A stretch of 54,878 bases of DNA from positions 1-54,878 of the forward strand of contig CAZYWA010000003.1 of the NCBI GenBank assembly GCA_964650975.1, written 5' to 3'. This stretch comes from an uncultured bacterium. GTDB taxonomy: Bacteria; JADJOY01. The position numbers and the translations under genes were made by a program. Below, piece after piece: positions 1 through 54,878 of the stretch (its first letter is position 1; each line of letters opens with the position of its first letter). The notes under the pieces are model-generated. The model had not been told where the DNA came from. It did no database searches and saw only the letters and a program-made list of their open reading frames with translations.

Positions 1-604
1 CGAAACCGCCGATCAGGTCCCAGGCCGGGCGTGGCAGTGCGTCCAGATCGCGGATCGTGTCACGCTCCGCGGTGCGGCGGATGGCACCCGCCTGTCGAAA
101 CAGGATGCCGGGCACCTCGTCGAGCGGGCGCTCGCCGCGCGCGCTCGCGACCAGATCGCGCACCGTGTATTCGGCCTCGCCGATGACCGCGACCTCGGCG
201 TGCGCCTCCTCGAGGGATCGCTCGGGCAGCGCCGTGACGTGGATGCCGCCGATCCAGACGGGGACCGTGGGCCGCTGGCGCCGCACCCGCTCCGAGAGCT
301 CGATCACCCGGCTGAAGCCCGGGGTCTTGGCGCCGAATCCGACGAAGAGCGGTGCGGGGCGATGATCGAGCGCCGCGGCCATGCTGGGCCACGCGTCGGG
401 CTCGACCGCCTCGTCCACGATCACCGCCTCGACGCCCACCGCGCGCAAGCTGGCCGCGAGCATCGCCAACCCGTAGGGCGGCGATTGCGTGCTGAAGGGA
501 CCGGTTTCGACGAGCAGCGCCCAGTCCGGGCTACCCGCCGAGCCGCGCGTCGGGTGCCTGCCCTCGGCGGCGGGCCAAGCGTCGACTCCGGATGAGATGT
601 CCAA
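1..604 (-). CDS. B12-binding-domain radical SAM protein, N-terminal part (3' end runs off the left window edge)
   Basis: Own translation of the minus-strand frame absent from the ORF track (open to the edge): ..SPDWALLVETGPFSTQSPPYGLAMLAASLRAVGVEAVIVDEAVEPDAWPSMAAALDHRPAPLFVGFGAKTPGFSRVIELSERVRRQRPTVPVWIGGIHVTALPERSLEEAHAEVAVIGEAEYTVRDL.. This is the pattern of the cobalamin-binding module that precedes class B radical SAM cores. There is no in-frame ATG; TTG at 604 is the first plausible start after an in-frame TAG, so the start is uncertain. Confidence 0.55.
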   Translation of the reverse strand, partial: MDISSGVDAWPAAEGRHPTRGSAGSPDWALLVETGPFSTQSPPYGLAMLAASLRAVGVEAVIVDEAVEPDAWPSMAAALDHRPAPLFVGFGAKTPGFSRVIELSERVRRQRPTVPVWIGGIHVTALPERSLEEAHAEVAVIGEAEYTVRDLVASARGERPLDEVPGILFRQAGAIRRTAERDTIRDLDALPRPAWDLIGGF

Positions 605-837
605 CGCTCGAAGGTTCCCGCGAAAAACGGGTCTCGTTCTCCGTAGGGAGAAAACCGAAGGAGGGGTGGCTGCATTCTACATGTGCTGCTCCGGTGCCGC
701 ACGCCGGCGGAATGGCGCCGGCCCGACCAGCCCGCCGTCGCGAGTTCCGGGTGGCCGCCGGGTGCGCTAGATAGACGGGTCGCGAGGCAGCGACGGCGCG
801 ACGCCGGCCAACCGAGCAACCAACCGCGGGAGGGTTC

Positions 838-2061
838 ATGAGCAAGGTCGTGGTACTGGGCGGTTGCGGTGCGGTGGGCAGTGTCGCGGTGAAGACGCTC
901 GCCATGCAGGACGCGTTTACGAAGGTGGTGATCGGCGACATGAACGAGCCGCGCGCGAACGAGATCGGCCGCGAGGTGGGAAACGGCAAGGTGAGCTTCG
1001 TACCGGTCGACGCCGGCAACACCGAGAGCGTCAAGAAGGTCATCGCCGACGCCGACTACGTGCTCAACTGCGTCGGCCCGTTCTACAAGACCGTGAAGAC
1101 GGTGCTCGGCGCCGTGATCGAATCGAGGAAGCACTACGTCGACATCTGCGACGACGTCGACGTGACCCTCGACATCCTGAAGCTCGACGCCGAGGCGAAA
1201 CGGGCCGGCATCACCGCGGTGATCGGCATGGGCGCTTCACCGGGCGCCACCAACTTGCTGGCGAAATACATCGCCGAGACCCAGCTCGACGAGTCCGATT
1301 CGGTCGACATCTACCACTGCCATGGCGGCGAGCCGATCGAGGGGCCCGGTGTCATCGGGCACCGGTTCCATTGCATGAGCATCGACATCCCGATGTTCCT
1401 CGACGGCAAGCTCACCTACGTGAAGTACTTCGAGCCCGACGGCGTGGCGCTCCGCGAGACCTTCGATTTCCCCAACCTCGGGCCGGTGCCGGTGTTCCCG
1501 TATCCGCATCCCGAGCAGGTGACGCTGCCGCGCTACCTGAAGGTCCGCCAGGTCACCAACAAGGGCTCGGTGATCCCCATCGAGTACTACAACCTGACCG
1601 GCGAGATGTGCCGATTGGGTCTCTCGAGCCGCGAGCCGCTCGACGTCGCCGGCCAGAAGGTGGTGCCCTACGACTTCGCGGTGTCGTTCCTGATCCGCGA
1701 GCGCGACCGAATCCTGCGCGAGAGCCAGTTCGGCTCGCAGCGCGGCTGCATGACGGTCGCGGTCAAGGGCCGGAAGAGCGGAAAGCCGGTGGAGGTGCGG
1801 GTGCACATGTTCTCGGGCTCGAGCGCTCTGGGCGAGGGGACCGGCGTCCCTGCGGCGATCGGCGTGATGCTCCTGGCCGACGGCAAGATTCCCACCCGCG
1901 GCGCCTTGCCCCCGGAAGCCTGCATCGACCCCAACGACTTTCTCGCCACGGCCATGCCCGTGATGATGGCGCGCGCCGGAGGCAAGGCCGAGAAGCGCGA
2001 AGCGTCGATCGTCTTCGAGACCATCCAGGCCGACGGCTCGGTGTCGAAGATGGAGCTGTGA
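838..2061 (+). CDS. saccharopine dehydrogenase family NAD(P)-binding oxidoreductase
   Basis: N-terminal Rossmann motif VVVLGGCGAVGSVAVKTL, then NCVGPFY and VIGMGASPGATNLLAKY, typical of the Sacchrp_dh family. GGGAGGG RBS before the ATG at 838. Confidence 0.9.
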   Translation: MSKVVVLGGCGAVGSVAVKTLAMQDAFTKVVIGDMNEPRANEIGREVGNGKVSFVPVDAGNTESVKKVIADADYVLNCVGPFYKTVKTVLGAVIESRKHYVDICDDVDVTLDILKLDAEAKRAGITAVIGMGASPGATNLLAKYIAETQLDESDSVDIYHCHGGEPIEGPGVIGHRFHCMSIDIPMFLDGKLTYVKYFEPDGVALRETFDFPNLGPVPVFPYPHPEQVTLPRYLKVRQVTNKGSVIPIEYYNLTGEMCRLGLSSREPLDVAGQKVVPYDFAVSFLIRERDRILRESQFGSQRGCMTVAVKGRKSGKPVEVRVHMFSGSSALGEGTGVPAAIGVMLLADGKIPTRGALPPEACIDPNDFLATAMPVMMARAGGKAEKREASIVFETIQADGSVSKMEL

Positions 2062-2092
2062 GCGGCGGTCCGCGTCTCACACCGAGGCGAAC

Positions 2093-3712
2093 GTGAGCGC
2101 AGAAGCGAGCGCGAGCGGCGTACCCGCCGCCCTGGCGCAGGATGGCCGCTGCATCCTGGCGGTCGACCATGGCACGTCCGGCATCAAGGTCGCGCTGGTG
2201 AGCGCGCGGGGCGCGATCGTCGACTCCGACTACGAGCGAACCGGAATCCGCTTCCTGCCGGGAGGGGGTGCCGAGCAGGATCCCGAGGAATGGTGGCAGG
2301 CGCTCCTCACGGCCGCGCGGCGGATGCTGGCGCGGCGCGCCTCGCCGCGCGAGAAGCTCGGCGCCGTGTGCGTCTCGAGCATCTTCTCGAGCACCGTCGC
2401 GGTGGATGCCGACGGGCACCACTTGATGCCCGCGCTCACCTGGATGGATTCGCGTGGCGCGCCGCACGTGAAGCGGATCATGGGCGGATTCCCCAGCGTC
2501 CTGGGCTACAACATCCCGCGCGCCATCCGGTGGATCCGGAAGACCGCCGGCGCGCCGGCGCTCTCCGGCAAGGACGACATCGCCCACGTGCTGCTGGTAC
2601 AGCACGAGCATCCGGAGATCTACGCGCGCACGCGTTATTTCTTGCCGAGCAAGGACTACCTGAACGCCCGGCTCACGGGGGTGCTCGCATCCTCGCCGGA
2701 CGCGATGCACCTCTTCTGGTCGACCGACGCGCGCGATCCGCGGCGCATCGTCTACGACGATCAGCTGATCGGCATGCTGGGCATCGATCGCGACAAGCTG
2801 CCGCCGATGGTGCCGGCGACGCAGATCGTGGGCCTGCTCCTGCCCGAGGTGGCCGACACGCTCGGCCTCGAGCGCTCGACGCCGGTGGTGAGCGGCTCGG
2901 CCGATCACCAGTGCGCGCTCATCGGCTCGGGCGCGGTGCGCGACTTCGACGGGCACCTCTACATCGGCACTTCGTCGTGGATCGAATGTCTGGTGCCCTT
3001 CCAGAAGACCGACGTGATCCACTCGATCGCGTCCTTTCCGGCGGCGATCCCCGGCAAATACCAGTGCCTGAACGAGCAGGACCTGGCCGGCGGCGCGCTG
3101 AGCTTCCTGGCCGAGAACATCCTCTTCCGGCGTCATGCGATCACCGGCATTCCGGCGCCCGCGGATCCCTACGGGCTGGTGAACGAGATCGCGGCGCAGG
3201 TTCCGCCGGGATCGCACAAGGTGATCTTCACGCCGTGGCTCAACGGCGAGCGCACGCCGGTCGACGACATCCACGTGCGCGGCGGGTTCCACAACCTCTC
3301 CACCACCACGACCCTCGAGGACATGGTGCGCGCGGTGCTGGAGGGTGTCGCGTACAACACCCGCTGGAGCCTCAAGTACGTGGAGAAGTTCGTCGGTCAG
3401 CCGCTCGAGCCGCTGCGGCTGATCGGCGGTGGCGCCATGTCGCCGCTCTGGTGCCAGATCTTCGCGGACGTGCTTGATCGCGAGATCCAGACCGTGCGCG
3501 ACCCGCGCCAGGCGAACGCCCGTGGCGCCGCGTTCCTCGCCGCGATCGGGCTCGGATGGATCCGGTTCGACGAGATTCCCGGGCTGGTGCCGATCGAGAG
3601 CACCTATCGGCCGAATCGCGCGAATCGTGCGATTTACGACGAGCTCTACGAGGTCTTCACGCGGATTTATCCGGCCACGCGCTCGATCTACCAGCGGCTG
3701 AATCGCGACTGA
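2093..3712 (+). CDS. FGGY-family carbohydrate kinase (xylulokinase/glycerol-kinase-like; substrate unknown)
   Basis: LAVDHGTSGIKVALV N-terminal phosphate-1 motif, GSADHQCALIGSG, and C-terminal LRLIGGGAMSPLWCQIFADVL (FGGY_C signature). GTG start. Confidence 0.9.
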   Translation: MSAEASASGVPAALAQDGRCILAVDHGTSGIKVALVSARGAIVDSDYERTGIRFLPGGGAEQDPEEWWQALLTAARRMLARRASPREKLGAVCVSSIFSSTVAVDADGHHLMPALTWMDSRGAPHVKRIMGGFPSVLGYNIPRAIRWIRKTAGAPALSGKDDIAHVLLVQHEHPEIYARTRYFLPSKDYLNARLTGVLASSPDAMHLFWSTDARDPRRIVYDDQLIGMLGIDRDKLPPMVPATQIVGLLLPEVADTLGLERSTPVVSGSADHQCALIGSGAVRDFDGHLYIGTSSWIECLVPFQKTDVIHSIASFPAAIPGKYQCLNEQDLAGGALSFLAENILFRRHAITGIPAPADPYGLVNEIAAQVPPGSHKVIFTPWLNGERTPVDDIHVRGGFHNLSTTTTLEDMVRAVLEGVAYNTRWSLKYVEKFVGQPLEPLRLIGGGAMSPLWCQIFADVLDREIQTVRDPRQANARGAAFLAAIGLGWIRFDEIPGLVPIESTYRPNRANRAIYDELYEVFTRIYPATRSIYQRLNRD

Positions 3713-4913
3713 GCGGCGTCGCGATCAAGCCGTCGGCGGCGGCGATCCGTTCGCTGCCCGGGAACACGGTGCGGTCGAGCGGCGCGGCGGCGACGCCGAG
3801 ATGGTCGCGCAGCACGCCTTTCAGGACACCACGCAGATCGGTGGTGGGCCGCAAGTCGCGCCCCTCGTAGAGCGCCGACGCGCCGAGCCCCGGCCAGTCG
3901 GCGAGCACGCGGCCGCCGTTCACGGCGCCGCCGGCCAGCAGCGCGCACGTGGCGGTGCCGTGGTCGGTGCCGCGGCTGCCGTTGGGCTTGACCGTGCGGC
4001 CGAACTCGCTCACGACCGCGACCAGGGTCCGGCTCCAGGCCTTGCCGGCCTGCGACTTCAACCCGCCGAGCGCACCGTCGAGAAGCGCCAGCCTCGAGGC
4101 GAGCGGTCCTTTCACCGTTCCTTGATCGGCGTGGGTGTCCCAGCCTCCCGCCTCGAGCACCGCGACGGCGGGACCTTGCGGCGTCGCCAGGAAGCGGCCC
4201 GCGGCTTCCGCGAGATCGCGGAGCGCCGTGGCTCCGCGAACGGGGCCGGTCATGTCGCCGCCGCTCGCTCCGGCCATGTCCTCGGTGCCGAGCGCTCGCT
4301 CGAGCACGCCGGCGAAGAGCGGGTCCGGTGCGTAGAGCTCGCGCAGCCGCTCGACCAGGACCGGATCAAGATCGGGGAGCGGATCGGGAGCCCAGGTCTC
4401 GAACGGATGATCGCCGCGCGCCGAGAGCGGCAACGCGCTGCCCAGCACCAGTGCCGAGCCGGGGCTCTTGGCGGTGAGCGCTCGATTGAGCCAGCCAGTC
4501 GCGAGCTTGTGGGGCCGTGTGCCGCCGCCTTCGAGCAGGTCCTGCGCGTCGAAGTGAGATCGCTCGCGATAGGCCGTCGCCACGGCTTGCACCGGTAGGA
4601 GCTGACGAGCGCCGTACCAGCTCGCGAGGGTTCCCAGGTGAGGGTGGAGCGCGAAGACGTCGTCGAGCTTGTGCAGCCCGTCCTCGCCGGTGAGCGCCAA
4701 GGCACCGCGCGCGCTCGCGTAGGCCGGGTCGCCGCGTGGAACGACCACCGCGAGCCCGTCCCAGCCACCGCGCAGGATCACCAGCACCAGCCGGGCACGG
4801 TCGTCGCCGCCTATCGCCGCCAGCGCCAGACGAGCGCCCGGCAGCGCGGCGGCCCCGGTGAAGGCGAGGGTTTTGAGTAGCGACCGCCGGGTGAGCCGAA
4901 ATGCTGGATCCAT
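3657..4913 (-). CDS. DUF1501 (sulfatase-fold) protein with twin-arginine signal
   Basis: MDPAFRLTRRSLLKTLAFTGAAALPG is a TAT-type leader. GGWDTHADQ and VSEFGRT..NGSRGTDHG motifs are characteristic of DUF1501. The start lies 4 nt after the DUF1800 stop, with a GGAGGTGA RBS. The 3' end overlaps the convergent FGGY gene by 56 nt. Confidence 0.9.
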   Translation of the reverse strand: MDPAFRLTRRSLLKTLAFTGAAALPGARLALAAIGGDDRARLVLVILRGGWDGLAVVVPRGDPAYASARGALALTGEDGLHKLDDVFALHPHLGTLASWYGARQLLPVQAVATAYRERSHFDAQDLLEGGGTRPHKLATGWLNRALTAKSPGSALVLGSALPLSARGDHPFETWAPDPLPDLDPVLVERLRELYAPDPLFAGVLERALGTEDMAGASGGDMTGPVRGATALRDLAEAAGRFLATPQGPAVAVLEAGGWDTHADQGTVKGPLASRLALLDGALGGLKSQAGKAWSRTLVAVVSEFGRTVKPNGSRGTDHGTATCALLAGGAVNGGRVLADWPGLGASALYEGRDLRPTTDLRGVLKGVLRDHLGVAAAPLDRTVFPGSERIAAADGLIATPLSRDSAAGRSSAWPDKSA

Positions 4914-4917
4914 CGAG

Positions 4918-6309
4918 TCACCTCCGCAGGAACGCCGGGCTCGCCATCGACAGGGTGAGCGCTTGCACGGCGCTCTCCGCGCGGCTCACCGCGAAGCGCA
5001 GCGGGTCGTCGGCCAAAGGGCCCAAGCTCTGCTCCACGAGCACGTCGGGCGGATGTCCGGGAGCCACATGCCGTGCGACTTGCTGCGCCCATTCGACCCG
5101 TTTGAGCAGTGCGTCCGCTCCGCTCCACGGCGCCGCCACGTCGGGCCAGCCCGCGGGCGATCCCGGCGTGTAGACCGGCTGGCCCATGAGCTTGAGCCCG
5201 CCGCTCAGAGCCTGCGGGCGCTGCGGCACGAAATCGAACGCGCGCATGCACGCGATCGCGAACTCGTGCGGCGTCTTGAGCTTGGACGGGTGAGTCGTCT
5301 GCAGACGCTCGTCGTCGATGAGCGCGCCATAGACCGACGGCAAGTGTCCGTCGGTCTCGCGGTAACGCTTGGCGAGCGTGGCGACGAGATCGTCGGGTGG
5401 GTCGTCGGCCAGGAAATGCCGAGCGAGCTTGCGTGCCAGGAACGTGGCGGTGCTGGGGTGGCGCGCCAGATCGGTGAGCACGGCCTGCGGTTGCGCCTGG
5501 CCCTCCTGATCGTAGGCGTTTCCGAGCACTGTCGCCGTCCCCGGCTCGTGGGCGTTCTCCCGGAAGAGAAACGCGCCCGGTGTTCCCTGGCGTCGTGGCC
5601 CCGCGCCACCTCCCACCGACCAGCCGGTGAGCACGCGAGCGAAGCTGGTGACGTCGGTCTGCGAGTAGCCGCCGCCGACGCCGAGCGTGTGCAGCTCCAG
5701 GATCTCGCGAGCGAGGTTTTCGTTGAGCCCGAGATCGCGATCGCGGAACTGCTTGGCGCGCCGGGCGAGCACCGAGTGCGGCCCGACCGACACCTGATTG
5801 TCGAGGTAGAGCACCATCGCCGGATGGCTCACCGCGCTCCGCAGCAGATCGGCGAAATGGCCGGTGACGTGAGGACGAATCGCTTCCTGCTCGAAAGGTC
5901 CCACCATCGCCGCCAGGAATTTCTTGTCGGCCGAGATTGCGAAGTGGTTGCTCCAGAAGTGGACCAGCCGCTCGCGAAACGGCTGCGTGGTCTCGGTCGC
6001 GGCGCGGTACCGGGCGGCCACGAAGCGCTGGTAGTGAGGCTGGACGACGGCCTTGAGGCGCTCGACCGGATCGCCGGCTTTCTTGGCGTCGCGAAGCTCT
6101 TCCAGCTCCGCGCCGACGTCGGTGGTGCGAGGGAGTCCGGCGAGCGACGCCGGCGTGACGATGTCGGGCGCCAGCTGCGCCTTGAGCCAATGCACCGGGT
6201 CGGCCGCGATCGCTTGGAGCTCCCCGGGCCGGGGCCCGAGCCCGAAGCGGTGCGCGACCAGCGCAGCCTGATAGGTGATCGTCATCGAGCCGTCCTCGGC
6301 TGCTGCCAT
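4918..6309 (-). CDS. DUF1800 protein
   Basis: FRERLVHFWSNHFAIS and ELHTLGVGGGYSQTDV motifs are typical of DUF1800, the usual partner of DUF1501. The ORF extends to 6450 but would then overlap the divergent gene at 6390. ATG 6309 (MAAAEDG) or ATG 6285 (MTITYQ, GAGGA RBS) are more likely starts. Confidence 0.85.
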   Translation of the reverse strand: MAAAEDGSMTITYQAALVAHRFGLGPRPGELQAIAADPVHWLKAQLAPDIVTPASLAGLPRTTDVGAELEELRDAKKAGDPVERLKAVVQPHYQRFVAARYRAATETTQPFRERLVHFWSNHFAISADKKFLAAMVGPFEQEAIRPHVTGHFADLLRSAVSHPAMVLYLDNQVSVGPHSVLARRAKQFRDRDLGLNENLAREILELHTLGVGGGYSQTDVTSFARVLTGWSVGGGAGPRRQGTPGAFLFRENAHEPGTATVLGNAYDQEGQAQPQAVLTDLARHPSTATFLARKLARHFLADDPPDDLVATLAKRYRETDGHLPSVYGALIDDERLQTTHPSKLKTPHEFAIACMRAFDFVPQRPQALSGGLKLMGQPVYTPGSPAGWPDVAAPWSGADALLKRVEWAQQVARHVAPGHPPDVLVEQSLGPLADDPLRFAVSRAESAVQALTLSMASPAFLRR

Positions 6310-6389
6310 GGGTTGGACCGGCGCCGTACCGTGAAGGTTAAGAGCCTCTTGGAGCGCGTGCCTCAACCATGCGATGAATTGTCTCGACC

Positions 6390-7442
6390 ATGATGCAGCA
6401 TTCACGAAGGCTGACCAGCGCGTTGGTAGCAGCGCTCGCATTCGCGGCATGTGCTGCGTGCGGCGGCTCGGCCGGCGGCTCCTCCAGGTTCGTGCCGACC
6501 GACCCGGCGGTCGCGGGTCGCTATGCCGTGGTCGAGGGGACCGCCGAGCTCACCGTCGCCGGTTTCGGCACGTACGGAGCGCAGACCTACCTGCCTGCGG
6601 CGGTCGGGAGCGACGGGGGCACGGGCGCGACGCCTCCGGCACGGATGCCCGGCATCGTGTTGTCGAACGGCCTGGCCTCCCCGGGATCGGCCATGAGCTG
6701 GATCTCACGCCATCTCGCCAGTCATGGCTACGTCGTGCTCACGTTCACGCCGGCCAACACGCTTTCGCTCGACATGACCGAGTGGGCGGCCGGATTCCAG
6801 GGCGGCTTCGATGCGCTTCTTGGTGAGAGCTCGGACTCCGTCGGAGCGCTCGCCGGACGGGCGGACCCGGCGCGGATCGGCGCGGTGGCGCTCTCGGCGG
6901 GAGGCGCTGGAGCGATCGAGGCCGCCGGAAAGGACGCACGGGTGGCCGCGGTGGTCGCGTTCGCACCTGGGATCAACGATCTGGGCCGCTTCCTCTTCAA
7001 GGAGACGATCGACGCTTCCGCGCACGTCACGGCGCCCACGCAGATCCAGGTGGGCACCGAGGATTGCCTGGTGAATCCGCGCCCGCCGAGCCTGCTCGCG
7101 TTCACCAACCTCGGGCACACTAGCGTCGAGACGTACTACGACGCGATTCCTGCGCGGCGGCAGTTCCTGGAGATCGCCGGAGCCAATCACCTCGACTACA
7201 TGGACGAAGCGGCGGCGCAGCTCGCGGTCGAGTTGCTGGTCGACGCGATCCCGATCGACTGCGCGGCCAAGATCCCGACGGCCACGCAACACACCATCGC
7301 GCAGAAGTACGCGACGATGTGGCTCGACACCTACGTCTATGGCACCGGCGCATGGCAGGACTCGCTCTTCGGCGCGGGCGTCGCCGCCGACCTGACGGCG
7401 GGAGTCCTCACGCGAGTCCGGAGCGATCCGCCGTCCCCCTAG
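6390..7442 (+). CDS. secreted lipoprotein, cutinase/polyesterase-like alpha/beta hydrolase
   Basis: Signal plus lipobox ALAFAACAACGG. GIVLSNGLASPGSAMSWISRHLASHGYVVLTFTP and RIGAVALSAGGAGAIEAA, QVGTEDCLVNP, EIAGANHLDY align by eye with the Ser/Asp/His blocks of actinobacterial cutinase/PET-hydrolase-type enzymes. Confidence 0.75.
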   Translation: MMQHSRRLTSALVAALAFAACAACGGSAGGSSRFVPTDPAVAGRYAVVEGTAELTVAGFGTYGAQTYLPAAVGSDGGTGATPPARMPGIVLSNGLASPGSAMSWISRHLASHGYVVLTFTPANTLSLDMTEWAAGFQGGFDALLGESSDSVGALAGRADPARIGAVALSAGGAGAIEAAGKDARVAAVVAFAPGINDLGRFLFKETIDASAHVTAPTQIQVGTEDCLVNPRPPSLLAFTNLGHTSVETYYDAIPARRQFLEIAGANHLDYMDEAAAQLAVELLVDAIPIDCAAKIPTATQHTIAQKYATMWLDTYVYGTGAWQDSLFGAGVAADLTAGVLTRVRSDPPSP

Positions 7443-7454
7443 CGCCTCCGCGGT

Positions 7455-8456
7455 TCAGCGCTCCTGGAACGCCGGTAGAACGTGTTCCGCCAGCGCCTGG
7501 AGGGCGGCGAGCACGTCCGCCGCGGTGGAGCCCGAGATGCCCATGCGCAGCTCGTCGGCCCCGAGTGCCTGATAGGCGCGCGCGCGCCGCACGATCTCCT
7601 CCGGATCGGAGATCGAGACGCCTCCCTCGGGTGTCACGGCATGATGGATCCGCTTCGCTGGATCCGCTTGAATCGCGAAGCTCGCGCCCAGGCTGAAGCG
7701 GAATTGGGTCGAGTCGCGCCGGGCGGCGGCGAGCGCCTCGCGAACCCGCGGCACGAGCGTCGCGGCGCGCTCGGCGGTCATGGGACCCGCGATCCAGCCG
7801 TCGCCGATCCGCGCCGCGCGCTCGATGGCGGCGGCGCCGTGCCCGCCCACGTAGATCGGCGGGCAAGGCTTCTGGACGGGGCGCGGCTCCGGATGGACCG
7901 GCGGCAGCGTGTAGAAGCGCCCCTCGAACCCGACGCTGTCGCCAGGGGCCGTCCACAGCGCGCGCAAGAGCGCCACGTGCTCCTCCGCGCGCGCGCCGCG
8001 CTCGTCCCAGGGCATTTGCATGGCCAGTGCTTCCTCGCGAAGCCAGCCGGAGCCGACACCGAGCACCAGCCGTCCGCCCGAGTACACGTCGAGCGTCGCG
8101 AGCATGCGCGCGTGGAGCACCGGATTGCGCAGGGTCAGCACGGAGACGCTGGTTCCGAGGCGCGCGTGCCGGGTGAGGCCCGCCACGAACAGCAGCGTCG
8201 AGAGCTGCTCGTAGCTGGGAGCCATCCAGCGGTTGACCGTGCCGTCGGGCAACGACCGCGGCTTCTCGCCGAGCGGGTAAGGCGATTCGATGCGATCGGG
8301 GACGGCGAGGTGATCGACCGCCCACAGGCTCGCGAAGCCCAGCTGGTCCGCGTCCTGCGCGAAGTCGCGGACGAACTCGGCCGACGCGAGGGGGCCGATG
8401 TGGGGGAGGGTGAGGCCGATGCGCATGGTCGGGTCCGGCGAGGGCGAGCGAATCAT
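7455..8456 (-). CDS. LLM-class (luciferase-like) F420/flavin-dependent oxidoreductase
   Basis: MRIGLTLPHIG..FASLWAVDHL, TSVSVLTLRNPV, LVLGVGSGW blocks are typical of luciferase-like monooxygenase family proteins. Alternative start ATG 8426. Confidence 0.85.
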   Translation of the reverse strand: MIRSPSPDPTMRIGLTLPHIGPLASAEFVRDFAQDADQLGFASLWAVDHLAVPDRIESPYPLGEKPRSLPDGTVNRWMAPSYEQLSTLLFVAGLTRHARLGTSVSVLTLRNPVLHARMLATLDVYSGGRLVLGVGSGWLREEALAMQMPWDERGARAEEHVALLRALWTAPGDSVGFEGRFYTLPPVHPEPRPVQKPCPPIYVGGHGAAAIERAARIGDGWIAGPMTAERAATLVPRVREALAAARRDSTQFRFSLGASFAIQADPAKRIHHAVTPEGGVSISDPEEIVRRARAYQALGADELRMGISGSTAADVLAALQALAEHVLPAFQER

Positions 8457-8512
8457 CGCTCCGCTGGCCGCGAAGCTGGAGCGCCGAGCCGGGAGGTCGT
8501 AGTCTCGGTGCG

Positions 8513-9670
8513 ATGAGCGACAGGCCGGAGCCTTCGCGAGCTTCCCAGCGGCCGAGCGCCCGGCTCGAGTGGGTCGATGTGCAGAAGGGCATGTCGATCT
8601 TGTGGATCGTCTATTTCCACCTGTTTCGCGACACCCAGCCGAGCCCGGCGGTCGATCCGATCGCGCCGGACCTCGTCGGACGGCTCCTAGCCGCGTGCTC
8701 GGACGTCCGCGCGATCGATCGGATCGCCTGTCTCGCCCGTGGCACGGCGAGCGCGGTCACGCTGTGCGGTTTTCACGCGGTCCACGTGTTCCTGGTGATC
8801 GCCGGCTTCGGGCTGGCGCGCTCGCTCGGTGAGGCCGCTTCGCCGAGCGGCGGCTGGATCGCGTGGTACCGGAAGCGCCTGCTCCGGCTTTATCCGATGT
8901 ACTGGGCCGCGCATCTCATCCTGCTGGTCTCGCCGCTCAGGCGCGTGTACGACCCGATCGACTACCGGTTCTTGATCAGCCTCACCGGGCTCCGCGTGTG
9001 GCCGATCGACACGATCCACCTCTACTTCAACCCGGCGTGGTGGTACTTCACGTTGCTGGTCGAGCTCTACGCGGCGTTCCCGGTGCTGTGGTGGCTTCGC
9101 ACTCGGCTCGGGCCGACGGGATTGGCGGCGCTCACGCTCGCCGGCACCGCCGCGACGCGCTGGATTTGCTACTTCGTGCTGCCCGTGAGCAGCCACTGGG
9201 CCGAGGGCGCGCTCTTTCTGGGACGAATGTCGGAGTTCGGCCTCGGCATGGCGGTCGGTGTCTGGCACCGCCGCGACGCGCTCGCGACCGAGAGCCGGCT
9301 CTTTCATGCGCCGCTGGTGGTCGCTGGGGCCGCGATCTACCTGGTCGGCCTCGCGAGCTATCGCAGCGCGATCGGCTACTGCTTCACCGACGCGCTGATC
9401 GGATACGGGCTCTTCGCCGTGACCGCGAACGTGGCCCGGCTGGTCGCGGAAAGCCGGTTCCTGCTCCGACTCTTCGCGACGGTGGGCGCTTACTCGTACG
9501 GCCTCTATCTCCTGCACCAGCCGTACGTGATGTACGCCGGTCCTCGGTTCGCGAGCTTCGCCACACCGGTTTACGCGCTCGCCGCGACGGCGCTCGTGGC
9601 GACGCTGACCCTGGGGTCGATGGCGATCGAGCGTGCGGTGGCGCGCATCACCGAGCGTGTCCTCGGCTGA
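8513..9670 (+). CDS. acyltransferase family 3 integral membrane O-acyltransferase
   Basis: LEWVDVQKGMSILWIVYFHLF opening and about 10 predicted hydrophobic helices, ending in YSYGLYLLHQP, characteristic of Acyl_transf_3. Confidence 0.85.
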   Translation: MSDRPEPSRASQRPSARLEWVDVQKGMSILWIVYFHLFRDTQPSPAVDPIAPDLVGRLLAACSDVRAIDRIACLARGTASAVTLCGFHAVHVFLVIAGFGLARSLGEAASPSGGWIAWYRKRLLRLYPMYWAAHLILLVSPLRRVYDPIDYRFLISLTGLRVWPIDTIHLYFNPAWWYFTLLVELYAAFPVLWWLRTRLGPTGLAALTLAGTAATRWICYFVLPVSSHWAEGALFLGRMSEFGLGMAVGVWHRRDALATESRLFHAPLVVAGAAIYLVGLASYRSAIGYCFTDALIGYGLFAVTANVARLVAESRFLLRLFATVGAYSYGLYLLHQPYVMYAGPRFASFATPVYALAATALVATLTLGSMAIERAVARITERVLG

Positions 9671-9773
9671 GCGCCGCCGCGCGCCGCGGGCGGCGAGTTG
9701 ACTTCCAGACGGCCCGACCTACGTTCCGCTTTCCTCCGCGACATTGGGCCGCGGGCGACGAAAGGCGGGGCAC

Positions 9774-10472
9774 ATGATCACCATCCGGCCATCCACCGAG
9801 CGTGGGCGAGCGAGCTTCGGCTGGCTCGACAGCCGCCACACGTTCTCGTTCGGCGAGTACCACGACCCGCGCCACATGGGCTTTCGCGCGCTGCGTGTGA
9901 TCAACGAGGATCGAGTGAAGCCCGGCATGGGGTTCGGCACTCACGGGCACCGCGACATGGAGATCGTGTCGTACGTGCTGGAGGGGGAGCTCGAGCACAA
10001 GGACAGCATGGGCAACGGCTCGGTGCTCGTGCCGGGCGACGTGCAGCGCATGAGCGCGGGCACCGGAGTGCAGCACAGCGAGTTCAACCCCTCGCGCGAC
10101 TCGCCCGTGCACTTCCTCCAGATCTGGATCTTGCCCGAGCGAAACGGGCAGGCACCCAGCTACGAGCAGAAAGCGTTCTCCGAGGACGAGCGCCGCGGGC
10201 AGCTCAAGGTCCTGGCCAACCCGGGTGGCACCGGCGGCGCGATCGCGGTGCACCAGGACGTGCGGCTGCTGGGCGGTATTCTCGACGCCGGCGCGACCGT
10301 GACCCACGAGATACCGGCCGGGCGGCACGCCTGGGTACAGGTGGCTCGAGGCCGCGTCGACCTGAACGGCCATTCGCTCGGAGCCGGCGATGGAGCCGCG
10401 GTGAGCGACGAGCGCTCGATCACGCTGGTCGCGCGGGACAAGGCCGAGGTGCTGGTGTTCGATCTCGCCTGA
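9774..10472 (+). CDS. pirin family protein (quercetin 2,3-dioxygenase-like bicupin)
   Basis: MITIRPSTERGRASFGWLDSRHTFSFGEYHDPRHMGFRALRVINEDRVKPGMGFGTHGHRDMEIVSYVLEGELEHKDSMGN matches the pirin N-terminal cupin with its His metal ligands. ATG 9774 is preceded by AAAGGCGGGG. Confidence 0.9.
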   Translation: MITIRPSTERGRASFGWLDSRHTFSFGEYHDPRHMGFRALRVINEDRVKPGMGFGTHGHRDMEIVSYVLEGELEHKDSMGNGSVLVPGDVQRMSAGTGVQHSEFNPSRDSPVHFLQIWILPERNGQAPSYEQKAFSEDERRGQLKVLANPGGTGGAIAVHQDVRLLGGILDAGATVTHEIPAGRHAWVQVARGRVDLNGHSLGAGDGAAVSDERSITLVARDKAEVLVFDLA

Positions 10473-10522
10473 CGGAGGCGTCGCGGCTCGCCGCCAGGCC
10501 CGCGTCTCGCGCCGCTCGCCGC

Positions 10523-11176
10523 TTAGCCGGCCGCGGCGCGCAGCGTGTCTTCGGCGGCGGGACGGACGCGGGCCGGTCCGTGGTTCGCGGGAACCTTGCC
10601 GACCGCGCCCTCGTAAAGGGACGCGAGCCGCTTCATGTCCGCCTCGATGTCGCCGGTGGGCGTGAAAGGCGCGTACACACGGCCGAGCTTCTTCCCGTAG
10701 TCGAGCACCGTGGGGACGATCGGCACGCCCGCCTTGAGCGCGATGTAGTAGAAGCCGGTCTTCCAGTGCTCGGTGCGCTTGCGGGTGCCTTCGGGCGGCA
10801 CGGCGAGCACCAGCTCGTCGCTGCGCGCGAACTCGTCCGCGATGTCCTCGACCATGTTCTGGGGCGAGCGGCGGTCGACGGGCAGGGCACCGAGCTTCCG
10901 CAGGAACCAGCCGAACGGCCCCTTCACGATCGAGTGCTTCACCATCCAGCGCAGGTTCATGTCGAGCACGAACGAGAACGCCAGCATGAAGAAGGCGTCC
11001 CAGTTCGAGGTGTGCGGAGCCGCGATCAGCACGTACTTCTCGACCGATGGCCGTTGCCCTTCGAGGCGGAAGCCGAACGCCTTGAGCCACAGGCGGCCGA
11101 TCGCGCGCGCGATCGGCCCGTGGGCCTGGCGGTGCACCGGCGGGGTCGCGCGAGGACGGATCGGGTGAACGGTCAT
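10523..11176 (-). CDS. lysophospholipid (PlsC-like) acyltransferase
   Basis: HX4D block AAPHTSNWDAF and PPEGTRKR block, the canonical LPLAT motifs I and III. Confidence 0.8.
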   Translation of the reverse strand: MTVHPIRPRATPPVHRQAHGPIARAIGRLWLKAFGFRLEGQRPSVEKYVLIAAPHTSNWDAFFMLAFSFVLDMNLRWMVKHSIVKGPFGWFLRKLGALPVDRRSPQNMVEDIADEFARSDELVLAVPPEGTRKRTEHWKTGFYYIALKAGVPIVPTVLDYGKKLGRVYAPFTPTGDIEADMKRLASLYEGAVGKVPANHGPARVRPAAEDTLRAAAG

Positions 11177-11311
11177 CTGGGCCCTCCCGGTTGCGGTTCA
11201 AAGCATCCTAAAGGGTGAGTGTCAGGGCTTTGTCAGCCGCTCGGTAGGTAATTGCTGGGTCGTTTTGGGCTCCCATTGAGGTCGGTGGCGCGGTTGGCCG
11301 AGGATGGGAAC

Positions 11312-13072
11312 ATGATCGACACCTGGATCCGTGGCGGCACGGTGATCGACGGGACCGGTGCCCCTCGCGTGCGCGCAGACGTCGCGATTCACGCCGGGCG
11401 CATCGTCGCGGTCGGCGCGGTCCACGAGGACGCGCGCCAGACGATCGACGCGGAGAGCTGCGTCGTCGCTCCCGGCTTCGTCGATTTACACACGCATTAC
11501 GACGCGCAATTGCTGTGGGACGGCACGGCGAGCCCCTCGCCGCTGCATGGCGTTACCACCGTGGTTGGCGGAAATTGCGGCTTCGGGCTGGCGCCCGTGA
11601 CCCCGGACGGCGCCGGCTACCTCGCGCGGCTCCTGGCCCGGGTCGAAGGGATCTCGCTCGAGGCGCTCGAGCAGGCGCTCGACTGGCGCTGGTCATCGTT
11701 CGCCAGCTATCTGACGCGGTTCGAGGGCCGGCTCGCCGTAAATGCCGGGTTTCTGTGTGGCCACTCGGCGCTGCGCCGGGCGGTGATGGGAGGACGCGCG
11801 ACGGGCTCGGAAGCGAGCCTGTCGGAGCTCGAGGCCATGCGCCGTCTTCTCGGTGCGTCCCTGGCCGAGGGTGCGCTCGGATTCTCCACCTCGCTTTCGC
11901 CGACCCACCACGATGGCGAGGGCAACCCCGTGCCGTCGCGCGCCGCGAGCCGCGCCGAGCTGGTGGCTCTCGCCGCCGAGACCGGGCGCCACCCAGGCAC
12001 GACGCTCGAGGGGATCGTGCCGGGCTGCCTGCGGGGCTTCAGCGCCGAGGAGATCGATCTCCTGAGCGAGCTTTCGCTCGTGGCCGATCGTGCCATCAAC
12101 TGGAATCTCTTGAGCATCGATGCGCGACGGCCCGAGCTACACCGATCGCAGCTCGATGCGGCGTCGGTGGCGGCGGAACGCGGTGCCCGGATCGTCGCGC
12201 TGACCCTGCCGTGCACGCCGTCCGTGCGGCTCTCGTTCGTGTCGGGCGCCATCCTGGACGGGCTACCCGGCTGGCGCGAGGTGCTGGCGCTGCCGGTCGG
12301 CGAGCGCCTGCGCGCCCTGGCCGACTCTCCCACGCGTTCGCGCCTGGCGGCCGGTGCGGCCTCGCCGGAGGCGGGCGTGCTGCGCAATCTCGCGCGCTGG
12401 GAGCGGCTCGAGATCGCCGAGACGTTCGCCGCGGCGAACCGCGGGCTTGCCGGACGCACCGTCGGTGAGGTCGCCGCGGAGCGAGGCGCCGCGCCGTTCG
12501 ATGCGCTGCTCGACGTGGTCATCGCCGACCAGCTGCGCACCGGACTGGTGCCGCCGGCGCCGCCCGATTTGGACGAGCTGCGGCACGAGCGGGCGCAGGT
12601 TTGGCTCGACGAGCGCACGGTGCTGGGCGGATCCGACGCGGGCGCCCACCTGGACGTGATGTGTGCCGCGGTCTATCCGACCCATCTGCTCGCGCACGGC
12701 GTGCGGGAGCATGGCTTGCTCTCGCTGGAAGAGGCCGTGCATCAGCTCACCGACGTTCCGGCGCGTCTCTACGGACTGGAGCGGCGTGGCCGCATCGCGC
12801 CCGGCTGGCACGGAGACCTCGTGGTCTTCGATCCGGATCGAGTCGCGCCGCGGGGCGAAGAGACCCGCGCCGACCTGCCGGCCGGCGCACCCCGTCTTTT
12901 CGCCGGCGCCGACGGGATCGAGCGGGTGCTGGTGAACGGCGAGACGATCGTGGAGCGAGGGGTGTTCGCGAGCGCTCGGCCGGGGCGCGTGTTGAGATCG
13001 GGCCTGGATACCGAAACGGTGGTGGCGCGGAGCGCGCGGCAGACGAGCGGCACACCCTCGGATCGATCGTGA
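11312..13072 (+). CDS. N-acyl-D-amino-acid deacylase (D-aminoacylase) family amidohydrolase
   Basis: MIDTWIRGGTVIDGTGAPRVRADVAIHAGRIVAVG..VAPGFVDLHTHYD and C-terminal GDLVVFDPDRV are typical of this family. The ORF is listed from 11252, but ATG 11312 fits the family N-terminus. Confidence 0.85.
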   Translation: MIDTWIRGGTVIDGTGAPRVRADVAIHAGRIVAVGAVHEDARQTIDAESCVVAPGFVDLHTHYDAQLLWDGTASPSPLHGVTTVVGGNCGFGLAPVTPDGAGYLARLLARVEGISLEALEQALDWRWSSFASYLTRFEGRLAVNAGFLCGHSALRRAVMGGRATGSEASLSELEAMRRLLGASLAEGALGFSTSLSPTHHDGEGNPVPSRAASRAELVALAAETGRHPGTTLEGIVPGCLRGFSAEEIDLLSELSLVADRAINWNLLSIDARRPELHRSQLDAASVAAERGARIVALTLPCTPSVRLSFVSGAILDGLPGWREVLALPVGERLRALADSPTRSRLAAGAASPEAGVLRNLARWERLEIAETFAAANRGLAGRTVGEVAAERGAAPFDALLDVVIADQLRTGLVPPAPPDLDELRHERAQVWLDERTVLGGSDAGAHLDVMCAAVYPTHLLAHGVREHGLLSLEEAVHQLTDVPARLYGLERRGRIAPGWHGDLVVFDPDRVAPRGEETRADLPAGAPRLFAGADGIERVLVNGETIVERGVFASARPGRVLRSGLDTETVVARSARQTSGTPSDRS

Positions 13073-13764
13073 ACGCGCTTTCCGGCAAGCGGATCCTGGT
13101 GGTCGGGGCCTCGTCGGGGATCGGCCGGGCGATCGCCGAGCAAGCGCTCGCGTCCGGCGCACGGGTGGCGGGGCTGGCGCGCCGTCGCGAAGGCGCGGTG
13201 ACGCATGCCTGCGATGTCCGCGATCCGCTGTCGGTCGCCTCGTCCGTGGCGAGCGCCATCGACTCGATCGGCGGGATCGATGCGCTGATCTACGCGGCGG
13301 GCGTGGTGCCGCTCGCGACACTCGACTCGGCCGAGCTGGAGACCTTCCGTAGCGCCTTCGAGACCAACGCGGTCGGTGCGGCGCTGGTGGCGCGAGCCGC
13401 GCTCGCCGCGCTCGCGGAAAGCCACGGGCAGGGGCTCTTCCTGTCGTCGGATGGTGTGGGCGCGCCGCGCGAGGGGCTCGCGATCTACACCGCCAGCAAG
13501 GCCGCTCTGGAGGAGCTGGTGCTGGGATGGCGGCGGGAGCACCCGGAGGTGCGCTGGACGACGGTGATCGTGGGCCCCACGGCCACCGCGATCGCGAGCG
13601 CGTGGGACCGCAAGCTGACGGCCAAGCTCTGGCCGCGCTGGCAGGCGGAAGGGCACGACCGCGAAACGCCGGCCCAGCCGGATGACGTGGCGCGCCGCGT
13701 CCTGGCGCTGCTCGAGACCGACGACGACGTGCCTCGTCGCTCGACACACGAGCCGCGGCGTTGA
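13069..13764 (+). CDS. short-chain dehydrogenase/reductase (SDR)
   Basis: KRILVVGASSGIGRAIA (TGxxxGxG variant) and YTASKAAL (YxxxK). The GTG start overlaps the upstream stop as GTGA. Confidence 0.85.
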   Translation: MNALSGKRILVVGASSGIGRAIAEQALASGARVAGLARRREGAVTHACDVRDPLSVASSVASAIDSIGGIDALIYAAGVVPLATLDSAELETFRSAFETNAVGAALVARAALAALAESHGQGLFLSSDGVGAPREGLAIYTASKAALEELVLGWRREHPEVRWTTVIVGPTATAIASAWDRKLTAKLWPRWQAEGHDRETPAQPDDVARRVLALLETDDDVPRRSTHEPRR

Positions 13765-13802
13765 TTTGACGATTCGTCAAAAACGCGGGAGCATCGATCG
13801 GC

Positions 13803-14993
13803 ATGGATTCAGCGGTCTTCACCGACCTCCGCGACCTGTTCGGCGGCCGCGAGACGAGCCCCGTCGCGGACCCGTATTCCGTCTACCGCCGCCTGCGCCG
13901 GGACGCTCCGGTGATGCCCGTGGAGGGCACCGGGTACACCGGCTATCTGGTCACCCGCCACGAGGACGTGCTGCGGATCCTGCTCGACGATCGGACGTTC
14001 TCGAACCGCGCCACGGCGCGCGGCATCGGGCTGGTGCTGGGGCGCACCATCACCGAGATGGACGGCGCCGAGCATGCGCGCCATCGCGCGCTCATCATGC
14101 CGTCGCTCTTGCCGCGGGCGCTCAAGGGCGAGTTTCTCGACACCGTGCGCTCGGTCGCGGACGGATTGATCGACGCCTTCATCGGCCGCGGCCGCGCCGA
14201 CCTGGTGGCCGATTTGACGTTCTCTTACCCGCTCCGGGTCTTCACCAACATCCTCGGCATCGCCGATGACGATGTCGACCGCGTGCACCGCTGGGCCATC
14301 GACCTCACTCGCGTGGGCGCCGATCCGTTGAAGGGGATCCAGGCCTCGCAGTCGCTGGCCGAGTACTTCGCGCCGATCCTGACCGAGCGCCGCGCGGCGC
14401 CGCGCGGCGACATGATCAGCCAGCTGGCGCAGGCCGAGGTCGAAGGACACCGCCTCACCGACGAGGAGGTCACGAGCTTCCTCAGGCTTCTGGTGATCGG
14501 CGGCGCCGAGACCACGTACCACCTGCTGGGGAGCGCGCTCCTGGCCTTGCTCCAGCATCGCGACGAGCTGGCCGCGGCGGTCGCCGAGCCGGTGCGAATC
14601 GCCGCGGTAATCGACGAGACCTTGCGCTGGGAGGGGCCGATCGGCGTGATGTTCCGCGAGCCCACCGAGGACGCGACCATCGCGGGCACCAAGGTCGCGG
14701 CCGGCGAGCGGCTGCTGGTGTCGCTCGGCTCGGCCAATCGCGACGAGAGCGTGCACGCCGATCCCGACGAGTGGAGCCTCGCGCGTGACCGCGAGGCTCG
14801 GCCGCACCTCGGCTTCGGCCAGGGCAAGCACTACTGCGCCGGGTCGCGGCTCGCGCTCGTCGAAGCGCGGATCGGTCTCGAAGCGGTGCTGGGCCGGCTG
14901 CGCAATCTTCGCCTGGCGCCGGATCACGAGGGTGGGGTGGTCGGGCTCGCGTTCCGCGGACCCGAACGCTTGCTCGTCGAATGGGACGCGTGA
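13803..14993 (+). CDS. cytochrome P450
   Basis: ExxR (ETLRW) and haem-thiolate loop FGQGKHYCAGSRLA. I-helix-like LLVIGGAETT. Confidence 0.92.
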   Translation: MDSAVFTDLRDLFGGRETSPVADPYSVYRRLRRDAPVMPVEGTGYTGYLVTRHEDVLRILLDDRTFSNRATARGIGLVLGRTITEMDGAEHARHRALIMPSLLPRALKGEFLDTVRSVADGLIDAFIGRGRADLVADLTFSYPLRVFTNILGIADDDVDRVHRWAIDLTRVGADPLKGIQASQSLAEYFAPILTERRAAPRGDMISQLAQAEVEGHRLTDEEVTSFLRLLVIGGAETTYHLLGSALLALLQHRDELAAAVAEPVRIAAVIDETLRWEGPIGVMFREPTEDATIAGTKVAAGERLLVSLGSANRDESVHADPDEWSLARDREARPHLGFGQGKHYCAGSRLALVEARIGLEAVLGRLRNLRLAPDHEGGVVGLAFRGPERLLVEWDA

Positions 14994-16114
14994 GCAGCGC
15001 GGCGCAGCCCGAGCTGGCCGGGATTCACGGCCAGGTGATCGACAGCGACGCGCACATCGGGGAGCCGCCCGATCTCTGGGCACGATCGCTGCCAAAGGAG
15101 CTCGCCGACCGCGCGCCGCGCGCGGTGCTGGAACCCGACGGCCGCATGCGCTGGCGGATCGACGGACGGCTGACTCCGGCGCTGCCGCGCTGGATGGCGC
15201 CCGGGCCCGGCGGCACCCGCGTTCCTTACGTGCCGCGTCCGGGATTGCGCGACGCCGAGGCGCACCTGCGCGATATGGACCTCGAAGGGATCCGCCAGGC
15301 CATCCTTTATCCGGGAGTCGGGCTGGTGTTCGCGGCGATCGAGGACCCGGTGCTCGCGACCGCCTGCTGCCGTGCTTACAACGACTGGCTGGCCGAGCAC
15401 TGCCAGGCGGCACCGGGCCGGCTCTTCGGTGCCGCCGCGCTCCCGCTGCAGGACGTCGACGCCGCCGTCGCGGAGCTCACACGCGCGGTCGAGAGCCTCG
15501 GCATGAAGACTGGGTACATCCGCCCCAATCCGATCGCCGGCCGCGTGCTTCACGATCCGGCCCACGACGCGCTGTGGCGGCGCGCGGCGGAGCTCGGCGT
15601 ACCGATCGCGATCCACGAGGGCACCACGCGCACCTGTCCCACGGTGGGAGCCGAGCGCGTCGAGGACCAGCCGTTTCTCTTCCTGCACATGCTGTCGCAC
15701 CCGTTCGAGCAGATGCTGGCGTGTCTGAGCCTGATCGGCGGCGGCGTGCTGGAGCGCTTTCCGACCTTGCGCGTGGTGTTTCTGGAAAGCGGTTCCGCGT
15801 GGACGGTGTACTGGCTGGCGCGCATGGACGAGCATTTCGAAGCCTGGGGCTACACTTGCCCCGAGCTCGCGACCCGTCCGAGCGAGCTCTTCCGGCGCCA
15901 GTGCTTCGTCTCGACCGATCCCGAGGACCACGTGGTGGCCGCGACGCTCGCGCACGTCGGTGAGGACTGCGTGGTGTGGGCCTCCGACTATCCCCATCCC
16001 GACGCGATCTGCCCGGGCGCGGTCGAGGCGACACTCGGTGACCCAGCCCTGACCCCCATCCAGAAGCGGAAGCTCCTGGTCGACAACGCCCGCCGCCTTT
16101 ACGCTCTCTCGTGA
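14981..16114 (+). CDS. amidohydrolase-2 (ACMSD/TIM-barrel metal-dependent hydrolase) family protein
   Basis: VIDSDAHIGEPPDLW start, PIAIHEG, VWASDYPHPD blocks. Start is either ATG 14981 or in-frame GTG 14990, which overlaps the P450 stop as GTGA. Confidence 0.85.
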   Translation: MGRVSSAAQPELAGIHGQVIDSDAHIGEPPDLWARSLPKELADRAPRAVLEPDGRMRWRIDGRLTPALPRWMAPGPGGTRVPYVPRPGLRDAEAHLRDMDLEGIRQAILYPGVGLVFAAIEDPVLATACCRAYNDWLAEHCQAAPGRLFGAAALPLQDVDAAVAELTRAVESLGMKTGYIRPNPIAGRVLHDPAHDALWRRAAELGVPIAIHEGTTRTCPTVGAERVEDQPFLFLHMLSHPFEQMLACLSLIGGGVLERFPTLRVVFLESGSAWTVYWLARMDEHFEAWGYTCPELATRPSELFRRQCFVSTDPEDHVVAATLAHVGEDCVVWASDYPHPDAICPGAVEATLGDPALTPIQKRKLLVDNARRLYALS

Positions 16115-16171
16115 CGGGCACGTTCGGGGCGTTCCGCAACCCGTCCCGAGTCGGCGTGTGAGGCGAGCGGC

Positions 16172-17086
16172 GTGTATCGAAACCGGGGACTCCTCGAGTG
16201 GGTGGCCGAGCTCGGCTCCGATCTTGCCGAGCGGCGCGCCACCGCCGCGGTGGCGCTGGCCGAGATCGGCAACCCGAGCGAGCCGGTGCTGACGGCGTTG
16301 CAAGCCATCAAGCACGATCCCGATCCGCGGGTCCGGCGCGCGGTGGCCGCGGCGCTCGCCGGCGATCCCACCCCCGAGCCTGTGACCATCCCCATCCTGG
16401 TCGAGCTGCTCTCGGATCCCGTCGAGCACGTCCGCGCGCGCGCCGCGCACAGCTTGCGGGGCCTCGGCCGCGCCGGAATCGTGGCGCTGACCCGGGTCAC
16501 CGAGCATGGCGAGCGTGACGCCAAGCTCGCGGCCCTCGGTTGGCTGCGCGACGTGAGCGAGGCGGATCTCGCGTCGGCCTGCGTCACGGCGCTCGAGCCG
16601 CTCCTCGCTTCGGACGACGACTCGCTCGTCGAGCTCGCCGTCCGTTCGCTGGGAAGCCTCGGGCCCGCGGCCGGGCCCGCAGTCCCCGCGCTGATCGGCG
16701 TGGCGCGTGCGGGCTCTCGGCTTCGCGAGCAGGCGCTGCTCGCGCTCGCGTCGATCGGCGTGGGCGCGGTCCGTCACGTGTTGCTGGCGCTCGAGGGCGG
16801 CGAGCCGTGGGCGGTCGAGAAGGCCGGCACCGTCCTGGGTTGGGTCGACTGGGATGTCCAGGATCGTGCCGAGCTGGCCGCCGTGCTGATCGAGGCGATG
16901 CAGTCGAGTGAGCCGCGGGTCGTGCTCCACGCGCTCGACGCGGTCGCCGTCACGGGCTCACACGACGCCGCGACCGTCGCCGAGCTCGAGCGGCTGGCTG
17001 CGCACTCGGATGCGCGAGTGCGCGCCGCGGCCAAGCAGCTGCTGCGGAAGTCGGCGATGCCGGACACTCCGGTGCCCAGACGATGA
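16172..17086 (+). CDS. HEAT-repeat (PBS-lyase-type) protein, cytoplasmic
   Basis: Repeated ..DPDPRVRRAVAAALAG.., ..SDPVEHVRARAAHSL.., ..HSDARVRAAAKQLL.. units. No signal peptide. Confidence 0.75.
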   Translation: MYRNRGLLEWVAELGSDLAERRATAAVALAEIGNPSEPVLTALQAIKHDPDPRVRRAVAAALAGDPTPEPVTIPILVELLSDPVEHVRARAAHSLRGLGRAGIVALTRVTEHGERDAKLAALGWLRDVSEADLASACVTALEPLLASDDDSLVELAVRSLGSLGPAAGPAVPALIGVARAGSRLREQALLALASIGVGAVRHVLLALEGGEPWAVEKAGTVLGWVDWDVQDRAELAAVLIEAMQSSEPRVVLHALDAVAVTGSHDAATVAELERLAAHSDARVRAAAKQLLRKSAMPDTPVPRR

Positions 17087-18720
17087 CGCCGGTTTCGAGG
17101 AGCTTCCGTGCCTTGATAGGAACGCGGATCGCCCACATCGTCTGCGCCCGCATGAAGGGGCGGTGGCCGACCGGACGCATCGCGTGCGCCATCTCGCTCC
17201 TGCTCGCCACGGCGTTGGTGGCCGCCGGTTGCGCCGGCCGGAACGGCCACCGCGGCGACGACCAGGCCTGCGAGCTGGGACATGACGTCGAGGGAGGCCA
17301 TCCGGAGGCGGCGCTGCTCGAGACCGTCGAGGCGCCTCGCAAGAAGGCGTGGGAAGCCGAGCGAGGTGGCGAGGTCGCCGCGCGGCCGTTCGTGCGCGCG
17401 CGCATGAACGGCTGGCCGGCGGTGCTGCACGTGGATGGCGCGGTGCTCCCCGGCGATGCCGGAGAGTTCGCGCGGCGGGTCGCGCGCGATACCTGGCGCG
17501 GCCTCGAGGCGCTCCACGACCGGGAGAACGGTCTACCCGTCGATCACGTGCACCTCGATCCCGCGTCGACCGGTGTTCCGGAAGGACGGGTTGGCGACTA
17601 CGCGAACGTCACCAACGTCGGCCTGCGCATGCTATCGATCGCGGCCGCCAACGAGCTGGGCTACATCGACGAGGCCGGAGCGGTGGGCCGTATCACGCAG
17701 CTTTTCGATACCCTCGATGGGCTCGAGATCCATCGAGGCTTCTTCTTCAACTACTACGACACCACGTCGCTCGAGCGCACCAGCAACCTGCTGTCGTTCG
17801 TCGACTCGTCGTGGCTCGCCGCGGGTCTCATCGTGGTGCGGAATCGCTACGCGCCGCTCGCCGAGCGCGCCACGCGGCTGATCCAGGCGATGGACTACAC
17901 GCTGCTCTACGACCCCGAGCTGGGTCAGATGACCCACGGCTACTTCGTGCAGCGCCAGCAGCCCTCGCGCTACCACTACGGCATGCTCTACGCCGAATCG
18001 CGCCTGGGAAGCGTGATCGCGATCGGCGAGGGCGAGGCGCCGCCGCAGCACTGGTACCACATGCTGCGCACGTTTCATCCGAGCTGCACCTGGCAATCGC
18101 GCCAGCCGGTGGGACGGAAGCGGAAGGAAGCTCTCGGCGTCGAGTATTTCGGCGGGTGGTACGACTGGCAGGGAAGGCGCTACGTGCCGTCGTGGGGCGG
18201 AAGCATGTTCGAAGCGCTGATGCCGACGCTGGTGCTCGACGAGCCGCGTCTCGTTCCCGGGAGCCTCGGCGCCAATGACGCCGCGAACGTCGCCGTGCAG
18301 CGCGGCTACGCCACGCAGGTGCTCGGTTACCCGGTGTGGGGGATGTCCCCGAGCTCGATCCCCGGGAAGCAGGATTACGGCGAGTACGGCGTGAAGGTGC
18401 TGGGAGTGATCGGCTATGGCCCCGGTGCCGTCACTCCCCACGCGGCCGCGCTGGCGCTGGCCGTCGATCCGGCCGCCGCCATCGCCAATCTGCAGGAACT
18501 GGCGCGCCGCTATCCGGTCTACGGCGACTGGGGCTTCTACGATGCGGTTGATCCGGGGTCCGGCACGGTCGCCTACACCTACCTGACGCTCGATCAGTCG
18601 ATGAGCTTCGTGGCGCTCGCGAACCATCTCACCGGCCACCGCATCCAGCAGCTCTTCGAGGCCGATCCCATCGTGCGCAAGGCGTTGCCGGTGATCGCGG
18701 CCGAGCATTTCTTCGATTGA
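17083..18720 (+). CDS. lipoprotein with putative-glucoamylase/DUF3131-type six-hairpin domain (GH144-like; candidate endo-beta-1,2-glucanase)
   Basis: Blocks GFFFNYYDTTSLERTSNLLSFVDSSWLAAGL, YHYGMLYAESRLGSVIAIG, WGGSMFEALMPTLV, YGDWGFYDAVDP are typical of the PF10091/DUF3131-type domain found in GH144 enzymes and in cyclic-glucan synthase. ATG 17083 overlaps the HEAT gene stop as ATGA. ATG 17152 (MKGRWPTGRIACAISLLLATALVAAGC) gives a cleaner lipoprotein signal. Confidence 0.8.
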   Translation: MTPVSRSFRALIGTRIAHIVCARMKGRWPTGRIACAISLLLATALVAAGCAGRNGHRGDDQACELGHDVEGGHPEAALLETVEAPRKKAWEAERGGEVAARPFVRARMNGWPAVLHVDGAVLPGDAGEFARRVARDTWRGLEALHDRENGLPVDHVHLDPASTGVPEGRVGDYANVTNVGLRMLSIAAANELGYIDEAGAVGRITQLFDTLDGLEIHRGFFFNYYDTTSLERTSNLLSFVDSSWLAAGLIVVRNRYAPLAERATRLIQAMDYTLLYDPELGQMTHGYFVQRQQPSRYHYGMLYAESRLGSVIAIGEGEAPPQHWYHMLRTFHPSCTWQSRQPVGRKRKEALGVEYFGGWYDWQGRRYVPSWGGSMFEALMPTLVLDEPRLVPGSLGANDAANVAVQRGYATQVLGYPVWGMSPSSIPGKQDYGEYGVKVLGVIGYGPGAVTPHAAALALAVDPAAAIANLQELARRYPVYGDWGFYDAVDPGSGTVAYTYLTLDQSMSFVALANHLTGHRIQQLFEADPIVRKALPVIAAEHFFD

Positions 18721-18743
18721 CCAGCCCGAGAGCGAATCGAGCC

Positions 18744-19859
18744 ATGGCCAGCCTCGACATCGACCACCTCGACAAGACCTATCCGACCGGGAAGCGTGCG
18801 CTCGCCGACGTGACGCTAGCGGTAGCCGACGGGGAGCTGATGGTGCTGGTCGGGCCGTCGGGCTGCGGCAAGTCGACGTTGCTCCGGGTGATCGCCGGGC
18901 TCGAGACCGCCACCGGCGGCACGGTGCGGATCGGCGACCGGGTGGTCAACGACGCGAGCCCGCAAGAGCGCAACGTGGCGATGGTGTTCCAGGACTACGC
19001 GCTCTACCCGCACCTGAGCGCGCGCGGGAACCTCGAGTTTCCGCTCAAGATGCGGCGCACTCCCAAGGACGAGATGGAGCGCCGCGTGGAGGCGATCGCG
19101 AAGTCGCTCGAGATCGAGCGCTGGCTCGACCGGCTTCCCAAGCAGCTCTCGGGTGGCGAGCGCCAGCGGGTCGCGATGGGCCGCGCGCTGGTGCGCGAGC
19201 CGAGCGTCTCGCTGCTCGACGAGCCGCTTTCCAACCTGGACGCGCGGCTCCGCGTGCAGGTGCGCGCCGAGATCAAGGAGCTGCAGCGGCGGCTTCGCAC
19301 CACGATGGTGTACGTGACCCACGACCAGGTCGAGGCGATGACGCTCGGCGACCGCGTCGCGGTGCTCGACGCGGGACAGCTCCGTCAGGTGTCGGCGCCC
19401 GCGGAGCTCTATTCGTCACCGCAGAACACGTTCGTGGCCGGGTTCATGGGCAATCCGCCGATGAATCTCTTCGCGACCCGGCTCGGCGCGACGTCCCAGG
19501 GCGCGCTCGCGGTGCGACTGGGCGGCCGGGAAGTGGCGCTGGCATCGCGGAAGGCGGATGCCGCCGCGCTCCGCACGGATGGCGAGCCGGTGACCGCGGG
19601 CATCCGCCCCGAGTCGATCAAGCTTGTCGAGCGCGACGGCATCCCCGCGACCGTCGAGCACGTAGAGAACCTCGGCCACGAGACGCTGGTGCATCTCACC
19701 GTTGCGTCCGAGGCCGCGGCCGAGCCTGTGCGGATGGTCGCGCGGGTGGGTGGAATGTCCGGGCTCGACTCGGGCGCCGCCGTGACGATCACGCTCGATC
19801 CCGCGGCCATTCACCTCTTCGGTGCCGACGGAAACCGGCTCGGGGTGGGAGCCGGCTGA
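18744..19859 (+). CDS. sugar ABC transporter ATP-binding protein (MalK/UgpC-like)
   Basis: Walker A GPSGCGKST, signature LSGGERQRV, Walker B VSLLDEPLS, plus a C-terminal MalK-type regulatory domain. An alternative TTG 18717 overlaps the upstream stop as TTGA. Confidence 0.92.
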   Translation: MASLDIDHLDKTYPTGKRALADVTLAVADGELMVLVGPSGCGKSTLLRVIAGLETATGGTVRIGDRVVNDASPQERNVAMVFQDYALYPHLSARGNLEFPLKMRRTPKDEMERRVEAIAKSLEIERWLDRLPKQLSGGERQRVAMGRALVREPSVSLLDEPLSNLDARLRVQVRAEIKELQRRLRTTMVYVTHDQVEAMTLGDRVAVLDAGQLRQVSAPAELYSSPQNTFVAGFMGNPPMNLFATRLGATSQGALAVRLGGREVALASRKADAAALRTDGEPVTAGIRPESIKLVERDGIPATVEHVENLGHETLVHLTVASEAAAEPVRMVARVGGMSGLDSGAAVTITLDPAAIHLFGADGNRLGVGAG

Positions 19860-19868
19860 GGCGCGGAC

Positions 19869-21119
19869 CTAGGCGAGGACCACGCGGTTCCGGCCGGCGC
19901 GCTTGCCTTCGTAGAGCGCGGTGTCGGCCCGGACCAGCAGCTCGCGAAGCTGCTCGCGTTCCATCCGGAGCTCGGCGCCACCGACGGTGATCGTGCAACG
20001 GGCCGTCAGTGGGGTGTAGGGCACGTTCACGGTCGCCTCCGCCGCGGCCAGGCGGAGCCGCTCGGCGAGGGCGGCCGCCTGCACGGCTCCGGTCTCGGGA
20101 AGCACCACGCCGAACTCCTCGCCGCCAATACGTCCGAAGAGATCGATACCGCGAATGGTCCGTTTCACCGAATCGGCGACGGCGCGCAGCACCAGATCGC
20201 CGACGGCGTGACCGTGGGTGTCGTTGATCTGCTTGAAGTGATCGATGTCCAGGATCAGGAGCGAGAGCGGCCTCCGGTAGCGGCGCGCGCGTCCGATCTC
20301 GATCTCGGCCAGCTCCAGGAAGCGAGCGCGGCTCGACGCGTTGGTCAGGACGTCGACGTAAGCGAGCCGCGCGAGCTCGCGGCGCTGCTCGAAATTGCGG
20401 CGGATCAGCACGTAGAACGCGTGTCCGCCGCCGGTCCCGAGCAGCGCGCAACCGATGGTGAGCGGCACCAGGCTCAGTGCATACGGTTGCTGCAGGTAGT
20501 CGGGGTGGGGAAAGAAGCACGATGCCAGCACCACGACGGCCGTGCCGAGCGCCAGTCCCAGGCGCGGCAGGAGCGGTACCGCGAACAGCACGGTGGCGAG
20601 CGGATACACGGCGCCGGTCTGCATCCAGGGCCGGTCGGCGCCCCCCATGGCCGAGAACAGGAGGAACGAGAAGCACGTGAAGCCGAGCTGCACCCCGCTC
20701 GCGACGAGGTAGGGCGAGGCGTTCCGCTCGGCGGTCCGGCGCATCGACCAGTACGTGCCGACGGCGCACGCCAGGAACCCGAGGCGCCACACGGTGAACA
20801 CCGCCCACGACCGGTGATCGGTGCGAAAGATCCAGGGGTCGAGAATCCACGCCGCGAGGTTGAGCGGGATGCAGGCGAGCCCGAAGAGCGACCACATGCG
20901 CGCCGTCATGCGCCGCGAGTAAGCCGCGAAGTCGTCCGTGTCGGGCGGGCCTCCGAGCGCACTCATGAACCAGCGCTCGAAGGCCTGCTCGACCCGAACG
21001 TTCCAGCTGCCGATCCAGTGCCACGGTCCCGAGGAGTCGACACCCGGGGACCGGCGCACGACCCGGCTCGGGCGCCCGGCCGCGAGCGTGGTGTTGGCGG
21101 CTCGGGCTCGCGCCGTCAT
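19869..21119 (-). CDS. membrane-anchored diguanylate cyclase (GGDEF)
   Basis: Several hydrophobic helices are followed by LLILDIDHFKQINDTHGH and RGIDLFGRIGGEEFGVVL (RxxD I-site five residues before GGEEF). The start is set at ATG 21119, 7 nt after the GH94 stop; the longer listed ORF (to 21284) would overlap GH94. Confidence 0.88.
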   Translation of the reverse strand: MTARARAANTTLAAGRPSRVVRRSPGVDSSGPWHWIGSWNVRVEQAFERWFMSALGGPPDTDDFAAYSRRMTARMWSLFGLACIPLNLAAWILDPWIFRTDHRSWAVFTVWRLGFLACAVGTYWSMRRTAERNASPYLVASGVQLGFTCFSFLLFSAMGGADRPWMQTGAVYPLATVLFAVPLLPRLGLALGTAVVVLASCFFPHPDYLQQPYALSLVPLTIGCALLGTGGGHAFYVLIRRNFEQRRELARLAYVDVLTNASSRARFLELAEIEIGRARRYRRPLSLLILDIDHFKQINDTHGHAVGDLVLRAVADSVKRTIRGIDLFGRIGGEEFGVVLPETGAVQAAALAERLRLAAAEATVNVPYTPLTARCTITVGGAELRMEREQLRELLVRADTALYEGKRAGRNRVVLA

Positions 21120-21126
21120 CGGCTGC

Positions 21127-24100
21127 TCACGCCGCGCCGAGCGTGATCGTGATTTGGTGGCGAGCGCCGTCGTTCGCCAGGGGGATGCGCGCGGCGCCGT
21201 CCTGGACAGCGACGGGCTGGCCATCGACGGTACCGGAGACGACGGTGGCGGCACGTCCGCCCGGGTTCGAGACCTCGACCGCATGCATCGTGCGACCGTC
21301 GAACCCCCGCCACTCGATCTGGTAGCGCGGCCAGGAGTCCGGGATGCGCGGGCGCAGCACCAGCGTCGTCCCGTCCTCGACGGTGAGCCCCAGGATCGAC
21401 TCGAGCGCGATCCGCATCATCCACCCCGACGAGCCCGTGTACCAGGTCCAGCCCCCGCGCCCGAGGTGCGGCTCGACGCTGTAGATGTCGGCCACCACCA
21501 CGTACGGCTCGACCTGGTAGATGCTCGCCGCGGCGCGATCGCGGGCATGGTGGACGGGGGTGAGCTTGGCGAGCAGCTCGGCGGCTCGCTCGTGTCGTCC
21601 CAGTTCCGCCAGCGCCCGCACCACCCAGAGCGCACCGTGTGTGTACTGTCCGCCGTTCTCGCGGATACCGGGCACGTATCCCTTGATGTAACCGGGCTCG
21701 CGCGGGGTCTTGTCGAAGGGCGGGGTGAGCAGACGGATCATGCCGGGGTCGTCGAGGACCAGTTGCTGCTCGACCGCGTCGAGCGCCGCTTCCGCACGCG
21801 GCCGCGGCGCGACACCCGAGATCACCGCCCAGGCCTGGGCGATCGCGTCGATCCGGCATTCGTCGTCCGCGGCCGAGCCGAGCGCCACGCCGTCGTCGTC
21901 GTAGGCCCGCCGGTACCAGTCGCCGTCCCAGGCGTGCGCTTCGATGGCGCCGCGAAGGTCCTCGCGGTACGCGCGGTAGCGCTCCGCGCGCTCGCCCTCG
22001 CCGCGCCTTTCGCAGAGCGGTGCGAAGAGCTCGATCACGTGCACCAGGAAGAACGCGAGCCACACGCTCTCGCCGCGGCCCTCGCGTCCCACGCGGTTCA
22101 TGCCGTCGTTCCAGTCGCCGGTGCCCATGAGCGGCAGACCGTGGGCGCCGCGGGTCAGGGCGCGATCGAGCACCCGGCAGCAATGGTCGTAGACCGACGC
22201 GGTCTCGGCGGTGCGCTGGGTCTCGAGATAGCTCTCGTCCTCGCCCGGCTCGAGAAGCCGGGCGACGACGAACGGCGCTTGCTCGTCGAGCACGCTCTGG
22301 TCGCCGGTGGTGCGCACGTAGAAGGCGGTGATGTAAGGCAGCCAAACCAGATCGTCCGAGAACCGCGTGCGGGTACCGCGATCGGCCGGTGGATGCCACC
22401 AGTGGAGCACGTCGCCCTCGGGGAACTGGTGGCCGGCGTGGAGCACGATCTGCGCCCGGGTGAGCTCGGGGCGGTGGTAGATCAGCCCGGCCGCATCTTG
22501 CAGCTGATCGCGGAATCCGTAGGCACCCCCCGACTGATAGAAGGCCGAGCGACCCCACAACCGGCACGAGAGCGTCTGGTACGCGAGCCATCCGTTGAGC
22601 ATCAGATCGATCTCGGGAGACGGGGTCCGCACTCGCACGCCCGCGACCACCTCGGACCACGAGCGGCGCGCCTGGTCCAGGGACGCGGCCAGCGCGCTCG
22701 CGCCGCGGAAGCGCGCCACGAGAGGACCCACGGCCTCGCGGCTGGCGACTTCGCCGAGCACGAACGCGACGTCGATCGATGCTCCAGCCGGCAGATCGAT
22801 CGGCACCCGGAACGCAGCGCACGGATCGAGCCCGGCACCGGTCCGGCCGTCGAGAGGCGAGCCCCGGGTCACGGCAGCGGGCGCCGCGATCGAGCCGTTC
22901 CGCCCCAGGAACGCGGTTCGATCGGCGGTGAACGACGGGCTTCCCCGCGCGGGTGCCACCACGGCGGCGAACGTGACACCGGCGGCGAAATCCTTGCTCC
23001 GCGGATTGCGGGCCAGCAGCGCGCCGCTCGCGGCGTCGTGCTCGGTCACGACATCCGCGCGCGTCTCGGCGGGTAGACCGCCCAGCACCAGCTGCGCGTA
23101 GCTCCACACGCTCAGCTCGCGGGACTTGGCGCCGGTGTTGGTGAGGGTGAGCCAGACCACCCGCACCGGTGCCTCCGCGTCGACGAAGATCCGCAGGGTC
23201 TGGTCGATCCCGTGCGACTGGCTCGAGAACTCGCTCACCCCGAAGCCGTGCCGCACCTCGCACGCGGCTTCGGGGTCGGCCGGTCCGGCGCACGGCGACC
23301 AGATCCGTCCCCGTGCCTCGTCGCGGAGGTAGATCGCCTCGCCATGAGGATCGGTCACCGGATCGTTCGACCATGGTGTCAGCCGATGCTCGCGGCTGTT
23401 GCCGCTCCAGGTGAATCCCGCGCCGGTCTCGCTCACCAGGCAGCCGAATCCTGGATTCGACATCACGTTCACCCAGGGCAGGGGCGGCAGTCCGCCGGCG
23501 AAGACGGCATGGGTCCGGATCACGTATTCGTGCCCCGAGGGATCGAAGCCGCCGACGCCGTTCTCGAACAGCAGCTTCGCCGCGACCGGGGGCGCGCCGG
23601 CTCGCTCGGGTGGGGGAGCCTCGACGTTGCCGGCAACGCGGAGCGGGGGCGACGACGGGTCTCGATGCCCGGCCTCGAGGAGCGCCGTGAGGGTGCGCTC
23701 GATCTCCTCGTCCGTGGCTTGGATCGGGATCCCGAGCCCATTCCAGTAGTCGCGCGCTTGCGCGACCTCGATGCGGGGAGTCTCGGCTGGCGAGCGGCGG
23801 GCACCGTTCTCCGCGGGCGGCACCCATCCGTAAGCGAGCACCGCGGCGGTCGCTTGCAAGGGCTCGGACCAGCCTAGATCGAGGCTCAGCCGTTCCAGGA
23901 CGTCGCGCTCGTGGCGGCCGGCGCCGTCGAAGGCGCGGAACCAGCTGGCCGCATCCTCGAGCTCCGCGACCGATCCCAGTGCCTGGGCTCGGGCGTCCGC
24001 CACCGCGGTCGCCGCGAGCCACTCGGCCCGCTCCCCTGGCTCGAGGACCACCCGCCGCCGCATCGCCACGATCGGATCGAGCACGCTGCCCACGGTTCCC

Positions 24101-24789
24101 GAGAGCGCACCGCCGGCCGCCAGCGCATGCGGGTCCGAGCGGCCCCGGCCTCGCCCCAGGAATCGCCGGCGGTCGGTCTCGAACGCGATCTCCCCGGGGC
24201 CGACGAGCGAGTGCGCAAGCCACGGCGCGCGTGCGCCCGGAGCGTAAGGCCGCCGATGCGCGAGCAGCGTCCGATGCTCGGCGTCCCACTCGGTCTGGAT
24301 GAAGAGCCGCGAGAAGACCGGGTGCGCGGCGTGCGCCCCGGGGTCGTGCAACACCACCTCCGCGTAGGTGATGACGTCCAGCACCCGCGTCATCCGGCTC
24401 TGATTGGCGACCGCGACCCGCCTGAGCTCGACGTTGCCGCGCGCCGCGATCGCGGTCTCCTGCAACACGTTCAGTCCGTCGTCGAGACGCTGGTGGGCGA
24501 TGCGCCCGTCTCGCATGCGAACCGAGTAGCTCTCTGGCGCGCGGCGCGTGGGCTGAAATCCGACCGACCAGACCGTGCCGCTGCGCGCATCGCGGAGGTA
24601 GACGGCGCTTCCCTCTTCGTCGCAGGTCCGGTCGCCGCTCCACGCGGTGACCGCGAGCCCGTCCCAGCGTGTGTACCCGCCGCCGGCGCCGGTGAGCAGC
24701 GTCACGAGCCGCCCGTTGGAAACGAAGCGGCCGTGGGGCGCCGGGTCGTCGAGCCGGTCGAGGGCCGGTACCAGCAGTCGGTCGAGCAT
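21127..24789 (-). CDS. GH94-type glycoside phosphorylase (NdvB C-terminal / 1,2-beta-oligoglucan phosphorylase-like), cytoplasmic
   Basis: SAFYQSGGAYGFRDQLQD and GLPLMGTGDWNDGMN (catalytic Asp block) are GH94 signatures. Two N-terminal beta-sandwich modules (..YLRDARSGTVWS.. and ..YLRDEARGRIWSP..). 1220 aa, no signal peptide. Confidence 0.88.
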   Translation of the reverse strand: MLDRLLVPALDRLDDPAPHGRFVSNGRLVTLLTGAGGGYTRWDGLAVTAWSGDRTCDEEGSAVYLRDARSGTVWSVGFQPTRRAPESYSVRMRDGRIAHQRLDDGLNVLQETAIAARGNVELRRVAVANQSRMTRVLDVITYAEVVLHDPGAHAAHPVFSRLFIQTEWDAEHRTLLAHRRPYAPGARAPWLAHSLVGPGEIAFETDRRRFLGRGRGRSDPHALAAGGALSGTVGSVLDPIVAMRRRVVLEPGERAEWLAATAVADARAQALGSVAELEDAASWFRAFDGAGRHERDVLERLSLDLGWSEPLQATAAVLAYGWVPPAENGARRSPAETPRIEVAQARDYWNGLGIPIQATDEEIERTLTALLEAGHRDPSSPPLRVAGNVEAPPPERAGAPPVAAKLLFENGVGGFDPSGHEYVIRTHAVFAGGLPPLPWVNVMSNPGFGCLVSETGAGFTWSGNSREHRLTPWSNDPVTDPHGEAIYLRDEARGRIWSPCAGPADPEAACEVRHGFGVSEFSSQSHGIDQTLRIFVDAEAPVRVVWLTLTNTGAKSRELSVWSYAQLVLGGLPAETRADVVTEHDAASGALLARNPRSKDFAAGVTFAAVVAPARGSPSFTADRTAFLGRNGSIAAPAAVTRGSPLDGRTGAGLDPCAAFRVPIDLPAGASIDVAFVLGEVASREAVGPLVARFRGASALAASLDQARRSWSEVVAGVRVRTPSPEIDLMLNGWLAYQTLSCRLWGRSAFYQSGGAYGFRDQLQDAAGLIYHRPELTRAQIVLHAGHQFPEGDVLHWWHPPADRGTRTRFSDDLVWLPYITAFYVRTTGDQSVLDEQAPFVVARLLEPGEDESYLETQRTAETASVYDHCCRVLDRALTRGAHGLPLMGTGDWNDGMNRVGREGRGESVWLAFFLVHVIELFAPLCERRGEGERAERYRAYREDLRGAIEAHAWDGDWYRRAYDDDGVALGSAADDECRIDAIAQAWAVISGVAPRPRAEAALDAVEQQLVLDDPGMIRLLTPPFDKTPREPGYIKGYVPGIRENGGQYTHGALWVVRALAELGRHERAAELLAKLTPVHHARDRAAASIYQVEPYVVVADIYSVEPHLGRGGWTWYTGSSGWMMRIALESILGLTVEDGTTLVLRPRIPDSWPRYQIEWRGFDGRTMHAVEVSNPGGRAATVVSGTVDGQPVAVQDGAARIPLANDGARHQITITLGAA

Positions 24790-24820
24790 GGAGTCGTGCG
24801 TCCGTGCGCGCTCGGCGATT

Positions 24821-27800
24821 CTAATATTTGATCAGCAGGTCGGCGGGAAGCTGATCGATCACGACCAGCCGGTCGCCGACCGATTTGACGCCCGGCTGGC
24901 TGGCCTCGATCCCCGCGATCGACTTGTCGAGCGGCGACTCGAGCACGATCTTCCCCGGCGGCACCGCGAGCCCCGGCTGGATTCGCACCCGGATCCGGGT
25001 GGGTGATTCCGCGGTGATCGAGTAGCTGAGCGGACCGTAGAACGTCGGCAAGCGCTTCACCTGGACCCCCGGGGTCGCGAGCACCCACTCGGCCGGCAGA
25101 CCGGCTCCCAGCACCAGCGCCTGATCGGACTCGCGCTCGAAGGCGAACGCGTCGCGCACCGCTCCCACGAATCCCGCGGCCACCCAGGTGTGCGGCATGT
25201 CGCCGATGAAGCGCGGCGCGTCGGCGTCGCGCCACACGATCTCGGCCCATTCGTTCCACTCGCGTGGGCGGCGGTCGCCGAGCAGCCGCGCCAAGAGGTC
25301 CATCGCCTCCCCACGCCGGCCGAGCCGGATCAGCGCGTCGGCGTTTCGCATCTCGTACGGCGAGTAGCTTTCCCAGTCGCCGGTTTGCTGGCGGTGCTGG
25401 ACCTCCTCCTGGTAGCGATCGATGGTCTTCTCGAGGAGCGCGTGTACCTCGGGGCCAAGATCGAGGTCGAGCACCAGCGCGATCGCGGTGGAGGTGGGGT
25501 CGAAATCGCCCAGCTCGACCGAGCCAGGGACGTACTCGAGGTGCTGGCGCGCGACGGTGCTCAGGATCGACGCGGTGAGCGTCTCGCGGAACGAATCACG
25601 CAAGTCCGCGTAGCGCCGCGCGTGCTCGTCGTCTCCCAGCAGCGCCGCGAGCTCGGCCGCGTCCATGAGCCCGCGCAGCGCGAAGAAATCGTCCCAGTAG
25701 GAATGCACCGGATGCGCCGAGTAGCCCTCGTGGCTGATCGACTCGGGCAGGAGGCCGTAGCGGTCGATGTGGTCGGGAGTCCGGTAGAGCTCGGTCATCT
25801 GGGTCTGGCGCAGGTTCGCCATGTAGTCGACGGCGCGCACCACGTGCGGCCAGAGCTCCCACACGAAGCCCACGTCGCGGGTGAAACGGTAGTAGTCGGC
25901 CACGGTGTGGATGAAGGCGCCGGGGCTGTCGTGCTCCAGCGTGGGATCGGCTCCGCGCCGGTCGATGCAGCACGGAATCATGCCGTCCGGGGCCTGATAG
26001 CTCGCGTACCAGCGAAGGAACTCGCGGACCTCGGCGGTGAAGCCGTTGCGCAGGAGCGCGGCCGAGCTGATGGTGCCGTCGCGGATCCACGAGCGGGCGT
26101 AGGTGCGCGAGCCGGGCTGCAACGCCGGGCCGTCACGGTTGATCAGCGTGTAGGCGAGGGTGCTGCGCAGCGTGTCGACGTAATCGCGCGCCACGTCGGG
26201 CACGCCGATCTCGACCCGGCCGAGCAGTTGCCGCCAGCTCGAGGCGGTGCGGTCGAGAGCCTGGGCGAAGGTCCGCGGTTCGATCTCGACGGCCCCGGAG
26301 CTGGGATGAAACGGAACCGCGATGTCCACCTCCGTCGAGGTTCCCGCGGCCAGATAGAGGTTGTACTGGAACGCGGCGGAGGCGAGGCCGAACGGGTCGT
26401 ACGCGTGGTTCTGCAGCGGCACGTCTCCCGCCAGCACGTAGCGGCTGATGCTGCCTTGCTCGAAGCTCGCGGCGCCGGCGCGGTCGACCGGCGTCAGCGA
26501 CTGCACCACGTTCCCGTCGAGGCGCGCGGTGTTCCCTTCCATGCGGATGTCCTGCACGTGCGCGACGCCGCCGCTCATGTTGAGGTTCTGCCAGGGTGGC
26601 AGCACCTGGAACGGGCGCATCGCCAGGAAGAGCTGCACCGGCGCCTCGTCGGTGCCCTGATTCTCCAGGCGGTAGCGCGCAAACAGCACCGAGCTTCCCG
26701 CGTCGCCCGAGGCCACCGCGGTGATGGTGAGCAGCAGTGAGCCCGCTCGCCACACCACGGATGGAATGGGCAGATATCCGTCCTCCAGCCGATGGGTGAT
26801 CTCGGCGTCGGCCCAGGTGATGGGGCCGGAGTCGGTCCGCAGGAAGGGCTCGATCGAAAGTGTGCCGCGACCCAACTCGAGCATGCCGTCGGCGTTGAGC
26901 GTCGCTTCCTTCGAGTCCCCCGCGGCGCCCACCACCGTCCAGTAGGTCTGCTTGCCCAGCAGGTAGCGCGGGAAGGCCCCGCGCGACGTCTCGGCGGCGA
27001 TCGCCTCGAAGAACTGGTTGGGCGACGCCGAGAACGAATACGGCTTGATCGAGATCTCGGTGATGCCGTAACCGCGGCCGCGGCTCGACCGCTGCATCGA
27101 GATCCTCAAGTAGCGCGATTCGGCGTCCGGCATGTAGACGTAGACGCGCCCGCCGTCGCCGGTGGTGGTCTTGAAGGCCGGCGTCCATTCGTTGCCGTCG
27201 AGGGACCACTCGATCGCGTACTGGGTCGCGTAGTCGTCGTGGTCCCAGTCGAGGGTCAGGCCGCCGTATTCGAGGTTCTCGCCGAAATCGAGCGTGAGCT
27301 GCTGATCGCGGGGAAGCGGCTTGCTCTTCCAGGCGGTGTCGGGCTTGAGGTCGAGCACGTTGGCCGGCTCGAATCCGTCGCGGTACGACGACGCATCGAC
27401 GTGCGGCTCGAGGTGCTCGGTGGAGGTCGGTTCGCGCTTCTCGAAGGCCAGATCGTCGAGCCACACGGTTCCCTGGCCGCCTTCGTTGGCGACGATCGCG
27501 ATCTCGATCGAGCCGAGCTTGGTCAGGTCGGCGTTGGTCCGGCCCCACGCGAACTCGAGCCGCGAGCGACGGATCGTGACCTTCTGCCACTCGACCGGGA
27601 AGGAGTAATCGCGCTCCTTCCTCCACCACACGCGCTGTCCGGCGGGGTCGACGGTCTTGAACTCGAAGTCGTTGTGCGGCCCCTCGCCGCGCAGCTGGAA
27701 GCTGAACGCGTAGTTGGCGGGCAGATCGAGCGGGAAGGCCTTGTGCAGGATCACGTAGCCGCGGCCGCGGCTCAGGTCGTAATCGATGCGCATGGCGCTG

Positions 27801-28012
27801 CCGTTGGGACCCGGGACCAGCTGCAGCTTGACGTGCGCGCCCTCGGAGGCGCTGGTGCTCCAGCCGTCGAGGGTGTCGAACGAGTCGAGGATCACGCTCG
27901 AAGCTCGGACGTCGGAGGAAGCGAGATCGAGGCCCAGGGCGAGCAACAGGGCCAGCGCCAGGGTCGCGCGCCGGCGCGGCACGGAGCCAACCGTCCGTTC
28001 ATCGCGGGTCAT
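24821..28012 (-). CDS. secreted multidomain protein: CBM-like jelly-roll + F5/8 type C (discoidin) + beta-sandwich + (alpha/alpha)6 glycosidase-like domain
   Basis: Signal peptide MTRDERTVGSVPRRRATLALALLLALGLDLASS. Discoidin block DDYATQYAIEWSLDGNEWTPAF..YLRISM. Six-hairpin block with RSWIRDGTISSAALL (GH15-like WIRD motif) and HSYWDDFFALRG. ATG 28012 overlaps the permease stop as ATGA. Confidence 0.8.
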   Translation of the reverse strand: MTRDERTVGSVPRRRATLALALLLALGLDLASSDVRASSVILDSFDTLDGWSTSASEGAHVKLQLVPGPNGSAMRIDYDLSRGRGYVILHKAFPLDLPANYAFSFQLRGEGPHNDFEFKTVDPAGQRVWWRKERDYSFPVEWQKVTIRRSRLEFAWGRTNADLTKLGSIEIAIVANEGGQGTVWLDDLAFEKREPTSTEHLEPHVDASSYRDGFEPANVLDLKPDTAWKSKPLPRDQQLTLDFGENLEYGGLTLDWDHDDYATQYAIEWSLDGNEWTPAFKTTTGDGGRVYVYMPDAESRYLRISMQRSSRGRGYGITEISIKPYSFSASPNQFFEAIAAETSRGAFPRYLLGKQTYWTVVGAAGDSKEATLNADGMLELGRGTLSIEPFLRTDSGPITWADAEITHRLEDGYLPIPSVVWRAGSLLLTITAVASGDAGSSVLFARYRLENQGTDEAPVQLFLAMRPFQVLPPWQNLNMSGGVAHVQDIRMEGNTARLDGNVVQSLTPVDRAGAASFEQGSISRYVLAGDVPLQNHAYDPFGLASAAFQYNLYLAAGTSTEVDIAVPFHPSSGAVEIEPRTFAQALDRTASSWRQLLGRVEIGVPDVARDYVDTLRSTLAYTLINRDGPALQPGSRTYARSWIRDGTISSAALLRNGFTAEVREFLRWYASYQAPDGMIPCCIDRRGADPTLEHDSPGAFIHTVADYYRFTRDVGFVWELWPHVVRAVDYMANLRQTQMTELYRTPDHIDRYGLLPESISHEGYSAHPVHSYWDDFFALRGLMDAAELAALLGDDEHARRYADLRDSFRETLTASILSTVARQHLEYVPGSVELGDFDPTSTAIALVLDLDLGPEVHALLEKTIDRYQEEVQHRQQTGDWESYSPYEMRNADALIRLGRRGEAMDLLARLLGDRRPREWNEWAEIVWRDADAPRFIGDMPHTWVAAGFVGAVRDAFAFERESDQALVLGAGLPAEWVLATPGVQVKRLPTFYGPLSYSITAESPTRIRVRIQPGLAVPPGKIVLESPLDKSIAGIEASQPGVKSVGDRLVVIDQLPADLLIKY

Positions 28013-28830
28013 CCTTTCACTCCGCCCGAGGTCAGCCCGGCGACGTAGAACCGCTGCAGCGCCACGAACAGCAGCACGACCGGCAGCACGGTTACGACGG
28101 CGCCGGCCATCATGAGCTCGGTATCCTGCACATGTTCGCCGGCCAGGTTCGCGAGCGCCACGGGCAGGGTGTAGAGCCGGTCGTCGGAGAGCACCACCAG
28201 CGGCCACAGGAAATCGTTCCATGCGCCCATGAACGTGAAGAGACCGAGGGTCACGAGGATCGGGGTCAGCAGCCGGAGTGCGATCGACCGGTAGATGCGG
28301 ATCTCGCCGGCGCCGTCGACACGCGCCGCGTCGAGGATGCTGCCTGGAATCGCCTGCGCGTGCTGGCGGATCAGGAAGATCCCGAACACGCTGGCGAGCC
28401 CGGGCACCACCACCCCGGCGAGGGTGTTGACCAGGCCCATCGCCTTGAGGAGCAAGAAGAGCGGCAGCATCGCCACCTGCGACGGGATCACCAGCGCCCC
28501 GAGCAGCACCCGGAAGATCCGGTCGCGCCCGGCGAAGTCGAGCTTGCCGAAGGCGTAGCCGGCCATCGAATTCACGACCAGCCCGATCGCCGTGATGGCG
28601 GAAGCGAGGCCGAGGCTGGTGAGCGCGTGGCGGCCCAGCGAGAGCCGGTCGAAGAGTGCCCGGTAGTGCTCCGCGGTGGGGTGGCTCGGCAGGAACCGTG
28701 GCGGCACGGCGCTCGCTTCACCGGTGGGCATCAGTGACGCGGAGATCATCCACAGGAAGGGCACCAGCGTCGCGAGCGCGCCGAGCGCGAGCAACGCGTT
28801 GAGGGCGCAGCGCGCCACGACGCCCTTCAA
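28009..28830 (-). CDS. carbohydrate ABC transporter permease (MalG-like)
   Basis: EAA loop region QAIPGSILDAARVDGAGEIRIYRSIALRLLTP and six TM helices. The listed ORF (to 29709) is an in-frame read-through of the upstream gene region. TTG 28830 overlaps the upstream stop as TTGA (alternative GTG 28818). Confidence 0.88.
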   Translation of the reverse strand: MKGVVARCALNALLALGALATLVPFLWMISASLMPTGEASAVPPRFLPSHPTAEHYRALFDRLSLGRHALTSLGLASAITAIGLVVNSMAGYAFGKLDFAGRDRIFRVLLGALVIPSQVAMLPLFLLLKAMGLVNTLAGVVVPGLASVFGIFLIRQHAQAIPGSILDAARVDGAGEIRIYRSIALRLLTPILVTLGLFTFMGAWNDFLWPLVVLSDDRLYTLPVALANLAGEHVQDTELMMAGAVVTVLPVVLLFVALQRFYVAGLTSGGVKG

Positions 28831-29738
28831 GCCGCCGTCCCCGCGGTGCCGCTCGCCTCGGGGACTCGCCGGCGAACTAGCATCTCGAGCCCGGTGAAGG
28901 CGAGGATGATCGCGAACAGCACGAACGCCACCGCGGCCGCGTAGCCCAGGTTCCACCACCGGAATCCTTGCTCGTACATGAGCAGCACCACGCTCAGCGT
29001 GCTCGATCCCGGGCCTCCTTGCGTCATCACGTAGGGCTCCGCGAAGAGCTGGAAGTATCCGGCGGCGGTGAGCACGGCGATGAGCAGGAACGTGGGCGCC
29101 AGCATCGGCATCGTGACGGCGCGCAGCTGCTGCCAGGCACTGGCTCCGTCGAGGCGGGCGGCCTCGTAGAGCCGCTCGGGGATCCCCTGGAGCCCCGCGA
29201 GGAAGATCAGCGTGTTGAAGCCGAAGTTCTTCCACACCGCGAGCAAGATGATCGCGGGCATCGCCCAGCGCGGATCGCCCAGCCAGTCGATCGGAGCGAC
29301 GCCGAACCAGCCGAGCACGTGATTCAGGAGACCGACGCGCGGGTGGTAGAGGTAGCGCCACACCACGGCCACCGCGACCAGCGTGGTCACGACCGGCAGG
29401 AAGAACACGGTCCGGAAGAAGGGCTTGAAGCGCGCGGCGCGCGCATCGAGCGCCAGCGCCGCCGCGAGCGACACCGCCACCGAGAGCGGTCCGCCGACGA
29501 ACACGAAATACGCGGTGTTGCGAAGCGCGATCCAGAACCGGGAGTCGTGCAGCAGGTGAGCGTAGTTGCCGAGTCCGATCCAGCGCAGCCGGTGCAGATC
29601 GGCGAGCGCGTAGATGTCGAAATCGGTGAAGCTCAGGATCAGCGCGGCGCCCACCGGCAGCGCGAAGAAGAGCCCGATTGCCGCGAGCGCCGGGCCTACC
29701 AGGAGCCACGCCGCCGGGGAGCGCTCGCTGCGCGTCAA
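28827..29738 (-). CDS. carbohydrate ABC transporter permease (MalF/UgpA-like)
   Basis: FLAGLQGIPERLYEAARLDGASAWQQLRAVTMPML EAA loop, six TM helices. TTG start at 29738. Confidence 0.88.
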   Translation of the reverse strand: MTRSERSPAAWLLVGPALAAIGLFFALPVGAALILSFTDFDIYALADLHRLRWIGLGNYAHLLHDSRFWIALRNTAYFVFVGGPLSVAVSLAAALALDARAARFKPFFRTVFFLPVVTTLVAVAVVWRYLYHPRVGLLNHVLGWFGVAPIDWLGDPRWAMPAIILLAVWKNFGFNTLIFLAGLQGIPERLYEAARLDGASAWQQLRAVTMPMLAPTFLLIAVLTAAGYFQLFAEPYVMTQGGPGSSTLSVVLLMYEQGFRWWNLGYAAAVAFVLFAIILAFTGLEMLVRRRVPEASGTAGTAA

Positions 29739-29774
29739 CGAGGCACCTGGCGTGGCGGGCGACCGGTGCGCGGC

Positions 29775-31091
29775 TCAGTGCGCATCCGCTCCCGGAGCAG
29801 GCTCGGGGTGATCGAGAAGCCAGCGGCGCTTCTCGAGGATGCGGTCGACGTCACGGTCGAGCCGGGCGAGACCGTCGTCGAGATCCTCATCGGCCCGGAT
29901 CATCGCTTCCGCGTGCTCACCTACCTTTGCAGCGATCTGCTCCCACTCGGGGATCTTCGGTGTTGCTCGCACCGATTGCAACTGGGAATGGAAGGCGCGC
30001 GCGCGTGGAGCGTCGGCGAGTCCGAGCGCGCGCCACACCGAATCGCGCGACGGTAAATCGCCGGTGAGACGGTAGAGCTCGGCTTGATGCGCCGGCTCGC
30101 TCAGGAACTCGATCAACCGCCACGCGTCGTCCTTGCGCGCCGTCGAGGCCGAGACCGCGAGGCTGGCACCTCCGGCGATCGACGGTCCGCCGTCACCGTC
30201 CGACGCGGCGGGCATCGGCATGGTGTCCCAGCTCGATTGAAGCTCGGCCGGGAGCCGGTGCGCCATCTCCGTCAGGTTCCAGGGCCCGGTCACGTAGAAC
30301 GTGAACGCTCCGCTCGCGAAACTCTGGTAGAGGTTTCCCGCGCTGGCCTCGGTGCCGCTGGGAGCCAGATGCTGCTGGAAGAGCGACAGGTACCAGGCGA
30401 ACGCCCGGCGCACCGGCGCGCTGCGGAAATTTCCGAACCGATCGCCGTCGCGCAGCAGCTCGCCGCCGGCGCCGAGCGCCAGGATCACCGGTACCTGCCA
30501 CTCGCGAGGCGGCAGCAGGATCGCGTGATGCTCGGAGTCGGGCGTCTTGGCCCGCAACCGATGCATGGCGTCGATCCACGCATCCCACGTGGGCGGCGCG
30601 TCCTGGACGCCCGCGGCCTCGAGCAAGTCGCGGCGATAGAACACCAGCCGCGTGTCCACGTACCAGGGAATTCCCCACGTCCCGCCCTCGATCACGTTGG
30701 TGTCGAGGACGCCGGCGAAGAAGTCGGCGCGGTCGATCGCGCGGCTGCCGCTCAGGAATGCATCGAGGGACGCGATCGCGTGCAGCTCGCGGAGCTCGGG
30801 AAGCCAGGTGTTTCCCGCCTGAAACACGTCGGGCATGGCGCCGCCGACGAAGGCGGTGAGCAGCTTCTCGTGCGCCGCGCTCCACGGGATCTGCTGCACC
30901 CGCACGTGAATGCCGGGATGCGCGCGCTCGAACGACGGCACCAGCTTCGCGGCCGCGTCGCCCTCGCTGCCCATCGCCCAGAACGTGAGCTGGTGGGGAT
31001 CGCTACGCGTGCAGGCCCCGAGCATCAGCACCGCCGATGCCGCGACGATGCGCGTCAGCCGGATGCTGAGAAGCCCGCGTCGACCTTTCAC
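29775..31091 (-). CDS. extracellular solute-binding lipoprotein of sugar ABC importer
   Basis: GTG 31091 gives VKGRRGLLSIRLTRIVAASAVLMLGAC (lipobox), then LTFWAMGSEGDAAAKLVPSFERAHPGIHVRVQQIPWSAAHEKLLTAFVGG, typical of family-1 SBPs. The start overlaps the opgH stop as GTGA. The listed 854-aa ORF is an upstream read-through artefact. Confidence 0.88.
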   Translation of the reverse strand: MKGRRGLLSIRLTRIVAASAVLMLGACTRSDPHQLTFWAMGSEGDAAAKLVPSFERAHPGIHVRVQQIPWSAAHEKLLTAFVGGAMPDVFQAGNTWLPELRELHAIASLDAFLSGSRAIDRADFFAGVLDTNVIEGGTWGIPWYVDTRLVFYRRDLLEAAGVQDAPPTWDAWIDAMHRLRAKTPDSEHHAILLPPREWQVPVILALGAGGELLRDGDRFGNFRSAPVRRAFAWYLSLFQQHLAPSGTEASAGNLYQSFASGAFTFYVTGPWNLTEMAHRLPAELQSSWDTMPMPAASDGDGGPSIAGGASLAVSASTARKDDAWRLIEFLSEPAHQAELYRLTGDLPSRDSVWRALGLADAPRARAFHSQLQSVRATPKIPEWEQIAAKVGEHAEAMIRADEDLDDGLARLDRDVDRILEKRRWLLDHPEPAPGADAH

Positions 31092-33814
31092 GCGGTTCCG
31101 GGATGGGCACCCGGGCGGCCCCAGCGCGCCGCGTCGAAGCGGTCGGGCAAGCTCCACGCCCGCTCGTGAAGCTCGTCGATCGCGGCGGGGTCCTGCATGA
31201 GGTAGCGGCGCTGCTTGCTCGAGAGCACGTGCGGGCCTTCGCGCAGCGCGCGATCGATGAGCTTGCGGCGCGCGGCGCGCACGCCCGGCCGGACCCGGCG
31301 CCGGCGCCCGGCCACGGCGCGGTGCAGCGCGTTGACGTAGGGATCGACCACCGCGCGCACGAATCCGTCGTGCTCGGCGGTCGGGAGGGCGGCCTTGTGC
31401 GCCTCCGCCACGCTCATGAGCTCGTGCAGCGCGACGAGCTCGGGCGGCGACGAATACTCCTCCGGAGTCACGAAGAGATGCATCCGCCGCGCGCGGGCCC
31501 CGGCGGTGGCGCGGCTGGTCCACACCGACATCGGCACCGACAGTACCAGCGCGCCGACGATCGGCATCAGCCACCAGAAATATCCCGGGTTGAGCCAGTA
31601 GAGCCCGGCTCCCCAGACGCTCGCGAACAGCGTGTCGAAGCCGTGGTGGCGCAGCGCCTCGCCCCAGGACGTGTCGCTCTCGTCGCGGCTTCCCGATTTC
31701 CAGCCGACGGTGCGCCCCAAGAGGTTCATCACGACGTAGCGGCTGTGAAACACCATGCGGATCGGCGCCAGGAGGCTCGACACCAGGATCTCCACCACCA
31801 CGCTGCCGAGCAATCCGAAGAACCCGCCGAACTGGCGGGTCTGACGTCGCTTGAAGATCACCAGCATCAGGCTCAGGAGCTTGGGCAAGAACAAGATCAC
31901 GGCGGTGACCGCGGCCAGCGACAGCGCCCAGTCGGGCCGCCAGATCGGCCACTCGGGGAAGAGACCGCGGCCGTGCGGGAAGTACTCGGGCGGGCGGAGC
32001 TTGTTGAGCACCGCCTCGATGGTGCTGAGTGCCAGGAACGTGAACCAGAGGAGCGCCGACACGTAGGAAAGCGCTCCGTTCAGGAACAGCATGCGGTGGG
32101 CACCGAAGAATCCCTCGGTGAAGAGCAGCCGCAGGTGCTGCAAGTTGCCCTGGCACCAGCGGCGGTCGCGCTTCATTTCCTCGAGCAGCGTGCTCGGGAC
32201 CTCCTCGTAGCTGCCGCCCAGGTCGTACGCGAGCCACAGCGTCCAGCCGGCGCGTCCCAGCAGCGCCGCTTCCACGAAGTCGTGGCTCAGGATCTCGCCA
32301 CCCAGCGGCTCGCTGCCCGGCAGTCGCGGCAGGCCGCAATGGTCCATGAACGGCTTCACGCGCACGATCGTGTTGTGGCCCCAGTACTGCCCTTCGCCGA
32401 GCTGCCAGTAATGGAGACCGGCGGCGAACATGGGACCGTAGACGCGGCTCGAGAACTGCTGGATCCGCGCCAGCAGCGATTTCCGGTTCACCGCCGCAGG
32501 CACGGTCTGGATCATGGCGGCGTCGGGATGGCGCTCCGCGAGGTCGACCAGGCGGGTGAGAGTCTCGCCCGCCATGAGGCTGTCGGCGTCGAGGGTGATC
32601 ATGTACTCGTAGCGGCTTCCCCAGCGGCGCAGGAAGTCACCGACGTTGCCGCTCTTCCTCTCGATCCGCACCTTGCGGCGCCGGTAGAAGATGCGCCCGA
32701 AGCCGTTGGTGGCGCGGCACCAGTCGAACCAGGCCTCCATCTCGTGCGCGGCAAGCGTCGGATCCGCGGTGTCGCTGAGCACGAAGAAGTGGAACTCGCG
32801 GCCGCGTCCGGTGCGTTCCAGCGAGTCGTGGATCGCACGCAGGCCGCTGAACACCCGCTCCACCGGCTCGTTGCAGATCGGCATGATGATCGCGGTGCGG
32901 GCCGCGAGCGCTTCCTCCGGCCAGGGTGGCCGCCCGGCCTGGCCGTGCTCGGAATCGCCGCTGGTGGATGGCTCGATGTTGGTGATCGCGAACCGGTCGC
33001 GGCGCTTGACGAGCGTCCAGAAGCCGAGGGTCGCGGTCCAGAATCCGATCGAGATCCAGCCGAAGAGCGCGCCGAAGAACACCACGATCGCGATCTCGAG
33101 GCGGGTCCGGCCTTGATAGGGCAGCACCACTGCCATGAAATTGCTGGCGATCACGGTGGGGATCAGGATCAAGAGCAGCAGCAAGATCCGGCGCCGCCGC
33201 GCGACCCGCGTCCACGGCATCTTCTTGCGGATCTGGCGGAGGTCGACCGGTTTGGGTCCGGTGGCGGCTCTCGATCTTCCGAAGAGCCTGCGGAACCAGC
33301 GCCGGACCAGGCGTCGTTCCAGCGTCACGTCGGAGTGCATCGAGCGGCGGAAGACCAGCGGCGTCGACCGCAACGGCTCGCCCGGCGGCGCCGGGGAGCT
33401 CGGCCTCTCGACCGTGCCGGGCTTGCCTCGTCCCGCGTGGGCCAGCCGCCATGCCAGGAAGGCGTCGTCGGCCGACTCGGCGGAGGCCGCGGCGGGATAG
33501 GTCTCCCTCACGACCTCGCGCAGCGAGCGCCAGGTCTCGAGCACCGCGTCGCCGTCGGGCGGCCAGGGGCGGTCGAGAGTGCGCTGGATTGCCGCGGTCG
33601 CGAGCCGCTCCCGTGCTTCCCCGTCGATACCGAGCGCCTCGAGGTACGCGCGAGCACGCTCGTGCGCTTCCTTCCAGTCCTGGAGGACGTGCTCTTGAGG
33701 CAGCGACAGCACACGCGGGCCAGCCGCTCGGGGCGTGGGCTCGGTGGGGGCGATCGCGGGTGCCGGGTCGGCGGGCAGCGAAGCCGGTTTCACGGCTGGA
33801 TCAGGTACGTCCAC
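31088..33814 (-). CDS. opgH: glucans biosynthesis glucosyltransferase H (OpgH/MdoH, GT2)
   Basis: TAIIMPICNEPVERVFSGLRAIHDSLERTG..FHFFVLSDTADP, ITLDADSLM, RDRRWCQGNLQHLRL, and multiple TM helices on both sides of the GT2 domain. An in-frame GTG at 33793 would overlap the opgG stop as GTGA (alternative start). Confidence 0.9.
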   Translation of the reverse strand: MDVPDPAVKPASLPADPAPAIAPTEPTPRAAGPRVLSLPQEHVLQDWKEAHERARAYLEALGIDGEARERLATAAIQRTLDRPWPPDGDAVLETWRSLREVVRETYPAAASAESADDAFLAWRLAHAGRGKPGTVERPSSPAPPGEPLRSTPLVFRRSMHSDVTLERRLVRRWFRRLFGRSRAATGPKPVDLRQIRKKMPWTRVARRRRILLLLLILIPTVIASNFMAVVLPYQGRTRLEIAIVVFFGALFGWISIGFWTATLGFWTLVKRRDRFAITNIEPSTSGDSEHGQAGRPPWPEEALAARTAIIMPICNEPVERVFSGLRAIHDSLERTGRGREFHFFVLSDTADPTLAAHEMEAWFDWCRATNGFGRIFYRRRKVRIERKSGNVGDFLRRWGSRYEYMITLDADSLMAGETLTRLVDLAERHPDAAMIQTVPAAVNRKSLLARIQQFSSRVYGPMFAAGLHYWQLGEGQYWGHNTIVRVKPFMDHCGLPRLPGSEPLGGEILSHDFVEAALLGRAGWTLWLAYDLGGSYEEVPSTLLEEMKRDRRWCQGNLQHLRLLFTEGFFGAHRMLFLNGALSYVSALLWFTFLALSTIEAVLNKLRPPEYFPHGRGLFPEWPIWRPDWALSLAAVTAVILFLPKLLSLMLVIFKRRQTRQFGGFFGLLGSVVVEILVSSLLAPIRMVFHSRYVVMNLLGRTVGWKSGSRDESDTSWGEALRHHGFDTLFASVWGAGLYWLNPGYFWWLMPIVGALVLSVPMSVWTSRATAGARARRMHLFVTPEEYSSPPELVALHELMSVAEAHKAALPTAEHDGFVRAVVDPYVNALHRAVAGRRRRVRPGVRAARRKLIDRALREGPHVLSSKQRRYLMQDPAAIDELHERAWSLPDRFDAARWGRPGAHPGTA

Positions 33815-35457
33815 GTCTCGGTGAGGGCCTCGCCCTTCTCGTCGAGAAACGCGCGGAGGTCAAGGGGGCCGCGCTTCTTGGGCAGCACCTTGAATGTGAG
33901 GCGCCAGCCACCGGTCGCCGTGTTCTTGACCACCTGCTGCTCGGTCACGTCCGCGGCCTCGGCGCCGCCGGCGACGCTCACGGTCGCGTGCAGCACCCGG
34001 TCGGCCGGGATGTCGGCGAGCTTCTTTCCCTCGAAGTCGATCACGAAACGCCGCACGTCTTCCTTGCCGGCCGAATCGCGAAACGTGGCGACCGCGCGTC
34101 CCTCGGGGCGCAGCGCTGGATCGTCGCCGAACCAGCGCATGGTGTAGCCGTAGGCGAGCATCGCCCCGGGCTTCACGGGCACCGCCGGCACCCAGTACGA
34201 GACCACGTTGTCGTTGAAGTCGGAGCTGGTGGGGATCTCGACCAGCTCGACGCGGCCCGGTCCCCAACCGGGGTCCGGCTCGATCCACACGCTGGGGCGC
34301 GATTCGGCGTGGGTCTCGAGGTCCTGGTAGTGATCGAAGTTCCGGTCGCGCTGCAGCAGGCCGAAGCCCACCGGGTTGTCCATCTGGAAGCTCGAGACCC
34401 TGAGCTCCTTCGGGTTGTCGAGAGGGCGCCACACCCACTCACCGTTCCTGAGCGCCAGCTGCAGGCCGTCCGAATCGTGGGCCTCGGGACGGAAATCGTC
34501 GAAGCGGCGGGTGGTTCCTTCGCCGTGGAAGAACATCGACGTGAGTGGTGCCACCCCGAGCTTCCGGACCTCGGTGCGCGGGAAGATTCGCGCCGCGACC
34601 TTGATCACGGTCTGCTCGCCGGGCGTGATCTCGAACCGGAAGGCACCCGCGGCACTGGGGCTGTCGAGCAGCGCGTAGATGATCGACTCGTTGGGGTTCG
34701 CCGGGTAGCTCGAGGGCGCCGGCACGGCGGCCTTGGCGTCCTTCTTGGCGTGTCCCTTGTCTTTGTCCTTCTCTTTCTCTTTGTCTTTATCCTTGTCCTT
34801 CTCTTTGTCTTTCTCGTTCGCGGGCTCGCGCGGCCTCGGCACCGGGCTCACCAGCCAGAACTCGGTGAAGCGTGGGAACTCCTCGCCGCGCGGGTCGGCG
34901 GTGTCGATCGCCAGACCGCGCGCCGAGAGGCCGAACACCTGGTCGCGCCCGAGTGCCCGGAAATAGCTGGCGCCGAGGAACACGATCACTTCGTCGAAGT
35001 AGTCCTTGGTCTTGAAGTTGGCGTGCAGCCGAAAGCCGGCGTAGCCCAGGTCGGGCGGGACTTTGCTGGCGAAGTCGTTGTGGCCGTAGTCGAAATCGTT
35101 GGGGTTGAACTCGTGCGGTTTGACCAGGCTGCCTTCGACCACGTTGACCTTGATGGGCTTGTCGTAGAAGAGGCCCGCGTGAAAGAACTGCGTGCGGAAG
35201 GCCGACGGCCGATCCGCCCACAGCGCGAGGTCGGGGCGAAACCGGATGTCACGCCACTGGTCGTAGCTGATCTTGAGCAACCAGTCGGGAACCTGGTTCT
35301 TGGGCTCGCGGTAGGGCTGCGATGCGAGCTTGGAGGCGCGCAGGGAAACGGTGTCGAGATCGAACGGCGTCTGGGCCCGTGCGGGAGTCAGCGCGCCGAG
35401 CGCCACGAACAGGCCGGCGACGGTGGCCCGGGCCAATCGCGCGCCGTAGGATGACAT
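33790..35457 (-). CDS. opgG: periplasmic glucan biosynthesis protein OpgG/OpgD family (GH186-type), Sec signal
   Basis: MSSYGARLARATVAGLFVALGALTPARAQ signal. FRTQFFHAGLFYDKPIKVNVV, ASYFRALGRDQVFGLSARGLAIDTA..GEEFPRFTEFWL, YALLDSPSAAGAFRF, APLTSMFF are MdoG-family blocks. Contains a roughly 50-aa low-complexity insertion. ATG 35457 was chosen because it gives the signal peptide. Confidence 0.88.
   Translation of the reverse strand: MSSYGARLARATVAGLFVALGALTPARAQTPFDLDTVSLRASKLASQPYREPKNQVPDWLLKISYDQWRDIRFRPDLALWADRPSAFRTQFFHAGLFYDKPIKVNVVEGSLVKPHEFNPNDFDYGHNDFASKVPPDLGYAGFRLHANFKTKDYFDEVIVFLGASYFRALGRDQVFGLSARGLAIDTADPRGEEFPRFTEFWLVSPVPRPREPANEKDKEKDKDKDKEKEKDKDKGHAKKDAKAAVPAPSSYPANPNESIIYALLDSPSAAGAFRFEITPGEQTVIKVAARIFPRTEVRKLGVAPLTSMFFHGEGTTRRFDDFRPEAHDSDGLQLALRNGEWVWRPLDNPKELRVSSFQMDNPVGFGLLQRDRNFDHYQDLETHAESRPSVWIEPDPGWGPGRVELVEIPTSSDFNDNVVSYWVPAVPVKPGAMLAYGYTMRWFGDDPALRPEGRAVATFRDSAGKEDVRRFVIDFEGKKLADIPADRVLHATVSVAGGAEAADVTEQQVVKNTATGGWRLTFKVLPKKRGPLDLRAFLDEKGEALTETWTYLIQP
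34756..34815 (-). repeat. 60-nt purine-rich (coding-strand) tract encoding EKDKEKDKDKDKEKEKDKDK inside opgG
   Basis: The plus strand reads cttgtctttgtccttctctttctctttgtctttatccttgtccttctctttgtctttctc, about 40% GC in a ~70% GC gene, with internal imperfect ~27-nt duplication. Confidence 0.9.
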
Positions 35458-35542
35458 GGGGGAAGGGGACGGGGGTGGCACGAAGCCCGGTAGTCTCACA
35501 CAGCCACATCGACATGCAAAGACGCCGCGGACGGTGGATCCC

Positions 35543-36916
35543 ATGACGGACTCGTTTCCTTCCGGCTTTCAGTGGGGCGTCGCGACGGCTTCGTATCAGA
35601 TCGAGGGCGCGGCCGCGGAGGACGGCCGCGCGCCGTCGGTTTGGGACGCGTTCGCGCGCTCGCCGGGCCGGGTGCTGGGCGGCGACACCGGGGACGTCGC
35701 CTGCGACCACTACCATCGCTACCGGGACGACGTCGCGATCATGGCCTCCCTGGGGGTGCGCGCGTATCGCTTCTCGATCGCCTGGCCGCGGGTGCTTCCA
35801 CGAGGCCATGGAGCGGTGAATCAGCGCGGCCTCGATTTCTACCGGCGCTTGCTCGACGAGCTCGGGCGGCACGGCATCACCCCGCGCGTCACGCTCTATC
35901 ACTGGGATCACCCGCAGGCGCTGGAGGACGAGTACGGCGGCTGGCGGTCGCGCCGAATGGCGCAGGATTTCGCCGACTACGTGGGTGTGGTGGTGCGCGA
36001 GCTCGGCGATCGGGTCGAGCACTGGACCACCCTGAACGAGATCGCTTGCTTCACCCACTTCTCGTACGACGTGGGGAAGCCGGGGTTTCACGCGCCGGGC
36101 GTGGCGCTCGCGAGCCGGAAGAGGGTCTGGCAGACCTCGCACCACGCGTTGCTCGGCCACGGGCTGGCGGTGCAGGCGATCCGCGCCCACGCAACGCGGC
36201 CCTGCCGGGTGAGCCTGGTCGACAATCTCACGGTGCCGGTGCCGGTCACCGAGTCTCCCACCGACGTCGCGGCGGCGTCGCGGGCGTTCGGCGCCGTCGG
36301 GACGAATGGCGGAGTGCTGGTGCCAGCGCTCACCGGTCGTTACGAGGAACGCTTCGCGCGCGCGGCGGAGGCGCGCGGCGAGCTGCCCGACATGGAGCCC
36401 GAGGACCTCGCGACCATCGCGCAGCCGCTCGACGAGCTGGGCCTCAACGTCTACACGGGCGTCTATGCGCGCGCCGCGGCCAGCGACGCCGGCTTCGAGT
36501 TGCTGCCGTTTCCGGGCGGCTACCCGAAGCTCGACATGCCGTGGCTCGACGTCGTGCCCGACGCGCTCTACTGGGCGCCCCGCCACTGTGTGGAGCAGCT
36601 CGGCTTCGGCGGCGACTTCTTCGTGAGCGAGAACGGCTGTGCCGCGCGCGACGCGCTCACCGCGAACGGCGAGGTGCTCGACCTCGACCGGATCGTGTAC
36701 CTGCGCTGCTATCTGCGCCAGCTGGCCCGCGCCATCGCCGACGGTTACCGCGTGCGCGGCTATTGCCTGTGGAGCCTGCTCGACAACTTCGAGTGGGCGT
36801 GGGGCTACGCGAAGCGCTTCGGCATCGTGTACGTCGACTATCCGACCCAGCGCCGCATCCCCAAGGCGAGCGCCCGCTGGTACTCGGAGTGCGTCCGCCA
36901 GAATCGCGTCGTTTAA
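35543..36916 (+). CDS. GH1 beta-glucosidase
   Basis: MTDSFPSGFQWGVATASYQIEGAAAEDGRAPSVWD, acid/base WTTLNEI, nucleophile FVSENGCA, C-terminal WSLLDNFEWAWGYAKRFGIVYVDY. Confidence 0.93.
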   Translation: MTDSFPSGFQWGVATASYQIEGAAAEDGRAPSVWDAFARSPGRVLGGDTGDVACDHYHRYRDDVAIMASLGVRAYRFSIAWPRVLPRGHGAVNQRGLDFYRRLLDELGRHGITPRVTLYHWDHPQALEDEYGGWRSRRMAQDFADYVGVVVRELGDRVEHWTTLNEIACFTHFSYDVGKPGFHAPGVALASRKRVWQTSHHALLGHGLAVQAIRAHATRPCRVSLVDNLTVPVPVTESPTDVAAASRAFGAVGTNGGVLVPALTGRYEERFARAAEARGELPDMEPEDLATIAQPLDELGLNVYTGVYARAAASDAGFELLPFPGGYPKLDMPWLDVVPDALYWAPRHCVEQLGFGGDFFVSENGCAARDALTANGEVLDLDRIVYLRCYLRQLARAIADGYRVRGYCLWSLLDNFEWAWGYAKRFGIVYVDYPTQRRIPKASARWYSECVRQNRVV

Positions 36917-36918
36917 TC

Positions 36919-36968
36919 GGGGGGCTTTTCAAGCCCCCCGCCCCGAAAAAAGTGCGATTTTTCGGGGC
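36919..36968. terminator. two abutting perfect hairpins between convergent genes (putative terminators)
   Basis: GGGGGGC-TTTTCAA-GCCCCCC (36919-36939) is followed immediately by GCCCCGAAAAA-AGTGCGA-TTTTTCGGGGC (36940-36968), starting 3 nt after the GH1 stop. No classical trailing U-tract. Confidence 0.45.
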
Positions 36969-37118
36969 CCCACCCCCGAGTCGGCTCGCTGCCCGCTCGC
37001 CGGCGCGCCTCCTGGCGCGCTGGCAAATTCGGGGTTACGACGCTGGCGAGCCCGGGTGCGCGTAGCGCGGGGGCTTGTCCCCCGTAGTCCCGTCGATCGA
37101 CTCGCTCACAAACTCTGA

Positions 37119-37928
37119 CTAAGGCGCCTTCGGTTCAGGTGCCGTGGCGGTGCCGGCGCGGAAGGAGGCGGCGAAGTCGCGAAGATCGGGGGCCGAGAGG
37201 TCGGAGACCGCGACGAAGCTCAGGGCTTCGTCTCCCCACGCCACCAGGTTGTAGCCGCGGCGCATCTCGGCCCGCTCGCGCGTCGTGCCGCGCGGTCCGC
37301 CGGGACGCACGAACACGTTGATGACGTGCTGCTTGCGGCGGTAGACGAGCGCCGCCGCGGGCCGCTGGCCCAGGTAGTCGAGCCGTCCGCCGATCAGCTC
37401 GTAGCCTTCGCTCGCCAGATCCACGACCGGCGGCGCGACGTCGAGCCGCCCCGCGAACCACGGCCGCACCGTATGGCGGTCGGTGGAGGGCACGTCGGTG
37501 AGATGCGCGGCCATGAGCGAGCGCACGTGATCGGCGACCGCTTCGTCGAGGATCGCGTCGGATCGCGGCGAACGGAGACTCCACGTCGTGAGGGCGCCCA
37601 CGACGAAAGCGGCGAGGGCAGCGATGGCGGCGCGGGATCGAGGTCGCGCCGCAGCTGAAATCACGCTCGCCGGCGGCCGCGCGAGAGTGGTGGCCGCGAC
37701 CTCCGGCCTGCGGCCGATCTCGCCGTCGAGCCAGGTTCGGAGCGCCGCCGGCGCCCGGTAGTAAGGCGCCCCCGCACGCACGCCGGTGCGGAGCGCGCGC
37801 AGCGAGGCTGCTTGCGCGGTGCACGATGCACAGCTCGCCAGATGCTCCTCGATCGCCCGCGCGTCGAGGGGCCCGAGCTCGTCGTCGAGGAACGCGTCGA
37901 GCGCGGCCCGGGTCGGCTCGCAGCTCAT
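37119..37928 (-). CDS. zinc-finger (ZAS, HxxxCxxC) transmembrane anti-sigma factor
   Basis: MSCEPTRAALDAFLDDELGPLDARAIEEHLASCASCTAQ (zf-HC2), a central TM helix AAIAALAAFVVGALTTW, and an extracytoplasmic C-domain. The ATG lies 1 nt after the sigma-factor stop. Confidence 0.85.
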   Translation of the reverse strand: MSCEPTRAALDAFLDDELGPLDARAIEEHLASCASCTAQAASLRALRTGVRAGAPYYRAPAALRTWLDGEIGRRPEVAATTLARPPASVISAAARPRSRAAIAALAAFVVGALTTWSLRSPRSDAILDEAVADHVRSLMAAHLTDVPSTDRHTVRPWFAGRLDVAPPVVDLASEGYELIGGRLDYLGQRPAAALVYRRKQHVINVFVRPGGPRGTTRERAEMRRGYNLVAWGDEALSFVAVSDLSAPDLRDFAASFRAGTATAPEPKAP

Positions 37929-37929
37929 G

Positions 37930-38448
37930 TCACGCCTCCACCGCCGAGGTCGCGAGCCGCCGCCGCAGCGCCTCGCGGGCTCGCGACAGGCTCGACATGA
38001 CGGTGCCGATCGGAGTGCCCGTGACCGCGGCGATCTCGCGATACGAGAGTCCCTCGAGCTCGCGGAGCACGATCATCTCCCGGTGGCGAGGAACCAGCTC
38101 CGCGAGCGCCTGCTGAACCGCGCGGGCATCCGCGGCGACCAGCGCCGCGTCCTCGGGGCTCGGTTCCGAACGGTCGGCGTGCGCCTCCTCCTCGAGCGGC
38201 TCGGCGAGCGTCTGCGGGCGGTTCCGCCCCAGCCAGGTGAGCGATGCGTTTCGCACGATGGCGAGAATCCAGGGACGGGCGTCGCTGCCGCGCAAGCCGT
38301 CGAACCCGCGCATCGCGCGCACGTAAGCGTCCTGCACCACATCCTCGGCGTCGGGCTCGCTGCCGACCAGCCAGCGCGCCAGGTTGAACGCGGCGTCGAG
38401 ATGGGGGAGGACGAGCACCCGGAACCGCTCCGCCTCGTCGTCGGTCAT
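37930..38448 (-). CDS. ECF-type sigma-70 family RNA polymerase sigma factor
   Basis: MTDDEAERFRVLVLPHLDAAFNLARWLVGSEPDAEDVVQDAYVRAMRGF (region 2) and MIVLRELEGLSYREIAAVTGTPIGTVMSSLSRAREAL (region 4 HTH). The listed ORF (to 38802) over-extends. Confidence 0.9.
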   Translation of the reverse strand: MTDDEAERFRVLVLPHLDAAFNLARWLVGSEPDAEDVVQDAYVRAMRGFDGLRGSDARPWILAIVRNASLTWLGRNRPQTLAEPLEEEAHADRSEPSPEDAALVAADARAVQQALAELVPRHREMIVLRELEGLSYREIAAVTGTPIGTVMSSLSRAREALRRRLATSAVEA

Positions 38449-38506
38449 CCGGTCGAGCCCCCATCCAGAAGCGCATCCGCTGGATCGGCTGAGATCCCGG
38501 ACATTC

Positions 38507-38535
38507 AGACTCTTCCGGCACGCAGAATATTCCAC
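38507..38535 (-). promoter_or_regulatory. ECF-type promoter candidate GTGGAATA-N17-GTCT driving the sigma/anti-sigma operon
   Basis: The minus strand reads GTGGAATA ttctgcgtgccggaaga GTCT. The -10 element is 59 nt upstream of the sigma ATG (38448). Confidence 0.55.
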
Positions 38536-38554
38536 TCCCCCGCGAATGAGCCGG

Positions 38555-38583
38555 GTGGAATAAACGCGGCGGCTCCCGAGTCT
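38555..38583 (+). promoter_or_regulatory. ECF-type promoter candidate GTGGAATA-N17-GTCT driving the metallophosphoesterase/cupredoxin genes
   Basis: The plus strand reads GTGGAATA aacgcggcggctcccga GTCT, with octamer, spacer length and -10 tetramer identical to the divergent copy 20 nt away. It lies 30 nt upstream of ATG 38614 (RBS GAGGGAGG). Confidence 0.55.
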
Positions 38584-38613
38584 CCTCCCCGAAACCGCAC
38601 GAGGGAGGCCGCC

Positions 38614-39609
38614 ATGGAACGGGACTTGGATCGCCGCCGCTTTCTGAGCATCACCGGAATATCGCTGGGCTTCGGCGCGCTCTATGCCGTGGGACCCCGC
38701 GGCGCCCTCGCCAAGGAAGGCGACCACGTCACGCGGCGGCTCGCCGAGGCCAACGGCGAGGCGCCGGGGAGCTTCTCGTTCGTACAGCTCTCCGACACCC
38801 ACGTCGGGTTCCAGAGCCCCCAGTATCCGGGCGGCACGGCCGCGTTCGAGCTGGCGATCCAGAACGTCAACGCGTTACCCAAGAAGCCCGACCTGGTGCT
38901 CTTCACCGGCGACCTCACCCACGACAGCGAAGACAAGGACGAGCATGCGCGGCGCATGCGCACCTTCCGCGACATCGCGTCGCGGCTCGACGGGCCGGTC
39001 GTGAAAGCGATCCCCGGGGAGCACGACGCCGGGCTCGACGGCGGCGCGCTCTTCCGCGAGCACTTCGGCGAGACCTCGTACTCGTTCGACCACCGCGGCG
39101 TGCACTTCGTGGCGCTCGACAACGTGTCGCGCGCCCGCCCCGAGGTGGGCGCCGAGCGGATCGCCTGGCTCGAGCAGGACCTCGGCCGATTCCAGCCCAC
39201 GGCGCCGATCGTGGTCTTCACCCACCGCCCGCTCTTCGATCTGAAGCCCGAGTGGGAGTGGTTCACCCGCGACGGCGATCAGGTCCTCGAGGTGCTGGCG
39301 CCGTTCGAGAACGTGACCGTGCTCTACGGCCACATCCACCGCGCCCACCATCGCGTGATCGGCCACACGCGTCACGACGCCGCGCGCTCGCTGGTGTTCT
39401 CGTTCCCGGATCCGGACGCCACCGACGACAAGAAGCCGGTGCCCTACGACGGCGCGCGGCCCTACGCGGGGCTCGGCTTGCGGGTGGTGCGGGAGAGCGT
39501 CGCGGGTGAGGCGCCGGCTTCGCTCGACCTCGACGACGTGGAGCTGACCCAGCGCACGTTCTCGGGGACCGAAGGATTCGTGCGGCTGCTGCGGCGCCGC
39601 GCCGTCTGA
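38614..39609 (+). CDS. TAT-exported metallophosphoesterase (calcineurin-like)
   Basis: MERDLDRRRFLSITGISLGFGALYA twin-arginine leader. FVQLSDTHVG, FTGDLTHD, PGEHD, VLYGHIHRAHH metallophosphatase motifs. Confidence 0.88.
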   Translation: MERDLDRRRFLSITGISLGFGALYAVGPRGALAKEGDHVTRRLAEANGEAPGSFSFVQLSDTHVGFQSPQYPGGTAAFELAIQNVNALPKKPDLVLFTGDLTHDSEDKDEHARRMRTFRDIASRLDGPVVKAIPGEHDAGLDGGALFREHFGETSYSFDHRGVHFVALDNVSRARPEVGAERIAWLEQDLGRFQPTAPIVVFTHRPLFDLKPEWEWFTRDGDQVLEVLAPFENVTVLYGHIHRAHHRVIGHTRHDAARSLVFSFPDPDATDDKKPVPYDGARPYAGLGLRVVRESVAGEAPASLDLDDVELTQRTFSGTEGFVRLLRRRAV

Positions 39610-39659
39610 TCCGTCACCACCGTTTCCATCCACCGGACCCAACAGAAGGAGGTGCAGCG

Positions 39660-40031
39660 ATGCACGTTGCCAGAGGTTTGCTCACCGTCGCGATCTTGCT
39701 CGGCGCTCCGGCGCTGGCGTCGACCGCCGCCGATCCCGGCGACGCCGCGAGCGACGCTCCACGGGACATCGCCATCACGGCGCACCGCTTCGAGTTCACG
39801 CCCAAGGAGATCACGATCCGGAAAGGCGAGACCGTGCGGCTCTTGCTCACCAGCGAGGACGTGACGCACGGGTTCTTCATGCGGAAGCTCGGGATCGACG
39901 AGGAGATCGAGCCGGGCAAGACCACCGAGGTACGGCTGACACCGCAGCAGACCGGCGACTTCACCACCATCTGCGACCACTTCTGTGGATCGGGCCACGG
40001 CGGGATGAAGATGACCATCCACGTCCAGTGA
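39660..40031 (+). CDS. secreted stand-alone CuA-type cupredoxin (cytochrome oxidase subunit II-like domain)
   Basis: Signal MHVARGLLTVAILLGAPALASTAA. LLLTSEDVTHGFFM..PGKTTEVRLTPQQTGDFTTICDHFCGSGHGGMKM reproduces the COX2 pattern DV.H.F...C-x3-C-x3-H-x2-M (all CuA ligands). Confidence 0.85.
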   Translation: MHVARGLLTVAILLGAPALASTAADPGDAASDAPRDIAITAHRFEFTPKEITIRKGETVRLLLTSEDVTHGFFMRKLGIDEEIEPGKTTEVRLTPQQTGDFTTICDHFCGSGHGGMKMTIHVQ

Positions 40032-40216
40032 GGCGCGAAGGATTCAGCGCGCGACGCTCGTGGGCAGCCAGCCCCGTCCGCCGCCGCTCGTAACCCGGGG
40101 CGTTTCGCAGGAAGACCGGGCTCAAGTCACGATCCGCGAGCCGCGACAACCCAGGTGCCCGGTTGCCAGGAATCGCATGGAGTCATCACGTACCCGAGCT
40201 CGCCACGGCGGCGGCG

Positions 40217-41497
40217 CTAGCGCGTGAACGATTCGGTGGGCCGGTACTCGGCGGGGCGTCCGCCCATGTAACGGTCGAGCCAGCGCTGGCGGCTCGACCG
40301 GGCGAAGCGATCCGCCACCTCCTCGAGAGGCGGAAACCATCGGCGCAGGGTCTCCGCCGTGAAGATGAACGGCGCCTGCGCCAGCGGGTGCAACGCCCAG
40401 AGCCTGGCCGGAGCCAGCCGGTTCCGGCGGTAAGCCCGGCCGGACATGAAGAACCGCGTATAGCCACGGTGAATGCCGTGCTCGATCGCCGCCGCGAGCC
40501 GCTGCGCTCGTCCGGCACCGGCTCGCCCTCGACCGGCCTCGAGCTCCGGCGCGAAGGCGTCGAGGTACGATTGACACAGCTGTCGCCCGTCGTCGCCCGA
40601 GCGGCGCGCGCCTTTCACCAGCGTCACGAACGTGAGCTGCGCCGCTTCGCGCAGCGAGCGTGGGTACCAGCGCGGGCGCACTCCCATGAGGTGCCCGACG
40701 TAGCGCCAGAAGTGCATCATCGCCTCGATCTCGCGGACGCTCGGGCGAAAGCCCATCGCCTGCATGGCGACGCCCGGCGCGAAGCTGCCGCCCATGAGCG
40801 TGAGCAGCGCGTCGCCCTGGCTGATCGGTACGCCCCAGGCGTCGAGATCCCACTCCGGGTGGTCGAGCAGCCGGCGTCGCACGAACACGTGCATGATCCG
40901 CACGCGCATCGCCGAGGCGCGTCCGGGCGCTCCGTGCGCGAGGCCGCCGGGCTCGGAGACCGCGATCCAGAACGACGCGGTCTCGAGAAAACGCCGCCGC
41001 GTGCTGTCGCCGGTGTAGCCGCCGCTCAAGACCAGCGGCTTGGCGACCGAGTTCTCGGAGTAGCCCTCGAGCGTGATCGCTCCCGCGAACCGGAACACCG
41101 CGGTGCCGTAGCGCCGGAAGACCCGCGCGCCGAGCTCGACCTGCTCGCGGTCGACCCACTCGGGGTCGTGCTCGATGTCGTCGAAGAGCGCCGCGAGCGA
41201 CCGTGGCGCATCGGGGATCGAAGCCACGCCGTGGGTCAGGGCCTGGTCGAGCTGCGCGCGACCGTGCGCGGCGCTGCGCCCAAGGTAGACCTCGTCGACG
41301 AACGCTTCCGCGAGCGGATCTGCGTCGTAGTACATGGACGCGAGCGTCTCGACCACGTGGTCCGGGGGCGCCGGATCGAACCCCAAAACCCGCCGTCCCA
41401 CGCCGCGCAGCCGCCCCGCCCAGGGCTTCTCGAGATTCTCCCAGTAGCGGAACTCGGCCGGCGTTGCGGCCGGGGCGGTCTGGCGCATCTCGCTCAT
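40217..41497 (-). CDS. MpaB/DUF2236-family (rubber-oxygenase-like) oxygenase
   Basis: SAMRVRIMHVFVRRRLL..WDLDAWGVPISQGDALLTLMG..FWRYVGHLMGV blocks are typical of DUF2236. ATG 41497 (MSEMRQT) is preceded by GGGGAG; the listed ORF extends further upstream. Confidence 0.75.
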   Translation of the reverse strand: MSEMRQTAPAATPAEFRYWENLEKPWAGRLRGVGRRVLGFDPAPPDHVVETLASMYYDADPLAEAFVDEVYLGRSAAHGRAQLDQALTHGVASIPDAPRSLAALFDDIEHDPEWVDREQVELGARVFRRYGTAVFRFAGAITLEGYSENSVAKPLVLSGGYTGDSTRRRFLETASFWIAVSEPGGLAHGAPGRASAMRVRIMHVFVRRRLLDHPEWDLDAWGVPISQGDALLTLMGGSFAPGVAMQAMGFRPSVREIEAMMHFWRYVGHLMGVRPRWYPRSLREAAQLTFVTLVKGARRSGDDGRQLCQSYLDAFAPELEAGRGRAGAGRAQRLAAAIEHGIHRGYTRFFMSGRAYRRNRLAPARLWALHPLAQAPFIFTAETLRRWFPPLEEVADRFARSSRQRWLDRYMGGRPAEYRPTESFTR

Positions 41498-41597
41498 CGA
41501 GGTCTCCCCGGTAGATCTTACACAGGCCGGGCGCCGGGGATGGAGCTTGAGTTCTCGCGCGCGCCTGCCGATGGCCCAGAAGAGGAGACTGACTCCG

Positions 41598-42257
41598 ATG
41601 CTGGTCCACGACTGGATGACCGCGCACCCCACGACCACCACGCCCGAGACCCGGATCTCGGCCGTGGCGGCGATGATGCTGCGGTCGTCGATTCGCCATC
41701 TTCCGGTGGTCCGCCCCAACGCGGAGGGTCTGGTGCTGGTGGGGATCGTCTCCTCGTACGACGTGGCCCGGGCCTATCCGCCGCAGCTCAACCCGTGGTC
41801 GCTGTCGGGGCTGCCGGTGGACCTCGACCATCCGGTGTCGGAGATCATGACCAAGCACCCGGTCACGGTGGAAGCGACGACGCCGATCGAGCGGGCCGCC
41901 GGCGAGATGGCGATGCGGCGCATCCACGCGTTACCGGTGGTCCGCGCCCAGCACGTGGTCGGGATCCTCACCGAGGCCGACGTGACTCGCGCGTTCGTCG
42001 CGATCCTCGGTCCGCGCGAGAAGGGTGTGCGCATCACGTTCGTGTGCGGCGAGCGCGAGGACCTCTTCGGCACGGTGCTGGCGCTCGCCGCCAAGCATCA
42101 GGCCGAGGTGACCAGCCTGCTCACGGTGCGTCACGAGGGGCGCCGCCTGGCGCTGGTGCACGTGAGCGGTCCGCGCTCGGGAGCGTTCCTCGACGCGGTG
42201 TGGAAGTCCGGACACCGGGTCGAGAGCGTGGTTCACGACGATCCGCTGGCCGCCTGA
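41598..42257 (+). CDS. CBS-pair protein with C-terminal ACT-like domain (AcuB-like)
   Basis: MLVHDWMTAHPTTTTPETRISAVAAMMLRSSIRHLPVV and VSEIMTKHPVTVEATTPIERAAGEMAMRRIHALPVV form two CBS motifs. GAGGAG RBS before ATG 41598. Confidence 0.85.
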   Translation: MLVHDWMTAHPTTTTPETRISAVAAMMLRSSIRHLPVVRPNAEGLVLVGIVSSYDVARAYPPQLNPWSLSGLPVDLDHPVSEIMTKHPVTVEATTPIERAAGEMAMRRIHALPVVRAQHVVGILTEADVTRAFVAILGPREKGVRITFVCGEREDLFGTVLALAAKHQAEVTSLLTVRHEGRRLALVHVSGPRSGAFLDAVWKSGHRVESVVHDDPLAA

Positions 42258-42823
42258 GCCCGCGGGAATCGCGCGCGCAGCGTTTCCACCAGCGCCTGGT
42301 TCGCACGCGCCGAGACCAGCTCCACCGGCGAGTCGCCGCGCCGCCACGCGATCCACAGGCAGCCACCGAGCGCGGTCGCGATGATCGCGAAGTTGGGCCA
42401 CGCGTCGAGCGCCCACTGGCCCGACCAGGTGAGCATCGCGCCGTCGGTGAACGGGTAGAGGTAGTCGATCGGCCACGGGTAGCCGTCGCCGCCGCGCGAG
42501 CCGGCGAGATCGCACACGATGTGAAGCTGAAAGCTCGCGAACGCGAGCGCCGCCGCGAGATCGCGCCGCCGCGCGGCCAGTGTCCACACGACCAGCGACA
42601 CCGCCACCGCGAACGCGAGGTTGTGGCCGAGCACGTGGTGGAAGTCGGATCCCCAGTAGACCGGATGCCGGCTGCAGGCCGTGAGCCACTGCGGGATGGC
42701 ACCGAGCCCGTCGAGATCGGGTGCCACGCCGGCGAACGTGATCAAGCCTCGTTCCCGCCGCGAGAGTGCGGGGCTGCCGCTCGCCACCAGCCACCCGAGC
42801 AACGCGTGGGTGATCGGGCTCAT
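42233..42823 (-). CDS. membrane-bound metal-dependent hydrolase (YdjM/DUF457 family)
   Basis: MSPITHALLGWLVA.. start, GVAPDLDGLG, FHHVLGHNLAFAV motifs, four hydrophobic helices. The longer listed ORF (to 43207) has an Arg-rich artefactual N-terminus. Confidence 0.75.
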   Translation of the reverse strand: MSPITHALLGWLVASGSPALSRRERGLITFAGVAPDLDGLGAIPQWLTACSRHPVYWGSDFHHVLGHNLAFAVAVSLVVWTLAARRRDLAAALAFASFQLHIVCDLAGSRGGDGYPWPIDYLYPFTDGAMLTWSGQWALDAWPNFAIIATALGGCLWIAWRRGDSPVELVSARANQALVETLRARFPRAQAASGSS

Positions 42824-43113
42824 GCGGCGGCGATGATGCGTCGAGCATGCCAAGCGCGCCGCGCCGCGACGCTGGCGAGCAAGTGGGTAGTGAGCAGGAG
42901 CGCTGGGAAAGCCGGGTCCCAGGTGAGGCTCTTCGAGCGAGGCGTCCGTGGCCTGGATTGTCGGCGCGAGGTGTCGGGGATTGCCCGACAGAAGGCCCGG
43001 GAGGACCCAACGCACGCGGTCAATAAGATGACGGGACCCGTCACCGGGCAGAAAGCCGTGCGACCGGGAAGGCACAACTCGCACGGTTCCCTCAATCATC
43101 TCGGCGCGGTGCG

Positions 43114-45837
43114 GTGCGGCGCGAGACCTGCATTCGCACCGTTCAGGGAGTCTGCGGTCCGCCGCTGGCGGCGGGCGCGTTCGACACCGCTGCGAGCGCC
43201 GTGGCACACAAATTCGACCTCAGCGATTTCGCTGACGACATCGACGCACCGACCCAGGTGATCGATACCGGCGCCTCGAGGGCGGGCGGCGCCGAGGATC
43301 CTCGCACGCTCGCCGGGTCGCTCGGCCTGGCGGAGCCGGAAGAACCGGAAGCACTCGAACGAGGGCCGTCGGGAACGTTCACCGAGGACTCGTTCGAGCC
43401 CGTCCCACCCGGCGCGGTCGTCTGGGGAAGCGGCTCCACGCCGCCGCTGCCCGAGGCGCCCGAGGACCGGCGTCTCGACGACGGCTGGCCGTGGCGAAAC
43501 GAGCCGGTCACGCCGGCTGGCGACGAAGCGGTCGTCGGCCCTCCGACCGGCGACCGCTCGTCGGGCCTGCTCCGGAAGTCGCAACAGCAGCAGCAACGCC
43601 GCCTGCCGGTCCACGGACCGCTGCTCGTTTCGCACGAGGGCGGCAAGCTGCGCATCCGGCTCAGGCTCTTGCTGCACGCGGTGGTCACGTCGGGAGTGGC
43701 GCTGGCGGTCGCGTCCGGCGCTTTCCTCTGGTACCAGACCACCAACGCGGAGCGCCGCACCGTCGAGAAGCTCTCGACGCTGGGGCGCGTGATCGGCTGG
43801 AGCGCGCGTGCCTCGCTGGCGCTCGAAGGTGTGTCGGACGCGCGCGCGCTGCCGGCGGCGCAGGTGGTCCTCGACGCGCTGGCGCAGGACCGCTCGATCC
43901 TGGAGGCGTGCCTCTTCACCTCCGACGGGCGGCTGGTGGCGAGCCACTTCCGCCACGACATCGACCTCAACGATCAGCGCTGCATTCCGCGCAGCGTCTC
44001 CCACGAGACCTACAGCCTGCGCGGCACCGAGATCTGGTGGGCGATGCCCCTCGAGTTCCAGGACCACGCCAACGGCACCATCGCGATCCTCGCGCAGACC
44101 ATCGTGCTGCACGAGGAGCTGGCGCGCTCCGGGATGATCGCGGCGATGGTCATGTGCGTCGCGGCCATGGTCGCGTTCGCCGCCACGGCGCGCTTCGAGC
44201 GAATGGTGTCGAGGCCGCTCCTGGCGCTCATCGACACCGCGCAGCACGTGACCCGGCGCAAGGATTACTCGGTGCGCGTGGCCGACGTGGGCGAGGACGA
44301 GTTCGGCGTCCTGATCGACACCTTCAACCGCATGCTGCAGCAGATCCAGGTGCGCGATCGCGAGCTCGAGCGGCAGCGCGACCAGATGGGCAAGGAAGTG
44401 CAGGCGCGCCGCGCCGAGCTGCGCAGCCGCGAGCAGGCCGAGGAGCGAATCCGCTATCTCGCCTACTACGACGTGCTCACGGGGCTTCCCAACCGGCAGT
44501 GCTTGAAGGAGCGCCTCGACCAGAGCCTCCGCGAGGCGAACCGCCATGGCGGTCACGTCGGGGTGCTATTCGTGGACCTCGACCGCTTCAAGGAGATCAA
44601 CGACAACTTCGGCCACGGCGAAGGCGACCGGCTGCTCCGGCTGGTCGCGGAGCGCGTGGTGGGCTGCGTGCGCGGCTCGGACGCGGTGTCGAGGTCCACC
44701 ACCGGGCATCCATGCTTCACCGTCTCGCGGCAGGGCGGCGACGAGTTCGCGGTGCTGCTGACGCGGCTGCGCTCGCGCGCCGACGCCTCGCGGATCGCGG
44801 AGCGGATGCTGGGCGAGCTCCGGAAACCGTTCTCGCTGGCGGGACGCGAGGTGCGCGTGGGAGCGAGCATCGGCATCGCCGTCTCTCCCGGCGACGGCGG
44901 CGACGTCGAGACCATGCTCAAGCACGCCGACATGGCGATGTACCAGGCCAAGCAAGCGGGCCGTGACTCGTTCGAGTTCTTCTCGCCGTCGATGGGCGAG
45001 GACGCCATGCGCCGGCTGGACCTGGGCACCGACTTGAGGCGCGCCATCGAGTGGGCCGACTTCAAGGTTCACTACCAGCCGAAGGTGGATCTGCACGACG
45101 GCGCGGTCACCGGGCTCGAGGCGCTGGTGCGCTGGGAGCACCCCACCCGCGGCTTCATCTCACCCGCGGACTTCATCCCGCTGGCGGAGGATCTAGGCCT
45201 GATCGGCACGCTCGGCACCTGGGTGCTCACCACGGTGTGCGCGCAGATGCGGACCTGGCTCAACGCGGGCCTGCCGCCGGTGCGGGTGGCGGTGAACGTG
45301 TCGAGTCATCAGTTCGCCGATCCGCATCTCTACGACACCGTGCGCAGCGCACTTCTCGAAGTGGGGCTGCCGCCCGACGTGCTGGAGCTCGAGATCACCG
45401 AGAGCGCCATGATCCAGAATCCGGAGGGAGCGGTCGCGACGCTCGAATCGCTGCGGGCCCTCGGCATCCAGGTGGCGCTCGACGACTTCGGTACCGGCTA
45501 CTCGTCGCTCAACTACGTCGGCCGGCTGCCGCTCGACGCGCTCAAGATCGACCGCTCGTTCGTCAACGCGATCGCGGACAGCGAGGACGGCCGCAGCATC
45601 GTCACGGCGGTCATCGCCATGGCGCACAGCCTGGGTCTCAGGGTCGTCGCGGAAGGTGTCGAGACGCCGGAGCAGGCGAAGGTGCTGCGGCGCCTGCGCT
45701 GCGACGAGATCCAGGGCTACCTCTTCAGCCGCCCGGTCCCGCCCGACAAGGTCGCGAGCCTCCTCACCTCGCGCCTCGACCTCGACCAGTACTCGCTCTC
45801 GGTCCCGCTGCCGATGGTCTCCGAGCTGGTGATGTAG
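43114..45837 (+). CDS. GGDEF-EAL signalling protein with periplasmic CHASE8-like sensor and HAMP
   Basis: TM1 (AVVTSGVALAVASGAFLWY), a ~130-aa periplasmic segment, TM2 and a HAMP-like region (ALIDTAQHVTRRKDYSVRVADVGEDEFGVLIDTFNRML). GGDEF (RQGGDEFAVLL). EAL (LEALVRWEH, ELEITES, DDFGTGYSSL, KIDRSF, EGVE). The start is uncertain (GTG 43114, GTG 43201 or later); the first ~170 aa are Pro/Glu-rich. Confidence 0.85.
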   Translation: MRRETCIRTVQGVCGPPLAAGAFDTAASAVAHKFDLSDFADDIDAPTQVIDTGASRAGGAEDPRTLAGSLGLAEPEEPEALERGPSGTFTEDSFEPVPPGAVVWGSGSTPPLPEAPEDRRLDDGWPWRNEPVTPAGDEAVVGPPTGDRSSGLLRKSQQQQQRRLPVHGPLLVSHEGGKLRIRLRLLLHAVVTSGVALAVASGAFLWYQTTNAERRTVEKLSTLGRVIGWSARASLALEGVSDARALPAAQVVLDALAQDRSILEACLFTSDGRLVASHFRHDIDLNDQRCIPRSVSHETYSLRGTEIWWAMPLEFQDHANGTIAILAQTIVLHEELARSGMIAAMVMCVAAMVAFAATARFERMVSRPLLALIDTAQHVTRRKDYSVRVADVGEDEFGVLIDTFNRMLQQIQVRDRELERQRDQMGKEVQARRAELRSREQAEERIRYLAYYDVLTGLPNRQCLKERLDQSLREANRHGGHVGVLFVDLDRFKEINDNFGHGEGDRLLRLVAERVVGCVRGSDAVSRSTTGHPCFTVSRQGGDEFAVLLTRLRSRADASRIAERMLGELRKPFSLAGREVRVGASIGIAVSPGDGGDVETMLKHADMAMYQAKQAGRDSFEFFSPSMGEDAMRRLDLGTDLRRAIEWADFKVHYQPKVDLHDGAVTGLEALVRWEHPTRGFISPADFIPLAEDLGLIGTLGTWVLTTVCAQMRTWLNAGLPPVRVAVNVSSHQFADPHLYDTVRSALLEVGLPPDVLELEITESAMIQNPEGAVATLESLRALGIQVALDDFGTGYSSLNYVGRLPLDALKIDRSFVNAIADSEDGRSIVTAVIAMAHSLGLRVVAEGVETPEQAKVLRRLRCDEIQGYLFSRPVPPDKVASLLTSRLDLDQYSLSVPLPMVSELVM

Positions 45838-45890
45838 CTGCCTCGCGCGAGAGGCCGCCTTCCTTCGAGCCACGGCAACGACAGTCGGAG

Positions 45891-45910
45891 GGCTGCGGTC
45901 CCTCGCAGCC
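45891..45910 (+). repeat. GTCCCT-loop hairpin, copy 1 (stem GGCTGCG/CGCAGCC)
   Basis: ggctgcg-gtccct-cgcagcc. It is embedded in a 33-nt block (45882-45914) identical to 53187-53219. Confidence 0.85.
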
Positions 45911-45958
45911 GCAGGGGACGAGCTCGTCGATGAGCCGGAAAGAGGCTTCCGTTGGCGC

Positions 45959-45978
45959 GCCACCGGTCCCTCGGTGGC
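45959..45978 (+). repeat. GTCCCT-loop hairpin, copy 2 (stem GCCACCG/CGGTGGC)
   Basis: gccaccg-gtccct-cggtggc. It is the exact reverse complement of 54213-54232. Confidence 0.85.
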
Positions 45979-46048
45979 GAGGAGCCGATCGACCGCGCTG
46001 AGTGTCCGGGCGCGGGCCTGCTAGGCTCGCGGCGGGGAGCGCGCGCGG

Positions 46049-46759
46049 GTGAGCGAGCGGAAGTTCGATTCGAGCTACCGGGAATCGCTGACGCTCCGGG
46101 ACGGCGGCGAGGTCGAGCTGCGTCTGGTGCAGCGCGAGGACCGCGAGCTGCTGGAGCGCGGGTTCGAGAAGCTCTCCGATCGCTCGCGGTATCTGCGCTT
46201 CTTCACCGCGAAGCCGCACCTCACCGCGGCCGAGGTGAGCTACCTGACCGACGTCGACGGCGAGACCCACTTCGCGATCGGCGCCTCGCGCCGCGGCGCC
46301 AGCGGCGTGGAGGAGGGAGTGGCGGTCGCGCGTTTCATCCGCCTGCCGGTCGAGCCCGAGGTCGCGGAGGCGGCGGTCACGGTGCTCGACGAGATGCAGG
46401 GGAAGGGTCTGGGCAGTGTGCTGTTGCTGCGCCTCATCGCCGCGGCCCGCGAGCGCGGAGTGCGGGCGTTCCGCTGCTGGCTGCTCGCCGAGAACCGCGA
46501 CATGCAGGCGCTGATCCACGAGTGGTTGCCCGGCGCCCACGAGCGTCTGGAAGGAGCCGAGCTGGTGATCGACGCGCCGTTGCCGGAGGTCGGCCCGGCC
46601 GAGCCCACCAGCACGCGCCCCGTGGACCATCCGCTCTATCGCATGCTGCGCCACGCCGCTTCGGGAGCGGTGACGGTGCTCGGGCTCGGGCGATGGATTC
46701 CGGGAGCCCACCCGGCGCCCGAGACGGATCCGCCGGCCTCACGGTCGGGCGAGGGTTGA
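46049..46759 (+). CDS. GNAT-family N-acetyltransferase
   Basis: RYLRFF motif and acetyl-CoA loop EMQGKGLGSVLLLRLIAAARERGV (Q/RxxGxG/A). GTG start. Confidence 0.8.
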   Translation: MSERKFDSSYRESLTLRDGGEVELRLVQREDRELLERGFEKLSDRSRYLRFFTAKPHLTAAEVSYLTDVDGETHFAIGASRRGASGVEEGVAVARFIRLPVEPEVAEAAVTVLDEMQGKGLGSVLLLRLIAAARERGVRAFRCWLLAENRDMQALIHEWLPGAHERLEGAELVIDAPLPEVGPAEPTSTRPVDHPLYRMLRHAASGAVTVLGLGRWIPGAHPAPETDPPASRSGEG

Positions 46760-46837
46760 GCCGCTCGATGCGTGGTGTAGGATTCGCGCACGGCGGTCAC
46801 CTACCGGCAGGCAGGTAGGCGTCGACGGGGGGCGAGG

Positions 46838-48361
46838 ATGGCGCTCGATCGATCCGTGCAAGCGCTTGGCGCGGCCGCGCTCCTCGCGACGGTCCTTAGC
46901 AGTTGCGGCGATTCCTCGGGAGGCGCTCATCCCGGTGGGGGCGGCGGGCCGTACGGCAGCGCTTATCTCGCCGAGGATCCGCAAGAACCGGGCGACCCGG
47001 TGGCGGGCCGCGACACGCTGCTCAACGGCGCCTACATGACGTGCGGGATCCCGTTCAAGATCGTGGGCAATCCGCTGGTCGCGCCGTTCCTGCAGACCTC
47101 GTCCGGCGACGCGGCGAAGCCGGTGGCCGGACGCAACGCGCACAACCGCCGGCTTCCCAACTCGCTCAACGCGTTCACGGCGCCCAACGGCGCCGAGGTG
47201 GTGAACTCGAACTGCCTCACCTGTCACGGCGGCGTCTTCGACGGCCAGTTCATCGTGGGGCTCGGCAATCCGGCCACCGACTGGACGTTCCACCTCGACA
47301 TGCCGTCCACGGACCTGCCGCCCAGCCCGCTCGACCTGCTGGGGCTCGACGCCGCGGAGCAGGAGAATCTCGACCGCATGTTCCACGCCGCGCGAGCGCT
47401 CTCCGCGACCTGGATGCGCACCGTCGGCAACAACCCGGCGGAGATCACCGCCGTGGTGCTGATGGCGCATCACGACCGCGAGACGCTGGCCTGGAGCGAC
47501 GAGCTGCTGACACCCCTCGAGCCGCGCGACGCCAACGGCCAGCCGATGTCGCTCGACCAAGCGCGCGTCACGTCGGACCCGCCGCCCTGGTGGCGCGCCC
47601 ACAAGAAGCACGCGCTCTTCTACAACGGCATGGCGCGCGGCGATCACCGCGGCACCATGGCGCTCGCCACCTCGGTGTGCGTCGACGACGTGCCGCAGGC
47701 GCGGCGCGTCGACGGCATGTTCAAGGACATCCAGGCCTTCATCAACACCATCCAGGCTCCGCATTATCCGCGCGCCATCGATCACGATCTGGCTGGAGAG
47801 GGAAGGGCGATCTTCGAGCAGAGCTGCTCGACCTGTCACGGCACCTACGCCAACGATCCCGACGACGACGCTCACGACACCTATCCCAATTTGCTCTTCC
47901 CGCTAGACGTGATCGGCACCGATCCGGTGGTCGCGAACGCGGGCGTGATCCACGCTCCCGAGCTGGTGAGCTGGTACAACAGCTCGTTCTACGGCTCGAT
48001 CACCCGCATGACTCCCGACGATCCGTTTCCCGGCTACATGGCGCCGCCGCTCGACGGCATCTGGGCCACCGCGCCGTATTTCCACAACGGCTCGGTTCCC
48101 ACCGTGGAGCTGGTGCTCAACAGCACTGCGCGGCCGAAATACTGGAAGCGCGTCGACTACGACACCACCCACTACGACGAGGAGGCGCTCGGCTGGCCGT
48201 GGGTGTCGGTGCCTTACTCGCAGGCCGAGGCACCTGACTCCGAGAAGAAGTACATCTACGACACCACCTACTGGAGCCAGTCGAACGGCGGCCACACCTT
48301 CGGCGACCGGCTGACTCCGGACCAGCGCCGCGCGGTGATCGAGTATTTGAAGACGCTGTGA
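46838..48361 (+). CDS. di-haem c-type cytochrome lipoprotein (cytochrome c peroxidase/MauG-like)
   Basis: Lipobox LLATVLSSCG. Two CxxCH sites (NCLTCHGG, SCSTCHGT). PPLDGIWATAPYFHNGSVPTVELVL resembles the conserved PY.HNG block of di-haem peroxidases. Confidence 0.65.
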   Translation: MALDRSVQALGAAALLATVLSSCGDSSGGAHPGGGGGPYGSAYLAEDPQEPGDPVAGRDTLLNGAYMTCGIPFKIVGNPLVAPFLQTSSGDAAKPVAGRNAHNRRLPNSLNAFTAPNGAEVVNSNCLTCHGGVFDGQFIVGLGNPATDWTFHLDMPSTDLPPSPLDLLGLDAAEQENLDRMFHAARALSATWMRTVGNNPAEITAVVLMAHHDRETLAWSDELLTPLEPRDANGQPMSLDQARVTSDPPPWWRAHKKHALFYNGMARGDHRGTMALATSVCVDDVPQARRVDGMFKDIQAFINTIQAPHYPRAIDHDLAGEGRAIFEQSCSTCHGTYANDPDDDAHDTYPNLLFPLDVIGTDPVVANAGVIHAPELVSWYNSSFYGSITRMTPDDPFPGYMAPPLDGIWATAPYFHNGSVPTVELVLNSTARPKYWKRVDYDTTHYDEEALGWPWVSVPYSQAEAPDSEKKYIYDTTYWSQSNGGHTFGDRLTPDQRRAVIEYLKTL

Positions 48362-48395
48362 CGCGGGCGAGCCCCGGATTCCCGCGCCCTGCGTC
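48360..48395 (+). terminator. bulged hairpin immediately after the cytochrome gene
   Basis: GACGCGGGCG-(loop)-CGCCC(t)GCGTC overlaps the stop codon and is followed by tggtttc. Confidence 0.35.
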
Positions 48396-48407
48396 TGGTT
48401 TCACCGC

Positions 48408-48445
48408 GGAAATGGGGATATTTCGCGGGAAATGCCGCGATTTCC
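48408..48445. promoter_or_regulatory. two tandem GGAAAT-N6-ATTTC(C) palindromes (candidate operator) in a low-GC intergenic region
   Basis: GGAAAT ggggat ATTTC (48408-48424) and GGAAAT gccgcg ATTTCC (48428-48445), 20 nt centre to centre. Further TGAAATCGAT repeats at 48454 and 48478 include the perfect palindrome AAATCGATTT. Confidence 0.5.
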
Positions 48446-48567
48446 GCGTTGTGTGAAATCGATTTGTTACACCCAAATGAAATCGATCCGTGACGAAATG
48501 TGGTGGCGATGAGTGACGCATCGCGCTGCCACGTAGTAACCGACGGACGAGGACGCCGGAGGGCGCC

Positions 48568-49008
48568 GTGACCGAGGTCATCGGGCTCGATCACCTCTAC
48601 CTGACGGTCTCCGATCTGGCGGTCTCGGAGCGCTTCTACGACCGGGTGTGCTGCTCGGTGCTGGGCTTCCGCAAGAACGCGTTTCCCATCGACGGCGATC
48701 CACACGTCCAGTACTTCAATCGCCACTTCGGGATCGTGCTGCGGCCGGCGCGCCGCGCGGCGGCTCACGATCCTTACTCGCCTGGGCTCCATCACCTGTG
48801 CCTGCGCGTCGAGAGCGCCGACGACGTGCACGCGGCGGCGCGCGCCCTGCGCGAGGCCGGGGTGGACGCAAGCGAGCCGCGCGTCTATCCCGAGTACGCG
48901 CGGGACTACGTCGCGACGTTCTTCTCCGACCCCGACGGCATCCGCCTCGAGATCACCAACTACCGCGCCGAGCGCCGTCGCAGGCACGACCACTGGCCGA
49001 GCGAGTGA
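48568..49008 (+). CDS. VOC (glyoxalase/bleomycin-resistance/dioxygenase) family protein
   Basis: VIGLDHLYLTVSDLAVSERFY.., PGLHHLCLRV, FFSDPDGIRLEI, a typical paired beta-alpha-beta-beta-beta module. GTG start. Confidence 0.85.
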   Translation: MTEVIGLDHLYLTVSDLAVSERFYDRVCCSVLGFRKNAFPIDGDPHVQYFNRHFGIVLRPARRAAAHDPYSPGLHHLCLRVESADDVHAAARALREAGVDASEPRVYPEYARDYVATFFSDPDGIRLEITNYRAERRRRHDHWPSE

Positions 49009-49016
49009 AGGAGCGC

Positions 49017-49970
49017 ATGGGACTCTTCGATCGATTCCGGTCCGGGAAAAGCGAAGCGGAGCCCAAGCTCGCGGTGCCGTCGTGGGCGTCGTTCTTCGAT
49101 GCGGAGGAGTACCGCGAGTTCCTCGAGGACGTGCGGCGGTCGCTCGCCGCTCCCGGCACCACGCTCGAGTTCGGCGACGGTGTCGTGATGGTCACGCGCA
49201 ACGGCTCCACGACCCGGTGTGGGCTACAGAACCTCGCACAGCGCTGCCGCGCGACTCCTCGGCCGAAGTGGCCGCAGGCGATGACCGACCACTTCCGCAC
49301 CAGCGCCCCGTCGCAGGCGAGCCTGGACGAGTTCCGCGAGCGGATCCGCGACTTCGCAAACGTCCGCGAGATCCTCAAGCTCAGGATCTACCCCCACGAG
49401 TACGTCGAGCAGGGGATCGACGTCGTCCACTGGTATCTGGCGCCCGGGCTCGTGGCGGTGCTGACCTACGACCTCCCCGAGACGGTGGCCACCGTGCACG
49501 TCGAGCACCCCAAGAGCTGGCCGCTCGACCGGGACGGCCTCTACCAGCTGGGCCTCGAGAATCTCGCCCACGAGCGCCTCGCGGCGCTCGAGCAGGTGAA
49601 GGTGAAAGGCACGATCGAGTTCACCGTGCTGGGCGGCGAGAGCTTCTTCACGTCGAGCCAGGTGCTGCGTCTCGACGAGCTGATGACCTCCCTTCCGTCG
49701 CAGGGCGCGATCGTCGCGCTGCCTCACCGTCACGCGCTCATGGCTTTCCCGATTCGCGACGGGTCGGTGGGCGTGGCGATTCCGCTGATGGCGCAGATGG
49801 CGGCGGGGATGTACAAGAAAGGCCCGGGCTCGGTCACCCCGAACGTCTACTGGTGGCGCGAGGAGCGACTGGTTCACATTCCGGTGTCGATCGGACCGAA
49901 GGAGATCGCGGTGATTCCGCCGCTCGAATTCGCCGACATGCTCGGCACACTCGGTCGCCTGCCGGTCTGA
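49017..49970 (+). CDS. hypothetical protein (no family recognised)
   Basis: ATG 49017 preceded by GAAGGAG. High third-position GC and non-artefactual composition (MGLFDRFRSGKSEAEPKLAVPSWASFFDAEEYREFLEDVRR..). Confidence 0.65.
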   Translation: MGLFDRFRSGKSEAEPKLAVPSWASFFDAEEYREFLEDVRRSLAAPGTTLEFGDGVVMVTRNGSTTRCGLQNLAQRCRATPRPKWPQAMTDHFRTSAPSQASLDEFRERIRDFANVREILKLRIYPHEYVEQGIDVVHWYLAPGLVAVLTYDLPETVATVHVEHPKSWPLDRDGLYQLGLENLAHERLAALEQVKVKGTIEFTVLGGESFFTSSQVLRLDELMTSLPSQGAIVALPHRHALMAFPIRDGSVGVAIPLMAQMAAGMYKKGPGSVTPNVYWWREERLVHIPVSIGPKEIAVIPPLEFADMLGTLGRLPV

Positions 49971-50073
49971 TCGCCGCGCCGTTCGTCATGAGTGCCGAGC
50001 GCCCCACCGGACCGAGCACCACGCCCACGGCGCCGGTGGCCGCTTAGCTCGAAGGCCGCTGGCGCCGCCGCGG

Positions 50074-50268
50074 GTGTCGCTCGCTGATCGCGCCGGCTTG
50101 GTGGCGGTCGCGGTGGTCATGGTGTTCTTGGTGCTTCTCTATGCCGCGACCGTGGCGGGTGTCGCGGCGGCGCTCGCCTGGCACGCGGTGAACGGGCGGG
50201 GGTATTCGTGGCGCTGGTGGCGCCGCTCACGATGGGTCGCGCGCGGGGTGCTCAGGCGAGCGAGCTGA
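50074..50268 (+). CDS. possible small membrane protein (64 aa)
   Basis: One hydrophobic helix (LVAVAVVMVFLVLLYAATVAGVAAALAW) followed by a Trp/Arg-rich tail, with high GC3. No homology recognised. Confidence 0.25.
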   Translation: MSLADRAGLVAVAVVMVFLVLLYAATVAGVAAALAWHAVNGRGYSWRWWRRSRWVARGVLRRAS

Positions 50269-50466
50269 CCGCCCGGGTGCAGCGCGATCGCGTGACCTTC
50301 GAGGCGCAGATCGCCGCGGCGGAGGCCGGAGATCGACAGCGCAAGTCGGCCTGGTGGCGCTCGGTCCGGCGGCGCAGATCCGACGCCGGCAAGTCGAGGA
50401 CCGGTTCATGTCGATGACGAATCCCCTGGGAGACCCCGCCTCGGCGGCCCGCTCGCCTCGCAGCGG

Positions 50467-50679
50467 GTGCCCTCGATCCCGATGGTCGACGACGTGAAAG
50501 GCGTGGCGCAGGCGGTTCGCGAGATCCGCCTCCGTCTCGTCGCGTTCCGGACCCGGCTCATCGGCGAGCTGGTGCCGATCGCGGAAGCGGTGGAGCAGGC
50601 CCTGGGCTTCGACGCGGCGCCCGAGGCCGATGACGGCGACGCCGAGCCGGTCGAGCCAGATTCGCTCGCACCAGCGTGA
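50467..50679 (+). CDS. possible small acidic protein (about 65-70 aa)
   Basis: High GC3 and plausible helical sequence (VAQAVREIRLRLVAFRTRLIGELVPIAEAVEQAL) with an acidic tail. Its stop overlaps GTG 50676 of the next ORF as GTGA. Confidence 0.3.
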   Translation: MPSIPMVDDVKGVAQAVREIRLRLVAFRTRLIGELVPIAEAVEQALGFDAAPEADDGDAEPVEPDSLAPA

Positions 50680-51275
50680 AACGCTACGATGGGCCGACCA
50701 TGAGCGAGCCTGTCCGTCACCACCGCTACACGTTTCGCGAATACGTCGAGCTCGAGGAACGCGCGAACGTCCGGCACGAGTTTTTGGACGGCGAGATCTG
50801 TGCGATGGCGGGCGGCACGCCTGAGCACGCCGCGCTTTCGATGGCGGTTGGCGGTGCTCTCTTGAATTCGCTCCGAGGTAGCAACTGCCGGGTTTTCAGC
50901 TCGGACTTGAGCGTCCGGGTGCAGGCGACCGGACTCGCCACCTATCCAGACGTTTCGGTGGTGTGCGGCGACCTGGCGCGAGATCCCGAGAGCGCGGTCA
51001 CGATCACCAATCCGAAGCTGGTGGTCGAGGTAACGAGCGACAGCACCGAGAGCTACGAGCGCGGTGAAAAGCTGGCGCACTACCACAAGATCCCTTCCCT
51101 CGACGCGGTGCTGATCGTGTCGCACCGAGAGCGCCGTCTCGACCTGTGGTCTCGTGGAGCGGACGGTGCCTTCTCTTCGGTCACGGCGCTCGGGGGTGCG
51201 TCGGTTTCGATTCCCTCGATCGGCACGACCCTCGACGTCGACCTGCTCTACGGCGATCTGCTGAAGCTCGCGTAG
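50676..51275 (+). CDS. Uma2-family (DUF820) PD-(D/E)xK endonuclease-like protein
   Basis: YTFREYVELEERANVRHEFLDGEICAMAGGTPEHAAL, YPDVSVVCG, PKLVVEVTSDST..EKLAHY match the Uma2 pattern (D..EVxS/K). ATG 50700 (MSEPVRHHRYTF) is the alternative and perhaps better start. Confidence 0.8.
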   Translation: MKRYDGPTMSEPVRHHRYTFREYVELEERANVRHEFLDGEICAMAGGTPEHAALSMAVGGALLNSLRGSNCRVFSSDLSVRVQATGLATYPDVSVVCGDLARDPESAVTITNPKLVVEVTSDSTESYERGEKLAHYHKIPSLDAVLIVSHRERRLDLWSRGADGAFSSVTALGGASVSIPSIGTTLDVDLLYGDLLKLA

Positions 51276-51323
51276 CGCGCAGCTCTTCCGCGGGGCGACT
51301 GCATCGGCCAGATTTCCGCCGCC

Positions 51324-51968
51324 ATGGTGTGCGGCACGTTTCGGCGCTGGCTCGCTGGCCCCCAGATGTGGGAGCGCGAGATTCGTGCCTTCGAGCGGGC
51401 CGATCGGCGCGATCCTCCCCGGCCCGGCCAGATCCTCTTCACGGGCAGCTCGAGCATCCGCTTCTGGTCCTCGCTCGCCGACGACATGCGCCCTCTCGCG
51501 GTGGTGAATCGCGGCTTCGGCGGCGCTCACGCGGCGCACGTCACGCACTTTGCACCCCGCATCGTGTTCCCGCAGCGGCCGCGCGCCATCGTGCTCTACG
51601 CCGGCGACAACGACCTCGGCCGGCTGAGCCCGCGCACGCCGCGCACGGTGGTCGAGGACTTCCGCGCGTTTCGCGAAGCCGTGCGTGCGCGGCTGGGCGA
51701 GGTACCGCTCTACGTGCTGTCGATCAAGCCGACGCCGCTTCGCGAGCGGCAATGGCCGCGGATGGAGCAGGCCAACGAAGGGCTCGCGGCCTTCGCGGAG
51801 CAGGAGAAGAACGTGCACTTCGTCGACGTGTCGTCACCGATGTTCGACCAACGCGGCCGGCCGCGCCGCGACCTCTATCGCTGGGATGGCTTGCACCTGA
51901 ATGACGCCGGCTACCGGTTGTGGACTGGCATCGTGAAGCCTCGATTGGTCGCGGATCTCGGCACGTGA
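51324..51968 (+). CDS. SGNH/GDSL-family hydrolase
   Basis: ILFTGSSSIRFW (block I Ser), NRGFGG (block II), YAGDNDL (block III), DGLHLNDAGY (block V Asp-x-x-His). Confidence 0.85.
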   Translation: MVCGTFRRWLAGPQMWEREIRAFERADRRDPPRPGQILFTGSSSIRFWSSLADDMRPLAVVNRGFGGAHAAHVTHFAPRIVFPQRPRAIVLYAGDNDLGRLSPRTPRTVVEDFRAFREAVRARLGEVPLYVLSIKPTPLRERQWPRMEQANEGLAAFAEQEKNVHFVDVSSPMFDQRGRPRRDLYRWDGLHLNDAGYRLWTGIVKPRLVADLGT

Positions 51969-53116
51969 GCCTCCACCAGCCCACCGTCGACGAGCTCTTC
52001 GAGTCGGCCGCCACGTTCGTCGGCGCGGGCAAGCTGCCGTCGTTGCAGCTCGCGGTCGCTCGCGACGGCGCCGTGGTCGCGAGGCGGGCCTTCGGCCGCG
52101 CTCGCTCGGGCGACGCCGTGCGCGACGCCGACGACGCGACGCTCTACAACGCGTTCTCGGCCACCAAGGCGATCGTGTCGTCGGCTGTATGGCTGCTCTG
52201 GCAGGACGGCAAGCTCGACTTCGCCGAGCCGGCGGCGAACGCGATCCCGGAATTCGCGACCAACGGCAAGGAAGCGGTCACCATCCAGCACTTGCTGACG
52301 CACACCGCCGGCTTCCCCATGGCTCCGTTCTCGCCGCTCGACTGGGACGATCGCGAGCGACGGCTCGAACGATTCCGCCGCTGGCGCCTCGACTGGGAGC
52401 CGGGCAGCCGTTTCGTCTACCACCCGACGGCCACGTTTTGGGTGCTCGCGGAGGTGATCGAGCGCCGCGCCGGCATGGATTTCCGCGCGTTCGTGCGCGA
52501 GCGGATCCTGACGGCGCTCGGTCTCGACCGGCTCTTTCTCGGCCTTCCAGCCGAGCAGAATGCACGCGTGGCCGACATCGAGTACGTGGGCGAGCCGCCC
52601 GATCGCGAGCGGCTGCGCGACCTCGGCATCTCGCCGATCCTCACCGACGACGAGAAGTACTTCGTGGCCTACAACCGGCCCGAGATCCGCGCCGTCGGCG
52701 GACCGGGCAGCGGCGCCGTGACCAGCGCCTCGTCGCTGGCGCTCTTCTATCAGGGACTGCTCCACGATCTCGTCGCTCCCGACGGCGAGCACCGCGTGTG
52801 GCGCCCGGCGACCATCGCCAGGGCGCTCGAGGTCGTGACCGGCCACCTGATCGATCCCATGACGCGGCGCCCGGCGCATCGCGGACTCGGTGTGACGATC
52901 GCCGGCGATCATGAGCGCGTCTACCGGAGCTTCGGCTCGGCCAACTCGCCGCGCGCCTTCGGCCACGCGGGCGCCGGCGGCCAGATCGCCTGGGCCGATC
53001 CAGAGAGCGGTCTTTCGTTCGTGTGCCTGACCGACGGTTTCGATCGCGACGTGATCCGGCTCGGCATGCGCGGCGTGGTGCTGTCCTCGCTCGCGGCGTC
53101 GTGCGTCGCGAGCTGA
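51965..53116 (+). CDS. serine hydrolase, beta-lactamase/esterase (class C-like) family
   Basis: SxxK nucleophile FSATKAIVSSAVWLL, YHP (Tyr block), HAGAGGQIAWADP (KTG-equivalent region). The GTG start overlaps the SGNH stop as GTGA. Confidence 0.8.
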   Translation: MSLHQPTVDELFESAATFVGAGKLPSLQLAVARDGAVVARRAFGRARSGDAVRDADDATLYNAFSATKAIVSSAVWLLWQDGKLDFAEPAANAIPEFATNGKEAVTIQHLLTHTAGFPMAPFSPLDWDDRERRLERFRRWRLDWEPGSRFVYHPTATFWVLAEVIERRAGMDFRAFVRERILTALGLDRLFLGLPAEQNARVADIEYVGEPPDRERLRDLGISPILTDDEKYFVAYNRPEIRAVGGPGSGAVTSASSLALFYQGLLHDLVAPDGEHRVWRPATIARALEVVTGHLIDPMTRRPAHRGLGVTIAGDHERVYRSFGSANSPRAFGHAGAGGQIAWADPESGLSFVCLTDGFDRDVIRLGMRGVVLSSLAASCVAS

Positions 53117-53127
53117 GCGAGGAACCG

Positions 53128-54195
53128 ATGGCGACAAAGACGGCGGCGGCGCGACCGAAGCGGAGCGGCGCGAAAGCCAAAGCTCGCAGTCGGAGGGCTG
53201 CGGTCCCTCGCAGCCGCAGCACTTCATCGCGATCGAGCGCCGCGGACGCGAAGGACCGCGTCCCGCCGAGGACGAGGGACCAGGTCCATCGAAAGACGAA
53301 GGAGCGCGCGCGCCCGAAGAAACGCGTCGGCCTGGTCGACGCCTGGGCCGACGCGATCCGCCGCGAGGTCGCGCGCCCCGCGTTCCAGCGCGATCCCGAG
53401 TTCCTGAAGAAGCTCCTGCCGCTGATGGAGCTGTGGGGCCGCTACTTCGATGCCGAGGTGCGCGGCTGGGAGAACGTGCCGTCGAAGGGGCCGATGATGC
53501 TGGTCGGCAACCACTCGGGCGGAATGCTCACTCCCGATACGTCGGCGGTGATGGCCGGCTGGTATCGCGAGCGCGGCCTCGACGAGCCGCTCATCGGCCT
53601 CGCGTTCGACTCGGCGTTCGGCATCCCCGGCTTCCGCGACCTGATGCGCAAGATCGGTCAGGTGCCGGCCAACTGGCAGAACGTCGGCAAGGCGCTCGAC
53701 GAGGGCGCCGCGGTGCTGGTCTATCCGGGCGGCGTCCACGAGGTGTACCGGCCGTGGAAGGATCGCGACAAAGTCGACTTCGGCGGGCACAAGGGCTTCA
53801 TCCGCGTGGTGCTCGAGAAGCGGGTGCCGGTGGTGCCGATCGTCGGCCACGGCGGGCACCACACGCTGATGGTGCTCACCCGCGGGGAAAAGCTCGCCAA
53901 GCTCTTCCGGATGGAGCGGCTGCGGATGAAGGAGTATCCGATCCTGCTGCAGATCCCGTGGGGAGTGTCGACACCGGCGTTCCCGGGAGTGCCGCTGCCC
54001 GCGAAAGTGACGGTGCAGATCCTGAAGCCCATCGACTGGCGGAAGCTGAGCCCGAAGGCGGCGCAGGATCCGGCGGTGATCGACCGCTGCTACGCCGAGA
54101 TCACCGGCAAGATGCAGCAGGCGATGGACGCGCTCGCGAAAGAAACGCCGCACCCGATCCGCGCGCGGCTCAAGCGGCTGGTCCGGCGAAGCTGA
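53128..54195 (+). CDS. LPLAT-superfamily acyltransferase (MGAT/DGAT2-like) with basic N-terminal tail
   Basis: MLVGNHSGGMLTPD, VLVYPGGVHEV, VPVVPIVGHGGHHT blocks. ATG 53128 (GAGG RBS) is the only canonical in-frame start upstream of the conserved region, which places hairpin copy 3 inside codons about 20-30. Confidence 0.75.
   Translation: MATKTAAARPKRSGAKAKARSRRAAVPRSRSTSSRSSAADAKDRVPPRTRDQVHRKTKERARPKKRVGLVDAWADAIRREVARPAFQRDPEFLKKLLPLMELWGRYFDAEVRGWENVPSKGPMMLVGNHSGGMLTPDTSAVMAGWYRERGLDEPLIGLAFDSAFGIPGFRDLMRKIGQVPANWQNVGKALDEGAAVLVYPGGVHEVYRPWKDRDKVDFGGHKGFIRVVLEKRVPVVPIVGHGGHHTLMVLTRGEKLAKLFRMERLRMKEYPILLQIPWGVSTPAFPGVPLPAKVTVQILKPIDWRKLSPKAAQDPAVIDRCYAEITGKMQQAMDALAKETPHPIRARLKRLVRRS
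53196..53215 (+). repeat. GTCCCT-loop hairpin, copy 3 (stem GGCTGCG/CGCAGCC), intragenic
   Basis: ggctgcg-gtccct-cgcagcc within the 33-nt block 53187-53219, identical to 45882-45914. Confidence 0.85.
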
Positions 54196-54212
54196 CCGCG
54201 ATCGCGCGTTTC

Positions 54213-54232
54213 GCCACCGAGGGACCGGTGGC
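54213..54232 (-). repeat. GTCCCT-loop hairpin, copy 4 (inverted; stem GCCACCG/CGGTGGC)
   Basis: The plus strand reads gccaccg-agggac-cggtggc. Confidence 0.85.
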
Positions 54233-54307
54233 GCCCCGGGGGAAGACGGCATTCCTGTGGAACGTGGCGTTCGGATCGCGAATCGCTGCCGCGATCGGCC
54301 GTTGGAG

Positions 54308-54329
54308 CGCGCGCGGTCCCTCGCGCGCG
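54308..54329 (+). repeat. GTCCCT-loop hairpin, copy 5 (stem CGCGCGCG)
   Basis: cgcgcgcg-gtccct-cgcgcgcg. The 5' flank ccgttgg(a)gcgc resembles the flank of copy 2. Confidence 0.8.
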
Positions 54330-54424
54330 AGCGTTCAACCGCCGTGAGCCCGGTCCGAGCGCGTCTCGAGGCGCGCCGGCGGCGGCACCCAACTGGCGCT
54401 GGTGATCGAAGGACCGGTCGCGTT

Positions 54425-54446
54425 CGACCGGACGTGCGTCCGGTCG
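54425..54446. repeat. perfect 22-nt palindrome
   Basis: cgaccggacg-tg-cgtccggtcg lies in the same hairpin-dense intergenic region. Confidence 0.8.
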
Positions 54447-54467
54447 ATGGACGCGATCGTGCGCTTC

Positions 54468-54487
54468 GGCTGCGAGGGACCGCAGCC
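54468..54487 (-). repeat. GTCCCT-loop hairpin, copy 6 (inverted; stem GGCTGCG/CGCAGCC)
   Basis: The plus strand reads ggctgcg-agggac-cgcagcc. 54464-54493 is the reverse complement of the 33-nt block with one mismatch over 30 nt. Confidence 0.85.
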
Positions 54488-54513
54488 CTCCGAAGGCTGC
54501 TTGCTGTTCGGAG

Positions 54514-54533
54514 GGACGCGGTCCCTCGCGTCC
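54514..54533 (+). repeat. GTCCCT-loop hairpin, copy 7 (stem GGACGCG/CGCGTCC)
   Basis: ggacgcg-gtccct-cgcgtcc. Relative to copies 1/3 the stem carries paired (compensatory) substitutions CT>AC and AG>GT. It ends 6 nt from the stop of the convergent gene. Confidence 0.85.
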
Positions 54534-54539
54534 GAGGCG

Positions 54540-54878
54540 TTACCCCGGGGTGAGCTGACCCGACGCCACCTCGCGCGCGATCGCGGGCGTCAGCTTCACG
54601 TAACGCCCCTTGCGCAGCACGTAGAGCGGGTCGCTGACGCGCGCGAGGTCGTAGCCGTCCTTCCGGTATTCGCCCTTCTTGGGCTTGAAGGTCGAGGTGA
54701 GCTGCATGTCGCCGCGCAGCACGCGCACGAAGAGCGGCCGCTGCGCCACCGCCAGGTGGCTCTTCGCGTAGCGCGCGAACGCTTCCGGCTTGAAGACACC
54801 CTTCACGCGCAGCGCGGCCATCCCGGCACGGCCGTCGGCGTGCGGCACCGTGACGCCGAATACGTTCGCGTCGAGGAC
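54540..54878 (-). CDS. long-chain acyl-CoA synthetase (FATP/FadD-like), C-terminal fragment (5' part beyond the right edge)
   Basis: ..VFGVTVPHADGRAGMAALRVKGVFKPEAFARYAKSHLAVAQRPLFVRVL..TSTFKPKK is the AMP-binding_C end typical of FATP-type ligases. The frame stays open to the window end. Confidence 0.7.
   Translation of the reverse strand, partial: VLDANVFGVTVPHADGRAGMAALRVKGVFKPEAFARYAKSHLAVAQRPLFVRVLRGDMQLTSTFKPKKGEYRKDGYDLARVSDPLYVLRKGRYVKLTPAIAREVASGQLTPG

Follow-up and report, generated by a model that had tools for sequence, protein, structure and literature searches.

The 54,878-nt stretch of DNA analysed here (the window) contains several short GC-rich hairpins with the same loop hexamer, GTCCCT, clustered near one end. 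The question is what kind of element they represent and whether, as was originally predicted, they may form an undescribed class because their stems covary, whereas classical REPs conserve the stem. Our results indicate that the hairpins are in all probability a REP/BIME-type (REPIN-like) family of intergenic repeated palindromes. The family is not a new element class; it is a GGAG-tagged addition to a known kind of bacterial repeat.

All seven predicted perfect hairpins with the GTCCCT loop were found at their positions in the window. An eighth, degenerate and inverted copy at 53244-53263 (GGACGCG AAGGAC CGCGTCC) had been overlooked, so that eight hairpin copies lie within 9 kb. Two further common parts had also escaped notice: the GGAG tag conserved directly 5' of the stem and, when the window copies were compared, a tail on the 3' side of the hairpin that is likewise conserved. 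The arrangement of some copies in pairs had not been recognized either. The hexamer GTCCCT/AGGGAC itself is not enriched in the window (22 observed, 25 expected). Occurrence at chance frequency had been named beforehand as the result that would speak against the family, but at least seven complementary bases flank 7 of the 22 hexamers versus 0.004 expected from base composition. The window contains 57 perfect hairpins with stems of 6 bp or more and loops of 6 nt; in 7 of them the loop is GTCCCT. The copies and their parts are as follows (bit scores refer to the covariance model).

37062..37085, plus strand: one copy of a second REP family, GTAG-tagged (GTAGC GCGGGGG CTTGT CCCCCG)
45882..45939, plus strand: solo REP unit with the tag TCGGAG at 45885-45890 and a tail of roughly 29 nt
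45891-45910, plus strand: perfect hairpin GGCTGCG-GTCCCT-CGCAGCC, 43.5 bits
45954..45979, plus strand: copy of the 8-bp-stem subfamily, degenerate tag GGCG followed by CGCCACCG-GTCCCT-CGGTGGCG
53187..53272, plus strand: tail-to-tail, REPIN-like pair of two copies with a 28-nt spacer
53192-53215, plus strand: direct copy of the tail-to-tail pair, GGAG GGCTGCG GTCCCT CGCAGCC, hairpin at 53196-53215, 43.5 bits
53244-53267: inverted degenerate copy of the tail-to-tail pair, GGACGCG AAGGAC CGCGTCC, tag CGCC, 28.3 bits
54212..54237, minus strand: inverted 8-bp-stem copy, CGCCACCG-AGGGAC-CGGTGGCG, with a degenerate tag (GGGG on the minus strand)
54304..54329, plus strand: direct 8-bp-stem copy, GGAG followed by CGCGCGCG-GTCCCT-CGCGCGCG, perfect hairpin at 54308-54329, 26.2 bits
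54424..54447, no strand: near-perfect 24-nt palindrome, TCGACCGGACG TG CGTCCGGTCGA, in the same intergenic gap as neighbouring copies
54462..54539, plus strand: head-to-head, REPIN-like pair of two copies with an 18-nt spacer
54468-54491: inverted copy of the head-to-head pair, GGCTGCG AGGGAC CGCAGCC CTCC, hairpin at 54468-54487, 42.3 bits
54510-54533: direct copy of the head-to-head pair, GGAG GGACGCG GTCCCT CGCGTCC, hairpin at 54514-54533, 42.7 bits

Sequence comparison confirmed that the 33-nt blocks 45882-45914 and 53187-53219 are 100% identical. The perfect hairpins at 45958-45979 and 54212-54233 are indeed exact reverse complements of each other, and the four copies in 54196-54539 alternate (inverted, direct, inverted, direct) as had been described. 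The similarity extends beyond the hairpins: 55 nt of the solo unit are 84% complementary to 54439-54493, 33 nt comprising the hairpin 45958-45979 and its flanks are 79% identical to 54299-54331, and 35 nt around the inverted copy 54212..54237 are 89% complementary to 45946-45980. With the covariance model, which was built from members with a 7-bp stem, the score of the copy 45954..45979 was no higher than 14.4 bits. Four other contigs (L106, L181, L077 and L045) carry units that match the tail-to-tail pair, spacer included, with 82-85% identity, and the CGCGCGCG hairpin with similar flanks also occurs in L106 and L186. The arms of the head-to-head pair are 85% complementary, and the pair forms a single long hairpin when folded as single-stranded DNA (−36.9 kcal/mol, z = −6.8). 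The tags, tails and pair spacers held in common show, at the level of sequence, that the copies are related by descent.

Two other palindromes of the window stand apart from these copies. The "perfect 22-nt palindrome" reported earlier is present, although it actually spans 54424-54447 and consists of 11 pairs around a central TG; it was rejected as a family member, having neither the GGAG tag nor the N-TYY-N'-T loop. The GTAG-tagged copy 37062..37085 is an exact pattern match, for which 0.02 occurrences were expected.

The family consensus reads yT-GGAG (or C-GGAG), a stem of 7 bp (mostly GG-NNN-CG) or 8 bp, N-TYY-N'-T, the return stem, G and a short conserved tail. In a survey of 186 perfect hairpins with the N-TYY-N'-T loop from the window and the loci, GGAG was found directly 5' of the stem in 165 (about 89%). 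The supposed invariance of the GTCCCT loop holds locally, whereas family-wide the loop sequence varies: GTCCCT, CTCCGT, CTTTGT, ATCCTT, CTCTGT and CTTCGT were all seen, their frequencies being biased since the loci were mostly retrieved by means of the GTCCCT loop and chosen stems. The first and fifth positions of the loop change together, as a Watson–Crick pair (G:C, C:G, A:T). This pair was not a selection criterion, and it was CG in 18 cases, GC in 16, AU in 3 and UG in one, with none unpaired. With positions 1 and 5 paired, the loop proper shrinks to 3 nt, and one T is bulged out on the 3' side. What is kept in the family is not the hexamer but the GGAG tag and, within the loop, a T at the second and sixth positions and pyrimidines at the third and fourth.

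Changes in one arm are compensated in the other, which preserves the hairpin. In the covariation analysis, 97.4% of the cells were paired compared with 74% in shuffles, and seven of the eight pairs changed on both sides, which bears out the selection on structure proposed earlier. G-U pairs were scarce (2 of 304 cells), not more frequent than other mismatches. In a metagenome scan in which nothing but the GGAG tag, the closing CG pairs and the loop was fixed and the stems were left free, the matches were distributed bimodally, 108 having stems of 2-5 bp, as expected by chance, and 25 having stems of exactly 7 or 8 bp. These 25 matches comprised six different stems.

The family is multi-copy in several distantly related MAGs. 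Many copies, often at contig ends, were found in MAGs labelled Planctomycetaceae, Chthoniobacterales, Verrucomicrobiota and Deltaproteobacteria, copy numbers being subject to the same retrieval bias as the loop frequencies. Neighbouring copies were arranged tail-to-tail (TT) in 39 cases, head-to-head (HH) in 28 and head-to-tail (HT) in 30, and singles and arrays (in L005, L006, L021, L033 and L059) also occurred; an alternating array with a period of 72 nt occupies positions 1-250 of L005. All eight copies of the window are intergenic, located after a GGDEF-EAL gene, in a convergent gap and in the space that separates a beta-lactamase-like gene from an acyltransferase gene. Of 152 copies in the loci, 143 fall outside the coding sequence predicted by crude gene calls, which used GC3 only. 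By the same crude calls, the intergenic regions with copies are convergent in 11 cases, co-directional in 18 and divergent in 2. Orientation relative to transcription is unbiased (22 same, 29 opposite).

A short multi-copy extragenic palindrome, present as singles, dimers and arrays and with compensatory changes in its stem, has the properties of a REP/BIME-type repeat. Di Nocera et al. 2013 (PMC3733652) described 24 GTAG families. Published REP families already fall into subfamilies whose stems carry alternative, mutually complementary residues, and the argument that a variable stem points to an undescribed class therefore fails. Some of these published REPs share loops among several species, form HH, TT and HT dimers and lie downstream of ORFs (PMC3733652), and every one of these features was seen in the present family too. 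The hairpins studied here resemble the GTAG REP/BIME elements (E. coli REP/BIME, Stenotrophomonas SMAG and the Di Nocera families) in being 20-40 nt long with a 4-nt end tag, in having subfamilies with alternative complementary stems and unpaired residues at the loop edge, in occurring as singles, HH, TT and HT dimers and clusters after ORFs between convergent or co-directional genes, and in their presence in Planctomycetes and Verrucomicrobia with several families per genome. They differ in the tag. Since it is GGAG, the family falls outside the GTAG superfamily in the strict sense, and GGAG is absent from the degenerate tags listed in PMC3733652 (GYAG, GYRG, GTRG, GTMG and GTGG). Nor was the family sequence found in that paper, its supplements or the other literature searched. 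GGAG and GTAG nevertheless occupy the same place on the hairpin and agree at positions 1, 3 and 4. GTAG on the same stem-loop was found as a rare variant in a Verrucomicrobiota MAG (L028 and L060) and on some hairpins of L020 and L037, and the Deltaproteobacteria MAG carries GTAG-tagged hairpins with the same loop design.

The pairs are similar to REPINs (Bertels and Rainey 2011, cited in PMC3733652): they are inverted doublets with a conserved spacer, fold into a long imperfect hairpin and recur at several loci. In contrast to REPINs, TT and HH pairs both occur, singles and HT neighbours are about as common, and a cognate RAYT was not found for the GGAG pairs. The REPIN-like pairs probably replicate as a unit.

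IS608 TnpA recognizes an extrahelical T in imperfect palindromes, and the bases 5' of the hairpin foot select its cleavage site. The subterminal hairpins of the IS200/IS605 elements (IS608, ISDra2; Y1 HUH) appear analogous to the family in the unpaired base, the apparent lack of target duplication and the reading of one strand. In contrast to these elements, neither tnpA nor tnpB lies between the copies, which outnumber IS ends by far and are also much shorter. If the analogy with E. coli REP/RAYT and IS200/IS605 holds, the GGAG-bearing strand would fold as single-stranded DNA and a RAYT-type Y1 (HUH) transposase would recognize the tag, the unpaired T and the loop, cut the strand at the tag and rejoin it. 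Such cutting and rejoining could account for the spread of single units and pairs and for the expansion of arrays. The RAYT-like enzyme, one of the factors suggested in the original prediction, is by this analogy the best-supported mechanism, although the search for RAYT found no Tyr-bearing gene flanked by GGAG copies.

That search covered the window, the loci of about 1.1 Mb and the surroundings of the RAYT homologues examined, and in none of them was a RAYT with an intact catalytic Tyr flanked by GGAG copies; in this respect the family differs from the REPtrons of GTAG families. The only RAYT-like gene adjoining GTCCCT hairpins, in L186 with a pair just downstream, lacks the catalytic Tyr, and no GTCCCT hairpins lie near its orthologues in L193 and L185. 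In the related Deltaproteobacteria MAG, each Tyr-bearing RAYT gene has its own GTAG REPs, and not GGAG copies, on its flanks. RAYTs from metagenomes are likewise flanked by other, GTAG-tagged REPs, and a RAYT gene in L005 is flanked on both sides by the GTAG REP family to which the window copy 37062..37085 belongs. A bolder and rather doubtful interpretation is that the family represents a third REP superfamily beside GTAG and CGTC, defined by the GGAG tag and the N-TYY-N'-T centre in Planctomycetaceae, Verrucomicrobiota/Chthoniobacterales and Deltaproteobacteria MAGs. It would be served by a new RAYT clade or, in trans, by a Tyr-less RAYT-like protein in an imuA-imuB-dnaE2 damage-inducible mutagenesis cassette. 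If the latter were true, mobility of the repeat would be tied to the SOS response.

Among the alternatives to a REP-type family, the one that survives best, though it is unlikely, is that the element acts mainly in RNA, as a 3'-end stabilizer, an attenuator or the site of an RNA-binding protein, and is not mobile DNA. The stems are stable and GC-rich, copies are placed after gene 3' ends, such roles were reported for REPs in other bacteria (PMC3733652), and an RNA function is compatible with the REP explanation: inserted hairpins may also stabilize transcript 3' ends, as was proposed for other REPs. A primary function in RNA is nevertheless at odds with the lack of orientation bias relative to flanking genes, with the rarity of G-U pairs and with the inverted pairs, because of which any transcript carries versions of both strands. 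The flanking tags, tails and spacers in common indicate instead the copying of a DNA unit. An Rfam search of the window, which had been proposed together with the original prediction, gave no match at gathering score and only chance-level matches at E values up to 10, in two regions. The family shares with Rho-independent terminators a GC-rich hairpin after the gene 3' end, but it differs from them in the occurrence of both orientations and of repeated units with a common tag and tail. No copy is followed by a T-run and no family hairpin was called terminator-like, so that the assignment as terminators was rejected.

It is much less probable that the pairs are MITEs moved by a DDE transposase reading the terminal inverted repeats TCGGAGGG...CCCTCCGA. 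Pairs with terminal inverted repeats and a conserved interior, found as the same unit on several contigs, would fit this explanation. However, target-site duplication was not visible at five aligned pairs, inverted pairs are no more common than singles, HT pairs and short-period arrays, and the stems covary without keeping their sequence, which is unfavourable for a transposase binding double-stranded DNA. No DDE transposase recurred beside the copies in the ORF sets of the loci, and no parent IS with the same ends was seen in the loci examined. Palindromic operator sites for a regulator or nucleoid protein binding double-stranded DNA are still harder to reconcile with the data: the hairpins are palindromic, GC-rich, repeated and intergenic, but the arm sequence is free to vary while pairing is kept, the centre, which is conserved on one strand, lacks symmetry, and only 2 of the 31 regions classified from the crude GC3 calls are divergent and of promoter type. 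Finally, although perfect hairpins are plentiful in the window (126 entries when stems of 7 bp or more are counted) and the hexamer as such is not enriched, an origin as chance palindromes of a 70% GC genome is refuted by the statistics, the covariation, the identical flanks common to different copies and the metagenome scan, the same units being found in unrelated contigs and MAGs.

The REP/BIME-type family has practical consequences as well, since the repeat breaks MAG assemblies; the covariance model and the consensus are ready for masking and annotating it in high-GC MAGs from soil and wastewater. Although the family opens no new class of element, it extends the known range of REPs by the GGAG tag and by the clearly resolved design of a bulged T and a 3-nt loop. 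As the expected reading points of a RAYT are the unpaired T and the position of the tag, the family may provide a natural variant for testing how RAYT chooses its target.

The seven hairpins of the original prediction were all present with the stems and orientations given for them, as judged by reading the regions and listing the perfect hairpins in the window. A repeat comparison confirmed that the 33-nt block at 45882-45914 is identical to that at 53187-53219, and the copies at 45958-45979 and 54212-54233 are indeed exact reverse complements. We found an eighth copy which had been overlooked; it is degenerate and inverted (53244-53263, GGACGCG AAGGAC CGCGTCC). Every copy in the window, which is chromosomal sequence of 70% GC with ordinary metabolic genes and is also present in an ENA metagenome assembly, is intergenic:

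Between the GGDEF-EAL gene (43114-45837) and a GNAT gene: copies of the family
Between the beta-lactamase-like gene (51920-53116) and an acyltransferase gene (about 53287-54195): copies of the family, with a tail-to-tail pair at 53187-53272
Convergent gap 54196-54539: copies of the family, with a head-to-head pair at 54462-54539, which forms a single long hairpin when folded as single-stranded DNA (-36.9 kcal/mol, z = -6.8)

The GTCCCT/AGGGAC hexamer as such is not enriched in the window (22 sites vs 25 expected). At least 7 complementary flanking bases are found at 7 of the 22 sites, compared with 0.004 predicted from base composition, and among the 57 perfect window hairpins whose loop is 6 nt long and whose stem has 6 bp or more, 7 have GTCCCT as the loop. 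The window copies carry the tag (T/C)GGAG immediately 5' of the stem and share a tail 3' of it (I1, 55 nt at 84%; I2, 42 nt at 88%), the tails having the CGCGATCG motif in common in repeat alignment D3. Four copies and the degenerate one belong to a subfamily with 7-bp stems of the form GG-NNN-CG and the tag TCGGAG. The other subfamily has 8-bp stems, CGCGCGCG or CGCCACCG, with the flank CCGTTGGAG or CCGTTGGCG (repeat alignment D11). The covariance model, which was built from 38 members and whose E-values are rough, scored the four canonical copies at 42-43 bits, the degenerate copy at 28 bits, the CGCGCGCG copy at 26 bits and the two CGCCACCG copies at 14 bits only. A 19-bit match at 7497-7523 lies in coding sequence and has a different loop, and was treated as chance. 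The convergent gap also holds a near-perfect 24-nt palindrome (54424-54447, TCGACCGGACG-TG-CGTCCGGTCGA); a second hairpin (54414-54431) overlaps this palindrome, which is not a member of the GGAG family.

The loop was proposed to be invariant, which did not hold: GGAG-tagged hairpins in the loci retrieved for comparison also have the loops CTCCGT, CTTTGT, ATCCTT, CTCTGT, CTTCGT and GTCTCT. In these loci, T is constant at loop positions 2 and 6, positions 3-4 hold pyrimidines, and position 1 is complementary to position 5 in every case. In the alignment of 38 distinct members, selected blind to the 1:5 pair, this pair is CG in 18, GC in 16, AU in three and UG in one, and is never unpaired. The proposed covariation of the stems was borne out, since 97.4% of the alignment cells are paired vs 74% in shuffles, changes on both sides occur at 7 of 8 pairs, and the signal was lost when the partner columns were slid. 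With G-U pairs in only 2 of 304 cells, the data are consistent with Watson-Crick pairing being required irrespective of the strand that is read. The true structure is therefore a stem of 7-8 bp, a bulged T on its 3' side, one further pair and a 3-nt T-Y-Y loop. Among 186 perfect hairpins with the loop design N-TYY-N'-T, 165 carry the GGAG tag and a few carry GTAG. Pairing of the tag with the loop (GAGGG with CCCTC), as seen at 54511-54527, was rejected as the cause of loop conservation because the common loops CTTTGT and ATCCTT are unable to form it.

Scanning one genome per species for GGMYGCGGTCCCTCGCRKCC gave at least 63 loci, ascertained via the GTCCCT loop and chosen stems. Multi-copy carriers among the matches listed, with the taxonomy of the metagenome-assembled genomes (MAGs) taken from record titles, are Planctomycetaceae CAYXPN01 and CAYSAG01, Deltaproteobacteria JADJOY01, the unclassified bacterium CAYMQR01, Chthoniobacterales DASZHC01 and DATMQC01, and Verrucomicrobiota CAZZKQ01; those listed have GC contents of 54% to 73%. 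Among the matches listed, almost every true copy has the GGAG tag as well as a G following the stem, and CAZZKQ01 has the same stem-loop with GTAG in place of GGAG. Many of the copies listed lie at extreme contig ends or adjoin N runs, as is expected of repeats that break assemblies. A metagenome scan with the pattern GGAGN{5,6}CGGTCCCTCG, which leaves everything free except the tag, the loop and the closing CG pairs, was cleanly bimodal: in 108 matches, which are due to chance, the stem is 2-5 bp long, and in 25 it is exactly 7 or 8 bp long (GGCTGCG, GGCTACG, GGCGCCG, GGCCACG, GGACGCG and CGCGCGCG). A viral origin was dismissed, as a single solitary copy was found among 2.9 million viral contigs. 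In the Planctomycetaceae MAGs, copies were observed head-to-tail in tandem arrays that have a period of 30-52 nt (L006 1076-1167; L033 3553-3676; L044 3627-3891; L021 7157-7441), whose assembled lengths are unreliable because N runs often interrupt them. Some copies in the Chthoniobacterales MAGs have GCGG or CGGG instead of GGAG (L062 1249-1890; L050 7836); they lie in units which recur every 306-316 nt and adjoin a TTCTGTCTTCTGTCTTC simple repeat.

Among neighbouring copies, 39 pairs are tail-to-tail, 28 head-to-head and 30 head-to-tail, and alternating arrays exist, e.g. with a 72-nt period in the Deltaproteobacteria contig L005 (1-250). Four other contigs (L106, L181, L077 and L045) carry units with 82-85% identity to the 53187-53272 pair, including the spacer, and no target duplication is visible at any of these units. 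When genes are called crudely from GC3, 143 of 152 copies fall outside coding sequence, and the host intergenic regions are convergent (11), co-directional (18) or divergent (2). Orientation relative to transcription is unbiased (22 vs 29), no T-run was found 3' of the copies, and the terminator scan called no hairpin of the family, so terminators were rejected.

These features recall the tagged REPs surveyed in PMC3733652. The REP hairpins described there are 20-40 bp long with a terminal GTAG or CGTC tag that degenerates at positions 2-3, form subfamilies defined by alternative complementary stem residues, and have some loop sequences common to different species; cleavage is lost when unpaired loop-edge residues are paired. 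They occur as head-to-head, tail-to-tail and head-to-tail dimers and clusters downstream of ORFs and are found in Rhodopirellula baltica and Opitutus terrae with several families per genome; RAYT genes are flanked by REPs of their own (PMC3733652). The GGAG family is like them on all structural and positional points and differs in its tag, GGAG, which that survey does not mention; its sequence is absent from the survey and its supplements. A full-text literature search with the core 12-mer on both strands found only an unrelated mammalian repair paper. Rfam gave no match at gathering score in the window and nothing above chance level at E up to 10 in the two hairpin regions. The suggestion of an undescribed class was not upheld. 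We consider it highly probable that the GGAG family is a REP-type repeat and, by its agreement with the published description, it is a new family of the REP/BIME/REPIN kind and no new class.

Several other parts of the window drew our attention. A block of about 100 nt at 36917-37019 contains two hairpins whose loops and tails are rich in A/T (CGGGGGGCTTTTCAAGCCCCCCG and GCCCCGAAAAA...TTTTTCGGGGC), has no Rfam match at gathering score, and is 90% identical to L077 2406-2505, where the flanking genes differ. Possible identities for this block are a bidirectional terminator module, a further repeat or a small RNA gene. In an empty-site search between L077 and the window, the only sequence in common was a block of about 100 nt, and the genes were not shared. 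No Pfam match was obtained for ORFs 49082-50047 (+) and 50406-51818 (-), and 49009-51276 has no ORF with a strong GC3 signal, unlike the neighbouring genes.

The guess of a RAYT-like partner was a reasonable one. A motif scan and phmmer search of all ORFs of the window and loci detected Y1_Tnp genes in L005 only, a contig retrieved solely for its hairpins. No gene in the window or loci is bracketed by inverted GGAG copies, and at six RAYT homologues with surrounding DNA no Tyr-bearing RAYT is flanked by them. The second Y1_Tnp gene of L005 (7235-7711), with HUH and Tyr present, has copies of a different REP on either side (GTAGC GCGGGGG CTCGT CCCCCGC, 7186-7208 and 7718-7741), a family also observed in L004 and L040. 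One copy of the same GTAG-tagged family lies in the window (37062-37085 (+), GTAGC GCGGGGG CTTGT CCCCCG), and the window's lineage thus has two or more REP families and is a relative of the Deltaproteobacteria MAG. Two other Tyr-bearing RAYTs, P0025 from a metagenome contig and P0037 from the same Deltaproteobacteria MAG, are each flanked by their own GTAG REPs and so serve as positive controls for the flanking-REP method; at the P0025 REPtron (L190 1916-2807, also L191 and L192), GTAGGC CAGGGC TTYA GCCCTG copies lie two upstream and five downstream. As a GGAG-flanked RAYT was not found in the searched DNA, the step from RAYT to the GGAG family is drawn by analogy, and the chances that a RAYT moves this family seem about even.

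In the first Y1_Tnp gene of L005 (4554-5066) and its orthologues, Glu replaces the catalytic Tyr. This Tyr-less RAYT-like gene lies between imuA (RecA-like) and imuB (IMS domain) in L005 (3725-8000), L193 (1671-4606) and L186 (71-1115), and L005 has a complete REPtron between imuB and dnaE2 (PHP domain). In L186-L188, from assemblies with ENA accession numbers near that of the window's assembly, a head-to-head pair of GTCCCT hairpins (stems CGCGCGCG and GCCCACCG) is located between the Tyr-less gene and imuB; L193 and L185 lack such hairpins at the orthologous sites. The presence of RAYT-type genes within a damage-inducible mutagenesis cassette may be worth a separate study.
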